DNA of 64,000 bases from an uncultured delta proteobacterium (GCA_963735595.1 CAVTLK010000005.1:352001-416000); one strand, 5' to 3'; positions 1 to 64,000 are shown, counted from the stretch's first letter. The notes: a model not told the origin generated them from the letters alone. Numbers and translations: made by a program.

Positions 1-133
1 TATCCATGCTGCCGCCGTATGACGGGTGGGGGTGACAGATGACGACGGCCGCGGCCTTCGGGTCGGTGACGGAAAGCCGCCCCTCGAGGGTGACGTCGCC
101 GGACGGGAAGGTGACGGGGGTTTCGGGGGGCAT
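1..133 (-). CDS. alpha/beta-hydrolase family protein, N-terminal part (runs off the window start)
   Basis: Manual translation from ATG at 133: MPPETPVTFPSGDVTLEGRLSVTDPKAAAVVICHPHPSYGGSMD; the CHPHPxxGGSM motif is typical of this family; GAGG SD upstream. Confidence 0.85.
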   Translation of the reverse strand, partial: MPPETPVTFPSGDVTLEGRLSVTDPKAAAVVICHPHPSYGGSMD

Positions 134-203
134 GTATACGGTCCTCTCTGTTATTATCGACTTTCCCGGCGGGGTCTCTCGGGAGCGTCAGTCAGTGGGG
201 GGA

Positions 204-2870
<2,667 letters not shown>

Positions 2871-3051
2871 GGATTTCTCGACAAGGGTATGGGTAATGGC
2901 GCTACTGTATCAAACGCCGCACGTCCCGTCAATCCTTTAAAACCTTGACAATCGCGGCGTTGATATGAGATGATTAGTAAACTATAATAAGCGGCGCGGC
3001 GGGAAGGGGAATTGCGCGAAGGGCAAGGCCCGGGAGGAGCGCGGAAGGCTC

Positions 3052-3285
3052 ATGGGGGATACGGCCATCAGGGCGATGAACTGCATCGCCAAGCAGAACG
3101 ACGGTGCGCGGGTCATCCCGGCCGGGTCGACGTCCAAGATCAGAAAAGGGCGGTTCTACTACCGCGATACGAGGGCCTTTCCCTCGCACCTTCAGACCGG
3201 CGGCAATTACCACATAGAAAAGAACAAACGCGCGATTACCGCCGATGATCTGAGAGAGGCGTTGGAGATCACGCACGACACATAA
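3052..3285 (+). CDS. small hypothetical protein
   Basis: 77-aa ORF with GGAGGAG upstream, ending 22 nt before the AAA ATPase; no recognisable motif. Confidence 0.5.
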   Translation: MGDTAIRAMNCIAKQNDGARVIPAGSTSKIRKGRFYYRDTRAFPSHLQTGGNYHIEKNKRAITADDLREALEITHDT

Positions 3286-3307
3286 CACTCTATAGAAGCG
3301 GTGAGCC

Positions 3308-4918
3308 ATGGAGGGAACACGTGAACGGGGCGAACGGGGCAAGAGCCTCGAGATTATTAAGAAACTGATCTCGGCAAAACAGTCCCTCATTTACGTTGTG
3401 ACCTGGGAGGAAGACCGGCTGGAACGGCTGGTGGACAAACTGGCCAAGAGCATGTTTTCCGCCCCGATCAAGCTTTTTATCTGGCAGGCCACCATGGGCC
3501 TGACGCTCGGCGGAAGGGTCGTCGAGGGCACCAGGGACCCGCTTGCGGCGCTGGACCGCGTAATGGCCATCGAGGAAAACGCGCTCTTCCTTTTCAAGGA
3601 CCTCCACAAGGAAATGGAGATCAACCCGCTCCTGGTGCGGAAGCTCCGGGACGCGTACGACAGTCTGGGGGCTTCGTACAAAACGATATTCATCACGGCG
3701 CCGGTCCTCACGATACCGTTCGAGCTCAGCAAGGAGATGGCGGTGGTCGATTTCGACCTGCCGGCTCCGGAGGAGCTTTCGGTGCTCTTTGCCCAGGTAC
3801 TGGAGTCTTTCGCCAAGTCCAAGGGGATGAAGGCAAACCTTACCGACGCCCAGAAGGACCTCTTCGTCCAGGCGGTCACCGGCCTGACGATAGACGAGGC
3901 CAAGAACGCCCTCACCAAGGCTATGCTTGGAAGGCCGGTGTTTGACATTACGGCCCTGGATGCGGTGCTCGAGGAAAAGCAGCAGCTGATACGGAAGACC
4001 GGCATCCTCGAATTCATCGCCAAGAAGCCGACCATCGACGAGATCGGCGGGCTGGAAAACCTGAAGGCCTGGCTCGAGGCCAGGACCCGCAGCTTCTCGC
4101 CCGAGGCGCGCAAGTACGGCCTCACCGCGCCCAAGGGTGTGCTGATGACCGGCATCTCCGGCTGCGGCAAGAGCATCACCGTCCAGGCTATCTCATCCTA
4201 CTGGAACCTGCCGCTGGTGCGCCTGGATATGAACCGCGTGTACAGCGGCGTAATGGGCTCGCCCGAGGAGACGCTCTTCATGGCGCTCAAGACCGTTGAG
4301 GCGATGGCCCCCTGCGTGCTCTGGATCGACGAGGTGGAAAAGGGCATTGGGTCTTACGGCGGCGAGAAGCGCGATCTGGTCGTCGGCCGGATATTCGCGA
4401 TGTTTCTCACCTGGATGCAGGAGAAGAAAGGCAATGTCTTCGTGGCCGCCACCGCCAACGAGATAGATATGCTGCCCCCCGAAATCCTGCGCAAGGGGCG
4501 TTTTGACGAGATATTCTTCGTGGACCTGCCGGGGATTACCGAGCGCAAGCAGATATTCGGCGTCCATTTGAAAAAGAGAAACCAGGACCCCGCCGCGTAT
4601 AACCTCGTTGACCTTGCCAAGGCTTCCGAAGGCTACAACGGTGCGGAAATAGAGCAGTGCGTGCTATCGGCCCTTTTTGACGCCTTCAACGCTAAACGCG
4701 CGCTGACCATGGACGACCTGATGCGGGCCATCGGTCGGATGGTCCCCCTCAGCAAGACGATGAAGGAACAGATCAAGCGGATCAAGAGCTGGGCGTACAA
4801 CCGGGCGGTGCTGGCCAGTAAACCCGAGAAATATGAGCCGACCTTCGTTCCCAATGACGAATCCAAGAAACCCCAGGAAGATATCATCGTAACGTCGTTT
4901 ACGAAACCCGACCAATAA
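3308..4918 (+). CDS. AAA+ ATPase, Ycf46-like
   Basis: Walker A GISGCGKS, Walker B LWIDEVEK, IGGLENLKAWL, PEILRKGRFDEIFFVDLP; N-terminal degenerate domain with LFKDLH. Confidence 0.93.
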   Translation: MEGTRERGERGKSLEIIKKLISAKQSLIYVVTWEEDRLERLVDKLAKSMFSAPIKLFIWQATMGLTLGGRVVEGTRDPLAALDRVMAIEENALFLFKDLHKEMEINPLLVRKLRDAYDSLGASYKTIFITAPVLTIPFELSKEMAVVDFDLPAPEELSVLFAQVLESFAKSKGMKANLTDAQKDLFVQAVTGLTIDEAKNALTKAMLGRPVFDITALDAVLEEKQQLIRKTGILEFIAKKPTIDEIGGLENLKAWLEARTRSFSPEARKYGLTAPKGVLMTGISGCGKSITVQAISSYWNLPLVRLDMNRVYSGVMGSPEETLFMALKTVEAMAPCVLWIDEVEKGIGSYGGEKRDLVVGRIFAMFLTWMQEKKGNVFVAATANEIDMLPPEILRKGRFDEIFFVDLPGITERKQIFGVHLKKRNQDPAAYNLVDLAKASEGYNGAEIEQCVLSALFDAFNAKRALTMDDLMRAIGRMVPLSKTMKEQIKRIKSWAYNRAVLASKPEKYEPTFVPNDESKKPQEDIIVTSFTKPDQ

Positions 4919-5131
4919 CACCGGCGGAGATATAGCACTATTCCCGACTATCGAGGGTACGCGATCCGGGCGAAGTCAGGAGCAATGAAATCAGAGGGTC
5001 ATTTCAAAGTGGAGGCCCGACGATCTCATGTCCATCGGGCCCATCTGCCGGAAGCGCCCCGGTTTACCGTCGTGCCGGGGCGTCGCGTGCGTCTACATCG
5101 GGCGCGGTGATCCGCCGGGAAGGTATACGAT

Positions 5132-6367
5132 ATGGTGGATTCCGCGTCGCTCCCGGCGGTAAGGGACCTGCTGACTCCCCTGAAAATCGCGGACTTCCGC
5201 AGGCTCGCCATAGGATACGGGGCATCGCTGGTCGGGAGCATGTTCTATTTTATTGCACTGACCTGGTTGACGCTTACGATCAGCGGCTCGGGATTGGTGC
5301 TGGGCTCGGTTCTCGCGGCCTCTGCCGTGCCCCGGGCGCTCTTCATGGTATTCGGGGGGGCCGTGGCCGACCGGTTTTCTCCGAAGGCGGTGCTGATTTT
5401 CTCAAGCGCCGGCAACGCGGTCATCACGGCGGCGCTGGCGGTCATCGTCTTTACGGGAGCCGCGCAGGTATGGCACCTCTTTGCAGCGGCGATACTCCTG
5501 GGGATTGTTGACCCGGTGGCGTACCCGGCGGCCAACGTACTGATCCCCCGGATCGTAGACGCCCAACGCCTGAATACCGCCAACTCGGTCTTCACCCTCA
5601 TGACCTACGCCACCACGGTCATCGGGCCGGCGCTTTCGGGCGTGGTCGTCGGGTATCTCGGGACTGGAGCCGCGCTGGCGGCAGGAGTGGTTGCCGCCGG
5701 CTTCTCGGCGGCAGTGTTCACCCGAATCGGGGCGGGTTCGCCCCTCGAAAGCGACGCACAGGCGCGCGGCTGCCGGGACTTCCTGACCGATATACGCGAC
5801 GGATTCGCCTATTCGTGGAACAACCGGCCGATTCGGGCCGTAATCGTACTGCTGGCGGCCATCAACCTCACCCTCATCGGCCCGGTCGTGATCGGCGGAA
5901 GCGTACTTGCCGAAACGCACTTCGGGGGGGCGCGGACCTTCGGTTTGATCATATCGTCGTGGGGTTTGGGCGGTTTTATCGGCGCGATCGCGGCGGGGAT
6001 GTCGCCGGTACGACGGGTCGGGACGGCGCTGATCGGGGCAAGCGCGGTCATGGGAGCCGGGATCCTTTCGATCGGGTTTTTGCCCCCTATTGCCGTGGTT
6101 CTGGCGATCAATTTCGTCATGGGCCTTTCCAACGGCTGGATCGAGGTGATCATTACCACCTGGCTTCAGATTCAATCGGGAGAAGGGATGCGGGGGCGCA
6201 TCATGGGGATTACCGCGGTAGCGGCTATCGGGCTTGAGCCGGCTTCATACGCGCTGACGGGCGTCCTCGTCGGCGACGGGCTCGCGGCCGTCTTCCTTTC
6301 GGCCGGGGCCGCGCTTTTGTTGGCGACGCTGTTGACGGCCGGCAGCCGCGCCCTGCGCGCGGCGTGA
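5132..6367 (+). CDS. MFS transporter (efflux-type)
   Basis: 411 aa, about 12 hydrophobic segments, GGAVADRFS motif A, MRGRIMG in the C-terminal half. Confidence 0.9.
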   Translation: MVDSASLPAVRDLLTPLKIADFRRLAIGYGASLVGSMFYFIALTWLTLTISGSGLVLGSVLAASAVPRALFMVFGGAVADRFSPKAVLIFSSAGNAVITAALAVIVFTGAAQVWHLFAAAILLGIVDPVAYPAANVLIPRIVDAQRLNTANSVFTLMTYATTVIGPALSGVVVGYLGTGAALAAGVVAAGFSAAVFTRIGAGSPLESDAQARGCRDFLTDIRDGFAYSWNNRPIRAVIVLLAAINLTLIGPVVIGGSVLAETHFGGARTFGLIISSWGLGGFIGAIAAGMSPVRRVGTALIGASAVMGAGILSIGFLPPIAVVLAINFVMGLSNGWIEVIITTWLQIQSGEGMRGRIMGITAVAAIGLEPASYALTGVLVGDGLAAVFLSAGAALLLATLLTAGSRALRAA

Positions 6368-6536
6368 ACAGGTTCCCGATACGATCGGCCATGCCGTCGG
6401 CGATATAGAGTCCCCGGTTACCGGGATAGGGTATGTGTCGGACCGTGGGCTTGGTTAAAGCCGGTCTATATACTAGGGGCTTTCCGGCCGATGCTATATA
6501 ATATATAATATGTGTAGTAGATCCTAACGATAAGGG

Positions 6537-7886
6537 ATGACCATGACCATCGAAACGTTTATCCTCGAGGCAATCCTGATATTTGTCCTGATCCTTGCCA
6601 ACGGCTTTTTCGCGGGCTCGGAGCTTGCCATTATTACCTCCCGCAAGAGCCGGGTCAAGACCCTGGTGGAAGAAAAAAAGCGCGGGGCCGTCGACCTGCT
6701 GGACCTGAAGGAAGACCCCGAGAAGTTCCTCTCCACCATCCAGATCGGGATCACGATTGTCGGCTCGCTGGCATCCGCGGTGGGCGGCGCCGCCGCAGTC
6801 AACGTGCTGCCCGGTTTCGTCCAGCGGGTGCCCGTGGGGTTTATCGCGGAATCGGCCGATGCCGTTTCCATCATTATCGTGGTCGTAATCATATCCTACT
6901 TTTCGCTCGTGCTGGGTGAGCTTGTTCCCAAGTCGCTCGCCATCAGGTACTCGGAAAAGATAGCCCTGTTCGTGGCCGGGCCGATCCGCTTCTTTTCGCA
7001 GGCCACGTACCCGGCCGTACGCTTCCTGACGACATCCAATCACCTCATCCTCAGGCTGGTGGGGCTCTCAAAGAAAATCGACTCGTCGTTTATCACCGAG
7101 GAGGAGATCCTGCAGGTCCTCAAGGAGGGGGAAGAAAAAGGGGTCATAGACGAGACGGAGCATGAGCTGATCCACTCGATCTTTGATTTTTCCGACCGGC
7201 ACGTCAAAGAGGTCATGGTTCCGCACCCGAACGTCCAGGCCGTGAACATCGACTGGAACAAGGGTGAGATTCTTAAGTTTATCGTCGAAAAGGGATACAC
7301 GCGGTACCCGGTCTACGAAAACTCGCTTGATAACGTCGTGGGGGTTCTCAACAGCAAGGAAGTCCTCAACCGTCTCGTGAGCAGGAAACCGTTTAAGATC
7401 AGGGAGATAATGCTCCCTCCGTTCTTTGTCCCCGAATTCAAGGCCATATCAGACCTCCTCAAGGAGATGCAGAAGAAGCGCATGCACTTGGCGCTGGTGG
7501 TGGACGAGTACGGGGCAATCGCCGGGCTCGTGACGATGGAGGACCTCTTCGAAGAGATCGTCGGGGAAATAGAGGACGAGGGCAAGGGCGGCGCGGACGG
7601 TATGGTGAAAAAACTCAAGGGCGGAATCATGCTTATTGACGGCTCAACGTCAATCCGTGATCTGATCAACATCTGGGGACTTGCCCTGAGCGATTCCGAG
7701 GCTTACGAGACTATCGCGGGGATGCTCCTTTCCCGGCTCCAGGCGATGCCCAAGGGCGGTGAGGTTATCCACCAAAGCGGATACAAGTTCATGATCCTGG
7801 AGGTTGATAAGAACCGTATTACCAAGGTGCGGGCGGAGCGGGAGGAAGCCCCGTCCGCCCCAAAAACGAAGAAGCCGACTAAATAG
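6537..7886 (+). CDS. hemolysin-family CNNM/CBS/CorC domain protein
   Basis: ANGFFAGSELA, FLSTIQIGIT, GELVPKSLA, CBS pair, VVDEYGAIAGLVTMEDLFEEIVGEI, C-terminal CorC domain. Confidence 0.95.
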   Translation: MTMTIETFILEAILIFVLILANGFFAGSELAIITSRKSRVKTLVEEKKRGAVDLLDLKEDPEKFLSTIQIGITIVGSLASAVGGAAAVNVLPGFVQRVPVGFIAESADAVSIIIVVVIISYFSLVLGELVPKSLAIRYSEKIALFVAGPIRFFSQATYPAVRFLTTSNHLILRLVGLSKKIDSSFITEEEILQVLKEGEEKGVIDETEHELIHSIFDFSDRHVKEVMVPHPNVQAVNIDWNKGEILKFIVEKGYTRYPVYENSLDNVVGVLNSKEVLNRLVSRKPFKIREIMLPPFFVPEFKAISDLLKEMQKKRMHLALVVDEYGAIAGLVTMEDLFEEIVGEIEDEGKGGADGMVKKLKGGIMLIDGSTSIRDLINIWGLALSDSEAYETIAGMLLSRLQAMPKGGEVIHQSGYKFMILEVDKNRITKVRAEREEAPSAPKTKKPTK

Positions 7887-8012
7887 CCGTCCGGTCGCCT
7901 GCATACCTACCGCGGGCGGTACGCGGGCGGGCCGGGTGCGCCGTAAATCCGGCCGATCGGCATGGGCCGGCCGATCCCCCGGCGTTCCTCACCAGCGGGC
8001 ATTCGTATCTCT

Positions 8013-8041
8013 TTGACACGATGATTGCAGTGAATTAGACT
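8013..8041 (+). promoter_or_regulatory. sigma70-type promoter
   Basis: TTGACA (8013-8018), 17 nt, TAGACT (8036-8041), 40 nt upstream of the GT9 gene. Confidence 0.55.
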
Positions 8042-8080
8042 GAGAAGAAAATCCTTTTCACCGATAGGTCCTTCGAACAC

Positions 8081-9300
8081 ATGTCCATAGCCCGTCATTA
8101 TAAAATCCTCTGGAAGCTGATCTATATTCGGGAGATCGTCAGGACGAAAGTCCAGCGTATTTTCTATCGGGGGGGTATCGATCGGAGCACCATACGGGCG
8201 ATCCTGGCCGTGCGGCTGTACGGTATCGGTAATATGATCCTGGCGACTCCCGCCTTACAGGCGTTGCGAAACAGCTACCCCAACGCAACAATCACGGTCC
8301 TCGTGTCCGACCGGGGCGCGCGGGAGGTGGTTTCGGGAAGCGGGGTCGTTGACTCGGTGATATGCTTCGACTACGTGCCCGCGATCGATACCGGGCTTTT
8401 AAGAAGCTGCGCTCACTCCATTTTGACCTGCTGGTGGTCTTCTACCCGATGGGAGTGGTGGACCTGCCGCTCGTTACGGCGATGGCCGGCGTCAGGCGCC
8501 GCTTCGGATTCAGAGACGCCGTCAGAGGAAACCTCTACACAGACCCGTTCGATATAGACTACCGGAGGGGGGAGGGGAGGTCAAATCTCGATCTGGCCTG
8601 CCGAGCCGGGGGAAGACCCGGCGGCGGGTCGTTTTTCTTTATCGGGCCGGCCGACCGGGAGCGGGTCGACCGATTCTTTGCCGACAACCGAATCCGGCCC
8701 GGCGAAATCGTTATCTCGATACACCCGGGCTCCCACGAGCTGAAACGATGGCCGAAACATCATTTTGCGGCGATCGGCGACAGGCTCGCGCGCGACTACC
8801 GAGCCCGGGTCGTCCTTTTGGGCGGGCCCGACGAAGAGGGACTGTGCCGGGACATCTCAGAACTGATGCGGGCGCGGCCGATCGTCGCGGCGGGGTCGCT
8901 GACGCTCAAAGAAACGGCCGAGGTCATCAGGCGGTCGGCGCTCTTCATCGGCAACGATTCGGGGCCCATGCACATCGCATCGGCGGTCTCGACACCGTTG
9001 ATCGGGCTCTTCGGACCGACCGATACCGTCAAGAACCGGCCGTGGGGCGGCCGCAAGAGAACCATCATTATAAAGAGTAGGATGAAATGCGCGCCCTGTT
9101 ACCGCGCCGGGCAGATGCCGTGCATCTACGGAACGAACCTCTGTATGGCCGGGATATCCGTCGAGGACGTGTATGCCCGCTCACAGTCGCTCCTTGACGG
9201 GAAGGGGGTGGCGCAGGGGGAAAGGGCCGGTGAAGGTGCGAATGGAGGGCCGTCGGCCGTCCCCGGCCGATCCCGCAGGTCCGGGGCCGTAAAAAAATAG
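8081..9300 (+). CDS. glycosyltransferase family 9 (heptosyltransferase-like), frameshifted near 8375
   Basis: ORF 8081 gives RLYGIGNMILATPALQALR; the frame of ORF 8362 continues with HPGS..KRWP, FIGNDSGPMHIA and GLFGPT. One indel joins them. Confidence 0.85.
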
Positions 9301-9353
9301 GATCTTTACCGTACGGGAGTCCCCGGTGGGGACGATGCCGTTAAAACTACGAC

Positions 9354-10898
9354 ATGCCAACGCTCGAAAAGCTCATAAAGAACGTATCCTATAACGCCCT
9401 GAATAACGGCATCACGCTGGTTACGGGCTTTATCCTTTCCATCGGCATCGCGCGGCTGCTCGGCCCCGAACAAATGGGGATTTACAGCTACTGCACGTGG
9501 CTCCTCGGATTCACCGCCGTCTTTTGCCTCCTGGGAATCCCGAATACCAATACACGGTATATCTCCGAACTCAACGCCACCGGGCAGGCAGACCACGTGA
9601 GACGCCTTTTCTATGTGTTGCTGCTCTTCGAGGTCGGCGTCTTTCTGGTCGTGTCGGGGGTCGTTGTTATCGCAGCCTATTTCTTCTACGGGCCGGATAT
9701 CCGGGTCTATATTATCCTCGTGGCGGCAAACCTCCTGCCGCTTACCCTGTTCGCGATGTACGCATCGACGTTCAAGGGGCTGCTCAGGTTTGACGCCATC
9801 GCGATCACCAGCCTCATCGTCACGCCGGTCTACGTCCTGGCCGTAATTATCGGCCTCTATCTCGGGATGGGGGTCGGCGGGCTATTGATCCTTCCGCTTA
9901 TCCTTGCCCCCGCGCAGCTCGTTGTGTTTCATCTTTTCCTGCGGCGGGCGATGCCGCAGCCGAAGGCCCCGTCGGGCGGCGGGCTCGATCGAACGCTGAA
10001 GAAGAGGATATTCACTTTCTGGTACAAGCTGCTGGCTATCAGCCTCATCGACGTCTTCGTGTTCGAAAAGTTCGAGGTATTCTTTCTGAACATCTACGCC
10101 GATTTCAGCGCGGTTGCGTTCTATACGATCGCGTTTTCCATTTCGGCCAAGGTTATGAAGCTTATCCCCTATTCGCTGACAAACATCATGCTCCCGATAT
10201 TTACCGAGAAGCACTCGATCGGCGATACCAAGGGCAAGCATACGGTTTATACCTATTCATTGAAGTACCTGTTTATCATCATCGCCCCTATCTTTGCCGG
10301 CGGCGTTTTCATTTCGACGGAGTTAATCACGAACCTTTACGGGATCGAATTTAAACCCGCGGCGGACATCTTCTGGATTACGCTGCTTTCGTCCTCGATG
10401 GCGGCCTTTTTCGGCTCTTCGGCATCCCTTTTAAGCGCCATGGAGGAACTATCCGTCCTCCTGACCATAGGTATTGTAAGCATATGTCTGAATATCGGGA
10501 TGGATCTGCTGCTGATCCCCCGCTACGGTATACACGGCGCGGCGTGGGCTAACCTCATCGGGCAGGCCTTCGGCGGGATAGCGATCTTCATATTTATCAT
10601 CATAACCCTCAAGCCGAAGATCCCCTGGGAGGACCTGTTGAGGATCGCCATCGCGTCGGTCATCTGCGGCCTGGTTGCCAAGGCCGTCATTACGATCAAC
10701 GGCGGCCTCAGCTTCATGGTGCTGGCAATCGCGGCGGCGGCCCTTGTTTACCCGGTTGCCCTCGCGCTGGCCGGGGCGCTGGGTGCCGGCGATCTTGAGA
10801 TACTCGCCGCCGCCGAGAAGCTGCTGCCCGCCCGGCTGCGGGCTCCGTATCGGTTCTGTACCCTGATGCTCACGCGCCTGATCAAGAGGCGGGTATAG
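9354..10898 (+). CDS. oligosaccharide flippase (Wzx/MOP family)
   Basis: 514 aa multi-TM protein; IARLLGPEQMGIYS and LLIPRYGIHGAAWA motifs. Confidence 0.9.
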   Translation: MPTLEKLIKNVSYNALNNGITLVTGFILSIGIARLLGPEQMGIYSYCTWLLGFTAVFCLLGIPNTNTRYISELNATGQADHVRRLFYVLLLFEVGVFLVVSGVVVIAAYFFYGPDIRVYIILVAANLLPLTLFAMYASTFKGLLRFDAIAITSLIVTPVYVLAVIIGLYLGMGVGGLLILPLILAPAQLVVFHLFLRRAMPQPKAPSGGGLDRTLKKRIFTFWYKLLAISLIDVFVFEKFEVFFLNIYADFSAVAFYTIAFSISAKVMKLIPYSLTNIMLPIFTEKHSIGDTKGKHTVYTYSLKYLFIIIAPIFAGGVFISTELITNLYGIEFKPAADIFWITLLSSSMAAFFGSSASLLSAMEELSVLLTIGIVSICLNIGMDLLLIPRYGIHGAAWANLIGQAFGGIAIFIFIIITLKPKIPWEDLLRIAIASVICGLVAKAVITINGGLSFMVLAIAAAALVYPVALALAGALGAGDLEILAAAEKLLPARLRAPYRFCTLMLTRLIKRRV

Positions 10899-10954
10899 GA
10901 TGAATACGGGAAACGCGGGCACGTGTATCAGCGGAACGCACCATATAAAAGGTG

Positions 10955-10984
10955 TTGACAAATATAGTTAAGCTGCTATACTAT
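10955..10984 (+). promoter_or_regulatory. marR promoter with overlapping operator-like inverted repeat
   Basis: TTGACA 10955-10960, extended -10 TGC-TATACT 10974-10982; imperfect inverted repeat ATAGTTAAGC-T-GCTATACTAT 10964-10984. Confidence 0.7.
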
Positions 10985-10988
10985 CCCC

Positions 10989-11465
10989 ATGTTGGACGAC
11001 CTTGAAAGGTTCGAGATACTCACCGACGAGGTTAACCGCCTCATAGCGCGGGTCCAATCCCTTCATACGCCCAACTTCGATTTCGGCACTGGGATACCGT
11101 TGTATCGCGCCGAGATTCACACTATTGATATTGTCGGTAAAAATCCGGGGATCAACGTAACCCGGCTTTCCGAACGTATCGGGGTCACCAAAGGCGCGGT
11201 TTCCCAGATGCTGACAAGGCTTGCCAAAAAGAAGCTGATAGAAAAAAGGGCGGTATCGGGAAACGAGAAGGAACGCATGATCGAACTGACCGGCCTCGGG
11301 CACCTGGCTTATGAAAATCACCGGACCCTTCACCGCCATATCTTTACGTTCCTCCAAAACCACTACGGCGCGGCGCTGCCGTCGCGGCTCGAACGGTTTC
11401 AGGAAGTGGTCGGTGAGCTTTCGAAAATCCTTTCGACCGTAGAAGGGCATAAGGATACGGTGTAA
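10989..11465 (+). CDS. MarR family transcriptional regulator
   Basis: AEIHTIDIVGKNPGINVTRLSERIGVTKGAVSQMLTRLAKKKLIEK winged-helix pattern followed by LTGLG. Confidence 0.93.
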   Translation: MLDDLERFEILTDEVNRLIARVQSLHTPNFDFGTGIPLYRAEIHTIDIVGKNPGINVTRLSERIGVTKGAVSQMLTRLAKKKLIEKRAVSGNEKERMIELTGLGHLAYENHRTLHRHIFTFLQNHYGAALPSRLERFQEVVGELSKILSTVEGHKDTV

Positions 11466-11482
11466 TTTTTTTCGGTACTTAA

Positions 11483-11495
11483 TTTAGCAGCTAAA
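11483..11495. promoter_or_regulatory. second putative MarR operator
   Basis: Perfect palindrome TTTAGC-A-GCTAAA between marR and the methyltransferase, sharing the AGC-N-GCT core of the upstream site. Confidence 0.55.
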
Positions 11496-11520
11496 CAATA
11501 AGCAGATAGGGAGGGATACA

Positions 11521-12123
11521 GTGACCGGGAAAAGAGATACGGCCGCGGCGCGTGGTGGAAAATATTCCATCTGTCCGTGGTGGCTGGTGAAGTCTTTCGA
11601 TAATTTCCTTCGGCCGCTCGTTCATGACTCCCGGAAGCTCTTTGGCCCGTACGTCCGGCCAAATATGACGGCCGTCGATGTCGGGTGCGGGCGGGGGTTT
11701 GCCTCCCTCGGGCTCGCCCGGTTGGTCGGCGGCGGCGGAAATGTGATCGCCGCCGATCTCCAGCCCGAGATGCTCGAAATGGTGAGGAATCGGGCGGAAA
11801 AGAACGGACTCTCCGAACGGATACTGACGCACCGGTCCGCTCAGGGCAGGATCGGCGTTACGGGGCCGGTCGATTTCGTCCTCGCATTCTGGATGCTGCA
11901 CGAGGTGCCGGACGCCGCGGCGTTTTGTGCGGAGGTATCGGCGATGCTGGCGCCCGGCGGCCATTTCTTTGTGGCCGAGCCGCTCTTTCATGTGACGCAG
12001 CGCGGTTTCAAGGAAATGACCGAGGTTGCCGGCGCGGCAGGTCTGGCCGTTTTCGAGCACCCGCGCGTTGCCCTCAGCCGGGCGGTGGTATTCACGAAGA
12101 AGAAAAGGAGAAAGGAGGAATAA
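11521..12123 (+). CDS. class I SAM-dependent methyltransferase
   Basis: GTG start after GGGAGG; motif I VDVGCGRG, IAADLQPEML, MLHEVPD, LAPGG; N-terminal CPWW..DN.LR segment. Confidence 0.92.
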   Translation: MTGKRDTAAARGGKYSICPWWLVKSFDNFLRPLVHDSRKLFGPYVRPNMTAVDVGCGRGFASLGLARLVGGGGNVIAADLQPEMLEMVRNRAEKNGLSERILTHRSAQGRIGVTGPVDFVLAFWMLHEVPDAAAFCAEVSAMLAPGGHFFVAEPLFHVTQRGFKEMTEVAGAAGLAVFEHPRVALSRAVVFTKKKRRKEE

Positions 12124-12126
12124 ATT

Positions 12127-12924
12127 ATGAGAAGCGAACAGTCACCTAAGGGCGGCGTCGTCGCCGCGGAAGGAACGCTCTACCTGGGGGTCGGGCGCTA
12201 CATGATTACCATTCCGCCGTGCCTGATGAGGATGGGGGCCGCCGGAAGCGCCCGGCAGGCGGATAAGCTGCTGGCCCGTTTGTCCCCGGAACACCACCTC
12301 GTTCGGGATTTCGTCGTGACCGAGATCCCGAGAAAGGCGGCGTCTCTCTCCGCGGACTACATCGCGCATCAATTGGACCTTCCCATTGGACGGGTTCGGG
12401 ACATCGTTGATGAGCTCGAAAAGGGGAAGGTGTTTCTATTCAGGAATGAGCGTGGTGAGGTTACCTGGGCCTACCCGGTGACCGCAGAACCGACGCCGCA
12501 CCACGTGACGTTCAGCACGGGCGAGCAGATCTATGCGGCCTGAGCCATCGACGCCTTGGCGCTGCCCTTCGTGCAAGGGCAATTGATAAAACGGCCGCTC
12601 TCGTTCGTCATCAGGAGCGAATGCAAGAACAGTGGAGACCCCATCGAGATTGCCATCGACAGCGACCTGCGATACCGGGTCGCCGACGAGCAAGGCGGCG
12701 TGAGGGTGTTCGTCCCGATGGTGGACGTGATAACGCTCGACGAGCCCAGCATCATCGATTCCTTCTGACGACGATCGGTGTTCTTCCGGTCGGAAGAAGA
12801 CGCGAAGAAATACCGTCGTGCCTGCAAGGGGGTTAAGGGCCTCTACCTTACGCTCGACCATGGCGTATATCTCACGAGGGTCATCCAGTCGGCAATCTTC
12901 GCTTTCTCGAAACGTGCCCGGTGA
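12127..12924 (+). CDS. MerB-like (organomercurial lyase family) protein with two putative selenocysteines (U139, U214), 265 aa
   Basis: Reading through TGA 12541-12543 and TGA 12766-12768 gives ...AYPVTAEPTPH...IYAA-U-AIDALALPF...RSECKNSGDPIEI...IIDSF-U-RRSVFFRSEEDAKKY..., collinear with MerB YAWCALD, SHCAATG and QSFCCHVHFF. SD AAAGGAGGA at 12111-12119; stop TGA 12922-12924. Confidence 0.88.
12563..12581 (+). promoter_or_regulatory. putative SECIS element 1
   Basis: Stem TGCCCTT/AAGGGCA with loop CGTGC; the loop begins 26 nt after the first TGA. Confidence 0.65.
12781..12798 (+). promoter_or_regulatory. putative SECIS element 2
   Basis: Stem TTCTTCC/GGAAGAA with loop GGTC; the loop begins 19 nt after the second TGA. 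Confidence 0.72.
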
Positions 12925-12972
12925 GGGATCTTTTACCCGGCGAATCCGGGTTGAAGGGAGATACCTCGTTTG

Positions 12973-13017
12973 AAAACAGGGGCGGCTTCCCAGGAGGGGG
13001 GCCGCCCCGATTGTTTT
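12973..13017 (+). terminator. intrinsic terminator-like hairpin after the merB-like gene
   Basis: GGGGCGGC...GCCGCCCC stem flanked by AAAACA and TGTTTT. Confidence 0.6.
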
Positions 13018-13113
13018 ATGCCGTAATGGTGAGGTACCTTGCTTCATGCCCGTCGGCCCGAACCCGGACTCGATGGGGGGCAGCCCCCTCTCTTCGGACT
13101 TTCCCTTTTTGCG

Positions 13114-13141
13114 TTGACAAAAAGCCGCCTTCCTTTATAAT
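13114..13141 (+). promoter_or_regulatory. consensus sigma70 promoter
   Basis: TTGACA 13114-13119, 16 nt, TATAAT 13136-13141. Confidence 0.7.
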
Positions 13142-13240
13142 GAAAAAGAGCCCAATGCGGTACATTATTCCGATTTCGTTGTCATATCATTATGTTCCTT
13201 TGTATGCCGGGGCCCGTGCGACGGGCCGACGGGGCGGCGC

Positions 13241-13276
13241 CGATACTGGCGATACGGGCGATACAGGCGATACGGG
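13241..13276 (+). repeat. 9-bp tandem repeat (CGATACNGG x4)
   Basis: CGATACTGG CGATACGGG CGATACAGG CGATACGGG read directly. Confidence 0.85.
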
Positions 13277-13290
13277 AAGTCACAGCCGAA

Positions 13291-13737
13291 ATGGACGCTA
13301 CCGATAGAAAGATCCTGAAGGTTATCCAGGAAGCGTTCCCGCTGACCGATACCCCCTTTTCCGACGTGGCCGGTCCGCTGGGGCTTGCCGAGGCCGAGGT
13401 TATTTCCCGGATCGCGGCCCTCAAGCAGGCCGGCGTTATAAGGCGCATCGGGGCGGTGCTTGATGCGCGGTCGCTGGGCGTTGCCACGATACTGTGCGCG
13501 ACTCGGGTGGACCGGGAGCGGATCGAGGAAGCGGCAGCCGCCGTCAGCTCATTTCGTCAGGTCACGCATAACTACGAGCGGGATGGGGATTACAACCTCT
13601 GGTTTACCGTCTGGGCGCGGGACGAGGACGAGCTGGACCGCACCATCCGCGATATCGAGGGAAAAGCCGGGATCTCGGTCATACGCCTTCCGGCGGTCGA
13701 GACCTATAAGATCAGGGCGGTCTTTGACCCGTCCTGA
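13291..13737 (+). CDS. siroheme decarboxylase subunit-like Lrp/AsnC protein (AhbA/NirD family)
   Basis: MDATDRKIL..IQEAFPL...PF, GVIRRIGAV and VTHNYER...YNLWFT signature. Confidence 0.88.
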   Translation: MDATDRKILKVIQEAFPLTDTPFSDVAGPLGLAEAEVISRIAALKQAGVIRRIGAVLDARSLGVATILCATRVDRERIEEAAAAVSSFRQVTHNYERDGDYNLWFTVWARDEDELDRTIRDIEGKAGISVIRLPAVETYKIRAVFDPS

Positions 13738-13780
13738 GGAGTTCGCGGTCCGACGCGGTTCTCGTCGTAATGGGCGGGGA

Positions 13781-13978
13781 ATGATCACGTATAAAGTTGC
13801 GGAGCTGACCGTTGTCACCGAGGATACGATCGAGGAGGCACTTAACCGGCACGTTCGGGACGGATGGCGGCTCGATACGATACAATTTGCCATGGGGCCG
13901 GCAAGTAAGCGGCCCGCGATGGCCTTTATCCTTTTTATAAGGGAAGATCACAATGACGACAACGCTCAAGAAGGCTGA
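13781..13978 (+). CDS. small DUF4177-like protein
   Basis: MITYKVAELTVVTEDTIEEALNRHVRDGWRLDTIQFAM...; YKV..LN..GW pattern. Confidence 0.7.
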   Translation: MITYKVAELTVVTEDTIEEALNRHVRDGWRLDTIQFAMGPASKRPAMAFILFIREDHNDDNAQEG

Positions 13979-14381
13979 TCTCACACACCGGCTGCTGGCG
14001 CGCTTCATTGACTTTCTGATCGGCGCCGCCTTCTGCCTCGTCCTGTTTCCGGTGGGGGTACTCGCGGGGGCGACCTATATCGCGATCGCCGACGGCCTGT
14101 TCGGCGGGCAGAGCCTCGGAAAGCGAATCATCGGGCTCAAGGTCGTCCGCGTGGCCGACGGCGGCCCGATCACCTTCAAGGATTCGCTGATCAGGAACTC
14201 GATGTACGCCGTCATCTATCTCTTCTATCTCATCCCTTACCTCCGGTGGGTCCTGATCCCCACGGTCGGCCTGATCATCGTCGGTTTTGAGGTCTACTAC
14301 CTCATCGTTGACACCAACGGGTTCCGGGTCGGGGACCTGGCGGCCGATACACGGGTCATCGATGAGCCGGCCCGTTTGTGA
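13953..14381 (+). CDS. RDD family membrane protein
   Basis: RLLARFIDF, GQSLGKRIIGLKVV, RVGDLAADTRV. Confidence 0.92.
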   Translation: MTTTLKKADLTHRLLARFIDFLIGAAFCLVLFPVGVLAGATYIAIADGLFGGQSLGKRIIGLKVVRVADGGPITFKDSLIRNSMYAVIYLFYLIPYLRWVLIPTVGLIIVGFEVYYLIVDTNGFRVGDLAADTRVIDEPARL

Positions 14382-14528
14382 TCCGCGCGACGGTGCGGGC
14401 ATTCTTGCCTGCGTAATATCCCGAAGCGGGGCGACGACGACGGGACGGCTCAAACCGGCCGCGGCGTCTCTGATACGCCGGGGTAACGCGGCCTCTGTTC
14501 AGGCAACATACGGCAGGAGGATATATAC

Positions 14529-15695
14529 ATGTCTCAGATTCCCACGCCAATCACGACGCCTCCGGATGCGGCCGAGCTTGCCGACAGGCTCTCGCGGGTT
14601 CGGGCGCTCATGGAGCGCGAAGGCCTTGATTACTACGTCTCCTTTGACCCGGTCAATGTCTACTACCTGACCAATTTTGCCAACAACGTCCACGAGCGGC
14701 CCTTTATCCTGGTCATCGGCAGGAAGGGCGCGCCGGTCATGCTCTGCCCGCTTCTGGAGACGAGCCACGTCAAGGCGCGCGCCCGGTGCGAGCTCGAGTA
14801 CGTCACCTATTACGAGTTTCCGGCGCCGGCCGAGCAGAACTGGTTTGACCTCTACGCCACGCTCATCCCGGCCAAGGCCCGGGTGGGGGTGGAGGAGGCC
14901 ATGCCGGTCGGGATCGCCCATCGGACCGGCGGGGTCGTCGTGGTGACCGATATAATAGACGAGGTCCGCCTGGTCAAGACCGACTACGAGATCGGCCGGT
15001 CGGTGCACGCGTCGGCAGTCGTGAACTTCGGTCACACCAAGCTCCTGGAAGTGACCCGTCCCGGCGTCCTGGAGATCGCCATCTACGGCGAGGTGGTGCG
15101 GGCCATGATGGGAAAGGTGCTCACGGAGATCCCGGAGGCAAACCTGATCGTCTCCCGCTTCGTGGGGGCGGTGTGGCCCCCCTCGATATCACACGACCCG
15201 CACCGCGTTCCCACGCCCTACCTGCCGATGGAGGAAGGCGGGCCGCACGTCTCGATCGTGACGGCCCAGGCCGACGGCTACGGGATGGAGATGGAGCGGA
15301 GCTTCTTCCTCGGCGGCGTCCCCGAGGACGCCCGAGAGCCGTTTGCCGTTATGATGGAGGCCAGGGAACTGGCCTACAAACTGGCGAAACCGGGGGCCGT
15401 ACTCTCGGATATCGACCGACGGGTGCGCAAGGTGATTATCGACGCGGGCTACGAAAAAAATATCCTGCACCGGACGGGTCACGGGCTGGGGATAACCGGC
15501 CACGAGGCGCCCTACCTCGCCCTCGGGGACGACCGGAAGCTGGAGCCGGGGATGCTCATCTCTATCGAGCCGGGCATCTATATCCCGGGCAAGGGGGGCT
15601 TCAGGCATTCGGATTCGGTCCTGATTACCAAGACAGGAAACGTGAGGCTCACCGAGGCGCCGGACGGCCTCGAACAACTGACGATCGCGGTTTAG
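14529..15695 (+). CDS. M24 family Xaa-Pro peptidase
   Basis: Creatinase-type N-terminal domain; HRTGHGLGITGHEAP, SIEPGIY, GFRHSDSV. Confidence 0.93.
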   Translation: MSQIPTPITTPPDAAELADRLSRVRALMEREGLDYYVSFDPVNVYYLTNFANNVHERPFILVIGRKGAPVMLCPLLETSHVKARARCELEYVTYYEFPAPAEQNWFDLYATLIPAKARVGVEEAMPVGIAHRTGGVVVVTDIIDEVRLVKTDYEIGRSVHASAVVNFGHTKLLEVTRPGVLEIAIYGEVVRAMMGKVLTEIPEANLIVSRFVGAVWPPSISHDPHRVPTPYLPMEEGGPHVSIVTAQADGYGMEMERSFFLGGVPEDAREPFAVMMEARELAYKLAKPGAVLSDIDRRVRKVIIDAGYEKNILHRTGHGLGITGHEAPYLALGDDRKLEPGMLISIEPGIYIPGKGGFRHSDSVLITKTGNVRLTEAPDGLEQLTIAV

Positions 15696-15795
15696 ACCGC
15701 CATCGAAGGGATATCACCTATGAAGAAAGAAGGATACATCGCCGGAGTTTACCGTCGGCGGGCGCCCGGCTGTCTTCACGCTCGTCGTCGTTACG

Positions 15796-17040
15796 ATGCT
15801 CTATGTCGTCAACTACATGGACCGCATGGTGCTGTCGGCGACGTTACCGCTCATCAAGGCCGACCTGATGCTTTCCGACGCCCAGTGCGGCTGGCTGGGG
15901 ACTATATATTTCATCGTCGTGGCGCTGCTGACGATACCGGCGGCGATCCTCTGCGACCGGTGGAGCCGTAAAAAATCGCTCGCGATCATGGCGGTGTTAT
16001 GGAGCGGGGCGACCTTCCTGACCGGGCTGAGCGGGCGTTTCCTGCCGCTGTTTGCCGCCCGCGGAGGGGTGGGTGTGGGGGAGGCGGGGTTTACCCCCGG
16101 CGGGATCGCATATATCTCCGGCTCCTTCAGGGAAGAATCCCGGGCCAGGGTCACGGGTGTCTTCAACCTGGGCCAGCCGCTGGGCTCCATCATCGGGATC
16201 GTAATCGCCGGCGTTGCGGCGCAGGCTAACCTCTGGGGGATGGGGTGGCGGTCGCCCTTTTTCCTCTTTGCGGTTCCGGGCGTCCTGCTGGGAATCCTGG
16301 TGCTATTTACCCGCGATTACCCCACGACCCCGATTACGGCGGCCGATTCCGGCGAGAAGAACATGGGGGTCGGCAGGGGGCTCCTGATCATCCTGAAGAC
16401 GCCGACGCTCCTCTTTACCTCCCTGGGCGTCGGGGCGCTGAGCTTCGTGGGCGGGGCGGTGGGATACTGGCTCCCAACCTATTTTGTGCGGACGCGCGGA
16501 ATCGACGTGGCCAAGGCATCCTACCTCATGGGCGGGATTATCCTGGTGGCCTGCATCGGGCCGATTCTCGGCGGGATACTCGCCGACGGATGGAAGAAGA
16601 AACGCACGAACGCCCGGCCGCTGACCGCGGCCCTGTTCGCCGCCTTTTTAGGCGTATTTCTCTATTTCGGCTTTCTCGTGGATTTGGCCGGGATACTATC
16701 GGCCTCCTACCTGCTCTTCATTATCGCGGGCGTGCTCCTGTTTGCCTACACGGCGCCCGCCTACGCCGTAACCCAGGACCTGGCGCCCCGGTCCATGCGC
16801 AGCATCAGTATGGGGTTGCTGGTCCTGATCACCTATGGGACGCTGGGCGCATATTCGCCGGTCGTGGTGGGGTGGCTCTCCGACATGCTGGGCGCGGAGG
16901 GCGCACCGAACCTGACGGCGGCCTTCATGTTCGTCCCGCCGGTGGCGTTTCTCGGGGCGCTTTTCTTCTTCCTGGCGGCGCGCTTCCACGACCGGGACGT
17001 GGCAAAGGTGTCGGCGGGTATCGGTCGGGGCGGGGTATAA
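15796..17040 (+). CDS. MFS transporter (spinster/ACS-like); true start may be ATG 15720 via an indel
   Basis: NYMDR, LSDAQCGWL, GVGEAGFTPGG; about 12 TM; the frame stays open upstream to TGA 15721. Confidence 0.88.
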   Translation: MLYVVNYMDRMVLSATLPLIKADLMLSDAQCGWLGTIYFIVVALLTIPAAILCDRWSRKKSLAIMAVLWSGATFLTGLSGRFLPLFAARGGVGVGEAGFTPGGIAYISGSFREESRARVTGVFNLGQPLGSIIGIVIAGVAAQANLWGMGWRSPFFLFAVPGVLLGILVLFTRDYPTTPITAADSGEKNMGVGRGLLIILKTPTLLFTSLGVGALSFVGGAVGYWLPTYFVRTRGIDVAKASYLMGGIILVACIGPILGGILADGWKKKRTNARPLTAALFAAFLGVFLYFGFLVDLAGILSASYLLFIIAGVLLFAYTAPAYAVTQDLAPRSMRSISMGLLVLITYGTLGAYSPVVVGWLSDMLGAEGAPNLTAAFMFVPPVAFLGALFFFLAARFHDRDVAKVSAGIGRGGV

Positions 17041-17258
17041 CCGGACGGGGATTTCGACAGCCCTGTCACAAGGGGCTTGAAACGGCCGTCCCGCCGGTGT
17101 AGAATGAAACCGGCCTTCCGGAAAGACGGCCGCGCACGTTAAAGGCGCCGCCGTGGGGGGCAGGGGTTTCCTGAAGGGACGACAAAGAGATCGGCTCAAC
17201 CCGTAACGGATAACTACTATATAATATATAGACGTCACACTAACTCGGATACCATACG

Positions 17259-17708
17259 ATGAAGAAATCAACCGCGGCTTCACGAAGCGCCGGTGCGAGT
17301 ACGCCGCCGCGGGGCGGACTTACCCTGGGGCTGCTGCTCAGGCTCCAGGTCTTCTACTGCCTCCTGGGGGTCGGCTACAACCTCGTGAGCCTCGTCCTTT
17401 CGAAGACGGGCGGCTCGACGCTCGCCCCCACCAACCCGGTGACGGGCATGATCGTCATGGCCGTCTACGGCGGGTGCCTGGCGGTCGGCGCGCTTGGCTA
17501 TGCAAGGATCTACCGCATACTGATGGGCCTTTGCGTGCTGGTGCTTGGCTACGGGGGCGTGGTCGTGCACCTGCTCAATTATACCACCGGCCGCACCTTC
17601 CTCTACGATTCGACCCTCGCCTGGGGCCTGGCGGTAGGCATCAACCTCTTCGGGCTTGTCCTCAACTTCATCGGCGCCCTCGGGCTCTTTTCGGACGGGG
17701 GCAAATAG
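17259..17708 (+). CDS. hypothetical membrane protein (about 4 TM)
   Basis: 149-aa hydrophobic ORF with the host's GC3-rich codon usage. Confidence 0.75.
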   Translation: MKKSTAASRSAGASTPPRGGLTLGLLLRLQVFYCLLGVGYNLVSLVLSKTGGSTLAPTNPVTGMIVMAVYGGCLAVGALGYARIYRILMGLCVLVLGYGGVVVHLLNYTTGRTFLYDSTLAWGLAVGINLFGLVLNFIGALGLFSDGGK

Positions 17709-17762
17709 CCCCTAACCCATTATCACGATATGCCTCCATGCCGGCAATCCAGAGAGTAACCC

Positions 17763-18998
17763 ATGCGATACGAGCTTTTCATCGGCCGCCGCTACCTGAA
17801 GTCCAAGCGCAAGCAGGCCTTTATCTCGCTGATAACCCTCATCTCAGTGGGGGGGGTCGCCCTGGGGGTGGCGGCGCTTATCGTCGTCACGTCGGTGATG
17901 ACCGGCTTCACCAAGCAGCTGACCGATAAGATCCTCGGCGTCTATTCCCATCTCGTCGTCCTCAAGGAGGGCGAGCCCTTCAATGATTACCCCGAGATCA
18001 TGGGCCAGCTCGGCAAGATCCCCGGGGTGGTCGCTTCGACCCCCTTCATACAGACCCAGGTGATGCTGACGGGGGTCGACGGCGAGATGACGGGGGCGGT
18101 ACTGAGGGGGGTGGACGTTGCCACGGCGCCCGCGGTTATCTCCGTCAAGCGGGACATGGTCAAGGGGAGCTTCGAAGACCTGGAAAGGGCGCAGGACCAG
18201 TCCCCGGGCGTCATCCTCGGCACGGGCCTCGCCGAGAAACTCGGGGTGGGTGTCGGCGATGAGCTGGTCATGCTCTCGCCCGATGGGGGGGGAGGTCTCG
18301 CCCTTTGGGATGACCCCAAAGATGAAACGGTTTGCCGTCGTCGGGATCTTCGATTCGGGCATGTTCGAATACAACGGCACCTTTGCCTACGTCTCGCTGC
18401 GGTACCGCCCAGGGCTTCCTCGAAGTGCCGGGGGCGGTCACCGGTATCGAGGTCAGGCTTGCCGACGTCTACCGGGCAAAGGACACCGGGAAGCTCATCC
18501 GGGCCACGCTCTCGTTCTCGTACTACGTGCTTGGACTGGATGGACATGAACCGGAACCTGTTCGCGGCGCTGGCCCTGCAGAAGGCGACGCTCTTCGTGA
18601 TCCTCACGCTCATCATCTTTGTGGCGGCCTTTAACATCGCCTCGACCCTCATCATGGTGGTGATGGAGAAGAACAAGGATATCGCGATCCTCACGGCAAT
18701 GGGTGCTACGCCGGGGGGCATCATGCGGATATTCATGTTCGAGGGGTTCGTCGTCGGGGCGTTCGGCACGATGATCGGGCTTGCCCTCGGCCTGGGGGCG
18801 TGCCGCCTGCTGGAGCGCTACCACTTCATCGACCTTGACCCGAAGATATACTATTTCACGACGCTGCCGGTACAGGTCGTGCCCTCGGACGTGGCGATCA
18901 TCATCGGCGCGTCGCTTTTGATCTGCCTGGCCTCGGCCGTCTACCCGGCCTGGCGGGCCTCCCGGATGGACCCGCTTGACGCCATCCGGTACGAGTAA
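17763..18998 (+). CDS. lolE: lipoprotein-releasing ABC transporter permease LolC/E, paralogue 1 (three compensating frameshifts)
   Basis: YELFIGRRYL..KRKQAFISLI, VAAFNIASTLIMVVMEK..DIAIL, YPAWRASRMDP; the segment ~18280-18530 is correct only in the alternative frames. Confidence 0.88.
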   Translation: MRYELFIGRRYLKSKRKQAFISLITLISVGGVALGVAALIVVTSVMTGFTKQLTDKILGVYSHLVVLKEGEPFNDYPEIMGQLGKIPGVVASTPFIQTQVMLTGVDGEMTGAVLRGVDVATAPAVISVKRDMVKGSFEDLERAQDQSPGVILGTGLAEKLGVGVGDELVMLSPDGGGGLALWDDPKDETVCRRRDLRFGHVRIQRHLCLRLAAVPPRASSKCRGRSPVSRSGLPTSTGQRTPGSSSGPRSRSRTTCLDWMDMNRNLFAALALQKATLFVILTLIIFVAAFNIASTLIMVVMEKNKDIAILTAMGATPGGIMRIFMFEGFVVGAFGTMIGLALGLGACRLLERYHFIDLDPKIYYFTTLPVQVVPSDVAIIIGASLLICLASAVYPAWRASRMDPLDAIRYE

Positions 18999-19029
18999 CG
19001 GGACATAATTACTACGGAAGGGGATTAGC

Positions 19030-19812
19030 ATGAGACGATCGATCGGCCTCTTTCTCGGATTTGTAATCTTTTTGGCTGCGGCCTTTACGGCGGTAGCCGC
19101 CGACAACGCCACCATCACCGGCGACGGGGTGCGGATGCGCTGGGAGTCGAGAACCGACGCCGAGATCATCACGACCCTCAATAAAGGGACGCGGGTTGAG
19201 GTGGTCAGCCGGTCGCAGGTCTACCAGACGATAGGCGGCGATTCCGCCTTCTGGTACTACGTCACGTACGGTAAAGACTCGGGATTTGTCTTCGGCCGCT
19301 TCATCGCCATAGACCCCGCGGCCGCGCCCTCATTCGAGCCGGTGATGCTGCCGGGCGGTCCGAGCTTCCCGTTCGAGGACTGGGGGGCGTGCCCCATGGA
19401 GTGCTGCGCCTATCGGGAGTGGAGCGTTGAAAAGGAGACGGTCGTCCGGACCGACCGGTACGAAACGGCCCCGGCGGCCTTTACCGTGAAGCCGGGCGAG
19501 TGGGTGACGGGGCTGACCGGCGTAGTGATCGTGACGGCGCCGGGTCGCGGCGAAGTGACGACGTCCATGAAGCTGGGCGAACGCCAGGCCTCGCCGGGGG
19601 ACGTCGTGGAATACCTCACCTACCAGGGGGAGGGATTCTACAAGGTCTGGTTCAAGGGCCAGATGCTCGACGGGGTGGAAGGCTACGGGTCGGTCGTGAT
19701 GAAGGCGGAGCCGGTCTGGATCTGGTGGGCCGAGATCAAGAATAAGAAGGGGCAGGTCGGCTGGACGAACGAGGTGAGGAACTTCGGCAACATCTACTCG
19801 TGCGGGGATTAG
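19030..19812 (+). CDS. secreted SH3-domain-containing protein
   Basis: Signal peptide ending AVAA; bacterial SH3 pattern (GVRMR...IITTLNKGTRVEV...WYYV...GFVFG); second domain after GACPMECCAYREW. Confidence 0.8.
   Translation: MRRSIGLFLGFVIFLAAAFTAVAADNATITGDGVRMRWESRTDAEIITTLNKGTRVEVVSRSQVYQTIGGDSAFWYYVTYGKDSGFVFGRFIAIDPAAAPSFEPVMLPGGPSFPFEDWGACPMECCAYREWSVEKETVVRTDRYETAPAAFTVKPGEWVTGLTGVVIVTAPGRGEVTTSMKLGERQASPGDVVEYLTYQGEGFYKVWFKGQMLDGVEGYGSVVMKAEPVWIWWAEIKNKKGQVGWTNEVRNFGNIYSCGD
19753..19812 (+). repeat. 60-bp direct repeat, copy 1 (3' end of the SH3 gene)
   Basis: 58/60 identical to 21093-21152. Confidence 0.92.
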
Positions 19813-19872
19813 AGGGGCTGAAAGAATGCGGGGCCCGACGCTCCAAACGAAACGACGGAAACAACAATAAGT

Positions 19873-19904
19873 AATAAGGGCGGCCTAAAAAGGCCGCCCT
19901 TATT
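19873..19904. terminator. bidirectional terminator
   Basis: AATAAGGGCGGCCT-AAAA-AGGCCGCCCTTATT perfect stem between convergent genes. Confidence 0.8.
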
Positions 19905-19907
19905 GTT

Positions 19908-20726
19908 TCAAACATGCGAAGACCCGGGTATCATACCCCGCCGCGTGATTCGATCCCGTATGAAGTTGTATATCCGCATAGACACATAGAGGACGAACAA
20001 CAACAGCAGCACCATGACCAGGGCCGCCGCGTCATAGTCGGTGGGACGGAAGTTAGTCAACGGAAAGACTATTTCGGCAATGCCTTCGGTCCTTACGTCT
20101 TGGATGATAGCAAGGAGAGCTGCTACCGAGCAGAATCTGAGTATCCGCGAAACTTCGTTTCGCGTTACACGCGCCCAGGAGAACCCCCGGAAGATCGTCC
20201 GAACCGCACCGATCGATGGCGGGCTCGGGAATATCTCGGGGACGTTTGATTCATATTCAGTATATGCCGCCCCGTGTTTTATCGCGAGCCTCTCGTTTTC
20301 GACCTTAAGCGTCGGCCCGTAGGCCCAGAAAAAGAAGAAGGGATACAGGGCGATCAGGTAGATATTCCCGACAATCAGGCAAAAACTCATTTCAACCAAG
20401 AAGTTGGCCAGGTAAAAGGGGTGCCGGACTAAAGCATACGCCCCCTCGGTGCAGAGGACCCTGGTGCGAATGAGCTGCCCCTTGACGAGCAGATGAAGGC
20501 TAATACCGACGAACAGGAGAAAGAGAGCGAAGGAGATTCGAACGGGCTCGATACCGGCGGGCAGCAGCAAAGACAGAACGATGGAGGCGGTAATCAGGGC
20601 GTTTCTGAGATTGCCCCGATTTAAGAAGAAACGTGCTTGGGATTTTTCCACAGTATGTATCCGAAGCTCCGCGGTATCCGCAGCACAGGAAGACGGCGCA
20701 TTTTCCGCTGTCTTTTTCTTACTCAT
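19908..20726 (-). CDS. isoprenylcysteine carboxyl methyltransferase/PEMT-family membrane protein
   Basis: LCTEGAYALVRHPFYLAN and ENERLAIKHGAAYTEYESNVP signature. Confidence 0.85.
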   Translation of the reverse strand: MSKKKTAENAPSSCAADTAELRIHTVEKSQARFFLNRGNLRNALITASIVLSLLLPAGIEPVRISFALFLLFVGISLHLLVKGQLIRTRVLCTEGAYALVRHPFYLANFLVEMSFCLIVGNIYLIALYPFFFFWAYGPTLKVENERLAIKHGAAYTEYESNVPEIFPSPPSIGAVRTIFRGFSWARVTRNEVSRILRFCSVAALLAIIQDVRTEGIAEIVFPLTNFRPTDYDAAALVMVLLLLFVLYVSMRIYNFIRDRITRRGMIPGSSHV

Positions 20727-21092
20727 CAGTCGTTCCCCTTACAATAGGATTATCCAAAAGAATGGGTACCGAATCGTGAACATGTTGCGCTCGCGTATTC
20801 TTAACGTAGTATATCGCCAGAATAGCCGAATCATCGAGAGGGGAGACCGGGCTGTATTCCTACGACCCATATACACCTTTGAACGTCACCGGACCGTGGC
20901 GCTCCGTCCTATTCAAAATATTATACTGCGGATAATAGAATATACGGAATCACCTGTCAATACGGTTTGGTATTATAATTTGTTAATAGGATTACGACGG
21001 TCCCAAACGCCGTGAGGCCGACAGGCCTTCGTTATTAAGTATAGCGAATAATGATGAGGTATGGCGGGCCGGGATCGGAAGCAAGACCGGTA

Positions 21093-21152
21093 CAGGTCGG
21101 CTGGACGAACGAGGTACGGAACTTCGGCAACATCTACTCGTGCGGGGATTAG
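21093..21152 (+). repeat. 60-bp direct repeat, copy 2
   Basis: CAGGTCGGCTGGACGAACGAGGTACGGAACTTCGGCAACATCTACTCGTGCGGGGATTAG. Confidence 0.92.
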
Positions 21153-21185
21153 GGGAGAACCAGGTTTTCGGGATGTAATCCGGTT

Positions 21186-21405
21186 CCGTCATTGCGAGGG
21201 AGCGACGCGACCGAGTCAATCTCATCATCGCGTCCGGTTCTTGTGTGGTCGTGTCTTCCCTCGCGACTAATGATCCCCGGCGGCTGGGAGATGGCCGAGT
21301 TCGGCCTGATCTCTCCGAAGAGCGGTTCTGAAGAGTGATCGCTTCGCTTGGCTTGCGATCACCGACGAGACAGCCGCGCCGCCTGTCGACGGCCCGCAAT
21401 GACGG
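21186..21405. repeat. isolated CGTCATTGCG palindromic (REP-like) unit
   Basis: CCGTCATTGCGAG at 21186 and CGCAATGACGG ending at 21405; same ends as the arrays at 54.6-61.4 kb. Confidence 0.75.
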
Positions 21406-21589
21406 GGTTGGGATTTGCGCGGTTAGTGCGGGTTACGGTGACAGTATATATTATATATATGACTTCCCGGCTTAAGCAGGCACCCTATCAATAAGGTTCA
21501 TCATCACCGTAATCCGGATTGTCGCCCGCGCATCCGGTTCGCGCCGATATCGAGGTTTCCGGTCTTAATAAATATGCCGCCCGGATATG

Positions 21590-21820
21590 CTATTCGAGAA
21601 TTTCCAGCACCGCGCGCTTGTTGAACTTCATGGACGCCGCCGAGAGGATCGTCCTCATCGCATGCGCCGTTCGCCCTTCTTTACCGATCACCTTTCCCAT
21701 GTCTTCCTTTGCAACCCTGAGCTCGATGACCGACGTCTGTTCTCCCGCGACTTCGTCCACTACAACGCTGTCAGGATTATCAACCAGGGCCTGGGCAATC
21801 ACCTTAATCAGTTCCTTCAT
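21590..21820 (-). CDS. khpA: KH-domain RNA-binding protein (KhpA/YlqC family)
   Basis: [17 protein letters not shown]...[27 protein letters not shown]. Confidence 0.93.
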
Positions 21821-22199
21821 TTTTCAGCCTCCCGTTTTCACCGAATTACCGTTTTCGCCTCTTCCGCACTTCTCGCTTCGTTATCGAAAAACTCTCAGAA
21901 CCCCTCATCATAGACCGTGAGCAGAAAAGCCGCCCGGCGCGGAGCGCTTACGGATACAGGGCATATGCGAGCCTTATCCCTCCGGTTCGGACGGAAACTC
22001 ATTTCAATCGGGATTAGCATTATACAAATGCCGCAAGGAAAGCGTCTATATAGTATCACAATGACCGTAAAAGTCAAGATTGCCGAGCAAAAAATACTTA
22101 CTATTCTTTTTCCGCTCGACAAACGGTGTCGCAGCAGCACCAGTCCATTTAACCTTGACTATCCCCTGTCAATACGATAAACTTACTTATTTACTCGAA

Positions 22200-23715
<1,516 letters not shown>

Positions 23716-23881
23716 AAACACCTGGGCTCACCACGAAGACTTGAAAGGCACCGATAGAAAGATGTCCGGGATACTTCGTACCTTTGTGCCTTCGTCGTGA
23801 TTCTCTCAAGAGAAGCTCTCCGGGCGGAGTGAGCTCGGCGCGCTCCACTCTCAGGCAGATTTTTAGAGACAGTCTGGTAAT

Positions 23882-25108
23882 ATGTACGAACTCTTCATCA
23901 GCCGACGTTATCTCCGCGCCAAGCGCAAACAATCCTTCATATCGCTGATTACCGTTATCTCGGTCGGCGGGGTCGCGATCGGGGTTGCCGCGCTCATCAT
24001 CGTCATTTCCGTGATGACCGGCTTCAGGGATGACCTCCAGGGCAAGATCCTCGGCGCCCACGCCCACCTCGTCGTCCAGACCGGCAAGCCCTATTTTACG
24101 AACTACCCCTCCGTCATGAAGAAGATCGCCGCAAACGAAGACGTGGTCGCGCTTAGCCCCTATATCGAGAGCCAGATCATGCTCTCCACCGAGGGGGGGA
24201 TATCGGGCGCCATCCTCAGGGGCATCGACCCCGAAACGGCGCCGGGCGTTATCTCCATCAAGAGGGACCTCAAGATCGGGGACCTGAACGAGCTGACGAG
24301 CGGGCGGGACGGGGCGCCCGGGATAATCCTGGGCAGGGAGCTGGCAAAGCTCCTCCGGGTAACCTACGGCGATCCGGTGGTCATGCTCTCGCCGACGGGC
24401 GGTGAGACAACCCCCCTCGGCATGACGCCGAAGATGAAACGGTTCGTGGTGGTGGGGATCTTCGAGGCGGGGATGTTCGAGTACGATTCGTCGTTCGCCT
24501 ACGTCTCGATGCCGGCGGCCCAGGAGTTCCTGGACCTGCCGGACGTGGCCTCCGGCATAGAGATCAAGGTCGCCGATATCTACCGGGCCAAGGCCGTCGG
24601 GGATGAGATCGTCACCATGCTCGGCGACCGCTTTCACGCGCTGGACTGGATGGAGATGAACAAGAACCTCTTCGCGGCGCTTGCCCTCGAAAAGGTGGCC
24701 ATGTTCGTCATCCTGGTGATGATCGTCTTTGTAGCGGCATTCAACATCGCATCGACCCTCATCATGATGGTCATGGAGAAGGCAAAAGATATCGCCATAC
24801 TCAAGGCGATGGGTGCGGCGAACGCCGGCATCATGAAAATATTCATCTTCGAGGGGACGATCATCGGCGCGTTCGGGACGGCAATCGGGGCGGTCTTCGG
24901 GTGGGGCATGTGCATCCTGCTCAAGCACTACCATTTCATCCAACTCGATCCGAACGTCTTTTATATCTCGGCGCTTCCGGTAAAAATCGTGCCGTCCGAT
25001 ATCGGGATCATCATCGTTTCGTCGCTGGCGCTCTGCGTGCTGGCGACCATCTACCCCTCATGGCAGGCCTCCCGGATGGACCCGGCCCAGGCCATGCGTT
25101 ACGAATAG
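23882..25108 (+). CDS. lolE: lipoprotein-releasing ABC transporter permease LolC/E, paralogue 2
   Basis: Intact 408 aa; FISLITVISVGGVAIGVAALI, VAAFNIASTL; lies upstream of lolD and bamA. Confidence 0.95.
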   Translation: MYELFISRRYLRAKRKQSFISLITVISVGGVAIGVAALIIVISVMTGFRDDLQGKILGAHAHLVVQTGKPYFTNYPSVMKKIAANEDVVALSPYIESQIMLSTEGGISGAILRGIDPETAPGVISIKRDLKIGDLNELTSGRDGAPGIILGRELAKLLRVTYGDPVVMLSPTGGETTPLGMTPKMKRFVVVGIFEAGMFEYDSSFAYVSMPAAQEFLDLPDVASGIEIKVADIYRAKAVGDEIVTMLGDRFHALDWMEMNKNLFAALALEKVAMFVILVMIVFVAAFNIASTLIMMVMEKAKDIAILKAMGAANAGIMKIFIFEGTIIGAFGTAIGAVFGWGMCILLKHYHFIQLDPNVFYISALPVKIVPSDIGIIIVSSLALCVLATIYPSWQASRMDPAQAMRYE

Positions 25109-25112
25109 ACCA

Positions 25113-26345
25113 ATGGGTGCGCAGGTGAAAGATACCCGGCAGAACATAGCGCGCCTCAAGGAGCAGGGCGCCGCGAATATCGGAAAGGGAAACTGGGACA
25201 AGGCGCTCGGCGATTTCATCGAGGTCCTGAAGGCGGCCCCCAACGACACGCACGCCCTGATGAAGGCGGGGGACTGCTGCAGCAAACTGGGCAGGAACGA
25301 CGAGGCGTGCCGGTATTACGACCGGCTGGTGAATATCTTCAGCGCGGAGGGTTTTGTCGTCAAGGCAATCGCGGTGCACAAGCTCATCCTCAAGATCAAT
25401 CCCCGGTTCCCTGGCGGTGAAAACAGGCTCTCGGTCCTCTACGGCAAGAAGGTCGCCGAGGCGGGCGGCGCCGTACGGGCCACGGGTAAAGCAGCGGGAG
25501 CCGACCCCGGCTACGACAAGCCCCCGCTCTTTTCGGACCTTTCCCCGGACGAGTTTATGGCGCTGATCGAACGGCTGACGCCCAGGACGGTCGACACCGG
25601 AGATGTAGTCATCCGGCAGGGGCAACCCGGGGATTCGATCTTCATTATCGTCTCCGGCCAGGTGTCGATCTTTCGGCGGGACGAGGATAAAAACGAGGTG
25701 TGGATCACCAACCTGGGAGAGGGAAGCTTCTTCGGTGAGTTCGGTTATTTCTCGGGCCAGAAACGCTACGCCTCGGTCAAGGCCGTTGAGGAAACGACGC
25801 TCTTGGAAATAGGCAGGAAGGACCTTGAAGCCATCATCGCAAAACATCCGCGCGTACGGGAAGTGCTGCTCAAATTCTACAAGGAAAGGATTCTCGATAC
25901 GCTCCTGGCAATCTCTCCGCTCTTCTCGGTGCTTTCGCCCCAGGAGCGGGCGGGCCTGATGAAAGGGGTCTCGTTTTCCGCCGCCAGGCGGGGGGCGTGT
26001 ATCGTGCGTGAGGGGGATACGGGCGATCGGATGTTCGTGATCATCTCAGGTGAGGTGGAGGTAACGACGGGGAAAGACGGGTTGCCGGTGCCTCTGGCAC
26101 GGCTCAAATCGGGGGATTTCTTTGGGGAGGTCGCGGTGATCACGAGCCGGCCGCGGACGGCCACCGTGACCGCCGGGACAGACGTCAACCTTGCGGAAAT
26201 AGACAAGGACTCCGTTGCCGAGGCGATCGGTGCGCACCCGGAGATCGAAGAACGGCTTTCGCGGTTTATCCAGATGCGGGTGGAGAACACCATATCGACG
26301 TTTATGCAGTTTAAAAACCGAAAAATGGAAAGCGGGTTGGTGTAG
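25113..26345 (+). CDS. TPR plus tandem cyclic-nucleotide-binding domain protein
   Basis: N-terminal TPR-like helices; two cNMP domains (GSFFGEFG...RYASV and GDFFGEVA...RTATV). Confidence 0.88.
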   Translation: MGAQVKDTRQNIARLKEQGAANIGKGNWDKALGDFIEVLKAAPNDTHALMKAGDCCSKLGRNDEACRYYDRLVNIFSAEGFVVKAIAVHKLILKINPRFPGGENRLSVLYGKKVAEAGGAVRATGKAAGADPGYDKPPLFSDLSPDEFMALIERLTPRTVDTGDVVIRQGQPGDSIFIIVSGQVSIFRRDEDKNEVWITNLGEGSFFGEFGYFSGQKRYASVKAVEETTLLEIGRKDLEAIIAKHPRVREVLLKFYKERILDTLLAISPLFSVLSPQERAGLMKGVSFSAARRGACIVREGDTGDRMFVIISGEVEVTTGKDGLPVPLARLKSGDFFGEVAVITSRPRTATVTAGTDVNLAEIDKDSVAEAIGAHPEIEERLSRFIQMRVENTISTFMQFKNRKMESGLV

Positions 26346-26348
26346 GTT

Positions 26349-27023
26349 ATGGCGCTCATACGTGTAGAGAATGTGACTAAATCCTTTGTCACGGACGGGA
26401 AACGGGTTGACGTGCTGAGGGGGATCGACCTCACGGTCGAGCGGGGCGAGGTAATCAATATCCTCGGCGCCTCGGGCGCGGGGAAATCCACGCTCCTGTA
26501 TATCCTCGGCGCGCTGGACCGACCCACATCGGGTGTGGTCAACCACGACGGGATTTCCCTGTTTTCCATGGGGGACCGGGATCTGGCGGCTTTCCGCAAC
26601 CGAAAGATCGGTTTCGTGTTCCAGTTTCATCACCTGCTGCCGGAGTTCACTGCAATCGAGAACGTGATGATGCCGGCGCTGATCGCGCGCATCAAGCCCG
26701 CCGAGGCCAGACACCGCGCGGCAGCGATCCTCGATCGCCTGGGGCTTGCCGACCGGGGCGACCACAAGCCCGGCGAGCTTTCCGGCGGGGAGCAGCAGCG
26801 CGTGGCGGTGGCGAGGGCGATCCTGCTTTCCCCCGACGTGATACTGGCCGACGAACCGACCGGCAACCTCGACACCAAGACCGGAGAGGAGGTCCACCAG
26901 GTCTTGATGGATCTCAACCGGGAAATGAACATCACCATGATCATCGTCACTCATAATCTGAAACTTGCCAAAAGGGACGGCAGATCGATGATACTTGAGG
27001 ACGGGAAGACAAAGGACAGGTGA
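26349..27023 (+). CDS. lolD: lipoprotein-releasing ABC transporter ATPase
   Basis: [41 protein letters not shown]. Confidence 0.96.
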
Positions 27024-27034
27024 TAATTTTTTCC

Positions 27035-27062
27035 TTTACAAAAGGGGTTGATCTGGTATAAT
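27035..27062 (+). promoter_or_regulatory. bamA promoter
   Basis: TTTACA 27035-27040, 16 nt, TATAAT 27057-27062 preceded by TGG (extended -10). Confidence 0.6.
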
Positions 27063-27096
27063 TTCAGCGCTCTATTTGTCTTAATTGGGGGACGTA

Positions 27097-29748
27097 ATGA
27101 AAAAAAGAGTCCTAGTTTTTCTTTTGATTATTGCATGCATCGCGGTGCTCTTTACCTCGTGGGCCGCCGCTGCCGAAAGGAAGATTAAAGTAACCGTTCT
27201 TCCTTTCTCCATTTATTCTGCCGAAGATCTTTCCGCATATGAGCGGGATATCCAGGAGGTCCTCTTGTCGGCGATTGCCTATCACGAGAGGATCGAGCCC
27301 CTTGACCTTGACAAACTCAGCAAGGTCATAGGGGGAAAGCTCCCTTCCGAGATGGATGAGAACTACGCCCGCGAAGTTGGCCGTAAAATGGGGGCCGACT
27401 ACGTGGTTATCGGGAGCATGACCAAGGTCGGCGAAACCGTCAGTCTGGACGCCAGGCTGGTTGATCCCCGGTCGAGAAAGGAAGCGGAGCGCTTCTACGT
27501 GGAGACGTACGGAGCGGCAACGGTTTTGGATCGTGTCGGGGAATTGGCCAAGAAGATCAACGAGAGCATCTTCGCCTCCGACAAGATCGTCAAGGTAACC
27601 ATTGTCGGCCTGAAACGTCTGACCGAGGAAGAGGTCCTGGGCAACATCATCAGCCGTGAGGGGACGCTCCCGTACGAGAAATTCCTGGCTGAAGACGTGA
27701 AGTCGATTACCGGCATGGGCTACTTTGAGGACGTTACCGTTGTAACCAGGAGGGTCGAAGGCGGGAACGAGGTCATCTTCACCGTCAAGGAGAGACCCCT
27801 GGTCCGCGAGGTAAGGGTCGTCGGAAACGACGAGGTTTCCTCGAAGGACCTCTTTGAGGTCATTACGGTAAAACCTCCCAAGGTGCTCTCGATCAAGGAT
27901 GTTAAGGATAGTCTCGAGCGCGTGAAAGATCTCTACTACGAAAAGCAATACCACGCCGCAACGGTAGATTACAAAGTGGAGCCGATCGCCGAGGACGAAG
28001 TCGCCGTGGAGTTTACGATCTCCGAAGGCGAGAAGATGATGATCAAGAAGATCACATTTATCGGAAACGATCAGCTATCCGACAAGACTATCGAGAAGGG
28101 ACTGTCCAACAAACATAAGGGGTGGTTCTGGTGGCTCTCCGAACGGGGAAAGTTCCACAAGGAAGAGCTGGACACCGACGTCGAGCGAATTACCGCAGTC
28201 TATTACGACAACGGGTACCTGGATACGGTTGTTGAGCCCGCCGTCGTTGAGATGAAGGGCGATGACATCTACCTCAGCTACAACATCAAAGAAGGCAAGC
28301 AATATCGGGTCGGCACGGTCGATATCTCCGGTGATCTGATTATTGCCAAGGAAGTCCTTGCCAAGAAGCTGGTAGTGGAATCGGGCGACATCTTTTCGCG
28401 CGCGAACGTCATCACCGACATAGAAAACCTCGTGCTTGATTACAACAACGAGGGATACGCCCTTGTTGACGTTCAGCCGCAGACGAACCTGGACAACGAA
28501 AAGCTGATCGTCGATATTAACTACCTCATAGTGAAAGGCAAGAAGACCTATTTCGAGCGGATCAATATCGGCGGAAACGTCAAGACGCTCGATAAGGTCA
28601 TCCGGCGAGAGCTCAAGTTTGCCGAAGGCGACCTGTTTAACGGCGATGACCTCCAGAGGAGCAGGGAGAAGGTAAACAACCTCGGGTACTTCGAAGAGGT
28701 CAATTTCGCAACGGAGCGGGGAAGCTCCGACGATAAGGTCATCATCAATATCGATGTCAAGGAAAAACCCACCGGACTGATCTCCGCAGGACTCGGATAC
28801 TCAAGCATAGCCGAGCTGACCGGGATGATCAGGGTTCAGGAAACGAACCTCTTCGGGAGGGGTTACAAGATCCAGATATCGGCCGAGTTTTCCAATATCA
28901 GCACCAATTACTCGGGCGTTCTCATAGATCCCTACTTCCTTGACACGAACCTGTCTGTCAGCCTCAAGGTCTATAATTTGACCCGGTCGTATGATACGTA
29001 CGATGCAGAGACCTTTGGCGTTGAGCTTGGATTCGGACACCCCCTCTGGTCGGATACCTCGCTCCACGTCGCGTATATATTTAACGATGTGAATCTGTTC
29101 AATATTACCACGACGGACCCGGATATAAAGGACTACGAGGGACATACGATTACCAGCGGTATCGAGGCGGCTATCGTGCACGATACGCGCGACAGCACAT
29201 TTGATCCCAGCCGCGGCTCGGTGAACACACTGTCGGTATTCTACGCCGGTATCGGCGGCGACGAATACTACGTCAAGACCGTTGCGGAATCGAGCTGGTA
29301 TTTCCCGGTGGTCTGGAAACTGGTATTCCACCCGCGGCTCGAAGTCGGTTACATTGCCAACCTGAACGACAAAAATTTACCGATTTATGCCCGCTTCTTC
29401 GCCGGCGGCCTCAACTCCCTGCGCGGGTTTAAACCCTCCAGCGTTGGGCCGATCGATCCGGTCACGGGTGAATACCTGGGCGGTGATAAGGAAATCCTCC
29501 TCAACCTCGAGCTCATCTTCCCGCTCTTTGAGGACATCAAGATGAAGGGTGTCGTGTTCTTCGACGCCGGTAACGTCTGGGGAGAAGACGAGGACTGGAA
29601 CTTCGGCGATCTCAGGTATTCGATCGGCGCGGGCATCCGGTGGATTTCGCCCCTCGGCCCGATCCGCGTCGAGTGGGGCTACAACCTCGATCCCCGACCC
29701 AGTGAGAACCAGTCGGAGTGGAACTTCTCGGTCGGCACCAGCTTCTAA
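27097..29748 (+). CDS. bamA: outer membrane protein assembly factor BamA
   Basis: Signal peptide, POTRA repeats (GNVKTLDKVIRREL), FFAGGLNSLRGF, GIRWISPLGPIR, C-terminal Phe. Confidence 0.97.
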   Translation: MKKRVLVFLLIIACIAVLFTSWAAAAERKIKVTVLPFSIYSAEDLSAYERDIQEVLLSAIAYHERIEPLDLDKLSKVIGGKLPSEMDENYAREVGRKMGADYVVIGSMTKVGETVSLDARLVDPRSRKEAERFYVETYGAATVLDRVGELAKKINESIFASDKIVKVTIVGLKRLTEEEVLGNIISREGTLPYEKFLAEDVKSITGMGYFEDVTVVTRRVEGGNEVIFTVKERPLVREVRVVGNDEVSSKDLFEVITVKPPKVLSIKDVKDSLERVKDLYYEKQYHAATVDYKVEPIAEDEVAVEFTISEGEKMMIKKITFIGNDQLSDKTIEKGLSNKHKGWFWWLSERGKFHKEELDTDVERITAVYYDNGYLDTVVEPAVVEMKGDDIYLSYNIKEGKQYRVGTVDISGDLIIAKEVLAKKLVVESGDIFSRANVITDIENLVLDYNNEGYALVDVQPQTNLDNEKLIVDINYLIVKGKKTYFERINIGGNVKTLDKVIRRELKFAEGDLFNGDDLQRSREKVNNLGYFEEVNFATERGSSDDKVIINIDVKEKPTGLISAGLGYSSIAELTGMIRVQETNLFGRGYKIQISAEFSNISTNYSGVLIDPYFLDTNLSVSLKVYNLTRSYDTYDAETFGVELGFGHPLWSDTSLHVAYIFNDVNLFNITTTDPDIKDYEGHTITSGIEAAIVHDTRDSTFDPSRGSVNTLSVFYAGIGGDEYYVKTVAESSWYFPVVWKLVFHPRLEVGYIANLNDKNLPIYARFFAGGLNSLRGFKPSSVGPIDPVTGEYLGGDKEILLNLELIFPLFEDIKMKGVVFFDAGNVWGEDEDWNFGDLRYSIGAGIRWISPLGPIRVEWGYNLDPRPSENQSEWNFSVGTSF

Positions 29749-29768
29749 CTGTCTGATGATACACGTCG

Positions 29769-29794
29769 GGGGGAGGAGCGTACGCTCCTCCCCC
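29769..29794 (+). terminator. hairpin after bamA
   Basis: Perfect palindrome GGGGGAGGAGCGTACGCTCCTCCCCC followed by ATTTTT. Confidence 0.6.
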
Positions 29795-29811
29795 ATTTTT
29801 ATGGAGCACGC

Positions 29812-30342
29812 ATGAAAGGACGATTGGCTGTCATGTGTCTGTCGGTCGGCGCGGCGGCCGTCTTGTTGACGGTATGCTTTACCGGCTATGCCTGGTGCCA
29901 GGAAGAGAAAATCGGCGTCGTGGATATGGCGAAGGTCATCGATCTATCCAAGCAGGGGAAAAAGGCGATGGAAGAGATGGCCGACACGTTTAAAGGGGCC
30001 GGGAAGGACCTCGAAAAGCGGGAGTCGGAGCTTGTCGAGATGAAAGATGAGATCGAGAAAAACGCCATGGTCCTTTCGGCCGAGGTGCTGGCGCAGAAGG
30101 AACGGCGGTATCAGGACAAGCTCATCGAGTACCAGCGCAAGCTTGAAGAATACCAGTATCAGCTGTCGGAAAAAAACCAGGAACTTAACGGGACCATGAT
30201 GGTTCTCGTGGAGGGTGTCGTCAGCACGATCGGTAGCGAGGGATACCTATTGATCCTCGAAAAGACATCTTCCGGAGTCCTCTATAATTCCGATACCGTA
30301 GACCTGACCGATGAAGTCATCGTGAAGCTGAACAAGAAATAG
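29812..30342 (+). CDS. skp: periplasmic chaperone Skp/OmpH
   Basis: KIGVVDM, coiled-coil body, DLTDEVI C-terminus; position between bamA and lpxD. Confidence 0.92.
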   Translation: MKGRLAVMCLSVGAAAVLLTVCFTGYAWCQEEKIGVVDMAKVIDLSKQGKKAMEEMADTFKGAGKDLEKRESELVEMKDEIEKNAMVLSAEVLAQKERRYQDKLIEYQRKLEEYQYQLSEKNQELNGTMMVLVEGVVSTIGSEGYLLILEKTSSGVLYNSDTVDLTDEVIVKLNKK

Positions 30343-30484
30343 CGCACAGAACCATATCGGCTTAGACCAAGCGTGTACGTTTTGCCGAGTAAGCCGGTGT
30401 ATATCGACGGGCCGGGGCCTTTATCCGGAATATTTGCGCTGTAACGATCCTTTGAGAAACATCGTTTTTCGGTAGTTTGTCAGG

Positions 30485-31519
30485 ATGGAAAAGACTCTTG
30501 GACAATTGGCGGAATTTCTCGGGGGGGCGGCCGCGGGAGATACGGCAACCCTGATTACGGGCGTCAAAGGGATCGAAGATGCCGGCCCCGGCGATATCAC
30601 CTTTTTGGCCAACCCGAAATACATGAAGTTTCTCGAAACGACGGCTGCCTCGGCAGTAATCGTCGCCCCGGACGTAGATCCGGGACAAAAACCACACATC
30701 ACGATCGATAACCCCTATCTGGCCTTTGCCAAGGTCGTTACCCTCTTTTCGGTCGGAACCCGGGATTACTTCGGCGTGTCGCCCGATGCGTTTGTCCATC
30801 CCGACGCCCGCGTCCATACCGAGTGCGCCATCTATCCTTTTGCCTATGTCGGAAAGGGTGCCGAGGTAAAGCGGAAGGCGGTGCTCTATCCCGGTGTTTA
30901 CCTCGGCGATGGGGCATCCGTGGGAGAGGAATCGGTCCTTTACCCGAACGTGACGGTCATGGATCGCTGTATCATAATGGACCGCGTCATCATCCACGGG
31001 GGGACCGTTATCGGCGCCGACGGTTTCGGATTTGCCCATGAGGGGGCAAAACAGGTGAAGTTCCCGCAGATCGGGATCGTCGTTATCGAGGACGACGTGG
31101 AGATCGGCTCAAATTGCTCCATTGACCGGGCCGCCCTCGGCGAAACAAGGATTCACCGGGGCGTCAAGATGGACAACCTCATACAGATCGGGCATAATGT
31201 AGTCGTGGAAGAGGACAGCATACTGGTTGCGCAGGTGGGTATTTCGGGAAGCACCCATATCGGCAAAAAGGTCGTGTTGGCCGGACAGGCGGGGCTCGTG
31301 GGGCATATCACGGTGGGGGACGGCGCCGTCGTGACGGCAAAAGCCGGCGTCACCAAGAACGTCCCTCCGGGTGAGGTGATAACGGGTTTCCCCATGATGC
31401 CCCATAAGAAGTGGCTCAGGGTGATGTCGGTAATGGGAAAACTCCCAGAGCTTAAAAAGGAAATAGAGACCCTGGGAAAACGGATCGAGCAGTTAGAGAA
31501 GAAGACGGTCAAGCCGTGA
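30485..31519 (+). CDS. lpxD: UDP-3-O-acylglucosamine N-acyltransferase
   Basis: ITFLANPKY, NPYLAFA, IGADGFGF, IDRAALGET, DNLIQIGHNV, hexapeptide repeats. Confidence 0.97.
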   Translation: MEKTLGQLAEFLGGAAAGDTATLITGVKGIEDAGPGDITFLANPKYMKFLETTAASAVIVAPDVDPGQKPHITIDNPYLAFAKVVTLFSVGTRDYFGVSPDAFVHPDARVHTECAIYPFAYVGKGAEVKRKAVLYPGVYLGDGASVGEESVLYPNVTVMDRCIIMDRVIIHGGTVIGADGFGFAHEGAKQVKFPQIGIVVIEDDVEIGSNCSIDRAALGETRIHRGVKMDNLIQIGHNVVVEEDSILVAQVGISGSTHIGKKVVLAGQAGLVGHITVGDGAVVTAKAGVTKNVPPGEVITGFPMMPHKKWLRVMSVMGKLPELKKEIETLGKRIEQLEKKTVKP

Positions 31520-31941
31520 ACACGACTGTGCATGAAACGGGGATACCGCCGATACACAATAAGCCGTATCGGTTCATCGATAGGGTCATCAGATACGATA
31601 AGGGAGAGGCTATAACCTGCACGGCGGCAATTCGGACCGACGAACCCTATTTTGCCGGCCATTTCCCGGGGCACCCGATTATGCCGGGCGTCTTCGGGAT
31701 AGAGATGCTGTTCCAGGCAGCTGAGCTGTTCCTCATGCTGGAAACGGGGACCGGTCGGGACGGGGGGATGCGTTTGGGTTGTGTTGTGTCGGCCCGGTTC
31801 GTGAGCCCAATAACCCCACCCCGAGACGTGACGGTCGCGGTAGAGTTAAAAGAAGATACGGGATCGGAGAAGATATTCTCGGGGCGGCTCAGTGACGGCC
31901 CGGATACCTTTATTCAGGCACTTTTTAGCGTTACGGTTTAG
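31516..31941 (+). CDS. fabZ: 3-hydroxyacyl-ACP dehydratase (divergent)
   Basis: FIDRV and EPYFAGHFPGHPIMPGV..IE; position between lpxD and lpxA. Confidence 0.85.
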   Translation: MNTTVHETGIPPIHNKPYRFIDRVIRYDKGEAITCTAAIRTDEPYFAGHFPGHPIMPGVFGIEMLFQAAELFLMLETGTGRDGGMRLGCVVSARFVSPITPPRDVTVAVELKEDTGSEKIFSGRLSDGPDTFIQALFSVTV

Positions 31942-31949
31942 TGAGAGCT

Positions 31950-32738
31950 ATGAAATCGACAATTCATCCAACCGCCATCGTGTCGCCGGGCGCCCAGCTG
32001 GGCGACGGAGTTCGCATTGGACCCTATGCTATCGTGGGAGAGCGGGTCCGGCTCGGCGACAACGTTTCGATCGGCTCCCATACGGTTATCGAGGGCGACA
32101 CGGTCCTCGGCGACGGCTGCGTTGTTTACCCGCACGCCTGTATCGGGGCGAAATCCCAGGACCTTAAAGACTCGGGGTCCGGGGGCAAGCTTGTAATTGG
32201 TAAGGCGTGCGTCTTTCGTGAATTTGTTACGGTCAATACCGGGACCCCGGACGGGGGCGGTGTAACCAGCATGGGCGACGGTAACTTCCTTATGGCCTAC
32301 GTGCACGTCGCCCATGACTGCCATCTCGGCAGTAACATCGTCATGGCCAACGTCGCGACGCTGGCCGGGCACGTCACGATTGAGGACTTCGTCGGTCTCG
32401 GTGGTCTGGTGGCCGTCCACCAGTTCGTCAGGATCGGGAGGAACGCGTTTATCGGCGGAGGTACGATGATCCCGATGGATATCGCCCCGTTCATGAAAGC
32501 GACGCACGGTGATAATCCCCGTGCCCGGATTATCGGCCTCAATTCGATCGGGCTGGGGCGAAGAGGGTTTGCGCCCGAAACGATTGAGGCCCTCAAACGT
32601 GCCTACAGGATCATCTGGAGATCAAAGAAGCTGTGCGCGGAGGCGCTCGATCAGGCACAGGCCGAGCTCGGGGGCGTCCCGGAGGTAGACTATCTTCTGA
32701 ACTTTATCCGCTCCTCGACCCGCGGCATCACACGATAG
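31950..32738 (+). CDS. lpxA: acyl-ACP--UDP-GlcNAc acyltransferase
   Basis: IHPTAIV, REFVTVN.GT, MAYVHVAHDC, LAGHV, VHQFVRIG, GLNSIGL.RRGF. Confidence 0.97.
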   Translation: MKSTIHPTAIVSPGAQLGDGVRIGPYAIVGERVRLGDNVSIGSHTVIEGDTVLGDGCVVYPHACIGAKSQDLKDSGSGGKLVIGKACVFREFVTVNTGTPDGGGVTSMGDGNFLMAYVHVAHDCHLGSNIVMANVATLAGHVTIEDFVGLGGLVAVHQFVRIGRNAFIGGGTMIPMDIAPFMKATHGDNPRARIIGLNSIGLGRRGFAPETIEALKRAYRIIWRSKKLCAEALDQAQAELGGVPEVDYLLNFIRSSTRGITR

Positions 32739-32880
32739 CCGATCGGGCGACCGACGGAAGGATCTGCACGTCGTCCGCCCCCGTTCGGGCGGGGCGTTGT
32801 AAAACGGCGCTGGAAGCAGCGGATACGGCCAGGGAAATAACCCTACGGGCCGCCGCGCCGGCGCCGTCATAGGATTAGCG

Positions 32881-33861
32881 GTGAACACTACGGACAGAAA
32901 AATCAGGGTCGGGATAGTCGGTGTCGGCTATCTCGGCAAGTACCATCTCGAGAAATACCTCGGCATCCAGGGGGTCGACGTTGTCGGCATCTGCGATACG
33001 AACCAGGAAACCGGAAAGCGGATTGCCGAGGAAAACGGAATTCCCTATACCGTCGATTATCGGCAGTTCATCGGCACGGTCGATGCGGTCAGTGTCGTCG
33101 TTCCGACCGTGCATCATCATCGGGTCGCGATAGATTTCTTGAATGCGGGCGTCGACGTCTTCGTGGAAAAACCGATCACCACGAGCCTCGTCGAAGCGCA
33201 GTCTCTTATCGATACCGCGGAATCCCGGGGATTGATCCTCCAGGTGGGTCACCTGGAACGTTTCAACCCCGCGGTCCTGGCCCTGAATGGGACGATGCGG
33301 GAACCGATGTTCATTGAATCCCATCGTCTCTCCCCCTTCCCCGATCGATCTGTTGATATAGACGTGATCCTCGATCTGATGATCCACGACATCGACATTA
33401 TCCTCAACATCGTGAAATCTCCGATCAGACATATCGATGCGGTAGGCGTGCCGATCATCACCGACCAGGTGGATATCGTCAACGCGCGGCTTAATTTCGA
33501 GAGCGGGTGCGTGGCTAACGTTACCGCCAGCCGTGTCAGTCTGGAGAAGATGAGGAAGATCAGGATATTTCAATCCGACGCCTATATCTCTATTGATTAC
33601 GCCGCGCAAAAGATCGAGGTCTATAAGCGAATCGGCGACGGTAAGGATCATTTTTCCATCGTCAAACAGGACATGGACATATCCCCGTCCGACTACCTCG
33701 GCGACGAGATCCGGTCCTTTGTTGAGGCGGTCCGTACCAGGGGAACACCCTCCGTCACCGGCAGGGACGGCAAACGCGCACTCGAGGTGGCGATGCTGAT
33801 ACGAGAGCGGCTCGAAGAGTCGATGACGCGGCTCAGAGAAAAGGGAATCCTTACCCAATGA
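32881..33861 (+). CDS. Gfo/Idh/MocA oxidoreductase, GnnA-like (UDP-GlcNAc 3-dehydrogenase)
   Basis: GVGYLGKYH, VEKPI, QVGHLERFNPA, DVILDLMIHDID, TASRVS; lies between lpxA and lpxB. Confidence 0.85.
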   Translation: MNTTDRKIRVGIVGVGYLGKYHLEKYLGIQGVDVVGICDTNQETGKRIAEENGIPYTVDYRQFIGTVDAVSVVVPTVHHHRVAIDFLNAGVDVFVEKPITTSLVEAQSLIDTAESRGLILQVGHLERFNPAVLALNGTMREPMFIESHRLSPFPDRSVDIDVILDLMIHDIDIILNIVKSPIRHIDAVGVPIITDQVDIVNARLNFESGCVANVTASRVSLEKMRKIRIFQSDAYISIDYAAQKIEVYKRIGDGKDHFSIVKQDMDISPSDYLGDEIRSFVEAVRTRGTPSVTGRDGKRALEVAMLIRERLEESMTRLREKGILTQ

Positions 33862-33902
33862 GCGATAGGCATACGCGCAACGCTGCGGACGACGGCCGCG
33901 TA

Positions 33903-35027
33903 ATGAAACGGGTCCTTATCGTGGCAGGAGAGGCGTCCGGCGATCTCTACGGCGGCCAATTGATCCGGGAGGTGACCCGTGTTGCCCCCCGGACATCGTT
34001 TTTCGGCGTCGGCGGCGTCTCGATGCGGGAGGCGGGGCTTTCGGTCCTCTCCCGGTCCGAAGATATTACCGTCGTGGGCCTCTTCGAGGTAATCCGCCAC
34101 CTGGGGGTAATCAGACGGGCGCTGAAGAATGTCACCGAGTCGATCCGCAGCAAACGCCCGGACCTCGTCGTTCTCATCGATTTTCCAGACTTCAACTTTC
34201 GAGTGGCGCGGGCCGCCCGCAAAGCGGGCGTCCCGGTCTTTTACTATATCAGCCCGCAGGTGTGGGCGTGGCGCCGGGGCAGGGTCAAGACGCTGGCGGG
34301 GCTTGTCGACAAGATGATCGTAATATTTCCCTTTGAGGTTGACATCTATCGAAAGGCCGGGATCGACGTGGAGTTCCTGGGGCACCCGCTCGTGGATGAA
34401 GTGAGCCGGAAGGTCAGGGGGCTGACGATTGCCAAAGCGCGCAATCCCGTCATTGCGCTGCTTCCCGGGAGCAGAAAGGGCGAGATCGAGCGCCACATGC
34501 CGGTCATGCGGGAGGCGGCGGGCATCATCGCAAAAAAGCTCCCGAATGCGTCGTTCATTCTACCGCTTGCCCCAACGCTCGTCCCGGAAGATATCGAGAG
34601 TTACCTCGCCGATTCGCCCGTACCGATACGGATGCGCGAGGGGGCGTTCCACGAGGTGGTCAAGGGGGCGGACGTCGCCGTGGTCAGCTCGGGAACGGCC
34701 ACCGTCGAGACGGCCCTTTTGGGGACCCCGATGGTGGTCATCTACCGGCTCAATTCGCTTACGTTTTTCCTTGCGCGGATGCTGATCCGGGTGCCCTATA
34801 TCGCCATGGTCAACCTGATCGCGGGAAGGCTCGTGGTGCCGGAATTGATTCAACATGAGGCCCGCGCCGAAACGATCGCCCGGGAGGCCCTCACCATCCT
34901 GGATGACGGGGTGATACGTCGGCGGATGAAGGCCGATCTGCGGGAGGTCGCGCGGGTCATCGGCCGGCCCGGCGCGTCACGCCGGATCGCTGCCAGGGTC
35001 GTGGAATTCCTGAACCGCAAGGGTTAG
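33903..35027 (+). CDS. lpxB: lipid-A-disaccharide synthase
   Basis: VAGEASGDLYG, IDFPDFN, YISPQVWAWR, GHPL, LLPGSR, SGTATVE. Confidence 0.97.
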   Translation: MKRVLIVAGEASGDLYGGQLIREVTRVAPRTSFFGVGGVSMREAGLSVLSRSEDITVVGLFEVIRHLGVIRRALKNVTESIRSKRPDLVVLIDFPDFNFRVARAARKAGVPVFYYISPQVWAWRRGRVKTLAGLVDKMIVIFPFEVDIYRKAGIDVEFLGHPLVDEVSRKVRGLTIAKARNPVIALLPGSRKGEIERHMPVMREAAGIIAKKLPNASFILPLAPTLVPEDIESYLADSPVPIRMREGAFHEVVKGADVAVVSSGTATVETALLGTPMVVIYRLNSLTFFLARMLIRVPYIAMVNLIAGRLVVPELIQHEARAETIAREALTILDDGVIRRRMKADLREVARVIGRPGASRRIAARVVEFLNRKG

Positions 35028-35128
35028 CCCTGAGCGCGCCCTCGATCCTGGAGCGAAACGGCGCTTCTATACGATGCCCGGATACGGGCCGTAAGACACT
35101 CGATCGTGAAAAGTTAAAAGGGCGGACG

Positions 35129-35731
35129 ATGGGAAACGGAATCGAACAACTTCTCGTAGTAGACAAGGCGCTCTTCTTTGGCATTAACGGATCGTGGGCG
35201 TCGCCTGCCCTGGATATCGTAATGGTTTTCATTACGCTGTTTGGAAACGGGCTTTTCCTGGCGGGCATCGTGGCGCCGCTCCTCTATTTCGGAGATCGGC
35301 GCCATTTTAAGTCCCGCGGCCCGGTGATCGTTGCCGCGGTGCTCCTCGGGGTCCTGATAAACAACATCATCAAGGAAGCCGTGGGGCGGCCGCGGCCGCT
35401 GGCCGAGTTTTCGGAGGAGATCCGAACGGGGGCCGTCTGGGTGCATACCGTCTTTGAACGTTGGCGCGGCAACTCGTTTCCCTCCGGCCACTCCCAGAGC
35501 GCTTTCGGGACGGCGACAGCCGTCGCATATTATTACCGGGGATGGTATACTCCACTGACGTTCGTCCTGGCAGCTGCGGTAGCGGTTTCAAGGGTGTACC
35601 TGGGCGTCCACTTCCCGTTGGATACGGCGACGGGGGCGCTGGTCGGGGTGGCCTGCAGCCTCGGGATGTGTGTGGCCTGGGAAAAGGGGAAACGCCTCGT
35701 CGCGCGGCGAAAAAAGGCAACGCAACCGTAG
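35129..35731 (+). CDS. PAP2-family phosphatase
   Basis: KEAVGRPRP, SFPSGHS, SRVYLGVHFPLD. Confidence 0.93.
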   Translation: MGNGIEQLLVVDKALFFGINGSWASPALDIVMVFITLFGNGLFLAGIVAPLLYFGDRRHFKSRGPVIVAAVLLGVLINNIIKEAVGRPRPLAEFSEEIRTGAVWVHTVFERWRGNSFPSGHSQSAFGTATAVAYYYRGWYTPLTFVLAAAVAVSRVYLGVHFPLDTATGALVGVACSLGMCVAWEKGKRLVARRKKATQP

Positions 35732-35806
35732 CATGACGGAGATCGGGATTTTCGCGCGGGGAGACGGTCTTTCGGACCCCGGGGTGTAATTAGATTAATT
35801 TCTATC

Positions 35807-36397
35807 ATGGCAAATCGAATGACTGACACATCCTTCCGGCAGCGTCTTTTAGAGGCCGACCGCAGGGTATTCCTGTTCCTCAACGGCTCCTTTCACAGCC
35901 GCGTGCTTGACGTCTTCATGGTGGGTATTAGCCAGTCCGGGAACGGATGGCTGTTGGTGCCGATATTGGCGCTTATCCTCTACCGGGTTGAAGGAATATG
36001 GCTCTCCCACCGGCTTATCGTTATCGCGGCCACGGTAATCCTCGGGGGGATCCTTGTCGTTATTGTCAAGAATATAATCGGCCGCCGAAGGCCGTTATCC
36101 GCATTCAGGGAAGATATAAAGAACGGGAAGGTTTCGGTGCATACGGTACTGGAGCGGGCGCGAAAGAAGTCGTTTCCCTCGGGACATTCCCAAACGGCCC
36201 TGGCCGCATTTATCTCAATAACCTGGTACTGGGCCGGATGGTATACGCCGCTGATATTAGTCTGGTCGATCATCGTTTCCTTTTCGCGGATATACCTGGG
36301 CATCCACTTTCCGATCGACATTATCGTCGGGGCGGTGCTCGGAATTCTTATGTCTCTCCTGATTTGCGCCGCGGCGGCTTTCTTCGGGTTTGCATAG
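35807..36397 (+). CDS. PAP2-family phosphatase (tandem paralogue)
   Basis: KNIIGRRRP, SFPSGHS, SRIYLGIHFPID. Confidence 0.93.
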   Translation: MANRMTDTSFRQRLLEADRRVFLFLNGSFHSRVLDVFMVGISQSGNGWLLVPILALILYRVEGIWLSHRLIVIAATVILGGILVVIVKNIIGRRRPLSAFREDIKNGKVSVHTVLERARKKSFPSGHSQTALAAFISITWYWAGWYTPLILVWSIIVSFSRIYLGIHFPIDIIVGAVLGILMSLLICAAAAFFGFA

Positions 36398-36706
36398 GCC
36401 GAGTGGGCGTGCCCGGCCGGCAGCGCCCGGATTCCCCCGCTAACGGCGTGTAAAAAAGCGGGCGCCCGACGGATTGACGAGATGGACGGGAAATTCCCGC
36501 GTAACCGGCCGTATATAAAAGATTTCTTGAGGATGATCGATAGGTGTGATACTCTAACATGTTAATGAAACGTCACCGGGGAGAGGAGGCCGGGTAATCG
36601 GGAACGGTGAAAATGATCACGGCCCGCGCCCGCGCCCGTGCCGTATGCCGGTGCCAGGAGTCCCGGTATGATCCTCCGGCTTTTCCGGAGGCATAGAAGA
36701 ATCTGC

Positions 36707-38548
36707 ATGGATATCGTAAAGGGAATGATAGTCACAAAAATCAAAGAAACGATCCTGGGAATCAAGGCGCGGTACAAATCAGCCGATGAGGTTTTCCAGC
36801 TCTACCAGCGCCTGCTCGCCTATATTAAACCGTATCGGGGCAGGTTTATCGTGGCAATTGCGATGAATCTGATTTATTCGGCCACCTCGGCGGGCGTCGC
36901 GTATATGGTGCAGCCCCTCATGGCCGAGATCATCGAAGCAAAGAATATGCGGCTGCTGATTCTCCTGGTCATCGTGATTACGGTCATAAACCTCACCAGG
37001 GCCATAGTCAACTTCACCGGAACATACCTGCTGAGGTCGGTCGGCCTGCTCCTGGTCAGGGACGTAAGGGATAGGCTCTACGGGCACATCCAGAAGCTTT
37101 CGCTCAAGTTCTTTTCCGGGACCCATACCGGTGTTCTCACCTCCAGGATCACTAACGACGTGAACCTGATCACGGTTTCGGTCAATGCCATTGAAGGACT
37201 CGTCAAGGACCCGCTGACTATTATCGGGCTAATCGTGGTCGCGTTCACGATGGACCCGAAACTGTCCCTCTTTACCTTCGTGGTGCTGCCGTTTATCGCC
37301 CTGCCGGTGATTCAGATCGCTCGGAAGGTCAGGAAATTCTCGACCAAGGGACAGGAGAAGACCGCCGATATCACCACCGTCCTCATGGAGACGTTCTCCG
37401 GCGCACGGATCGTCAAGGCCTTCGGTATGGAAAAGTATGAGACCGAGCGGTTCGAACGGGAGAACTTCAAGCTCTTCAAGACCTTTCTCAGGAGCGCGCG
37501 CGTCAAGGCGATGAATGACCCGGTTAACGAGTTGTTTGCCACGGTCGGCCTGGCGGTAGTTCTCATCTACGGCGGATACCAGTCGTTTCAGGATAAGGCG
37601 TACTTCTCGCATTTCATTGCGTTTTCCGTGGCCGTTGCGATGATTTGGCCGTCGATCCGTTCGATCACCAAAATATTCAATTCCATTCAGGAGGCCATCG
37701 CTGCAGCGGTGCGTATATTTAACGTCCTTGATACCAAGCCGGATATCGTCGACAAACCGGGAGCGCACGACCTTGGCCCAATCAAAAACGAGGTGAAGTT
37801 CTCTCACGTATGGTTTTCTTATGACGACCAGCCCGTTCTCAGGAATATCAACCTCAGGGTTCGGGCGGGCGAGGTAATAGCCTTCGTGGGCATGAGCGGC
37901 GGCGGCAAGACAACCCTCGTAAACCTCGTCCCCCGGTTTTACGACGTCACGAAGGGATCGGTTACCATTGACGGGATGGACGTCCGCGACGTTACCATGA
38001 AATCGGTACGGTCTCAGGTCGGGATCGTGACCCAGCAGACGATCCTCTTTTCCGACTCCATTAAGAACAACATCGCCTACGGCACGCATGGCACGTCCGA
38101 TGAGATGATCTTCGCCGCGGCCAGGGCCGCAAACGCCCATAAATTCATCAGACGGCTGCCGAATGGGTACGATACCCTGATCGGGGAACAGGGGATGCGG
38201 CTGTCGGGCGGGGAGCGCCAGCGCATATCGATCGCCCGGGCTATCCTCAAGGATGCGCCGATTCTTATCCTGGACGAAGCGACCTCGTCGCTGGATACGG
38301 AAAGCGAGATGGAGGTTCAGAAGGCGCTGGAGAATCTCATGAAAGGCCGAACCACGTTCGTTATCGCGCACCGCCTGTCCACGATAAAGTACGCGGACAG
38401 GATCGTGGTCCTGGTTTCCGGCAGGATCGTGGAAGAGGGAACCCACGATGAACTACTCGCCAAATCGGGTGAGTATAAGAAGCTTTACGACATGCAGTTC
38501 CGTGATACTTCCGACATCACGTATGAGGAGCCGGTTTCCTCACCATGA
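36707..38548 (+). CDS. msbA: lipid A export ABC transporter (start codon uncertain)
   Basis: TM domain plus GMSGGGKTT, LSGGERQR, ILDEATSSLD; inside the lipid A cluster. Confidence 0.93.
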   Translation: MDIVKGMIVTKIKETILGIKARYKSADEVFQLYQRLLAYIKPYRGRFIVAIAMNLIYSATSAGVAYMVQPLMAEIIEAKNMRLLILLVIVITVINLTRAIVNFTGTYLLRSVGLLLVRDVRDRLYGHIQKLSLKFFSGTHTGVLTSRITNDVNLITVSVNAIEGLVKDPLTIIGLIVVAFTMDPKLSLFTFVVLPFIALPVIQIARKVRKFSTKGQEKTADITTVLMETFSGARIVKAFGMEKYETERFERENFKLFKTFLRSARVKAMNDPVNELFATVGLAVVLIYGGYQSFQDKAYFSHFIAFSVAVAMIWPSIRSITKIFNSIQEAIAAAVRIFNVLDTKPDIVDKPGAHDLGPIKNEVKFSHVWFSYDDQPVLRNINLRVRAGEVIAFVGMSGGGKTTLVNLVPRFYDVTKGSVTIDGMDVRDVTMKSVRSQVGIVTQQTILFSDSIKNNIAYGTHGTSDEMIFAAARAANAHKFIRRLPNGYDTLIGEQGMRLSGGERQRISIARAILKDAPILILDEATSSLDTESEMEVQKALENLMKGRTTFVIAHRLSTIKYADRIVVLVSGRIVEEGTHDELLAKSGEYKKLYDMQFRDTSDITYEEPVSSP

Positions 38549-38641
38549 CTTTTGCCGTCGGCCCCCGGCGCCCGTAATCGACCGATAGATCGCGGGGTTG
38601 CCGAGGAGACCGCGAGCTGAATACCGTGCGAGGGTCGAATC

Positions 38642-40501
38642 GTGGATATCCTGGAGCGGCTCCATTCCCTTGATATCGTACTCTTTTACCTCATTAACCA
38701 TTCCATGAGCTCGCCTTTCATGGACGGCTTTATGCTTTTCATGACAAAAATGGATCTTTCTAAGGTCCTGATGATCACCGTTATTTCGATCTACGCGGTA
38801 TTCAAGGGGCGGGGCAGGGCGCTGTGGGTGATCGTCCTTGCCGGCCTCGCCGTGGGGCTTACGGATCAACTGTCATCCCATCTGCTCAAGAACGTCTTCG
38901 AGCGCATTCGTCCCTGTCATATCCTGCCGGATGTCCACCTGCTGGCCCGGTGCCCGTCAAGCTTTTCGTTTCCCTCTTCGCACGCGGCAAACTTCAGCTC
39001 GGTGGCAACCGTGCTGATCGGATATGTCCCTATGAGCGCCCTCGTCATGATCCCGCTGACGCTGGTCGTGGCGGCGTCGCGCGTTTCGGTGGGCGTTCAC
39101 TGGCCGTCGGACGTGATCGGGGGGATCATGGTCGGCGCGATCAGCGGGTTCGTCGTCGTTTTACTGAGCAGGAAGGTTCGTAACTCCTGGAAGAAACCCG
39201 CGGGCCGGCGCGATACCGGCGATACGGTATGGTTCCTGTTCTACACCGCGGTTATGTCTCTGCTATTTCCGGTTATCCTTTTCGTGTATGGCAGGGGGAT
39301 CCTGGCCGGAAGGCAGGGGAGAGCGGGTTGGCGTGAGCGCCTGGGCAGGATGGATCCGGTCGGCGGCCGGCCCCTCTGGGTACATGCCGCCTCGGTGGGA
39401 GAGACGGCGGCCGCCGTTGCCCTTATCGAGCAGATCAGGGCCGACAGGGGGGATATCCCGGTGGTCCTTTCGGTCAATACCCCGGCGGCGCGCTCAATCG
39501 CCGCGGCGCGGCTGAAGGGCGGGACGGTCTGCTATTTCCCTTTCGATTTCCCATGGGTCGTGCGGCGGGCGCTGGACCGGATCGACCCCCGCGCGGTTAT
39601 CTTCATGGAGGCCGAGATATGGCCCGCCTTTGTCCGGGAGGCCGCTCATCGGAAGATTCCCCTTCTCCTGGTCAACGGCAGGATGTCGGAGAAGACCTAC
39701 AGACGCTTCCGATATATCAACGGGTTTATGCGGCGGGTACTCGGCCGCTTTTCCCTCGTCACGGCACAGTCGGCCGAATACAGGGAACGATATACCACGC
39801 TCGGGTGTGATCCGGCCCGGGTGCTGGTCACCGGCAACATTAAGTATGATATCGGCCCGGGCAAACAGAAGGCGGCAGATGACCTGAAGCAATTCATGTC
39901 GGTGAGAAAGCGGCCTGTCCTGATCGCCGGGAGCACGCACGGCGGCGAGGAGGAGATCGTCCTGGATGCCTTTACGCGCCTTGCCGGACGATTTCCCGAC
40001 CTGCTATTGATACTGGCTCCGCGCCATCTGGCGAGAACCGGCGACGTGGAGCGGCTGTTGAAGGGCCGGACGATCGGGTACGTAAAGCGGAGCCGGCTAC
40101 CGGCCGACGGCCATGCGCCCTCTCACGCGGTGCTCTTGCTGGATACCCTCGGCGAGCTGGCGGGATTGCTGGCATTCGGGGACGCGGTCATCATCGGCGG
40201 CAGCCTCGTTGCCGGCATCGGCGGCCATAACGTCCTGGAGGCGGCCGCGGTGGGAAAGCCCGCCGTCTTCGGCCCTTTCATGGGCAACTTTCCGCAGATA
40301 TCCAGGGACCTGATCGAGGCCGGTGGCGGATTCGTGGTACGCGACGCGCATGAGCTTACCGAGATCGCCGCGCGGTTAATCGCGGACCGCACCTTTGCCG
40401 AAGACGCGGGACGGCAGGCGCTTGACCTGGTCCGCGCCAACCGGGGGGCGACGGCCCAGACGGCGGCGGCCGTTGCCCGTTATCTATCAGATGGCGGGTG
40501 A
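38642..40501 (+). CDS. waaA: PAP2 phosphatase-Kdo transferase (WaaA/KdtA) fusion
   Basis: N-terminal KNVFERIRP, SFPSSHA, SRVSVGVHWPSD; C-terminal LWVHAASVGE, EAEIWP, NGRMS, TGNIKYD, AGSTH, APRH, GGHNVLE. Confidence 0.88.
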   Translation: MDILERLHSLDIVLFYLINHSMSSPFMDGFMLFMTKMDLSKVLMITVISIYAVFKGRGRALWVIVLAGLAVGLTDQLSSHLLKNVFERIRPCHILPDVHLLARCPSSFSFPSSHAANFSSVATVLIGYVPMSALVMIPLTLVVAASRVSVGVHWPSDVIGGIMVGAISGFVVVLLSRKVRNSWKKPAGRRDTGDTVWFLFYTAVMSLLFPVILFVYGRGILAGRQGRAGWRERLGRMDPVGGRPLWVHAASVGETAAAVALIEQIRADRGDIPVVLSVNTPAARSIAAARLKGGTVCYFPFDFPWVVRRALDRIDPRAVIFMEAEIWPAFVREAAHRKIPLLLVNGRMSEKTYRRFRYINGFMRRVLGRFSLVTAQSAEYRERYTTLGCDPARVLVTGNIKYDIGPGKQKAADDLKQFMSVRKRPVLIAGSTHGGEEEIVLDAFTRLAGRFPDLLLILAPRHLARTGDVERLLKGRTIGYVKRSRLPADGHAPSHAVLLLDTLGELAGLLAFGDAVIIGGSLVAGIGGHNVLEAAAVGKPAVFGPFMGNFPQISRDLIEAGGGFVVRDAHELTEIAARLIADRTFAEDAGRQALDLVRANRGATAQTAAAVARYLSDGG

Positions 40502-40510
40502 GAACGGGGC

Positions 40511-41602
40511 ATGAGGATTACGCAAATCATCACATCGCTTCATCAGAACCCGCGCGCCCGATGGTGGGTCATAGCCGGGCTCTTTCCCGTGTATCTCGCG
40601 TCGCTGGCCTACGGCGCCGTCATGCGCGTCAGGCGGTGGTGTTACCGCGTTGGGGTGTTTCGGGTCAGGCGTTTGCCCGTCGTGGTGGTCTGCGTGGGTA
40701 ATATCACGACCGGCGGAACGGGCAAGACGCCCGCGGTCATTCACCTCGCGCGGCGGATCGCCGGTTCCGGCATTAAAACAGCCGTGATATCGAGGGGTTA
40801 TGGCTTTCACGTTACCGGGGGTTACCTCATCGTCTCCGGCCCGGACGGCCCGCTCCGGGAGGCCGGGCAGGCCCCGGATGAAGCCCTTATGACCGCCCGG
40901 AAGCTCCCCGGAGTCCCCGTCGTAGTCTCGCCCAACCGATACCGGGCGGGCAAGGCCGCCCTGGACTGTTTCGGCGCCGAGGTTTTGCTTATGGACGACG
41001 GGTTCCAGCACCTCGGCCTCTTTCGGGATATCGACGTCCTCGTGGTGGATGGGGCCAATCCCGTTGGAAACGGACTGGTGCTGCCGGCAGGCCCGCTTCG
41101 GGAGCCGGTGTCGGGCGCGGAACGCGCCGACGCGGTCTGGCTATACGGGCAGGCGACGGAGAGACTACCCGCCGGGCTAACGGCCTTTCTGGACGGCAAA
41201 CCGATCATCCGGGCGCGGATGGTGCCGGGTGGGTTGGTGACTGGCACGGGCGAGGCGATTCCGGCGGGAAGGTTGGCCGGGACGCGGGTATTGGCGTTCT
41301 GCGGAATCGCCCGTCCCCAGCGGTTCTTCGAGGCCGTCGGGCGGATGGGGGCCGTGACGGCCGGTCGTGAGGCCTTTCCCGATCACCATCGCTACGCGGA
41401 TGACGACGTGGACCGTCTTAACCGCCGGGCACGGGAGGCCGGGGCCGGGTTGATGATTACCACCGAAAAGGACCTGGCTCGGCTTTCGGCCGGGAAGACG
41501 TTTACGGTGCCGGTCGCCGCGCTCGTCATGGATCTCGAGGTTACCGGCGATGACGCGCTGATCGAAATGATTGCCAAACGGCTGAAGGAGAGGACGGCAT
41601 GA
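40511..41602 (+). CDS. lpxK: tetraacyldisaccharide 4'-kinase
   Basis: VGNITTGGTGKTP, SRGYG, DDGFQH, LPAGPLRE, FPDHHRY, TTEKD. Confidence 0.97.
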   Translation: MRITQIITSLHQNPRARWWVIAGLFPVYLASLAYGAVMRVRRWCYRVGVFRVRRLPVVVVCVGNITTGGTGKTPAVIHLARRIAGSGIKTAVISRGYGFHVTGGYLIVSGPDGPLREAGQAPDEALMTARKLPGVPVVVSPNRYRAGKAALDCFGAEVLLMDDGFQHLGLFRDIDVLVVDGANPVGNGLVLPAGPLREPVSGAERADAVWLYGQATERLPAGLTAFLDGKPIIRARMVPGGLVTGTGEAIPAGRLAGTRVLAFCGIARPQRFFEAVGRMGAVTAGREAFPDHHRYADDDVDRLNRRAREAGAGLMITTEKDLARLSAGKTFTVPVAALVMDLEVTGDDALIEMIAKRLKERTA

Positions 41603-42177
41603 ACGACAGGGCGAGACCGGCGGTCTTTCTCGACCGGGATGGGACGATCAACGTGGAGGTAGGATACCTTTCGCGCCCGGAGGATCTGAGGCTCATCAAT
41701 GGTAGCGCGGGCGCGATCAGGCGGCTCAACGAGGCAGGGTTCCTGGTGGTAGTGGTTTCCAACCAGTCGGGGGTAGCCCGGGGTTACTTCAGCGAGGAGG
41801 CGGTTGAAAGGGTTAACGGGGCGATGGCACGCCGCCTCGAGCGGCGCGGCGCGCGCCTTGATGCAGTATACTACTGCCCCCATTACCCCGAGGGGGTTGC
41901 GGACCGTTACCGCCGGGAGTGCGACTGCCGAAAACCGGCCCCGGGTATGGTCCGGCGCGCCCAGGAGGACCTCGGTATCGACGTCCCGCGTTCCTACGTC
42001 GTCGGGGACCACCTGGGGGACATCCTGCTGGCGAAAAACGTCGGCGCCAGGTCGATCCTCGTTGCCACCGGCCACGGCGCCGATGAGATAGAGAAGCTCA
42101 CGGGGAAGGGGATCGAACCCGACTTTGTCGTGAAAAACCTGGCCGAAGCGGTTGACCGCATACTATCTGAGCGCTAA
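41599..42177 (+). CDS. gmhB: D-glycero-manno-heptose 1,7-bisphosphate phosphatase
   Basis: FLDRDGTIN, SNQSGVARG, YYCPHYP, CDCRKPAPGM. Confidence 0.96.
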   Translation: MNDRARPAVFLDRDGTINVEVGYLSRPEDLRLINGSAGAIRRLNEAGFLVVVVSNQSGVARGYFSEEAVERVNGAMARRLERRGARLDAVYYCPHYPEGVADRYRRECDCRKPAPGMVRRAQEDLGIDVPRSYVVGDHLGDILLAKNVGARSILVATGHGADEIEKLTGKGIEPDFVVKNLAEAVDRILSER

Positions 42178-42192
42178 CAAGGAGGAATAGTC

Positions 42193-42363
42193 ATGGCGAT
42201 AGACAAGGACCTTCTGGATATACTGGCGTGTCCCCAATGCAAGGGAGACGTTACGCTGACCGAGAAGGGAGACGGCCTGATCTGCAGGAAGTGTAAACTC
42301 GTTTACGAAATCAAGGACGATATACCCATCATGCTCATCGATGAGGCAAAGAAGGTCGATTGA
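42193..42363 (+). CDS. Trm112/YcaR-family small protein (56 aa, not in the ORF track)
   Basis: MAIDKDLLDILACPQCKG...LICRKCKLVYEIKDDIPIMLIDEA; AGGAGG SD. Confidence 0.93.
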   Translation: MAIDKDLLDILACPQCKGDVTLTEKGDGLICRKCKLVYEIKDDIPIMLIDEAKKVD

Positions 42364-42371
42364 GCCGGGGC

Positions 42372-43397
42372 ATGAAACGAATCATCATTAAAGGGACGAA
42401 CTGGATCGGGGATGTCTTCCTGTCTCTGCCCGCGGTTTACTCCCTTTCGGCCATCTTTCCCGATGCCGCCATAGACATCGCCCTCAAGCGGCCGCTGGGG
42501 AGCCTCCTGGGCGGTGTCGACGTGATCGACTCGATGCTCGACTACGAAGCGACGCCTTCCGGGGAGATTGACCTGGTGCGCAGGATGAGGCGTACGCGCT
42601 ACGATATCGGTGTGATCTTTCCTCGCTCCCTCCATTCGGCGCTCCTGGTCTATTTCGGGGGGGCGCGTCGGCGCGTCGGGTATCTGGCGGACGGCCGGCG
42701 GCTGCTCCTGACCGACACAGTAGCCAGGACGCGCGAGATCAGGACCGTCCATCAGAGCCACTACTACCGGCATCTTGTATCGGTGCTCGGAGATCCCGGC
42801 CCCCTGGTCATCCCCCGCATCGGGCCCGAGGCGGAGGCTCAGGCGTGGGCCGATGATTTCCTGCGATCGGCGGGGCGCGGTCAGGGGCCGCTCATCGGCA
42901 TAAATCCCGGCGCGGCCTACGGGGATGCCAAGCGGTGGTTTCCAGACCGATTTGCCGCCGCGTCCGACCGACTGATCGGACGGTTCGGGGGCGACGCCCT
43001 TATCGTCGGGGGAGAAAAGGACAAGGAGATCGAGGCGGAGGTTGCGCGGTCCATGAGGTCCGTTCCGATCCGGGCGATGGGCGCCACTACGATCAAGCGC
43101 CTGATCGCCCTCATTGCCCGGTGCAGCCTCTTTATCACCAACGACTCAGGCCCGATGCATATCGCTGCGGCCCTCGGCGTACCGGTCGTCGCGATCTTCG
43201 GGCCAACCAACCCCGATACGACCTCTCCCATGGCGCCGATGGGCCGGTCGACCGTTATTTGGCACGAGTTCGAGTGCTCGCGCTGCCTGTTGCGAAGCTG
43301 TCCTATCGACCATCGGTGTATGAAATCGGTTACGGCCTCCGAGGTCTACGAGGCCGGGGCACGGCTATTATCGGGGGACCAAACCGCGGCCGATTGA
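42372..43397 (+). CDS. waaF: lipopolysaccharide heptosyltransferase II
   Basis: NWIGDV, NPGAAYGDAKRW, ITNDSGPMHIAAA, FGPT. Confidence 0.92.
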   Translation: MKRIIIKGTNWIGDVFLSLPAVYSLSAIFPDAAIDIALKRPLGSLLGGVDVIDSMLDYEATPSGEIDLVRRMRRTRYDIGVIFPRSLHSALLVYFGGARRRVGYLADGRRLLLTDTVARTREIRTVHQSHYYRHLVSVLGDPGPLVIPRIGPEAEAQAWADDFLRSAGRGQGPLIGINPGAAYGDAKRWFPDRFAAASDRLIGRFGGDALIVGGEKDKEIEAEVARSMRSVPIRAMGATTIKRLIALIARCSLFITNDSGPMHIAAALGVPVVAIFGPTNPDTTSPMAPMGRSTVIWHEFECSRCLLRSCPIDHRCMKSVTASEVYEAGARLLSGDQTAAD

Positions 43398-43632
43398 CCG
43401 TCCCGGCGGGGTAATAATATCTATGATAAGTACATGAAATATCCCGTAAAAATACCATAACCTATTGATTATATTGACTTATCGAGCTGCTTAATACATA
43501 GGCACTATCGGAAATCAATCGTCATTTCGAGATGTTACATACCTGTCACCGTCATTTATCAACAGGTTATCCAACGGCGGCCGTTGGATTGTATACATGA
43601 GCTATATGCATAGAAAAATATAACTATCGAGT

Positions 43633-44328
43633 ATGAAACGAGATACGGCTGAACGCCCGCGCGTCATAGAAAGCCTCGAGGGGGCAAACGGTGATATCAT
43701 CCTTTTCTCCCGCCGGACCCCGGACGGCGTCCGCTACGAGATCACGATCGGCGGCCACTTCGTCATGGCGGCCTCCGACGGGCCGACGGAGCGGCGCCTG
43801 GCTACGGCGGCGCTGTCCCTCGTAACAAAGGGCGCCGACATTGCGGTGCTGGTCGGCGGGCTCGGGTTGGGGCTGACGCTTGCCGAGACGCTCGTCGACC
43901 CGCGCGTTGGGCACGTTGTCGTCGCCGAGATGGAAGAGGGGGTTATCCGCTGGAACCGCACCTACCTGAAGGAATTCAACGATCGAGCGCTCTTTGACGG
44001 GCGGGTTACGGTTCGGGAGGGTGACGTCATGGAGGTCATCCGGAAGAGCCGCCGGGCTTTCGACGCCGTCCTCATGGACGTGGACAACGGGCCGTCGTTT
44101 CTGATCCTCGAACGAAACGAGCCTCTCTACACGAGACGCGGAATAAAGAAGATACGCCGATCTCTGACCGAAGGGGGTATCCTGGCGGTCTGGTCAAACC
44201 GGCCGGATGATCTCCTGGAAGAAACGCTCACGGAGGTCTTCGGAAACGTCGAGTGCGAGCTGATCGTCGACGAGAATCTCAGGGAAGACCTCCCGCCGAC
44301 TGCCATCTATACGGCGAAGAAATGCTGA
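43633..44328 (+). CDS. spermidine synthase-like SAM-binding protein
   Basis: VLVGGLGLGLTL, FDAVLMDVDNGP, GGILAVWS. Confidence 0.88.
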   Translation: MKRDTAERPRVIESLEGANGDIILFSRRTPDGVRYEITIGGHFVMAASDGPTERRLATAALSLVTKGADIAVLVGGLGLGLTLAETLVDPRVGHVVVAEMEEGVIRWNRTYLKEFNDRALFDGRVTVREGDVMEVIRKSRRAFDAVLMDVDNGPSFLILERNEPLYTRRGIKKIRRSLTEGGILAVWSNRPDDLLEETLTEVFGNVECELIVDENLREDLPPTAIYTAKKC

Positions 44329-44350
44329 ATCATGCGTTCAGGAGAATTGA

Positions 44351-44950
44351 ATGAAAAAGGTCCTGGTGATCCTTGCCCACCCCGATGAGAAGAGCTTTAA
44401 CGCTGCCATCGCCACGAGGTGCGCCGAGGCGCTTACCCGAAACGAGTATGAGGCGGTCGTCCACGATCTCTATCGGGAGGGATTCGACCCGATCCTGCCC
44501 GCGGCCGAGATACCCTTGGATGGGAAGGTCGATGCCGTTGTCGAGCGTCACTGCGGGGAGCTCGTTGAGGCCCACGGCCTCATCATCGTACACCCTAACT
44601 GGTGGGGGATGCCGCCGGCGATCCTGGCGGGGTGGGTAGACCGGGTCTTCCGGCCGGGGGTGGCGTACCGGTTTCGCGAGGGCGATAAAGAGGAGGGTGT
44701 TCCGATCGGGTTGCTTGCCGGGAAAACGGCGCTGGTGTTCAACACCTCGAACACCGCCCGCGAACGGGAGCTTGCCGTCTTCGGCGATCCCCTCGAGGCG
44801 TTCTGGAAGACATCTATTTTCGATTTCTGCGGGATAACCGAGCATTACCGGCGAACGTTTTCGGTCGTCGTCACGAGCACCGAAGCGGGACGCGAGATAT
44901 GGCTTGCCGAGGCCGCCGCGACGGTCGATCGGCACTTTCCGAAGGAGTAA
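44351..44950 (+). CDS. NAD(P)H-dependent oxidoreductase, flavodoxin-like fold
   Basis: AHP...SFN, DLYREGFDP, HPNWWGMPPAILAGWVDRV. Confidence 0.92.
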   Translation: MKKVLVILAHPDEKSFNAAIATRCAEALTRNEYEAVVHDLYREGFDPILPAAEIPLDGKVDAVVERHCGELVEAHGLIIVHPNWWGMPPAILAGWVDRVFRPGVAYRFREGDKEEGVPIGLLAGKTALVFNTSNTARERELAVFGDPLEAFWKTSIFDFCGITEHYRRTFSVVVTSTEAGREIWLAEAAATVDRHFPKE

Positions 44951-45038
44951 CGATCAGGCATGGATATAAAGGGGATTCTATATAACCCTATTTCTCAGTT
45001 TTAGCCGCGGTGTCAACCGAATAAGGCAGTGCGTCACC

Positions 45039-45905
45039 TCAATTCAACCTAAAAACCCTTCCTACCGCCGATCGGAACAGCAAGAGGCGGGACCGGAGCG
45101 TTGCCCTTTCGATGCCCGCCAAGAGCACCGTGTCGCTTCCCGCGTATCCTCTTATAATCATTGAGAAATCGTCGTCCTGAAGCTTTTGCCTTATCGATTT
45201 CAGCTTGCGCAGCGAGCGCAGCAGCCGCCTCAGGTTTCGTATCCGTCTTCGCCGCCCGAGTTCCGGATGAACCGCCGCCTTGTCGAAATCAATAATGTAG
45301 ACTGCGCCCTTTTTGTCCACGAGGATGTTATTCATGTTAAGGTCGGCGTGGTCAATCCCGGCATCGTGCATTGCTCTGACGGCCGCTCCGGCCCTTTTCA
45401 GGATAGCCGCAAGGCGGTTGGTGTCGCCCCGGTTTTCCCCGATGAATACGGGAAGCGTCCATGAGCCCGGTATCAACCGGGTCGCGATGCGGCCGCGGTG
45501 CCAGATAAGTCCCGCGCGTGTCGATGACGCCCCGACGACCTCCGGCACGGGGACGCCCAGCGTGCGCGCCCGCGCCAGGACGGCGAGCTCACGGAAGGGC
45601 CGGGATGAACAGAGATAGCGGTCGAAGAGGACCTTCCCGATTAGCCCGCCGCGCCGGTAACGGCGCAGCACGACGTCGCCGATCCCGTCAATCGCGTGGA
45701 CGGATGTCGATCCCCGGCCGCCGGAAAGTGCAGTCCGTGCCGTCTGCGGAAGGAGAGGCTCCCCTGTCAGGATTCGCGATAGTGGGCGGGAACTCTCGTA
45801 TTTCTTTTGGAGGATGAGGGTTTCGATTCCTTTTGTGCGCAGGACGAAACCGGGCGGCGTGGTCTCCGTTGGGGCCGGGTGGGGATTCCGATAGTCCTTC
45901 CTCAT
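45039..45905 (-). CDS. kdkA: Kdo kinase-like lipopolysaccharide kinase
   Basis: LRRYRRGGL, RPFREL, MHDAGIDHADLNMNNIL, IIDFD, NLRRLLRSLRK. Confidence 0.82.
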   Translation of the reverse strand: MRKDYRNPHPAPTETTPPGFVLRTKGIETLILQKKYESSRPLSRILTGEPLLPQTARTALSGGRGSTSVHAIDGIGDVVLRRYRRGGLIGKVLFDRYLCSSRPFRELAVLARARTLGVPVPEVVGASSTRAGLIWHRGRIATRLIPGSWTLPVFIGENRGDTNRLAAILKRAGAAVRAMHDAGIDHADLNMNNILVDKKGAVYIIDFDKAAVHPELGRRRRIRNLRRLLRSLRKLKSIRQKLQDDDFSMIIRGYAGSDTVLLAGIERATLRSRLLLFRSAVGRVFRLN

Positions 45906-45932
45906 TGCCGTCCGCCTGTTACCCGTTACCCA

Positions 45933-47057
45933 TTATATATACACCCTCGGCACCCGCTTGCCGATGAGGCACGTGATCTCGTAGTTGATCGTCGAGAGTT
46001 TTTCTGCCATCTCGTCGGTGGATATCTCGGCGGCGCCCTGCCTTCCCATGAGGACGACCTCGTCGCCGACGGCGGCACCCTTGATGTGTGTTACGTCAAT
46101 CATCGTCATATCCATGCAGATGCGCCCGATGACGGGGGCGCGTTCGCCGCGCACGAGGACCTCGTAGTTGTTGGACAAGAGCCGCCGGTAGCCGTCGGCA
46201 TATCCGATCGGCAGCGTCGCCACGTCCGTCTCTGCGGCCGTGACGTAGGTGCCCCCGTAGCTGATGGGCGTGCCCGGAGGGACGCGCTTGAGAAAGCGAA
46301 TCCTCGTCGCGAGGGTCATAGCCGGCGTAAGCGGTATCGAGCGCCTGACTTCCCGGGAGGGGTAAAGGCCGTAGATCATGATCCCCGGCCGCACCATGTC
46401 GAGGTAGGAGGCCGGAAACGCCAGCACGCCGCCGGAGTTGGCCATGTGGCGGATGGGGATGTCGATCCCCCGGGAAGAAAGCTCGCCGAGGAGCCCCGTG
46501 AAAGTCTCAATCTGGTTACTGGTGAAGGCCGGGTCGGCCTCGTCCGATTTCGGGAAATGGGTGAATATACCCTCGATGATGAGGTTCGGCAGTCGCTGCA
46601 GAAAGGCGATGTAGTCAAGCGTTTCGGCCGGGGTGATCCCGACGCGGCCCATGCCGGTATCGACCTTCACGTGGACTTTGGCCGGACGTTCGGCCGGGGC
46701 GCCGGCCGAGAGGGCCCGCGGGCTTTCGGTGTCAGAGACCGACTGGGCCAGGTCGAATTGCAGGACGGTCTCGATTGACTCGGGCGGGGCGGCGCCGAGG
46801 ATCAAGACAGGCGCTGAGATCCCGGCCCCGCGGATCTCCACCGCCTCCTGTGCGTAGGCGACGCCCAGGTGCGTCGCGCCGGCCCCGAGCGCGGTGCGCG
46901 CCACCGGCACGGCGCCGTGTCCGTAGCCGTCGGCCTTGACCACGGCCATGATATTAACACGGCCGCCGACCAGCCCCCTGATCCCCTGGATGGAGCCCGC
47001 TACCGCCGAGAGGTCGATAACGGCCCGTGTGTCCCTGATAACGGATTCATCATACAT
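45933..47057 (-). CDS. alr: alanine racemase
   Basis: AVVKADGYGHG, HVKVDTGMGRVG, GYADGY, GRICMD, TINYEI. Confidence 0.98.
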   Translation of the reverse strand: MYDESVIRDTRAVIDLSAVAGSIQGIRGLVGGRVNIMAVVKADGYGHGAVPVARTALGAGATHLGVAYAQEAVEIRGAGISAPVLILGAAPPESIETVLQFDLAQSVSDTESPRALSAGAPAERPAKVHVKVDTGMGRVGITPAETLDYIAFLQRLPNLIIEGIFTHFPKSDEADPAFTSNQIETFTGLLGELSSRGIDIPIRHMANSGGVLAFPASYLDMVRPGIMIYGLYPSREVRRSIPLTPAMTLATRIRFLKRVPPGTPISYGGTYVTAAETDVATLPIGYADGYRRLLSNNYEVLVRGERAPVIGRICMDMTMIDVTHIKGAAVGDEVVLMGRQGAAEISTDEMAEKLSTINYEITCLIGKRVPRVYI

Positions 47058-47097
47058 AGGATAGTGCCCGATTATAAGGCGCCGATAAATGCTTGAT

Positions 47098-48042
47098 TTA
47101 CGGACGCAGCCGCACGAGATAGATGCCGTCGCTTTTCGTACCGACCCATATGGTTTGGTCCGGCCCGGCCGTAAGCGAGGTTATCCCGATGGGGGCGTTA
47201 CCTTCCGCCGAAAAGGATTCAAACGCTCCCCCCTTCGTCGAGGCATAGAGCCCCGTATCGGAAGCGATGACGGTGGTCTCGCCGTATACGAGGAACGCCG
47301 TTATCCTGCCCGGTTTTCCGGGCAGCGCGACATTACGCAGGCCGTCGGCGGAAAGCACGAACGCCCCGCCGGCGTCCGTCCCGATTAAAAGGCGGTCCCC
47401 GTCGACCAGGAGCGCCCGGACAGTCCGGCCCGAAAGCTCGCCGACCCACCCGGTCTTTGCTGCAAACGCGCCCCCAATGATCAGGAGTCCGCCTTTCCGG
47501 TGCGCGCGGTCGCGTGCGCCGGCGATGATCGTGCCGTCTTCGGCCGCTGCAAGCGCCGTGACGCCCGTATCCCTGATGATCGTATGGAGCGCCCCGTCGG
47601 GGCCGGCGTAGTAGAGGCCGGAATCGGAGCCGATGGTCACGATGCCGAACCGGGCCGCAATCGCGGTGATCTTCATTCCCGGGTCTACGGGAAACCGCGA
47701 CGCCGTCCAGAGGTCATCCCGGTCGGTAATGCGGTAGATAAACCCGGGGGACGTGGCGGCCCAGAGGTCCCCGGCAGGGTCCTGCGACAGGGCGACGGCC
47801 GGGATTTTTTGAAAGATCGGCAGGAAGTAGTAATCGGAAAGGATATGCAGCCCCCCCGCCGAGGCGATAAAGACGCCGGCGTTACCGGCGGAAGAGACGG
47901 CGTTGACCGTGTTATCAAAGAGCCCCTCCTCCGCCGTCCGGTGGTCGATGATCTCGAGCTGCCCACACCAGGCCGGGACCCAGAGGCAGGAAACCAGCAT
48001 CAAGGATAACCAGAGCATCGGTAAAATTCTCTGTTTCGTCAT
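47098..48042 (-). CDS. exported beta-propeller-like protein
   Basis: Signal peptide MTKQRILPMLWLSLMLVSCLWVPAW; repeated blade-like units (ITAI...IGSDSGLY; IWVGT..GIY). Confidence 0.72.
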   Translation of the reverse strand: MTKQRILPMLWLSLMLVSCLWVPAWCGQLEIIDHRTAEEGLFDNTVNAVSSAGNAGVFIASAGGLHILSDYYFLPIFQKIPAVALSQDPAGDLWAATSPGFIYRITDRDDLWTASRFPVDPGMKITAIAARFGIVTIGSDSGLYYAGPDGALHTIIRDTGVTALAAAEDGTIIAGARDRAHRKGGLLIIGGAFAAKTGWVGELSGRTVRALLVDGDRLLIGTDAGGAFVLSADGLRNVALPGKPGRITAFLVYGETTVIASDTGLYASTKGGAFESFSAEGNAPIGITSLTAGPDQTIWVGTKSDGIYLVRLRP

Positions 48043-48348
48043 TGGATTTCTACTGCTCCACGATCCGTCTTCAATACGACACGGCCCGCGGCGGTTCGTT
48101 CCGCTTGCACCGGGGTGATAAGGCCCTGCGTCCGACGATACGAAACACCCGGAACCTCGTCGGTTATCCGGGACAGTCAATTGCTCAATTGCTTCGACGG
48201 GGCCCGGCGCCCCGGCCGTATATTTATTACTTACTGTAGTATATAATATGGATTGCCGTGATAGTACAATAAAAAAATCGAGATTTCAATTCTCTTGACA
48301 TTGCCAACGCACGGAGTTTAATATACTATTTTTCCTCAGGGGGAGATT

Positions 48349-49236
<888 letters not shown>

Positions 49237-49268
49237 GTTCGTCGGTAGATTCCGGGAGGAGTAAGGAT

Positions 49269-49670
49269 ATGAAAAAGATTGCCATTCTTTTCCTTGCGCT
49301 CTTCACAATGGTCACGGTCGCGTACGCCGGCAGTACGGTCGCCAAGCCGGCTACGCTCAAATTCAACGATTGCCCCAAAGGGCTGAAGGTCGTCAAGTAC
49401 GGCCTCAACTACATCACCAGCGGCCCTAACCGGGGCAAGGCCCGCGTGTACGTGAAGGTCCGCGCGTTGGACTCGGTCCTGCTCGGCTGCGCCTATCTCA
49501 AGGTCTATACCGAGGACGGGAAAGTAATCTACAAAGGAAAGAAGCGAATAAAGCTCTTCATGGGAAGCGAGGATACCTACGGCGCGTATGTCCCGGCCGC
49601 GCGTATCAAAGGAGGGGACATCAAGGCCGAGATCGGGGTGGGGTGCAGCTGCGGAAGGGGAGGATACTGA
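49269..49670 (+). CDS. hypothetical secreted protein (133 aa)
   Basis: Signal peptide MKKIAILFLALFTMVTVAYA, GGAGGAG SD; ends GVGCSCGRGGY. Confidence 0.8.
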   Translation: MKKIAILFLALFTMVTVAYAGSTVAKPATLKFNDCPKGLKVVKYGLNYITSGPNRGKARVYVKVRALDSVLLGCAYLKVYTEDGKVIYKGKKRIKLFMGSEDTYGAYVPAARIKGGDIKAEIGVGCSCGRGGY

Positions 49671-49732
49671 CCCGACCACGATCGACCGCGGAGTCCCCGG
49701 ATTCATCTACCTGTTTATTTACGGAACCGATT

Positions 49733-51797
49733 GTGACAAAAGAACTGCTGTTTGAAATTGGTACGGAGGAGATCCCGGCCGGATTTGTCGGCCCGGCGCT
49801 GACGGCGATGGAGGGGCTCTGCAAGGAACTCCTGGATACGTATCGCATCGACGCGGGCGCCGTCACTACCCTGGGAACCCCCCGAAGGCTCGTGCTGATC
49901 GTCGAGGGCGTGTCCGAAAGCCAGCGGCCCGAAACCGTCGAAAAGATCGGGCCGCCGGTATCGGTATGCCTGGGGCCGGACGGCAAACCCAACGAAAAGG
50001 CCGTTGGATTTGCCAGGGGGCAGGGCGTTGCCGTCGAGGACCTCAAGCGGGTAAAAACCGATAAGGGCGAATACATGGCGGCCGTCAGAGAGGACAAGGG
50101 CCGTCCTACCTCAGACGTGCTGCCCGAGATACTGACCAGGCTGATTTCCGATATCCCTTTCAAGAAGAGCATGCGCTGGATGGACCAATCGGTCCGCTTC
50201 GTTCGGCCCGTTCACTGGATCGTGGCCGTCTTCGGCGGGCAGGTCGTCCCGCTGACCTTCGGCAATATCACCAGCGGTAACCTCACCCGGGGGCACCGCT
50301 TTCACGCGCCGCAGCCGATCGCAGTCAGCGGACGCCAGGGATTACCGGAAAAAGATGAAGGAGGCGTTCGTTATCGTCGATCCCGACGAGCGGCGCGGCC
50401 TCATCGAGCGCCAGGTGACCGAGGTCGCCGCGTCCTGCGGGGGCGCGGTGCTGCCCAATCCGGGGCTGGTCGAGGAGATCGTATACCTGACGGAGTTCCC
50501 CTTTGCGGCGGCGGGCGTCATACCAGAGAAGTACCTCGTCCTCCCCAAGGACGTGATGGTCACCGCCATGCGCTCCCACCAGCGCTACTTCTCGGTGGTG
50601 AACGGCCGGGGCGAAATCGTGCCCCGCTTCATCACGGTAAACAATACGAAGCCCACGGATATCTCCCTGGTCATGCGGGGAAACGAGCGCGTCCTGGCGG
50701 CGCGGCTCGAGGACGCGCGCTTCTACTTCGAGGAAGACCTCAAGGTCAAGCTGGCCGACCGGGTCGAGGCCCTGAAGACGGTCGTCTTTCACTCCAAGCT
50801 CGGGACGTCCTACGAGAAGGTAATGCGGTACCGGGAGCTTTCCGGATGGCTTGCCGACCGGCTGGCGCCCGAGAAAAAGGAAGACATCCTGTCTGCGGCG
50901 TTCCTTGCCAAGGCCGATCTCGACACCGGCATGGTCGCCCAGTTCCCGACGCTCCAGGGAGCGGTGGGAAGGGAATATGCCGTCCGGGAAGGGATCAAGC
51001 CGTCGGTAGCGGCCGCCATCAGCGAGCACTACCTCCCCCAGGGCGCGAAAGACCCGTTGCCGGAAGGCATCGAAGGGACGCTCGTGTCGCTGGCCGACAA
51101 GATGGACACCGTCTGCGGGTTCTTCGGGGTGGGGCAGACGCCGACTGGCGCTGCGGACCCCTATGCGCTGAGGCGAAACACCATCGCGATCCTCAACATT
51201 ATCGTCGGCAAGAAGCTGAGGCTGTCGCTCGTGGAATTTATCGACGCGGCGGTCAACAACCTTGCCGGCAAGATCACCAAGACGCCTGCCCAGACGAAGA
51301 TCGATGTCCTCGATTTCTTCAGGGGGAGGTTCTCCGGCATACTCGTGGGCGAGGGATACCACGCCGACGTCGTGGAGGCGGTCCTCTCGGTATGGATGGA
51401 CGACGCGGTCTCTTCCAAGAAACGCGCGGCGGTGCTCTCGGTATGGAAGGGCCGCCCCGAATTCTCGGACCTGGCCGGCTCCATCAAGCGAGTGGCCAAC
51501 ATCCTCAAGGGTAAGGAGACCGGCGCGCCCGACGAATCGCTCCTTAAAGAGGACGTCGAGCAAAAGCTCCTTGCCGCGTACAAAAAGGCGCAGGGCGAGA
51601 TAGACACGCTCCTCTCGTCGGAGGATTATGATTCGGCGCTGGGGGTTCTGCTGAAGCTGAAGGCCCCGATCGACGAGTTCTTCAACGGCGTCATGGTCAT
51701 GGACAAGGACGAGAAGATCCGCGACAGCCGCCTGGCACTCCTGAACCTGGTCCGCTCGCTCTTCATGAAACTCGGGGATTTCTCGCTGATCGAATGA
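49733..51797 (+). CDS. glyS: glycine--tRNA ligase beta subunit (frameshift near 50330)
   Basis: LLFEIGTEEIP, TPRRL, KSMRW, GHRF; then in another frame HQRYF, GNERVLAARLEDARFY, DPYALRR. Confidence 0.96.
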
Positions 51798-51917
51798 CGG
51801 GTCCCTATATATATAAGGGCGTAAGGGGATAATGGCGTAAGGGCATCGGGGCGCCGTCCGTAACTGTAATTATATATACACTCCACTGGATAGATCCGAC
51901 TCAAAAGGAGACTGACG

Positions 51918-54599
<2,682 letters not shown>

Positions 54600-54623
54600 C
54601 CGACGGGGGGGCAGCGCCCCCCA

Positions 54624-55120
54624 CCGTCATTGCGGATAAAGCGAAGCACGGTGACAGTGGGGGGACTGCTATGACACTTCTCCGTCATTGCGAGCGCAGC
54701 GAAGCAATCCCCTTGTTGTACGGTGACAGTCGGGAGGTTGCCGCGTCGGCCCCGATGGGGCCTCCTCGCAATGACGACGAAGTGGGTGAGCGGAATTCCG
54801 ACGGCACTTCTCCGTCATGGCGAGCGTAGCGAAGCAATCCCCTTGTTGTACGGTGAAGACGGGTAACAGTGAGGGGATTGCCGCGTCGGCCCCGATGGGG
54901 CCTCCTCGCAATGACGGCGGAGTGGGTGAGCGGGATTCCGACGGCACTTCACCGTCATTGCGAGCGCAGCGAAGCAATCCCCTTGTTGTACGGTGAAGAC
55001 GGGTGACAGTGGGGAGGTTGCCGCGTCGGCCTGGCGGCCTCCTCGCAATGACAATAATAGTCGTCGCCGAGGGCGACGTCGTTAAGCATTGCCGCGGCCC
55101 CTCCGGGGCCTCGCAAAGAC
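54624..55120. repeat. array of CGTCATTGCGAG...CTCGCAATGACG palindromic repeats (about 3 units of 130-140 bp plus partial arms)
   Basis: Units start at about 54682, 54812 and 54952, with inner GCAATCCCC/GGGGATTGC arms and shared spacers. Confidence 0.9.
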
Positions 55121-55148
55121 ATTCCAACCGTATCAGTGAGGTGACGTC

Positions 55149-56201
55149 GTGACCGAAACCAAGGAGACGACCGAGAAGAAGGAACCGATCGAAAAAAAGG
55201 TACCGACCGAGAAGAAGGAACCGATCGAAAAGAAGGAGCCGGCCGAAAAGAAGGTAAAGACCACGTTCGTCGCGTTCTCCGGGACGGGTTCGGCCCTGCT
55301 CGGATACGCGGCCGCCCTCATCCTGTGCGGCGCGCTGGCCTTTATCCCCCTGCCGTTCGTGACGGTCGCGGTACGGAAATGGTTTTACCGCTGCCTCTCG
55401 GTTACCGATTCGGGCACGCCGGTCTCCGTTTCGTTTGACGGGAGCGCGGCCGCCCTCCTGAAATACTGGATACCGTCTCTCGTCCTCTTCGCGGTGACGG
55501 GCGTCTCGCTTTTCTTCGGTATCACCGAGAAGTCCGAAGGGTTCCTGACGTTCCTCCTGATCACGATCTCCATCCTCGCGCTGGTGCCCCAGGCGTGGCT
55601 CTGGGCCGCAAAGCACACGTACACGGTTGCCCATACGAAGGCGTCGATTGGCTCTGTCCCGGTGACGTTCGCCTTTTCCGGGAAGGGGACGACGGCGCTC
55701 TGGCACGGGCTGAAGATGCTCTTTTCGGCCTTTGCCGCGGGCCTCCCCATGCCGTGGGCGCTCACGGGTGCGGTTTCCTGGTGCCTGGGGGCCACCGATA
55801 TAAAGGCCGGGACCGACTTCCGGCCATCCTTCTCCGGCAAGGGCGGGTCGCTTTTCTGGTACGGAGTGGGCTTTGCGATCGCTCCCTTTTTCGCCTTCCT
55901 CATCGCCCCCTCGCTGGTCCGGGGCCTGCTGGCCTGGGCCGCCCGCTACACCAATGTCATCGGGCTGGAACGGACGGTCGAGTTCGAATTCACCGGGAAG
56001 GCCGGCCCGATCTTCGGGTACGTCTACCTCCTGCTCGGCCTCGGGGTCCTGGGGCTTATCCTCAACCTGCTGTTGGCCGAGGTCGCGCCCGAGCCGGCCC
56101 GTTTTGCGCTGGTGAGTGCGCTGTTCGTCTTCACGGTCCCCTTTATTGCCGCCGCCTTCCTCAGGTGGTGCGCGCAGAACCTCGACGTCGTCAAGAAATA
56201 G
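55149..56201 (+). CDS. hypothetical membrane protein (DUF898/YjgN-like) with N-terminal EKKEP repeats
   Basis: Repeated F(S/T)G(K/T)G modules each followed by TM pairs; 36-bp duplication at 55170-55241. Confidence 0.72.
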   Translation: MTETKETTEKKEPIEKKVPTEKKEPIEKKEPAEKKVKTTFVAFSGTGSALLGYAAALILCGALAFIPLPFVTVAVRKWFYRCLSVTDSGTPVSVSFDGSAAALLKYWIPSLVLFAVTGVSLFFGITEKSEGFLTFLLITISILALVPQAWLWAAKHTYTVAHTKASIGSVPVTFAFSGKGTTALWHGLKMLFSAFAAGLPMPWALTGAVSWCLGATDIKAGTDFRPSFSGKGGSLFWYGVGFAIAPFFAFLIAPSLVRGLLAWAARYTNVIGLERTVEFEFTGKAGPIFGYVYLLLGLGVLGLILNLLLAEVAPEPARFALVSALFVFTVPFIAAAFLRWCAQNLDVVKK

Positions 56202-56206
56202 GCGGT

Positions 56207-56538
56207 AATGACGGCGAAGTGGGTGACAGTGAGGGGATTGCCACGCCCCCTCCGGGGCCTCGCAATGACGGTAAAGTGGGTGAGCGGGATTCCGTCGTCA
56301 CTTCTCGGTCATTGCGAGGGAGTGAAGGAGATTGCTTCGCTTCGCTCGCAACAGGCTCCGCAATCCCCTTGTTGTACGGGGAAGTCGGGTGACAGTGAGG
56401 GGATTGCCGCGTCGGCCTGGCGGCCTCCTCGCAATGACCGCGAAGTGGGTGAGTGGTGTTCCGACGGCACTTCTCCGTCATTGCGAGGGAGCGAAGGAGA
56501 TTGCTTCGCTTCGCTCGCAACAGGCTCCGCAATCCCCT
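56207..56538. repeat. palindromic repeat array left of the GIY-YIG gene
   Basis: Same CTCGCAATGAC, GTCATTGCGAG and GCAATCCCC motifs. Confidence 0.9.
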
Positions 56539-56977
56539 GACTATGTAGTAGATATCTATAATCACCAAGAATCTCTTCCGGTCCTTTCAAGGGATGGAGA
56601 AACAATTCTACGTCTATATCATGGCCAACGAACATAATACCGTCCTATACGTCGGAGTCACCAATGATCTGGTCCGGCGGGTCTTTGAGCATAAAGAGAA
56701 ACTCGTAAAAGGGTTTTCCAGGACGTATAACATCACCAAGCTGGTCTACTACGAGGTAGTCCAGGAAGCCGTGGCGGCCATCGCAAGGGAAAAGCAGCTG
56801 AAGGCGGGGTCGAGGGAAAGGAAGGTTGTATTGATAGAAAGCGTGAATAAGGAATGGAAGGACCTGTACGAGGAAATAGTCTAGAAGTGGAATGTTCGGC
56901 TTTTGACGGGATTTCAGTACGGTTTACGGTGACAGTGAGGGGATTGCCGCGGCCCTTCCGGGGCCTCGCAATGACGG
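56475..56977. mobile_element. putative inverted-repeat-bounded GIY-YIG nuclease element
   Basis: 13-bp perfect inverted repeats CCGTCATTGCGAG (56475-56487) / CTCGCAATGACGG (56965-56977), plus inner 10-bp inverted repeats, enclosing the nuclease ORF. Confidence 0.55.
56594..56884 (+). CDS. small standalone GIY-YIG nuclease
   Basis: FYVYIMAN...LYVGVTNDLVRRVFEHK...KLVYYE...AIAREKQLK...WKDLY. Confidence 0.95.
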   Translation: MEKQFYVYIMANEHNTVLYVGVTNDLVRRVFEHKEKLVKGFSRTYNITKLVYYEVVQEAVAAIAREKQLKAGSRERKVVLIESVNKEWKDLYEEIV

Positions 56978-57120
56978 CGAAGTGGGTGGGCGGTGAGGGA
57001 TTCCGTCGTCACTTCACCGTCATTGCGAGGGAGTGAAACGACCGAAGCAATCCCCTTGTTGTACGGGGACAGTCAGGGGATTGCCGCGGCCCCTAAAGGG
57101 GCCTCGCAATGACGGCAAAG
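56925..57120. repeat. palindromic repeat array right of the GIY-YIG gene
   Basis: Right arm followed by one complete unit (about 57016-57115). Confidence 0.9.
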
Positions 57121-57288
57121 TGCGTCGAAGCAGGCAAAAACGCCGATAATCAGGGCTTTTAAAAGGCAAAAGCGACTTTAGACCCGCTATTGCTTTCCCG
57201 CCCGCCATAACCGCACTTTTCGGCCCTCAACCGCCCCCCGCGGGCGCAATAATAAGGCAAAACCAATTAGATTCCTCTAATTTTTTTC

Positions 57289-57317
57289 TTGACAAACCTT
57301 TCCCGGAATGGTACAAA
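57289..57317 (+). promoter_or_regulatory. promoter of the porin genes
   Basis: TTGACA 57289-57294, 17 nt, TACAAA preceded by TGG; AT-rich upstream tract. Confidence 0.55.
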
Positions 57318-57588
57318 ATGTTGAAATGCTGGAATAGCAGTATCGTCATGCACCTTTATGTTCCTAATATCAATGAGTAATATCTCCGGGCCCGAGGGCA
57401 ACTGAACCTACCGACAGACAACTCACCCTGCCGGGTTTCGGACGAGCGAGAGTGGAAGGAGGTGATGATGAGCGGCCGTCACGTGGAAACAGACGGTTAT
57501 TTTCCTGGTTGAAAAACAGGGTTATGTTCACGGTTTTTCAAAGTACGAGCAGGAAAGATAATTAATGGGAAAATCAGGAGGTAATTTA

Positions 57589-59328
57589 ATGAGGAAATTA
57601 TGGATTTTAGCAGTAGCAGCCATGCTGGTTGTCGCCGTTGCCGCCCCTTCGTTTGCGGCCGAGACGACCATCACGGGCAGCTACCGGATCCGCGGAGTGT
57701 CCGACTGGAACTATGACAAGAGTAATTTAGTCCCAGGGTTGATCGTAGTGCCGCCCGGCGTACCCTTGCCGTACATAGCCGGGACCGGCGAGAATACCTA
57801 CACCGGGTACTTCGACCAGCGGTTCCGGATGACCATCACCCACAAGCGCAGCGAGTTCCTGAAGGCCGTCGTCAGCATCGACATCGCTGAAGACGTCTGG
57901 GGCCAGCAGAGGAACTTCCGCGGCAACTACTCGACCGGCGGCACCGACGGTTACATCAACACGGCCTACATCGAGGCGATCACCAAGGTCGGCCTCTTCA
58001 AGCTCGGTGTTGACAACCTCGGCGGCCGGTTCGGCCACGGGACGTGGTCGGACAGCGGGATGAACGCGGGCGGCGGCGGAAACCCCGGCATCACGTGGGG
58101 CATGAAGGTCGATAACTTCATCGCCACCGTCAGCTACGTCAAGTACGTCGACCTGATCGACCAGGTATTCGCGAACAAGGCCGGTTTGCCCGCGGGCTCT
58201 CTCCGGATATGGAACGGCGGCCTCGGCAATGAGATCGGCGGAAGCGGCTCCAAGTTCTACAACGACGACCTCAACACGTGGGTCATGACGGCCCACTACG
58301 TCACCAGCAACTACAAGGTCGGGCTGCTCTACCAGCTCATCCACGACCCCAAGACGATCAGCGCGGCCTTCTTGGTCGGCGGCATTTCCGACCAGGGCTT
58401 CTTCGCGGGCGAGCCGCTGGGTATAGCGTACTTAGCGGCTATTACCGGAGCGGGCTGGCCGACCCCCACGGGCGCGATCGGCCCCCCGGCACTCGATACC
58501 GGTTTCGGGCGCGCGGGCATGTATGACGCGTACCTGCACATCGTGGCGCTCTACGCAGACCTCAAGTTCATGGACGGCAAGCTCCGCGTGAAGGCGGAAT
58601 ACGACCGGATCTGGGGCGCGGGCAACCTCAACAGCCGCGGCGACGCATTCAATACCGCGCTTGGCGCCACGGCCCTTCCGGCCATCTACCGGCTCAAAGA
58701 CATCACGGTCGACGGGCACACGGTCTACGCGGACGTCTCGTATGACTTCGATGTAGCGAAGGTCGGCGCGGCGTTCCTGTACGGCGCGGGCGAGAAGCAC
58801 TGGCGGCCGTACGCACAGACCCACTACCACTTCAACACGACCGGTAACGACGACTTCCACTGGGGCAACATCATCGTTCCGGGAGATTCGGCCCTGCTGG
58901 CCTCGGGAGCCTTCCCGCTCGGCCTGGGCAACTCCCCCGAGAACGTGACCTCGGCGAAGATCTACGGATCATTCAGCCCGATCGAGAAGCTGGACATCCA
59001 CGGCGCGGTCATCTGGGCGATGTACACCGAGCCGGTCGGCCGCTATGCGGGCGGCACCTTCGGAGTGCCTCTCCAGCCCTTCTACGGCCACCCGATGAAC
59101 TACATGAACGGCAGCTCGTCGGTGGGCTATGTTCCGGCGCACGGAAGCCACGACCTCGGATGGGAGCTTGACCTCGGCGTGACCTACCAGATCATGGAAG
59201 GCCTGAGCCTCAATTCGGAGTTCGGCGTCCTCTTCACCGGCGACGCGTTCGATTACGTGACCGCGACCGGCGACCAGGACTGGGGCAACATCTACCGGTG
59301 GGTCAATACGCTCACCTACGAGTTTTAG
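57589..59328 (+). CDS. outer membrane beta-barrel protein (porin-like), paralogue 1
   Basis: Signal peptide ending SFA; Gly/aromatic-rich alternating strands; C-terminal TLTYEF BAM-type signal; strongly biased codons. Confidence 0.82.
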   Translation: MRKLWILAVAAMLVVAVAAPSFAAETTITGSYRIRGVSDWNYDKSNLVPGLIVVPPGVPLPYIAGTGENTYTGYFDQRFRMTITHKRSEFLKAVVSIDIAEDVWGQQRNFRGNYSTGGTDGYINTAYIEAITKVGLFKLGVDNLGGRFGHGTWSDSGMNAGGGGNPGITWGMKVDNFIATVSYVKYVDLIDQVFANKAGLPAGSLRIWNGGLGNEIGGSGSKFYNDDLNTWVMTAHYVTSNYKVGLLYQLIHDPKTISAAFLVGGISDQGFFAGEPLGIAYLAAITGAGWPTPTGAIGPPALDTGFGRAGMYDAYLHIVALYADLKFMDGKLRVKAEYDRIWGAGNLNSRGDAFNTALGATALPAIYRLKDITVDGHTVYADVSYDFDVAKVGAAFLYGAGEKHWRPYAQTHYHFNTTGNDDFHWGNIIVPGDSALLASGAFPLGLGNSPENVTSAKIYGSFSPIEKLDIHGAVIWAMYTEPVGRYAGGTFGVPLQPFYGHPMNYMNGSSSVGYVPAHGSHDLGWELDLGVTYQIMEGLSLNSEFGVLFTGDAFDYVTATGDQDWGNIYRWVNTLTYEF

Positions 59329-59392
59329 GACGGGCGTTTGTAATTGGTTTTTAGAAGTACGTAAAGACCAAGAAATTTAAGGGAGGAATTTA

Positions 59393-60820
59393 ATGAAAAA
59401 GGCATTGACAATCTTAGTCGCGATGCTGTTCCTGGTCGTGGCGGTCGGCGCTGTGTACGCTGCCGAGACGACCTTCAACGGACAGTACAAAGTTCGCGGA
59501 TGGAGCAACTGGAACTTCGACAAGAAAGTTACCGCTCCTCTCTCCGAGAGGGGACGGTACGACGGGTACTTCGACCAGAGGTTCCGCCTGACCATCACGC
59601 ACACCCGGAGCGAGTTCCTGAAGGCCGTCGTACAGCTTGACCTCGTTGAGGACACCTGGGGACAGCAGAGGAACTTCCGCATCAACAACAGCACGACGGG
59701 CAGCTTTGTCCGCAAGGCGTACATCGAGTTCACGCTTCCCAAGGTTGGGACGTTTACCGTTGGCAAGCAGCCCGCCCTCCTCGGGTACGGCCTTGCCTTC
59801 GCCGACAGCTCCGGCAACCTCGACGGCCTGACCTGGTCGAACAAGTGGGGCCCGTTAGGCGTATCGGCGATGTACTTCAAGCTGGATGACAACATCCTGC
59901 TGGGCGGAGCGAACGAGTCCTACAACCGCGACAGCCAGCTCTGGCTGTTGGACCTCGCCTACACCCCGAACGACAACCACATGATCGAGCTCTTCGGCGG
60001 TTATGCGGACTTCGACGCGGGCATGCCCATCACGCACAACTGGGCTTTCAACTGGGTTACCCCGTTAGCCCCCCCGCTCACGAACGCCTTCGATGACATC
60101 GACGCCAATATCGGCCTGGTGGGCCTTGCCTACACCGGCGAGTTCGCGGACATGATCACCGTCAAGGGCGAGTTCAGCTACCTCTTCGGCAGGGCTGACC
60201 TCCTGGATGCCGGCGGGGCCAACAATTCGAAACTCACCGGACACAACCTCTACGTTGATGTTGCGTACCACAACGACCTGATGACGGTCGGCGCGGCGTT
60301 CATCTACGGCAGCGGCGACACCTCGAGCGGCTACGGCGCCAACCACCTCAACGTCAACTTCATCCTGGCCGACGAGTTTGTCTTCGGCAACATCATTGCC
60401 TCGGGCAACGGCGGCCTGAACGACGCCTTCGGCGGCGGCCTCGGCTTCTGCGACGACATCGAGAACCTGACGGCGGCCAAGATCTACTTCGAGATCACCC
60501 CGCTCTGCTGCGGCGGCAAGCTCACGCTGAACGCGGCCGTGATCTGGGCCAAGTGGACGGAAGATGTCGGAGCCGGAACCCCCTACGGGCATCCGGTCAG
60601 CTACTACGGAAACGGCTATACTCCGTTCGGCTATGCCTCGACGGACCTCGGATGGGAAGTGGACTTCGGCCTGAGCTACGAGATCATGGAAGGCCTGACC
60701 TACAGCCTGGCCACCGGCGTCCTGTTCACCGGCGAGTCGTTTGATTATCTCGGCGGCGGTGTGAAGCAGGAATGGGGCCCGATGTGGACCGTCAACAACA
60801 ACCTGATCTACGAGTTCTAA
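59393..60820 (+). CDS. outer membrane beta-barrel protein (porin-like), paralogue 2
   Basis: Shares GYFDQRFR.TITH.RSEFLKAVV and WGQQRNFR with paralogue 1; ends LIYEF. Confidence 0.82.
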   Translation: MKKALTILVAMLFLVVAVGAVYAAETTFNGQYKVRGWSNWNFDKKVTAPLSERGRYDGYFDQRFRLTITHTRSEFLKAVVQLDLVEDTWGQQRNFRINNSTTGSFVRKAYIEFTLPKVGTFTVGKQPALLGYGLAFADSSGNLDGLTWSNKWGPLGVSAMYFKLDDNILLGGANESYNRDSQLWLLDLAYTPNDNHMIELFGGYADFDAGMPITHNWAFNWVTPLAPPLTNAFDDIDANIGLVGLAYTGEFADMITVKGEFSYLFGRADLLDAGGANNSKLTGHNLYVDVAYHNDLMTVGAAFIYGSGDTSSGYGANHLNVNFILADEFVFGNIIASGNGGLNDAFGGGLGFCDDIENLTAAKIYFEITPLCCGGKLTLNAAVIWAKWTEDVGAGTPYGHPVSYYGNGYTPFGYASTDLGWEVDFGLSYEIMEGLTYSLATGVLFTGESFDYLGGGVKQEWGPMWTVNNNLIYEF

Positions 60821-60850
60821 GAGTTCTCAGTCGTAAGACAAAAGAACCCG

Positions 60851-60886
60851 AAAACCCCCTCAGGGAAACCTGAGGGGGTTTTTTTA
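60851..60886 (+). terminator. intrinsic terminator after the porins
   Basis: AAAACCCCCTCAGG-GAAA-CCTGAGGGGGTTTT followed by a T tract. Confidence 0.9.
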
Positions 60887-60954
60887 TACGCGCCGGCCCG
60901 GACGACCCCGAAAATAGTTGATTTTGACGGGAAAATGCCGTATAAACGTAGTAT

Positions 60955-61420
60955 CCGTCGCCGAGGGGACGGACGGGGCTCGCAATGACGGCGAAGTGGG
61001 TGACGGACTGAGTCGCCACGGCGCCTACGGGGCCTCGCAATGACCTTTTCACCGTCATTGCGAGGAGCGAAACAGCTTGCTTCGCTTCGCTCGCAACAGG
61101 CTCCGCAATCCCCCGACTGTCACCGTACAATAAGGGGATTGCCACGCCCCCTAAAGGGGGCTCGCAATGACGGCGAAGTGGGCGACGGGTGACAGTGGGG
61201 TGTGCGACGGCACTTCACCGTCATTGCGAGGGAGCGAAACAGCTTGCTTCGCTTCGCTCGCAACAGGCTCCGCAATCCCCCGACTGTCACCGTACAACAG
61301 GGAGGTTGCCACGGCCCCTAAAGGGGCCTCGCAATGACAATAATAATCGTCGCCGAGGGCGACGTCGTTAAGCATTGCCACGTCGGCCTGACGGCCTCCT
61401 CGCAATGACGGCGAAGTGGG
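60955..61420. repeat. palindromic repeat array
   Basis: Multiple CTCGCAATGAC and CCGTCATTGCGAG arms; TCGTCGCCGAGGGCGACGTCGTTAAGCATTGCC spacer shared with ~55060-55093. Confidence 0.9.
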
Positions 61421-61473
61421 TGGTTCTGGTGTGTGGTATGTGCGGTTCATTCAGTATTACCGGGGAATAGACC

Positions 61474-62088
61474 ATGATCGAGAAATTCCTCTATACGTGC
61501 CCCGTCTGCATGGCCGAAGAGTCTATCGCGACCGCAAAGGGGGGAGACGCCGCCTGCCGGAAGTGCGGGGCGCGTTTTTCCTACACGGAGGACTACCGGC
61601 TGGAGGTTACGACGGGGAATACGAAACAGACCATGACGCTGCGGGAGGCCTACGAGAAGATACGCGGCGGCGGGCTCACGGCGCGGTCCGACGGGGCGTT
61701 TACCCCCCAAAAGGGCGAGCGCCTGTGGGCGGCCAGTAACCGGGCCGAGCTTTTCCAGGAAGAAAAGGCGGGGATGTTCCGGGGATACAAAAAGATCAGG
61801 GCGCAGCTCTTCCGCTTCTCGCTGATCGATACCGGTAACCTCTACCTGACCGACAGGCGGCTGTTTTTCCACGGGACCCGGGACTACGAGATCGGGCTGG
61901 AAGAGCTCTCGTCGGTGACGATCGAATCGCACGCGATCATGCTGAATACGAAACGCGGCTACGCGCTGTCGGTTTCGTTTTCCCACGAGAGCGGAAAGAA
62001 ATGGGAAGACTACATCAGGAAGGCGGTCCAGAATTTCTACGGGAAGAAGATTATAGCGGAGTATCACCCGAGGATCACGTTTCATTAA
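61474..62088 (+). CDS. hypothetical protein with CxxC...CxxC zinc-ribbon motif
   Basis: IEKFLYTCPVC...CRKCG; GNLYLTDRRLFF; directly upstream of plsC. Confidence 0.75.
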   Translation: MIEKFLYTCPVCMAEESIATAKGGDAACRKCGARFSYTEDYRLEVTTGNTKQTMTLREAYEKIRGGGLTARSDGAFTPQKGERLWAASNRAELFQEEKAGMFRGYKKIRAQLFRFSLIDTGNLYLTDRRLFFHGTRDYEIGLEELSSVTIESHAIMLNTKRGYALSVSFSHESGKKWEDYIRKAVQNFYGKKIIAEYHPRITFH

Positions 62089-62112
62089 CGATGAGCTGCA
62101 GGAGATCGCGCC

Positions 62113-62745
62113 GTGTTTCTTGATATTGTCTACGCGGTTATCATGTTCTGCGTAAAGACCGGGCTCAGGCTGAAGTACCGGATTCACGTCGAGGGGGTGG
62201 ATAACGTCCCGAAGAAGGGCCCGGCCGTATTTCTCTGCAACCATACGAGCGTGGCCGATTCCTTCTTTATCGGCTGCTTCCTTCCCCGGAAGATCTACTT
62301 CATGGCCAAGAGCACCGAGTATGCGTTCGCCCCGGTCCGGTTTTTCCTTTACCTCTCCCGTACGTTCCCCGTCCGGCGGTACGACATAGACCCGGTTTCG
62401 CTGAGAAACGCGATGAGGGTGCTCTCCTTCGGGGGGCTGGTCGGCATCTATCCCGAGGGAGAACGGACGTGGGACGGCCAGATGCTCCCGTTCAGGACCG
62501 GGACGATCAGGTTCCTCCTGGCGGCCGGCGTGCCGATCATACCGGCGGGCATATCGGGGGCGTTCGAAAACCAGCCGCGGTGGGGGGGAAAGATCGGCAG
62601 CCCCGACGTCCGCCTTGCCATCGGGCGGCCGATCCACGCCCCGAAGATCAAGGGAAAGGACCAGACGCGCCGGGATATCCAGGCGCTTTCCGATACGATC
62701 CGCGCGCGCATATCCGAGCTCACGAAGAGGCCGTCGGCCGCATGA
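62113..62745 (+). CDS. plsC: 1-acyl-sn-glycerol-3-phosphate acyltransferase
   Basis: NHTSVAD (HxxxxD), FMAK, FPVRR, IYPEGERT. Confidence 0.9.
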   Translation: MFLDIVYAVIMFCVKTGLRLKYRIHVEGVDNVPKKGPAVFLCNHTSVADSFFIGCFLPRKIYFMAKSTEYAFAPVRFFLYLSRTFPVRRYDIDPVSLRNAMRVLSFGGLVGIYPEGERTWDGQMLPFRTGTIRFLLAAGVPIIPAGISGAFENQPRWGGKIGSPDVRLAIGRPIHAPKIKGKDQTRRDIQALSDTIRARISELTKRPSAA

Positions 62746-62843
62746 GGCCGGCGCGCGGTGAGGAAATCTCCGGCCTACCCCCGCCCGCCCGCGCGACCGG
62801 GCCGGCCCCCCGCACACTGTCCGCCAGCCGCCATACGATTCGA

Positions 62844-62871
62844 TTGACAAAGTAAGAAAATAGGCTATAAT
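62844..62871 (+). promoter_or_regulatory. consensus sigma70 promoter of uppP-ftsK
   Basis: TTGACA 62844-62849, 16 nt, TATAAT 62866-62871. Confidence 0.75.
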
Positions 62872-62891
62872 TTTATACTCAAGGGGTTCCT

Positions 62892-63677
62892 ATGCCGTTT
62901 CTCGTCGCGATTATGCTGGGCCTCATACAGGGCCTCACTGAATTTCTACCGGTAAGCTCGTCGGGACACCTGGTCATCGCGCAGCATTACCTGCCCGGGT
63001 TCTCGGAGGCGCCCCTGCCCTTTGACGTTATACTCCACCTCGGTACGCTGGTTGCCCTTGTTATTTATTTCTTCCGTGATATCAAACACATCGCGGCTTC
63101 CTTTTTCCGGTACAATGATGATGAGGCTGCTGCCGACCGGCGCCTCGGCTGGCTCATCGTCATCGGCACGATACCGGCGGGCGTCGTCGGGCTGTGCTTC
63201 AAGGACCAGATAGAAACGCTCTTTTCCAACGTCACGCTCGTGCCGTACATGTTCATCGCGACGGCCGTGCTGCTGTTCGCCGGGGAGCGGCTGGGGCGGC
63301 CCGAGAGGCCGATACGGTCCATGAGGGTCCGGGACGCGGTTATCATCGGGCTGCTGCAGGCCGTTGCGATCATGCCGGGCATCTCCCGAAGCGGCTCGAC
63401 CATCGCGGGGGGGCTCATGACGGGCCTCGAAAAAGACGCCGCGGCGCGGTTCTCTTTCATCCTTTCGATACCCGCGGTCCTCGGCGCGTTTATCCTCTCG
63501 CTGGGCGACATGACGGACGTGACTGTCCCGTTTGTCGTCGGGGCGGCCGTCGCCTGCCTCGTGGGGCTGGGGGCCATCTGGCTGACGTTTCGCTTCGTGG
63601 TGACAAAGCGGCTCTGGGTATTCTCACTTTACCTGGTCGTTGCGGGAACAATTCTCATCGCCCTGCAACACATATAG
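62892..63677 (+). CDS. uppP: undecaprenyl-diphosphatase
   Basis: GLIQGLTEFLPVSSSGHL, PGISRSGSTI, AARFSFILSIP. Confidence 0.97.
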   Translation: MPFLVAIMLGLIQGLTEFLPVSSSGHLVIAQHYLPGFSEAPLPFDVILHLGTLVALVIYFFRDIKHIAASFFRYNDDEAAADRRLGWLIVIGTIPAGVVGLCFKDQIETLFSNVTLVPYMFIATAVLLFAGERLGRPERPIRSMRVRDAVIIGLLQAVAIMPGISRSGSTIAGGLMTGLEKDAAARFSFILSIPAVLGAFILSLGDMTDVTVPFVVGAAVACLVGLGAIWLTFRFVVTKRLWVFSLYLVVAGTILIALQHI

Positions 63678-63681
63678 GTAT

Positions 63682-64000
63682 ATGGCTAAATTCCTCATCA
63701 TACGCAAGGCGGTCTACCGGGACGTAATCGGCCTTTTTCTGCTGGCCCTTTCGGTCTTCCTGGGGATGAGCCTCCTGTCGTTCCATGCCGCAGACCCGAC
63801 GGCGAGCGCCGGCGAATCGGCGGGCGCGGTCCTCAACTGGGGGGGGATCGTGGGAGCGTGGCTGGCGCACCTGTTGTTCGCGTACCTGGGGGTCGTCGCG
63901 TTTGCCGTGCCGCCGGTTTGCCTGGCCGCCTCGATCCATTTCTTCAAGAAGGAAGGAATCCGCTACCTCGGGTACGACCTTATCTGCGGCCTGTTCGTCG
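63682..64000 (+). CDS. ftsK: DNA translocase FtsK, N-terminal membrane domain (partial)
   Basis: Manual translation: ...LLSFHAADP...NWGGIVGAWLAHLLFAYLG..., the FtsK 4TM pattern; open to the window end. Confidence 0.8.
   Translation, partial: MAKFLIIRKAVYRDVIGLFLLALSVFLGMSLLSFHAADPTASAGESAGAVLNWGGIVGAWLAHLLFAYLGVVAFAVPPVCLAASIHFFKKEGIRYLGYDLICGLFV

Follow-up and report, generated by a model that had tools for sequence, protein, structure and literature searches.

MerB is, to our knowledge, the sole enzyme family known to cut the carbon-mercury bond of methylmercury, and the roles of its residues Cys96, Asp99, Cys159 and Cys117 are well established. In the preprint version of their study, Haft and Gwadz (bioRxiv 10.1101/2022.07.06.499078) place the active site of MerB at Cys96, Asp99 and Cys159, state that MerB also binds other metals at its mercury site, and describe a MerB-like "selenocysteine-assisted organometallic lyase", SaoL (NF040728), which has a single selenocysteine (Sec) in a Cys-Sec dipeptide, retains cysteine at the position of Cys96, and is encoded within an SAO locus of nine genes. 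The main text of a 2026 review of prokaryotic selenoproteomes recognizes 119 families or subfamilies of selenoproteins, and the sole MerB-like entry in its Table 1 is SaoL, listed with the motif CU and one Sec (PMC13188914); the same SaoL entry is found in the main text of a 2022 selenoprotein review. Within the full-text literature covered here, namely main texts, the preprint version and open journals, we found no relative of MerB in which both catalytic positions are Sec. Here we describe a gene of the MerB family in which the columns of both catalytic cysteines are occupied by in-frame UGA codons, and consider how these codons are likely to be decoded and what the resulting protein might do.

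A MerB-like reading frame with two internal UGA codons

The window, namely the whole stretch of DNA that was analysed, comprises 64,000 nucleotides from an uncultured delta proteobacterium (GCA_963735595.1, CAVTLK010000005.1:352001-416000). On its + strand, a frame that opens with the ATG at 12127 and closes at 12924 contains two internal stops, both of them TGA, with a third TGA as its terminal codon, and encodes 265 residues when read through. Translation under table 11 breaks the same interval into ORFs of 138 aa (12127-12543), 70 aa (12556-12768) and 48 aa (12778-12924), of which the second starts with the TTG at 12556, 13 nt past the first UGA. A Shine-Dalgarno sequence, GGAGG (12114-12118, + strand), lies 8 nt ahead of the ATG at 12127. 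The initial annotation of this stretch had described one frame with just two internal TGAs behind an ORF track of 138 and 70 aa; both statements proved correct, with the 48-aa ORF as a further fragment, and the strings that it quoted, namely IYAA-U-AID, SECKNSG and IIDSF-U-RRSVFFRSEEDA, are all present in the read-through translation.

The MerB Pfam HMM, which had been proposed as a check, matches the read-through protein across both TGAs: the PF03243 profile aligns with residues 119-251 over profile positions 2-122 of 126, with 69.8 bits against a gathering score of 27 (E 2.7e-19). In a HMMER alignment to solved MerB chains, the first UGA (codon 139, a predicted Sec; 12541-12543) falls on the column of Cys96, the GAC codon of Asp142 (12550-12552) on that of the proton donor Asp99, the TGC codon of Cys166 (12622-12624) on that of Cys117, and the second UGA (codon 214, likewise a predicted Sec; 12766-12768) on that of Cys159, all on the + strand. 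The original observation, of a single frame with two TGAs on the cysteine columns of MerB, is thereby confirmed, as is the retention of the aspartate and of the structural cysteine. The claim that similarity persists past the second TGA also stands, in that the Pfam match spans both TGAs and protein conservation holds after each of them. The broader reading of the locus as a Sec/Asp/Sec MerB-like protein is supported by these sequence comparisons, with both its selenium content and its activity being predictions.

Structure prediction, another of the checks suggested at the outset, points in the same direction. An AlphaFold2 model generated from a 25-sequence family alignment (mean pLDDT 87.5, pTM 0.85) has the MerB fold, and a Foldseek search of the PDB with this predicted structure gave 11 matches at E <= 0.001, MerB chains without exception (target-normalised TM 0.58-0.80; best E 3.2e-12). 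The TM values of the same matches are lower when normalised by the query (0.45-0.64), because the protein has an N-terminal extension of ~50 residues that is absent from MerB. The N-terminal part of the model bears a weak likeness to winged-helix regulators (Foldseek E 0.01-0.2).

Comparison with the characterized MerB proteins (PF03243; structures 3F0O, 3F0P, 3F2F and 1S6L) thus brings out a common fold, aspartate and structural cysteine, as well as three common catalytic columns, at an identity of ~20%. It also brings out clear differences: UGA/Sec occupies both positions of the catalytic cysteines, MerB Trp95 is replaced by an invariant alanine (Ala138), and Cys160 gives way to Arg, Lys, His, Thr or Gln. 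Furthermore, the family is encoded by uncultured, mostly anaerobic lineages, as opposed to resistance plasmids and transposons, and in the genome studied here the gene lies outside a merA, merT or merP context. The NCBIfam MerB equivalogs NF009710 and NF033555 score below their cut-offs (53.9 bits vs 193 and 52.1 bits vs 200, respectively), and no model of NCBIfam release 20.0 covers the two-UGA protein.

Conservation of both UGA codons and of the segments that follow them

We assessed the conservation of the two UGAs in two partly overlapping sets of genomes (the loci L045, L046 and L047 of the second set correspond to the genomes G003, G002 and G009 of the first). In a phylum sample of 401 genomes, 25, including that of the window, encode a homologue over its full length, with 40-90% identity and E <= 1.4e-54. 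TGA is present at both columns in 25/25 of these. In a species-level collection with one genome per species, the seed peptide VxWAYPVT, which touches neither Sec column, led to 252 related loci, and the best 80 of these 252 have TGA at both columns in 80/80 cases, 13 of the 80 having been scored by eye where the pattern missed. These 80 loci come from Chloroflexota (Anaerolineae and Dehalococcoidia), delta-proteobacterial and Thermodesulfobacteriota lineages, Bacteroidota and Gemmatimonadota, and further from Rokuibacteriota, Binatia, Spirochaetales and Margulisiibacteriota. Asp142 is invariant in 25/25 homologues of the phylum sample and present in every one of the listed sequences from the 80 further loci, while Cys166 is invariant in 25/25 with its codon alternating between TGC (19) and TGT (6). 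Judged from these alignments, the co-placement of both TGAs in the homologue columns is far beyond chance.

The strict catalytic set of MerB, Cys96/Asp99/Cys159, is accordingly represented in the window, in the 25/25 and in the 80/80 homologues by the aspartate together with UGA/Sec on both cysteine columns. Since Sec is chemically analogous to Cys, this replacement speaks against strict membership in MerB and not against a MerB-like mechanism.

The protein segments delimited by the UGAs are conserved to a comparable degree, with a mean pairwise identity of 52% before, 53% between and 56% after them. In nine pairs of homologues, dN/dS lies at 0.07-0.50 before, between and after the UGAs alike, with one value undefined. 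Relaxed selection downstream of the TGAs, together with a lack of TGA in close homologues, had been named in the initial annotation as a sign against its reading; purifying selection was found instead, which argues that the segments after the UGAs are translated.

Independent sequence data lead to the same frame. Metagenome contigs from four runs cover the gene, piecewise in three of them, and one contig contains the whole gene with 43 differences. One 200-nt metagenome piece runs over the first UGA without a difference, and no change at either UGA is found among the metagenome-contig differences listed, to which 37 further differences are additional; a check of the TGAs in raw reads had been proposed, and these contigs speak in its favour. 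The matching public sequencing runs consist of DNA only (shares <= 0.14) and have no bearing on expression.

A profile search of 1.84 billion representative proteins returned 1267 matches at E <= 0.001, of which 78 had E <= 1e-30, and the best 150 were inspected. Most of these 150 matches listed are ~125-residue stubs that break off precisely at the first UGA. Eight others among the matches listed (P0027, P0032, P0033, P0036, P0038, P0041, P0099 and P0111) carry Cys at the first site and stop precisely at the second. In two distant relatives from the same listing (P0025 and P0028), the first site is Ser and the second Cys. Some public gene calls (P0002-P0004 and P0026) place W at both sites. 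On the whole, homologue columns behave as had been anticipated, with TGA at both in near relatives and Cys at one or the other in distant ones, and standard annotation does miss the gene, as public calls either end at the first UGA or give W at both sites.

These data bear directly on the view that the interval is a dead or split gene, in which nonsense mutations or assembly errors have left a 138-residue stub or three small proteins. Such an explanation would be in keeping with the 138-, 70- and 48-aa ORFs of standard annotation, and a second copy of the gene with frameshifts does occur in one relative (G002). However, the recurrence of the same two TGAs in 25/25 and 80/80 homologues, down to 40% identity, the dN/dS of 0.07-0.5 after each TGA and the agreement of independent metagenome contigs render it exceedingly improbable. 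An intact gene that is translated through both UGAs is hence the reading pursued below.

SECIS-like hairpins and decoding of the UGA codons

Each of the two internal UGAs is followed by a SECIS-like hairpin within the coding region. Hairpin 1 (12563-12581, + strand) pairs UGCCCUU with AAGGGCA around the loop CGUGC, which begins 29 nt past the U of the first UGA, in a region that encodes the invariant peptide PFVQG. Its pairing is held in 97.9% of alignment cells, and its core is identical in 71/80 of the further loci; being nearly invariant, this hairpin displays almost no covariation. Hairpin 2 (12775-12805, + strand, including the lower stem) is formed by UUCUUCC (12781-12787) and GGAAGAA (12792-12798) around the loop GGUC (12788-12791), and encodes FF(R/W)SEE. 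The 25-nt core of this hairpin has a folding z of -3.84, and its closing pair covaries among the 25 homologues, being U-A in 15, C-G in 10 and unpaired in 0; in the 80 further loci the same pair is U-A in 76, C-G in 3 and U-G in 1. The covarying pair joins the first base of the Arg/Trp codon to a base that is silent, namely the third of the Ser codon next but one.

Codon usage in the 25 homologues adds to this picture: the entropy of the codons for P147, F148, V149, Q150, G151, F220 and E223 amounts to 0-0.24 bit, as against 0.5-2.3 bit at other invariant residues. The near-zero synonymous variation at the hairpins shows that the constraint acts on the RNA and not on the protein alone, and the two conserved hairpins would account for the invariant peptide motifs PFVQG and FF(R/W)SEE. 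Single-sequence folds of the 60 and 45 nt after the first UGA were no better than shuffles (z -0.37 and -0.91), and for this reason the case for SECIS elements rests on the comparative data. An Rfam scan of positions 12000-13100 returned only noise, with no match to a SECIS family. As a pair, the predicted elements would constitute a clean natural case of a short bacterial gene with two SECIS elements at separate places in its coding region, conserved nearly base for base across phyla.

The third UGA (12922-12924, + strand) is most simply read as a stop. The stop codons of the 25 homologues vary, being TGA in 17, TAG in 5 and TAA in 3, and no family-wide sequence conservation was found past the terminal stop in these homologues. 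Read-through of this codon was considered and rejected: a hairpin does follow it in the window (z -2.43), but the extension is unconserved beyond the genus, and 8/25 homologues end in TAA or TAG.

The genome encodes SelA, SelB (recognized by its wing domain, in a 681-residue frame) and SelD, together with a tRNA-Sec with the anticodon TCA, so that the entire set that had been proposed for checking (selA, selB, selD and tRNA-Sec) is present. SelD has one in-frame TGA of its own, at the usual N-terminal position. Among the 25 genomes with UGA at both columns (U/U genomes), a SelA match is absent from two (G153 and G359), both of which have SelB; the co-occurrence with SelA says little in itself, because SelA is found in 371/401 genomes of the sample. 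The features by which bacterial selenoproteins are generally recognized, namely a UGA on a Cys column, a stem-loop close downstream and the Sec machinery in the genome, are thus all observed at this locus.

An alternative in which the UGAs are decoded as Trp, Cys or Gly, by way of near-cognate tRNAs or a reassigned code, could draw on the W found at both sites in the above-mentioned public calls (P0002-P0004 and P0026). It is nevertheless very improbable, for TGA is an ordinary stop in this genome, where long table-11 ORFs surround the gene and the gene itself ends in TGA, and the Sec machinery is complete. Moreover, the UGAs coincide with catalytic columns on which relatives carry Cys, and each is followed by an RNA-constrained hairpin, which would be needless under a reassigned code. 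The comparative data thus favour the reading of both UGAs as selenocysteine, and we consider it highly likely that the gene encodes a real double selenoprotein.

In this process, going by what is understood of SelB and SECIS elements, each internal UGA reaching the ribosomal A site would be served by SelB-GTP with Sec-tRNA(Sec), bound to the hairpin loop located 22-29 nt downstream, resulting in the insertion of Sec. At the third UGA (12922), which is devoid of a conserved hairpin, translation would end.

Distinction from SaoL and other selenoproteins

SaoL is the closest described selenoprotein, and the two proteins are alike in several respects: both belong to the MerB family, have Sec on the Cys159 column, are represented in databases by entries cut at the UGA, and occur in anaerobes. 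For both, a function outside classical mercury resistance is suspected. They differ in that the protein described here has predicted Sec on both columns, as Ala-Sec (AAU) and Phe-Sec (SFU), in place of the CU motif that marks SaoL in the published main texts. Consistent with this distinction, the SaoL model NF040728 yields 60.3 bits against a cut-off of 140 and covers residues 51-180 only, i.e. the N-terminal part. SaoB was not found in the genome (93% complete), the SaoB model being silent in control genomes too, and the best match to SaoP reaches 32 bits against a cut-off of 295 and lies on another contig. The genes neighbouring the lyase-like gene in the window are unrelated to the SAO genes. 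The initial annotation had mentioned SaoL with caution as to whether the present protein belonged to a known group, and this caution was justified, since SaoL is a separate one-Sec subfamily with a CU motif and our protein falls below the cut-off of its HMM.

Two or three Sec in one polypeptide are not without parallel: in the main text of the 2026 review (PMC13188914), they are reported for MbdU, MduS and ArsM fusion selenoproteins, several of which are metal- or metalloid-linked, and whose folds are unrelated to that of the protein described here. Taken together, these comparisons indicate that the protein is the representative of a predicted two-Sec branch of the MerB family, which is conserved, widespread and separate from SaoL.

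Genomic context

The lyase-like gene (12127-12924) is the last member of an apparent three-gene unit on the + strand. The first gene of the unit encodes a MarR-family regulator (10989-11465; Pfam MarR_2 and MarR) and the second a class I SAM-dependent methyltransferase (11521-12123; Pfam Methyltransf_25/11/31), whose TAA stop ends 3 nt 5' of the ATG at 12127. This one-strand trio is flanked by two sites on the + strand that were recognized by consensus match only: a promoter-like site upstream of the marR-like gene (10955-10982), with TTGACA, a 16 nt spacer and TATACT (11/12, with TG), and a strong terminator-like hairpin 55 nt past the stop (12979-13018), with 13 pairs, 11 of them G-C, and a T-rich tail. 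An AhbA-like gene is also found among the neighbours in the window. The lyase-like gene is the only member of the MerB family in the genome assembly (3.63 Mb, 5 contigs, 93% complete).

Across the family, the one recurrent theme in the neighbourhood is regulation. Pfam searches detected an adjacent regulator in 10/25 of the phylum loci, belonging to the MarR family in 7 (upstream and on the same strand) and to the MerR family in 3. An all-against-all BLAST was also used to cluster the ORFs that flank the gene in 103 loci, these loci being two partly overlapping sets with duplicates kept (L016 and L047, at the least, being one and the same contig); the only clusters with members in more than 5 loci were MerR-like (13) and MarR-like (8), and no recurrent enzyme or transporter partner was found in the 103 loci. 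The adjacent MarR regulator, or MerR in other lineages, probably controls expression of the gene.

The methyltransferase that precedes the gene in the window has ArsM-type proteins as its best NCBIfam matches, which are weak and far under the cut-offs. A couple of methylation and demethylation was entertained as a general feature of the family and dropped, because the adjacency of methyltransferase and lyase-like genes is limited to the window's own genus.

In terms of mercury-related genes, the best match to MerA in the window's own genome scores 387 bits against a cut-off of 454 and is ~317 kb away, with no mer operon in this genome, and nothing in the genome exceeds the cut-off for HgcA. 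In the phylum sample, HgcA is absent throughout the window's own family. Over the sample as a whole, HgcA exceeds its cut-off in 13/25 U/U genomes and in 105/376 others, giving an odds ratio of ~2.8 in which related genomes are non-independent. This partial co-occurrence of HgcA with the U/U gene provides a weak lead.

Predicted function

At neutral pH selenolates are in the deprotonated state, and their hold on mercury is tighter than that of thiolates. If the protein works in the manner of MerB, the selenolates of U139 and U214 would clamp the soft metal of an R-metal compound, and Asp142 would protonate the carbon, so that the carbon-metal bond is cut by protonolysis. Extrapolating from MerB in this way, we regard the protein as probably a lyase that acts on an organometal or organometalloid compound. 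The identity of the metal is a more tentative matter: mercury is favoured on account of the homology to MerB, and by the same analogy it is a reasonable candidate, though one to which we would give somewhat less than an even chance. Other organometal(loid)s and non-catalytic binding stay in contention as rivals, because a MerA partner is missing and Hg-Se bonds are strong. In particular, an Hg(Se)2 product may be bound so tightly that it is not released, which would count against catalytic turnover on mercury.

The most substantial of these rivals accepts the protein as a true double selenoprotein and holds that it is something other than a lyase, namely a selenolate clamp of very high affinity that would sequester a soft metal (Hg, Cu, Cd or Ag) or pass it on, a diselenide/selenol redox protein, or a metal-sensing module. 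Several observations lend themselves to this interpretation. MerA or another acceptor of the product is missing from both genome and neighbourhood, the recurrent neighbours are MarR or MerR regulators only, and the N-terminal part of the model weakly resembles winged-helix regulators. General chemistry would add that the very strong Hg-Se bonds make product release hard, and the mercury site of MerB itself takes other metals, as stated in the preprint cited above (bioRxiv 10.1101/2022.07.06.499078). Against it stand the invariance of the proton donor Asp142 in 25/25 homologues, which a pure binding site would not need, and the conservation of the entire catalytic core of MerB under purifying selection; we accordingly view a role other than that of a lyase as rather unlikely. 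The organometal lyase reading is therefore retained here, and the whole explanation, in which one gene acquires two hairpin-guided Sec residues and encodes a likely organometal lyase with organomercurials as its most likely substrates, appears to us a fairly likely account of the locus.

Possible implications for mercury and selenium metabolism in anaerobes

A relative of this protein is encoded in at least 252 species-level genomes, which belong to several phyla of mostly uncultured bacteria, and the best 80 of the 252 all have both UGAs. In the public calls inspected the family is either stubbed at the first UGA as a hypothetical protein or has its UGAs called as Trp, and surveys that count merB would therefore miss it. 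As far as we know, which genes are responsible for methylmercury demethylation in anoxic sediments, mer operons aside, is an open question. It is conceivable, if doubtful, that the U/U MerB-like proteins constitute the missing selenium-dependent enzyme by which anaerobes of sediment and soil, many of them with hgcA, demethylate methylmercury independently of mer operons.

Should the predicted lyase activity be real, metagenomes would have to be read differently with regard to demethylation potential, and the protein would represent a selenium-based catalyst for organometal cleavage. Given the above properties of selenolates, its relatives would be adapted to reduced habitats in which substrate levels are very low. 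If the protein were indeed a demethylase, trace-level substrate would be captured by two selenolates in place of two thiolates, and the microbial cycles of selenium and mercury would be joined at one active site.

Genomic context of the predicted lyase gene

Past the terminal UGA of the lyase gene, the window contains a stable hairpin (region 12922-12966) of the form ACCCGG-CGAAU-CCGGGU, with a folding energy of -20.9 kcal/mol and a z-score of -2.43, and likeness to this sequence after the terminal UGA was seen only in L013, the corresponding locus of a same-genus relative. The adjoining methyltransferase gene (11521-12123) has only weak best matches among the NCBIfam models, all of them far under the cut-off, and these are arsenite-methyltransferase selenoprotein families and a corrinoid-protein-associated methyltransferase. 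Downstream, a perfect 12-of-12 sigma-70-like promoter (13114-13141) lies ahead of a gene (13192-13737) whose product passes the NCBIfam cut-off for the siroheme decarboxylase subunit AhbA (143.5 versus 140 bits).

A second copy of the marR-methyltransferase-lyase unit is found in the same-genus relative G002 (L017/L019, G002:C7, about 3521-7301). Its lyase frame is disrupted by frameshifts, and the copy might represent either a decaying duplicate or a long-read assembly error.

The genome of the window encodes two SelD-like genes (L005, G000:C3:6046-6975, and L006, G000:C3:24832-25476). In one of these, a hairpin lies downstream of an in-frame UGA (..CAKAAG-U-AAKTAPGS). The other, 19 kb away, is free of internal stops.

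Variation in the predicted selenocysteine and cysteine positions of MerB-like proteins

A further MerB-like frame with two in-frame UGAs, L044 (G116:C1, about 3284256-3287774), places them at the same two columns as the window's protein (LYAM-U-AGGAI and LDGF-U-PRVQFFCTEEH). It shares only 21% identity with the window's protein and lacks the Asp at the third residue past the first Sec. One more Cys/Sec arrangement is seen in the MerB-like protein of L040 (G372:C24, about 107158-110535), in which site 1 is occupied by Cys and the UGA sits within WACGT-U-NIMNFF.

The MerB of L041 (G379:C9, about 69885-73226) retains Cys at the Cys96 column and has a UGA at the Cys159 column (..AAGSL-U-RTMVFL); its all-Cys counterpart, ..AAHSL-C-REMVFL, is present in L043 (G380:C57, about 18094-21435). 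The neighboring frames of L041, as read by eye, encode a MerR-like protein, an HMA/MerP-like one containing GLTCAAC, and a MerA-like flavoprotein, and together form a mer-operon-like cluster. According to the preprint by Haft and Gwadz (bioRxiv 10.1101/2022.07.06.499078), a selenoprotein within a classical mercury-resistance operon was unknown; L041, if real, would represent such a case.
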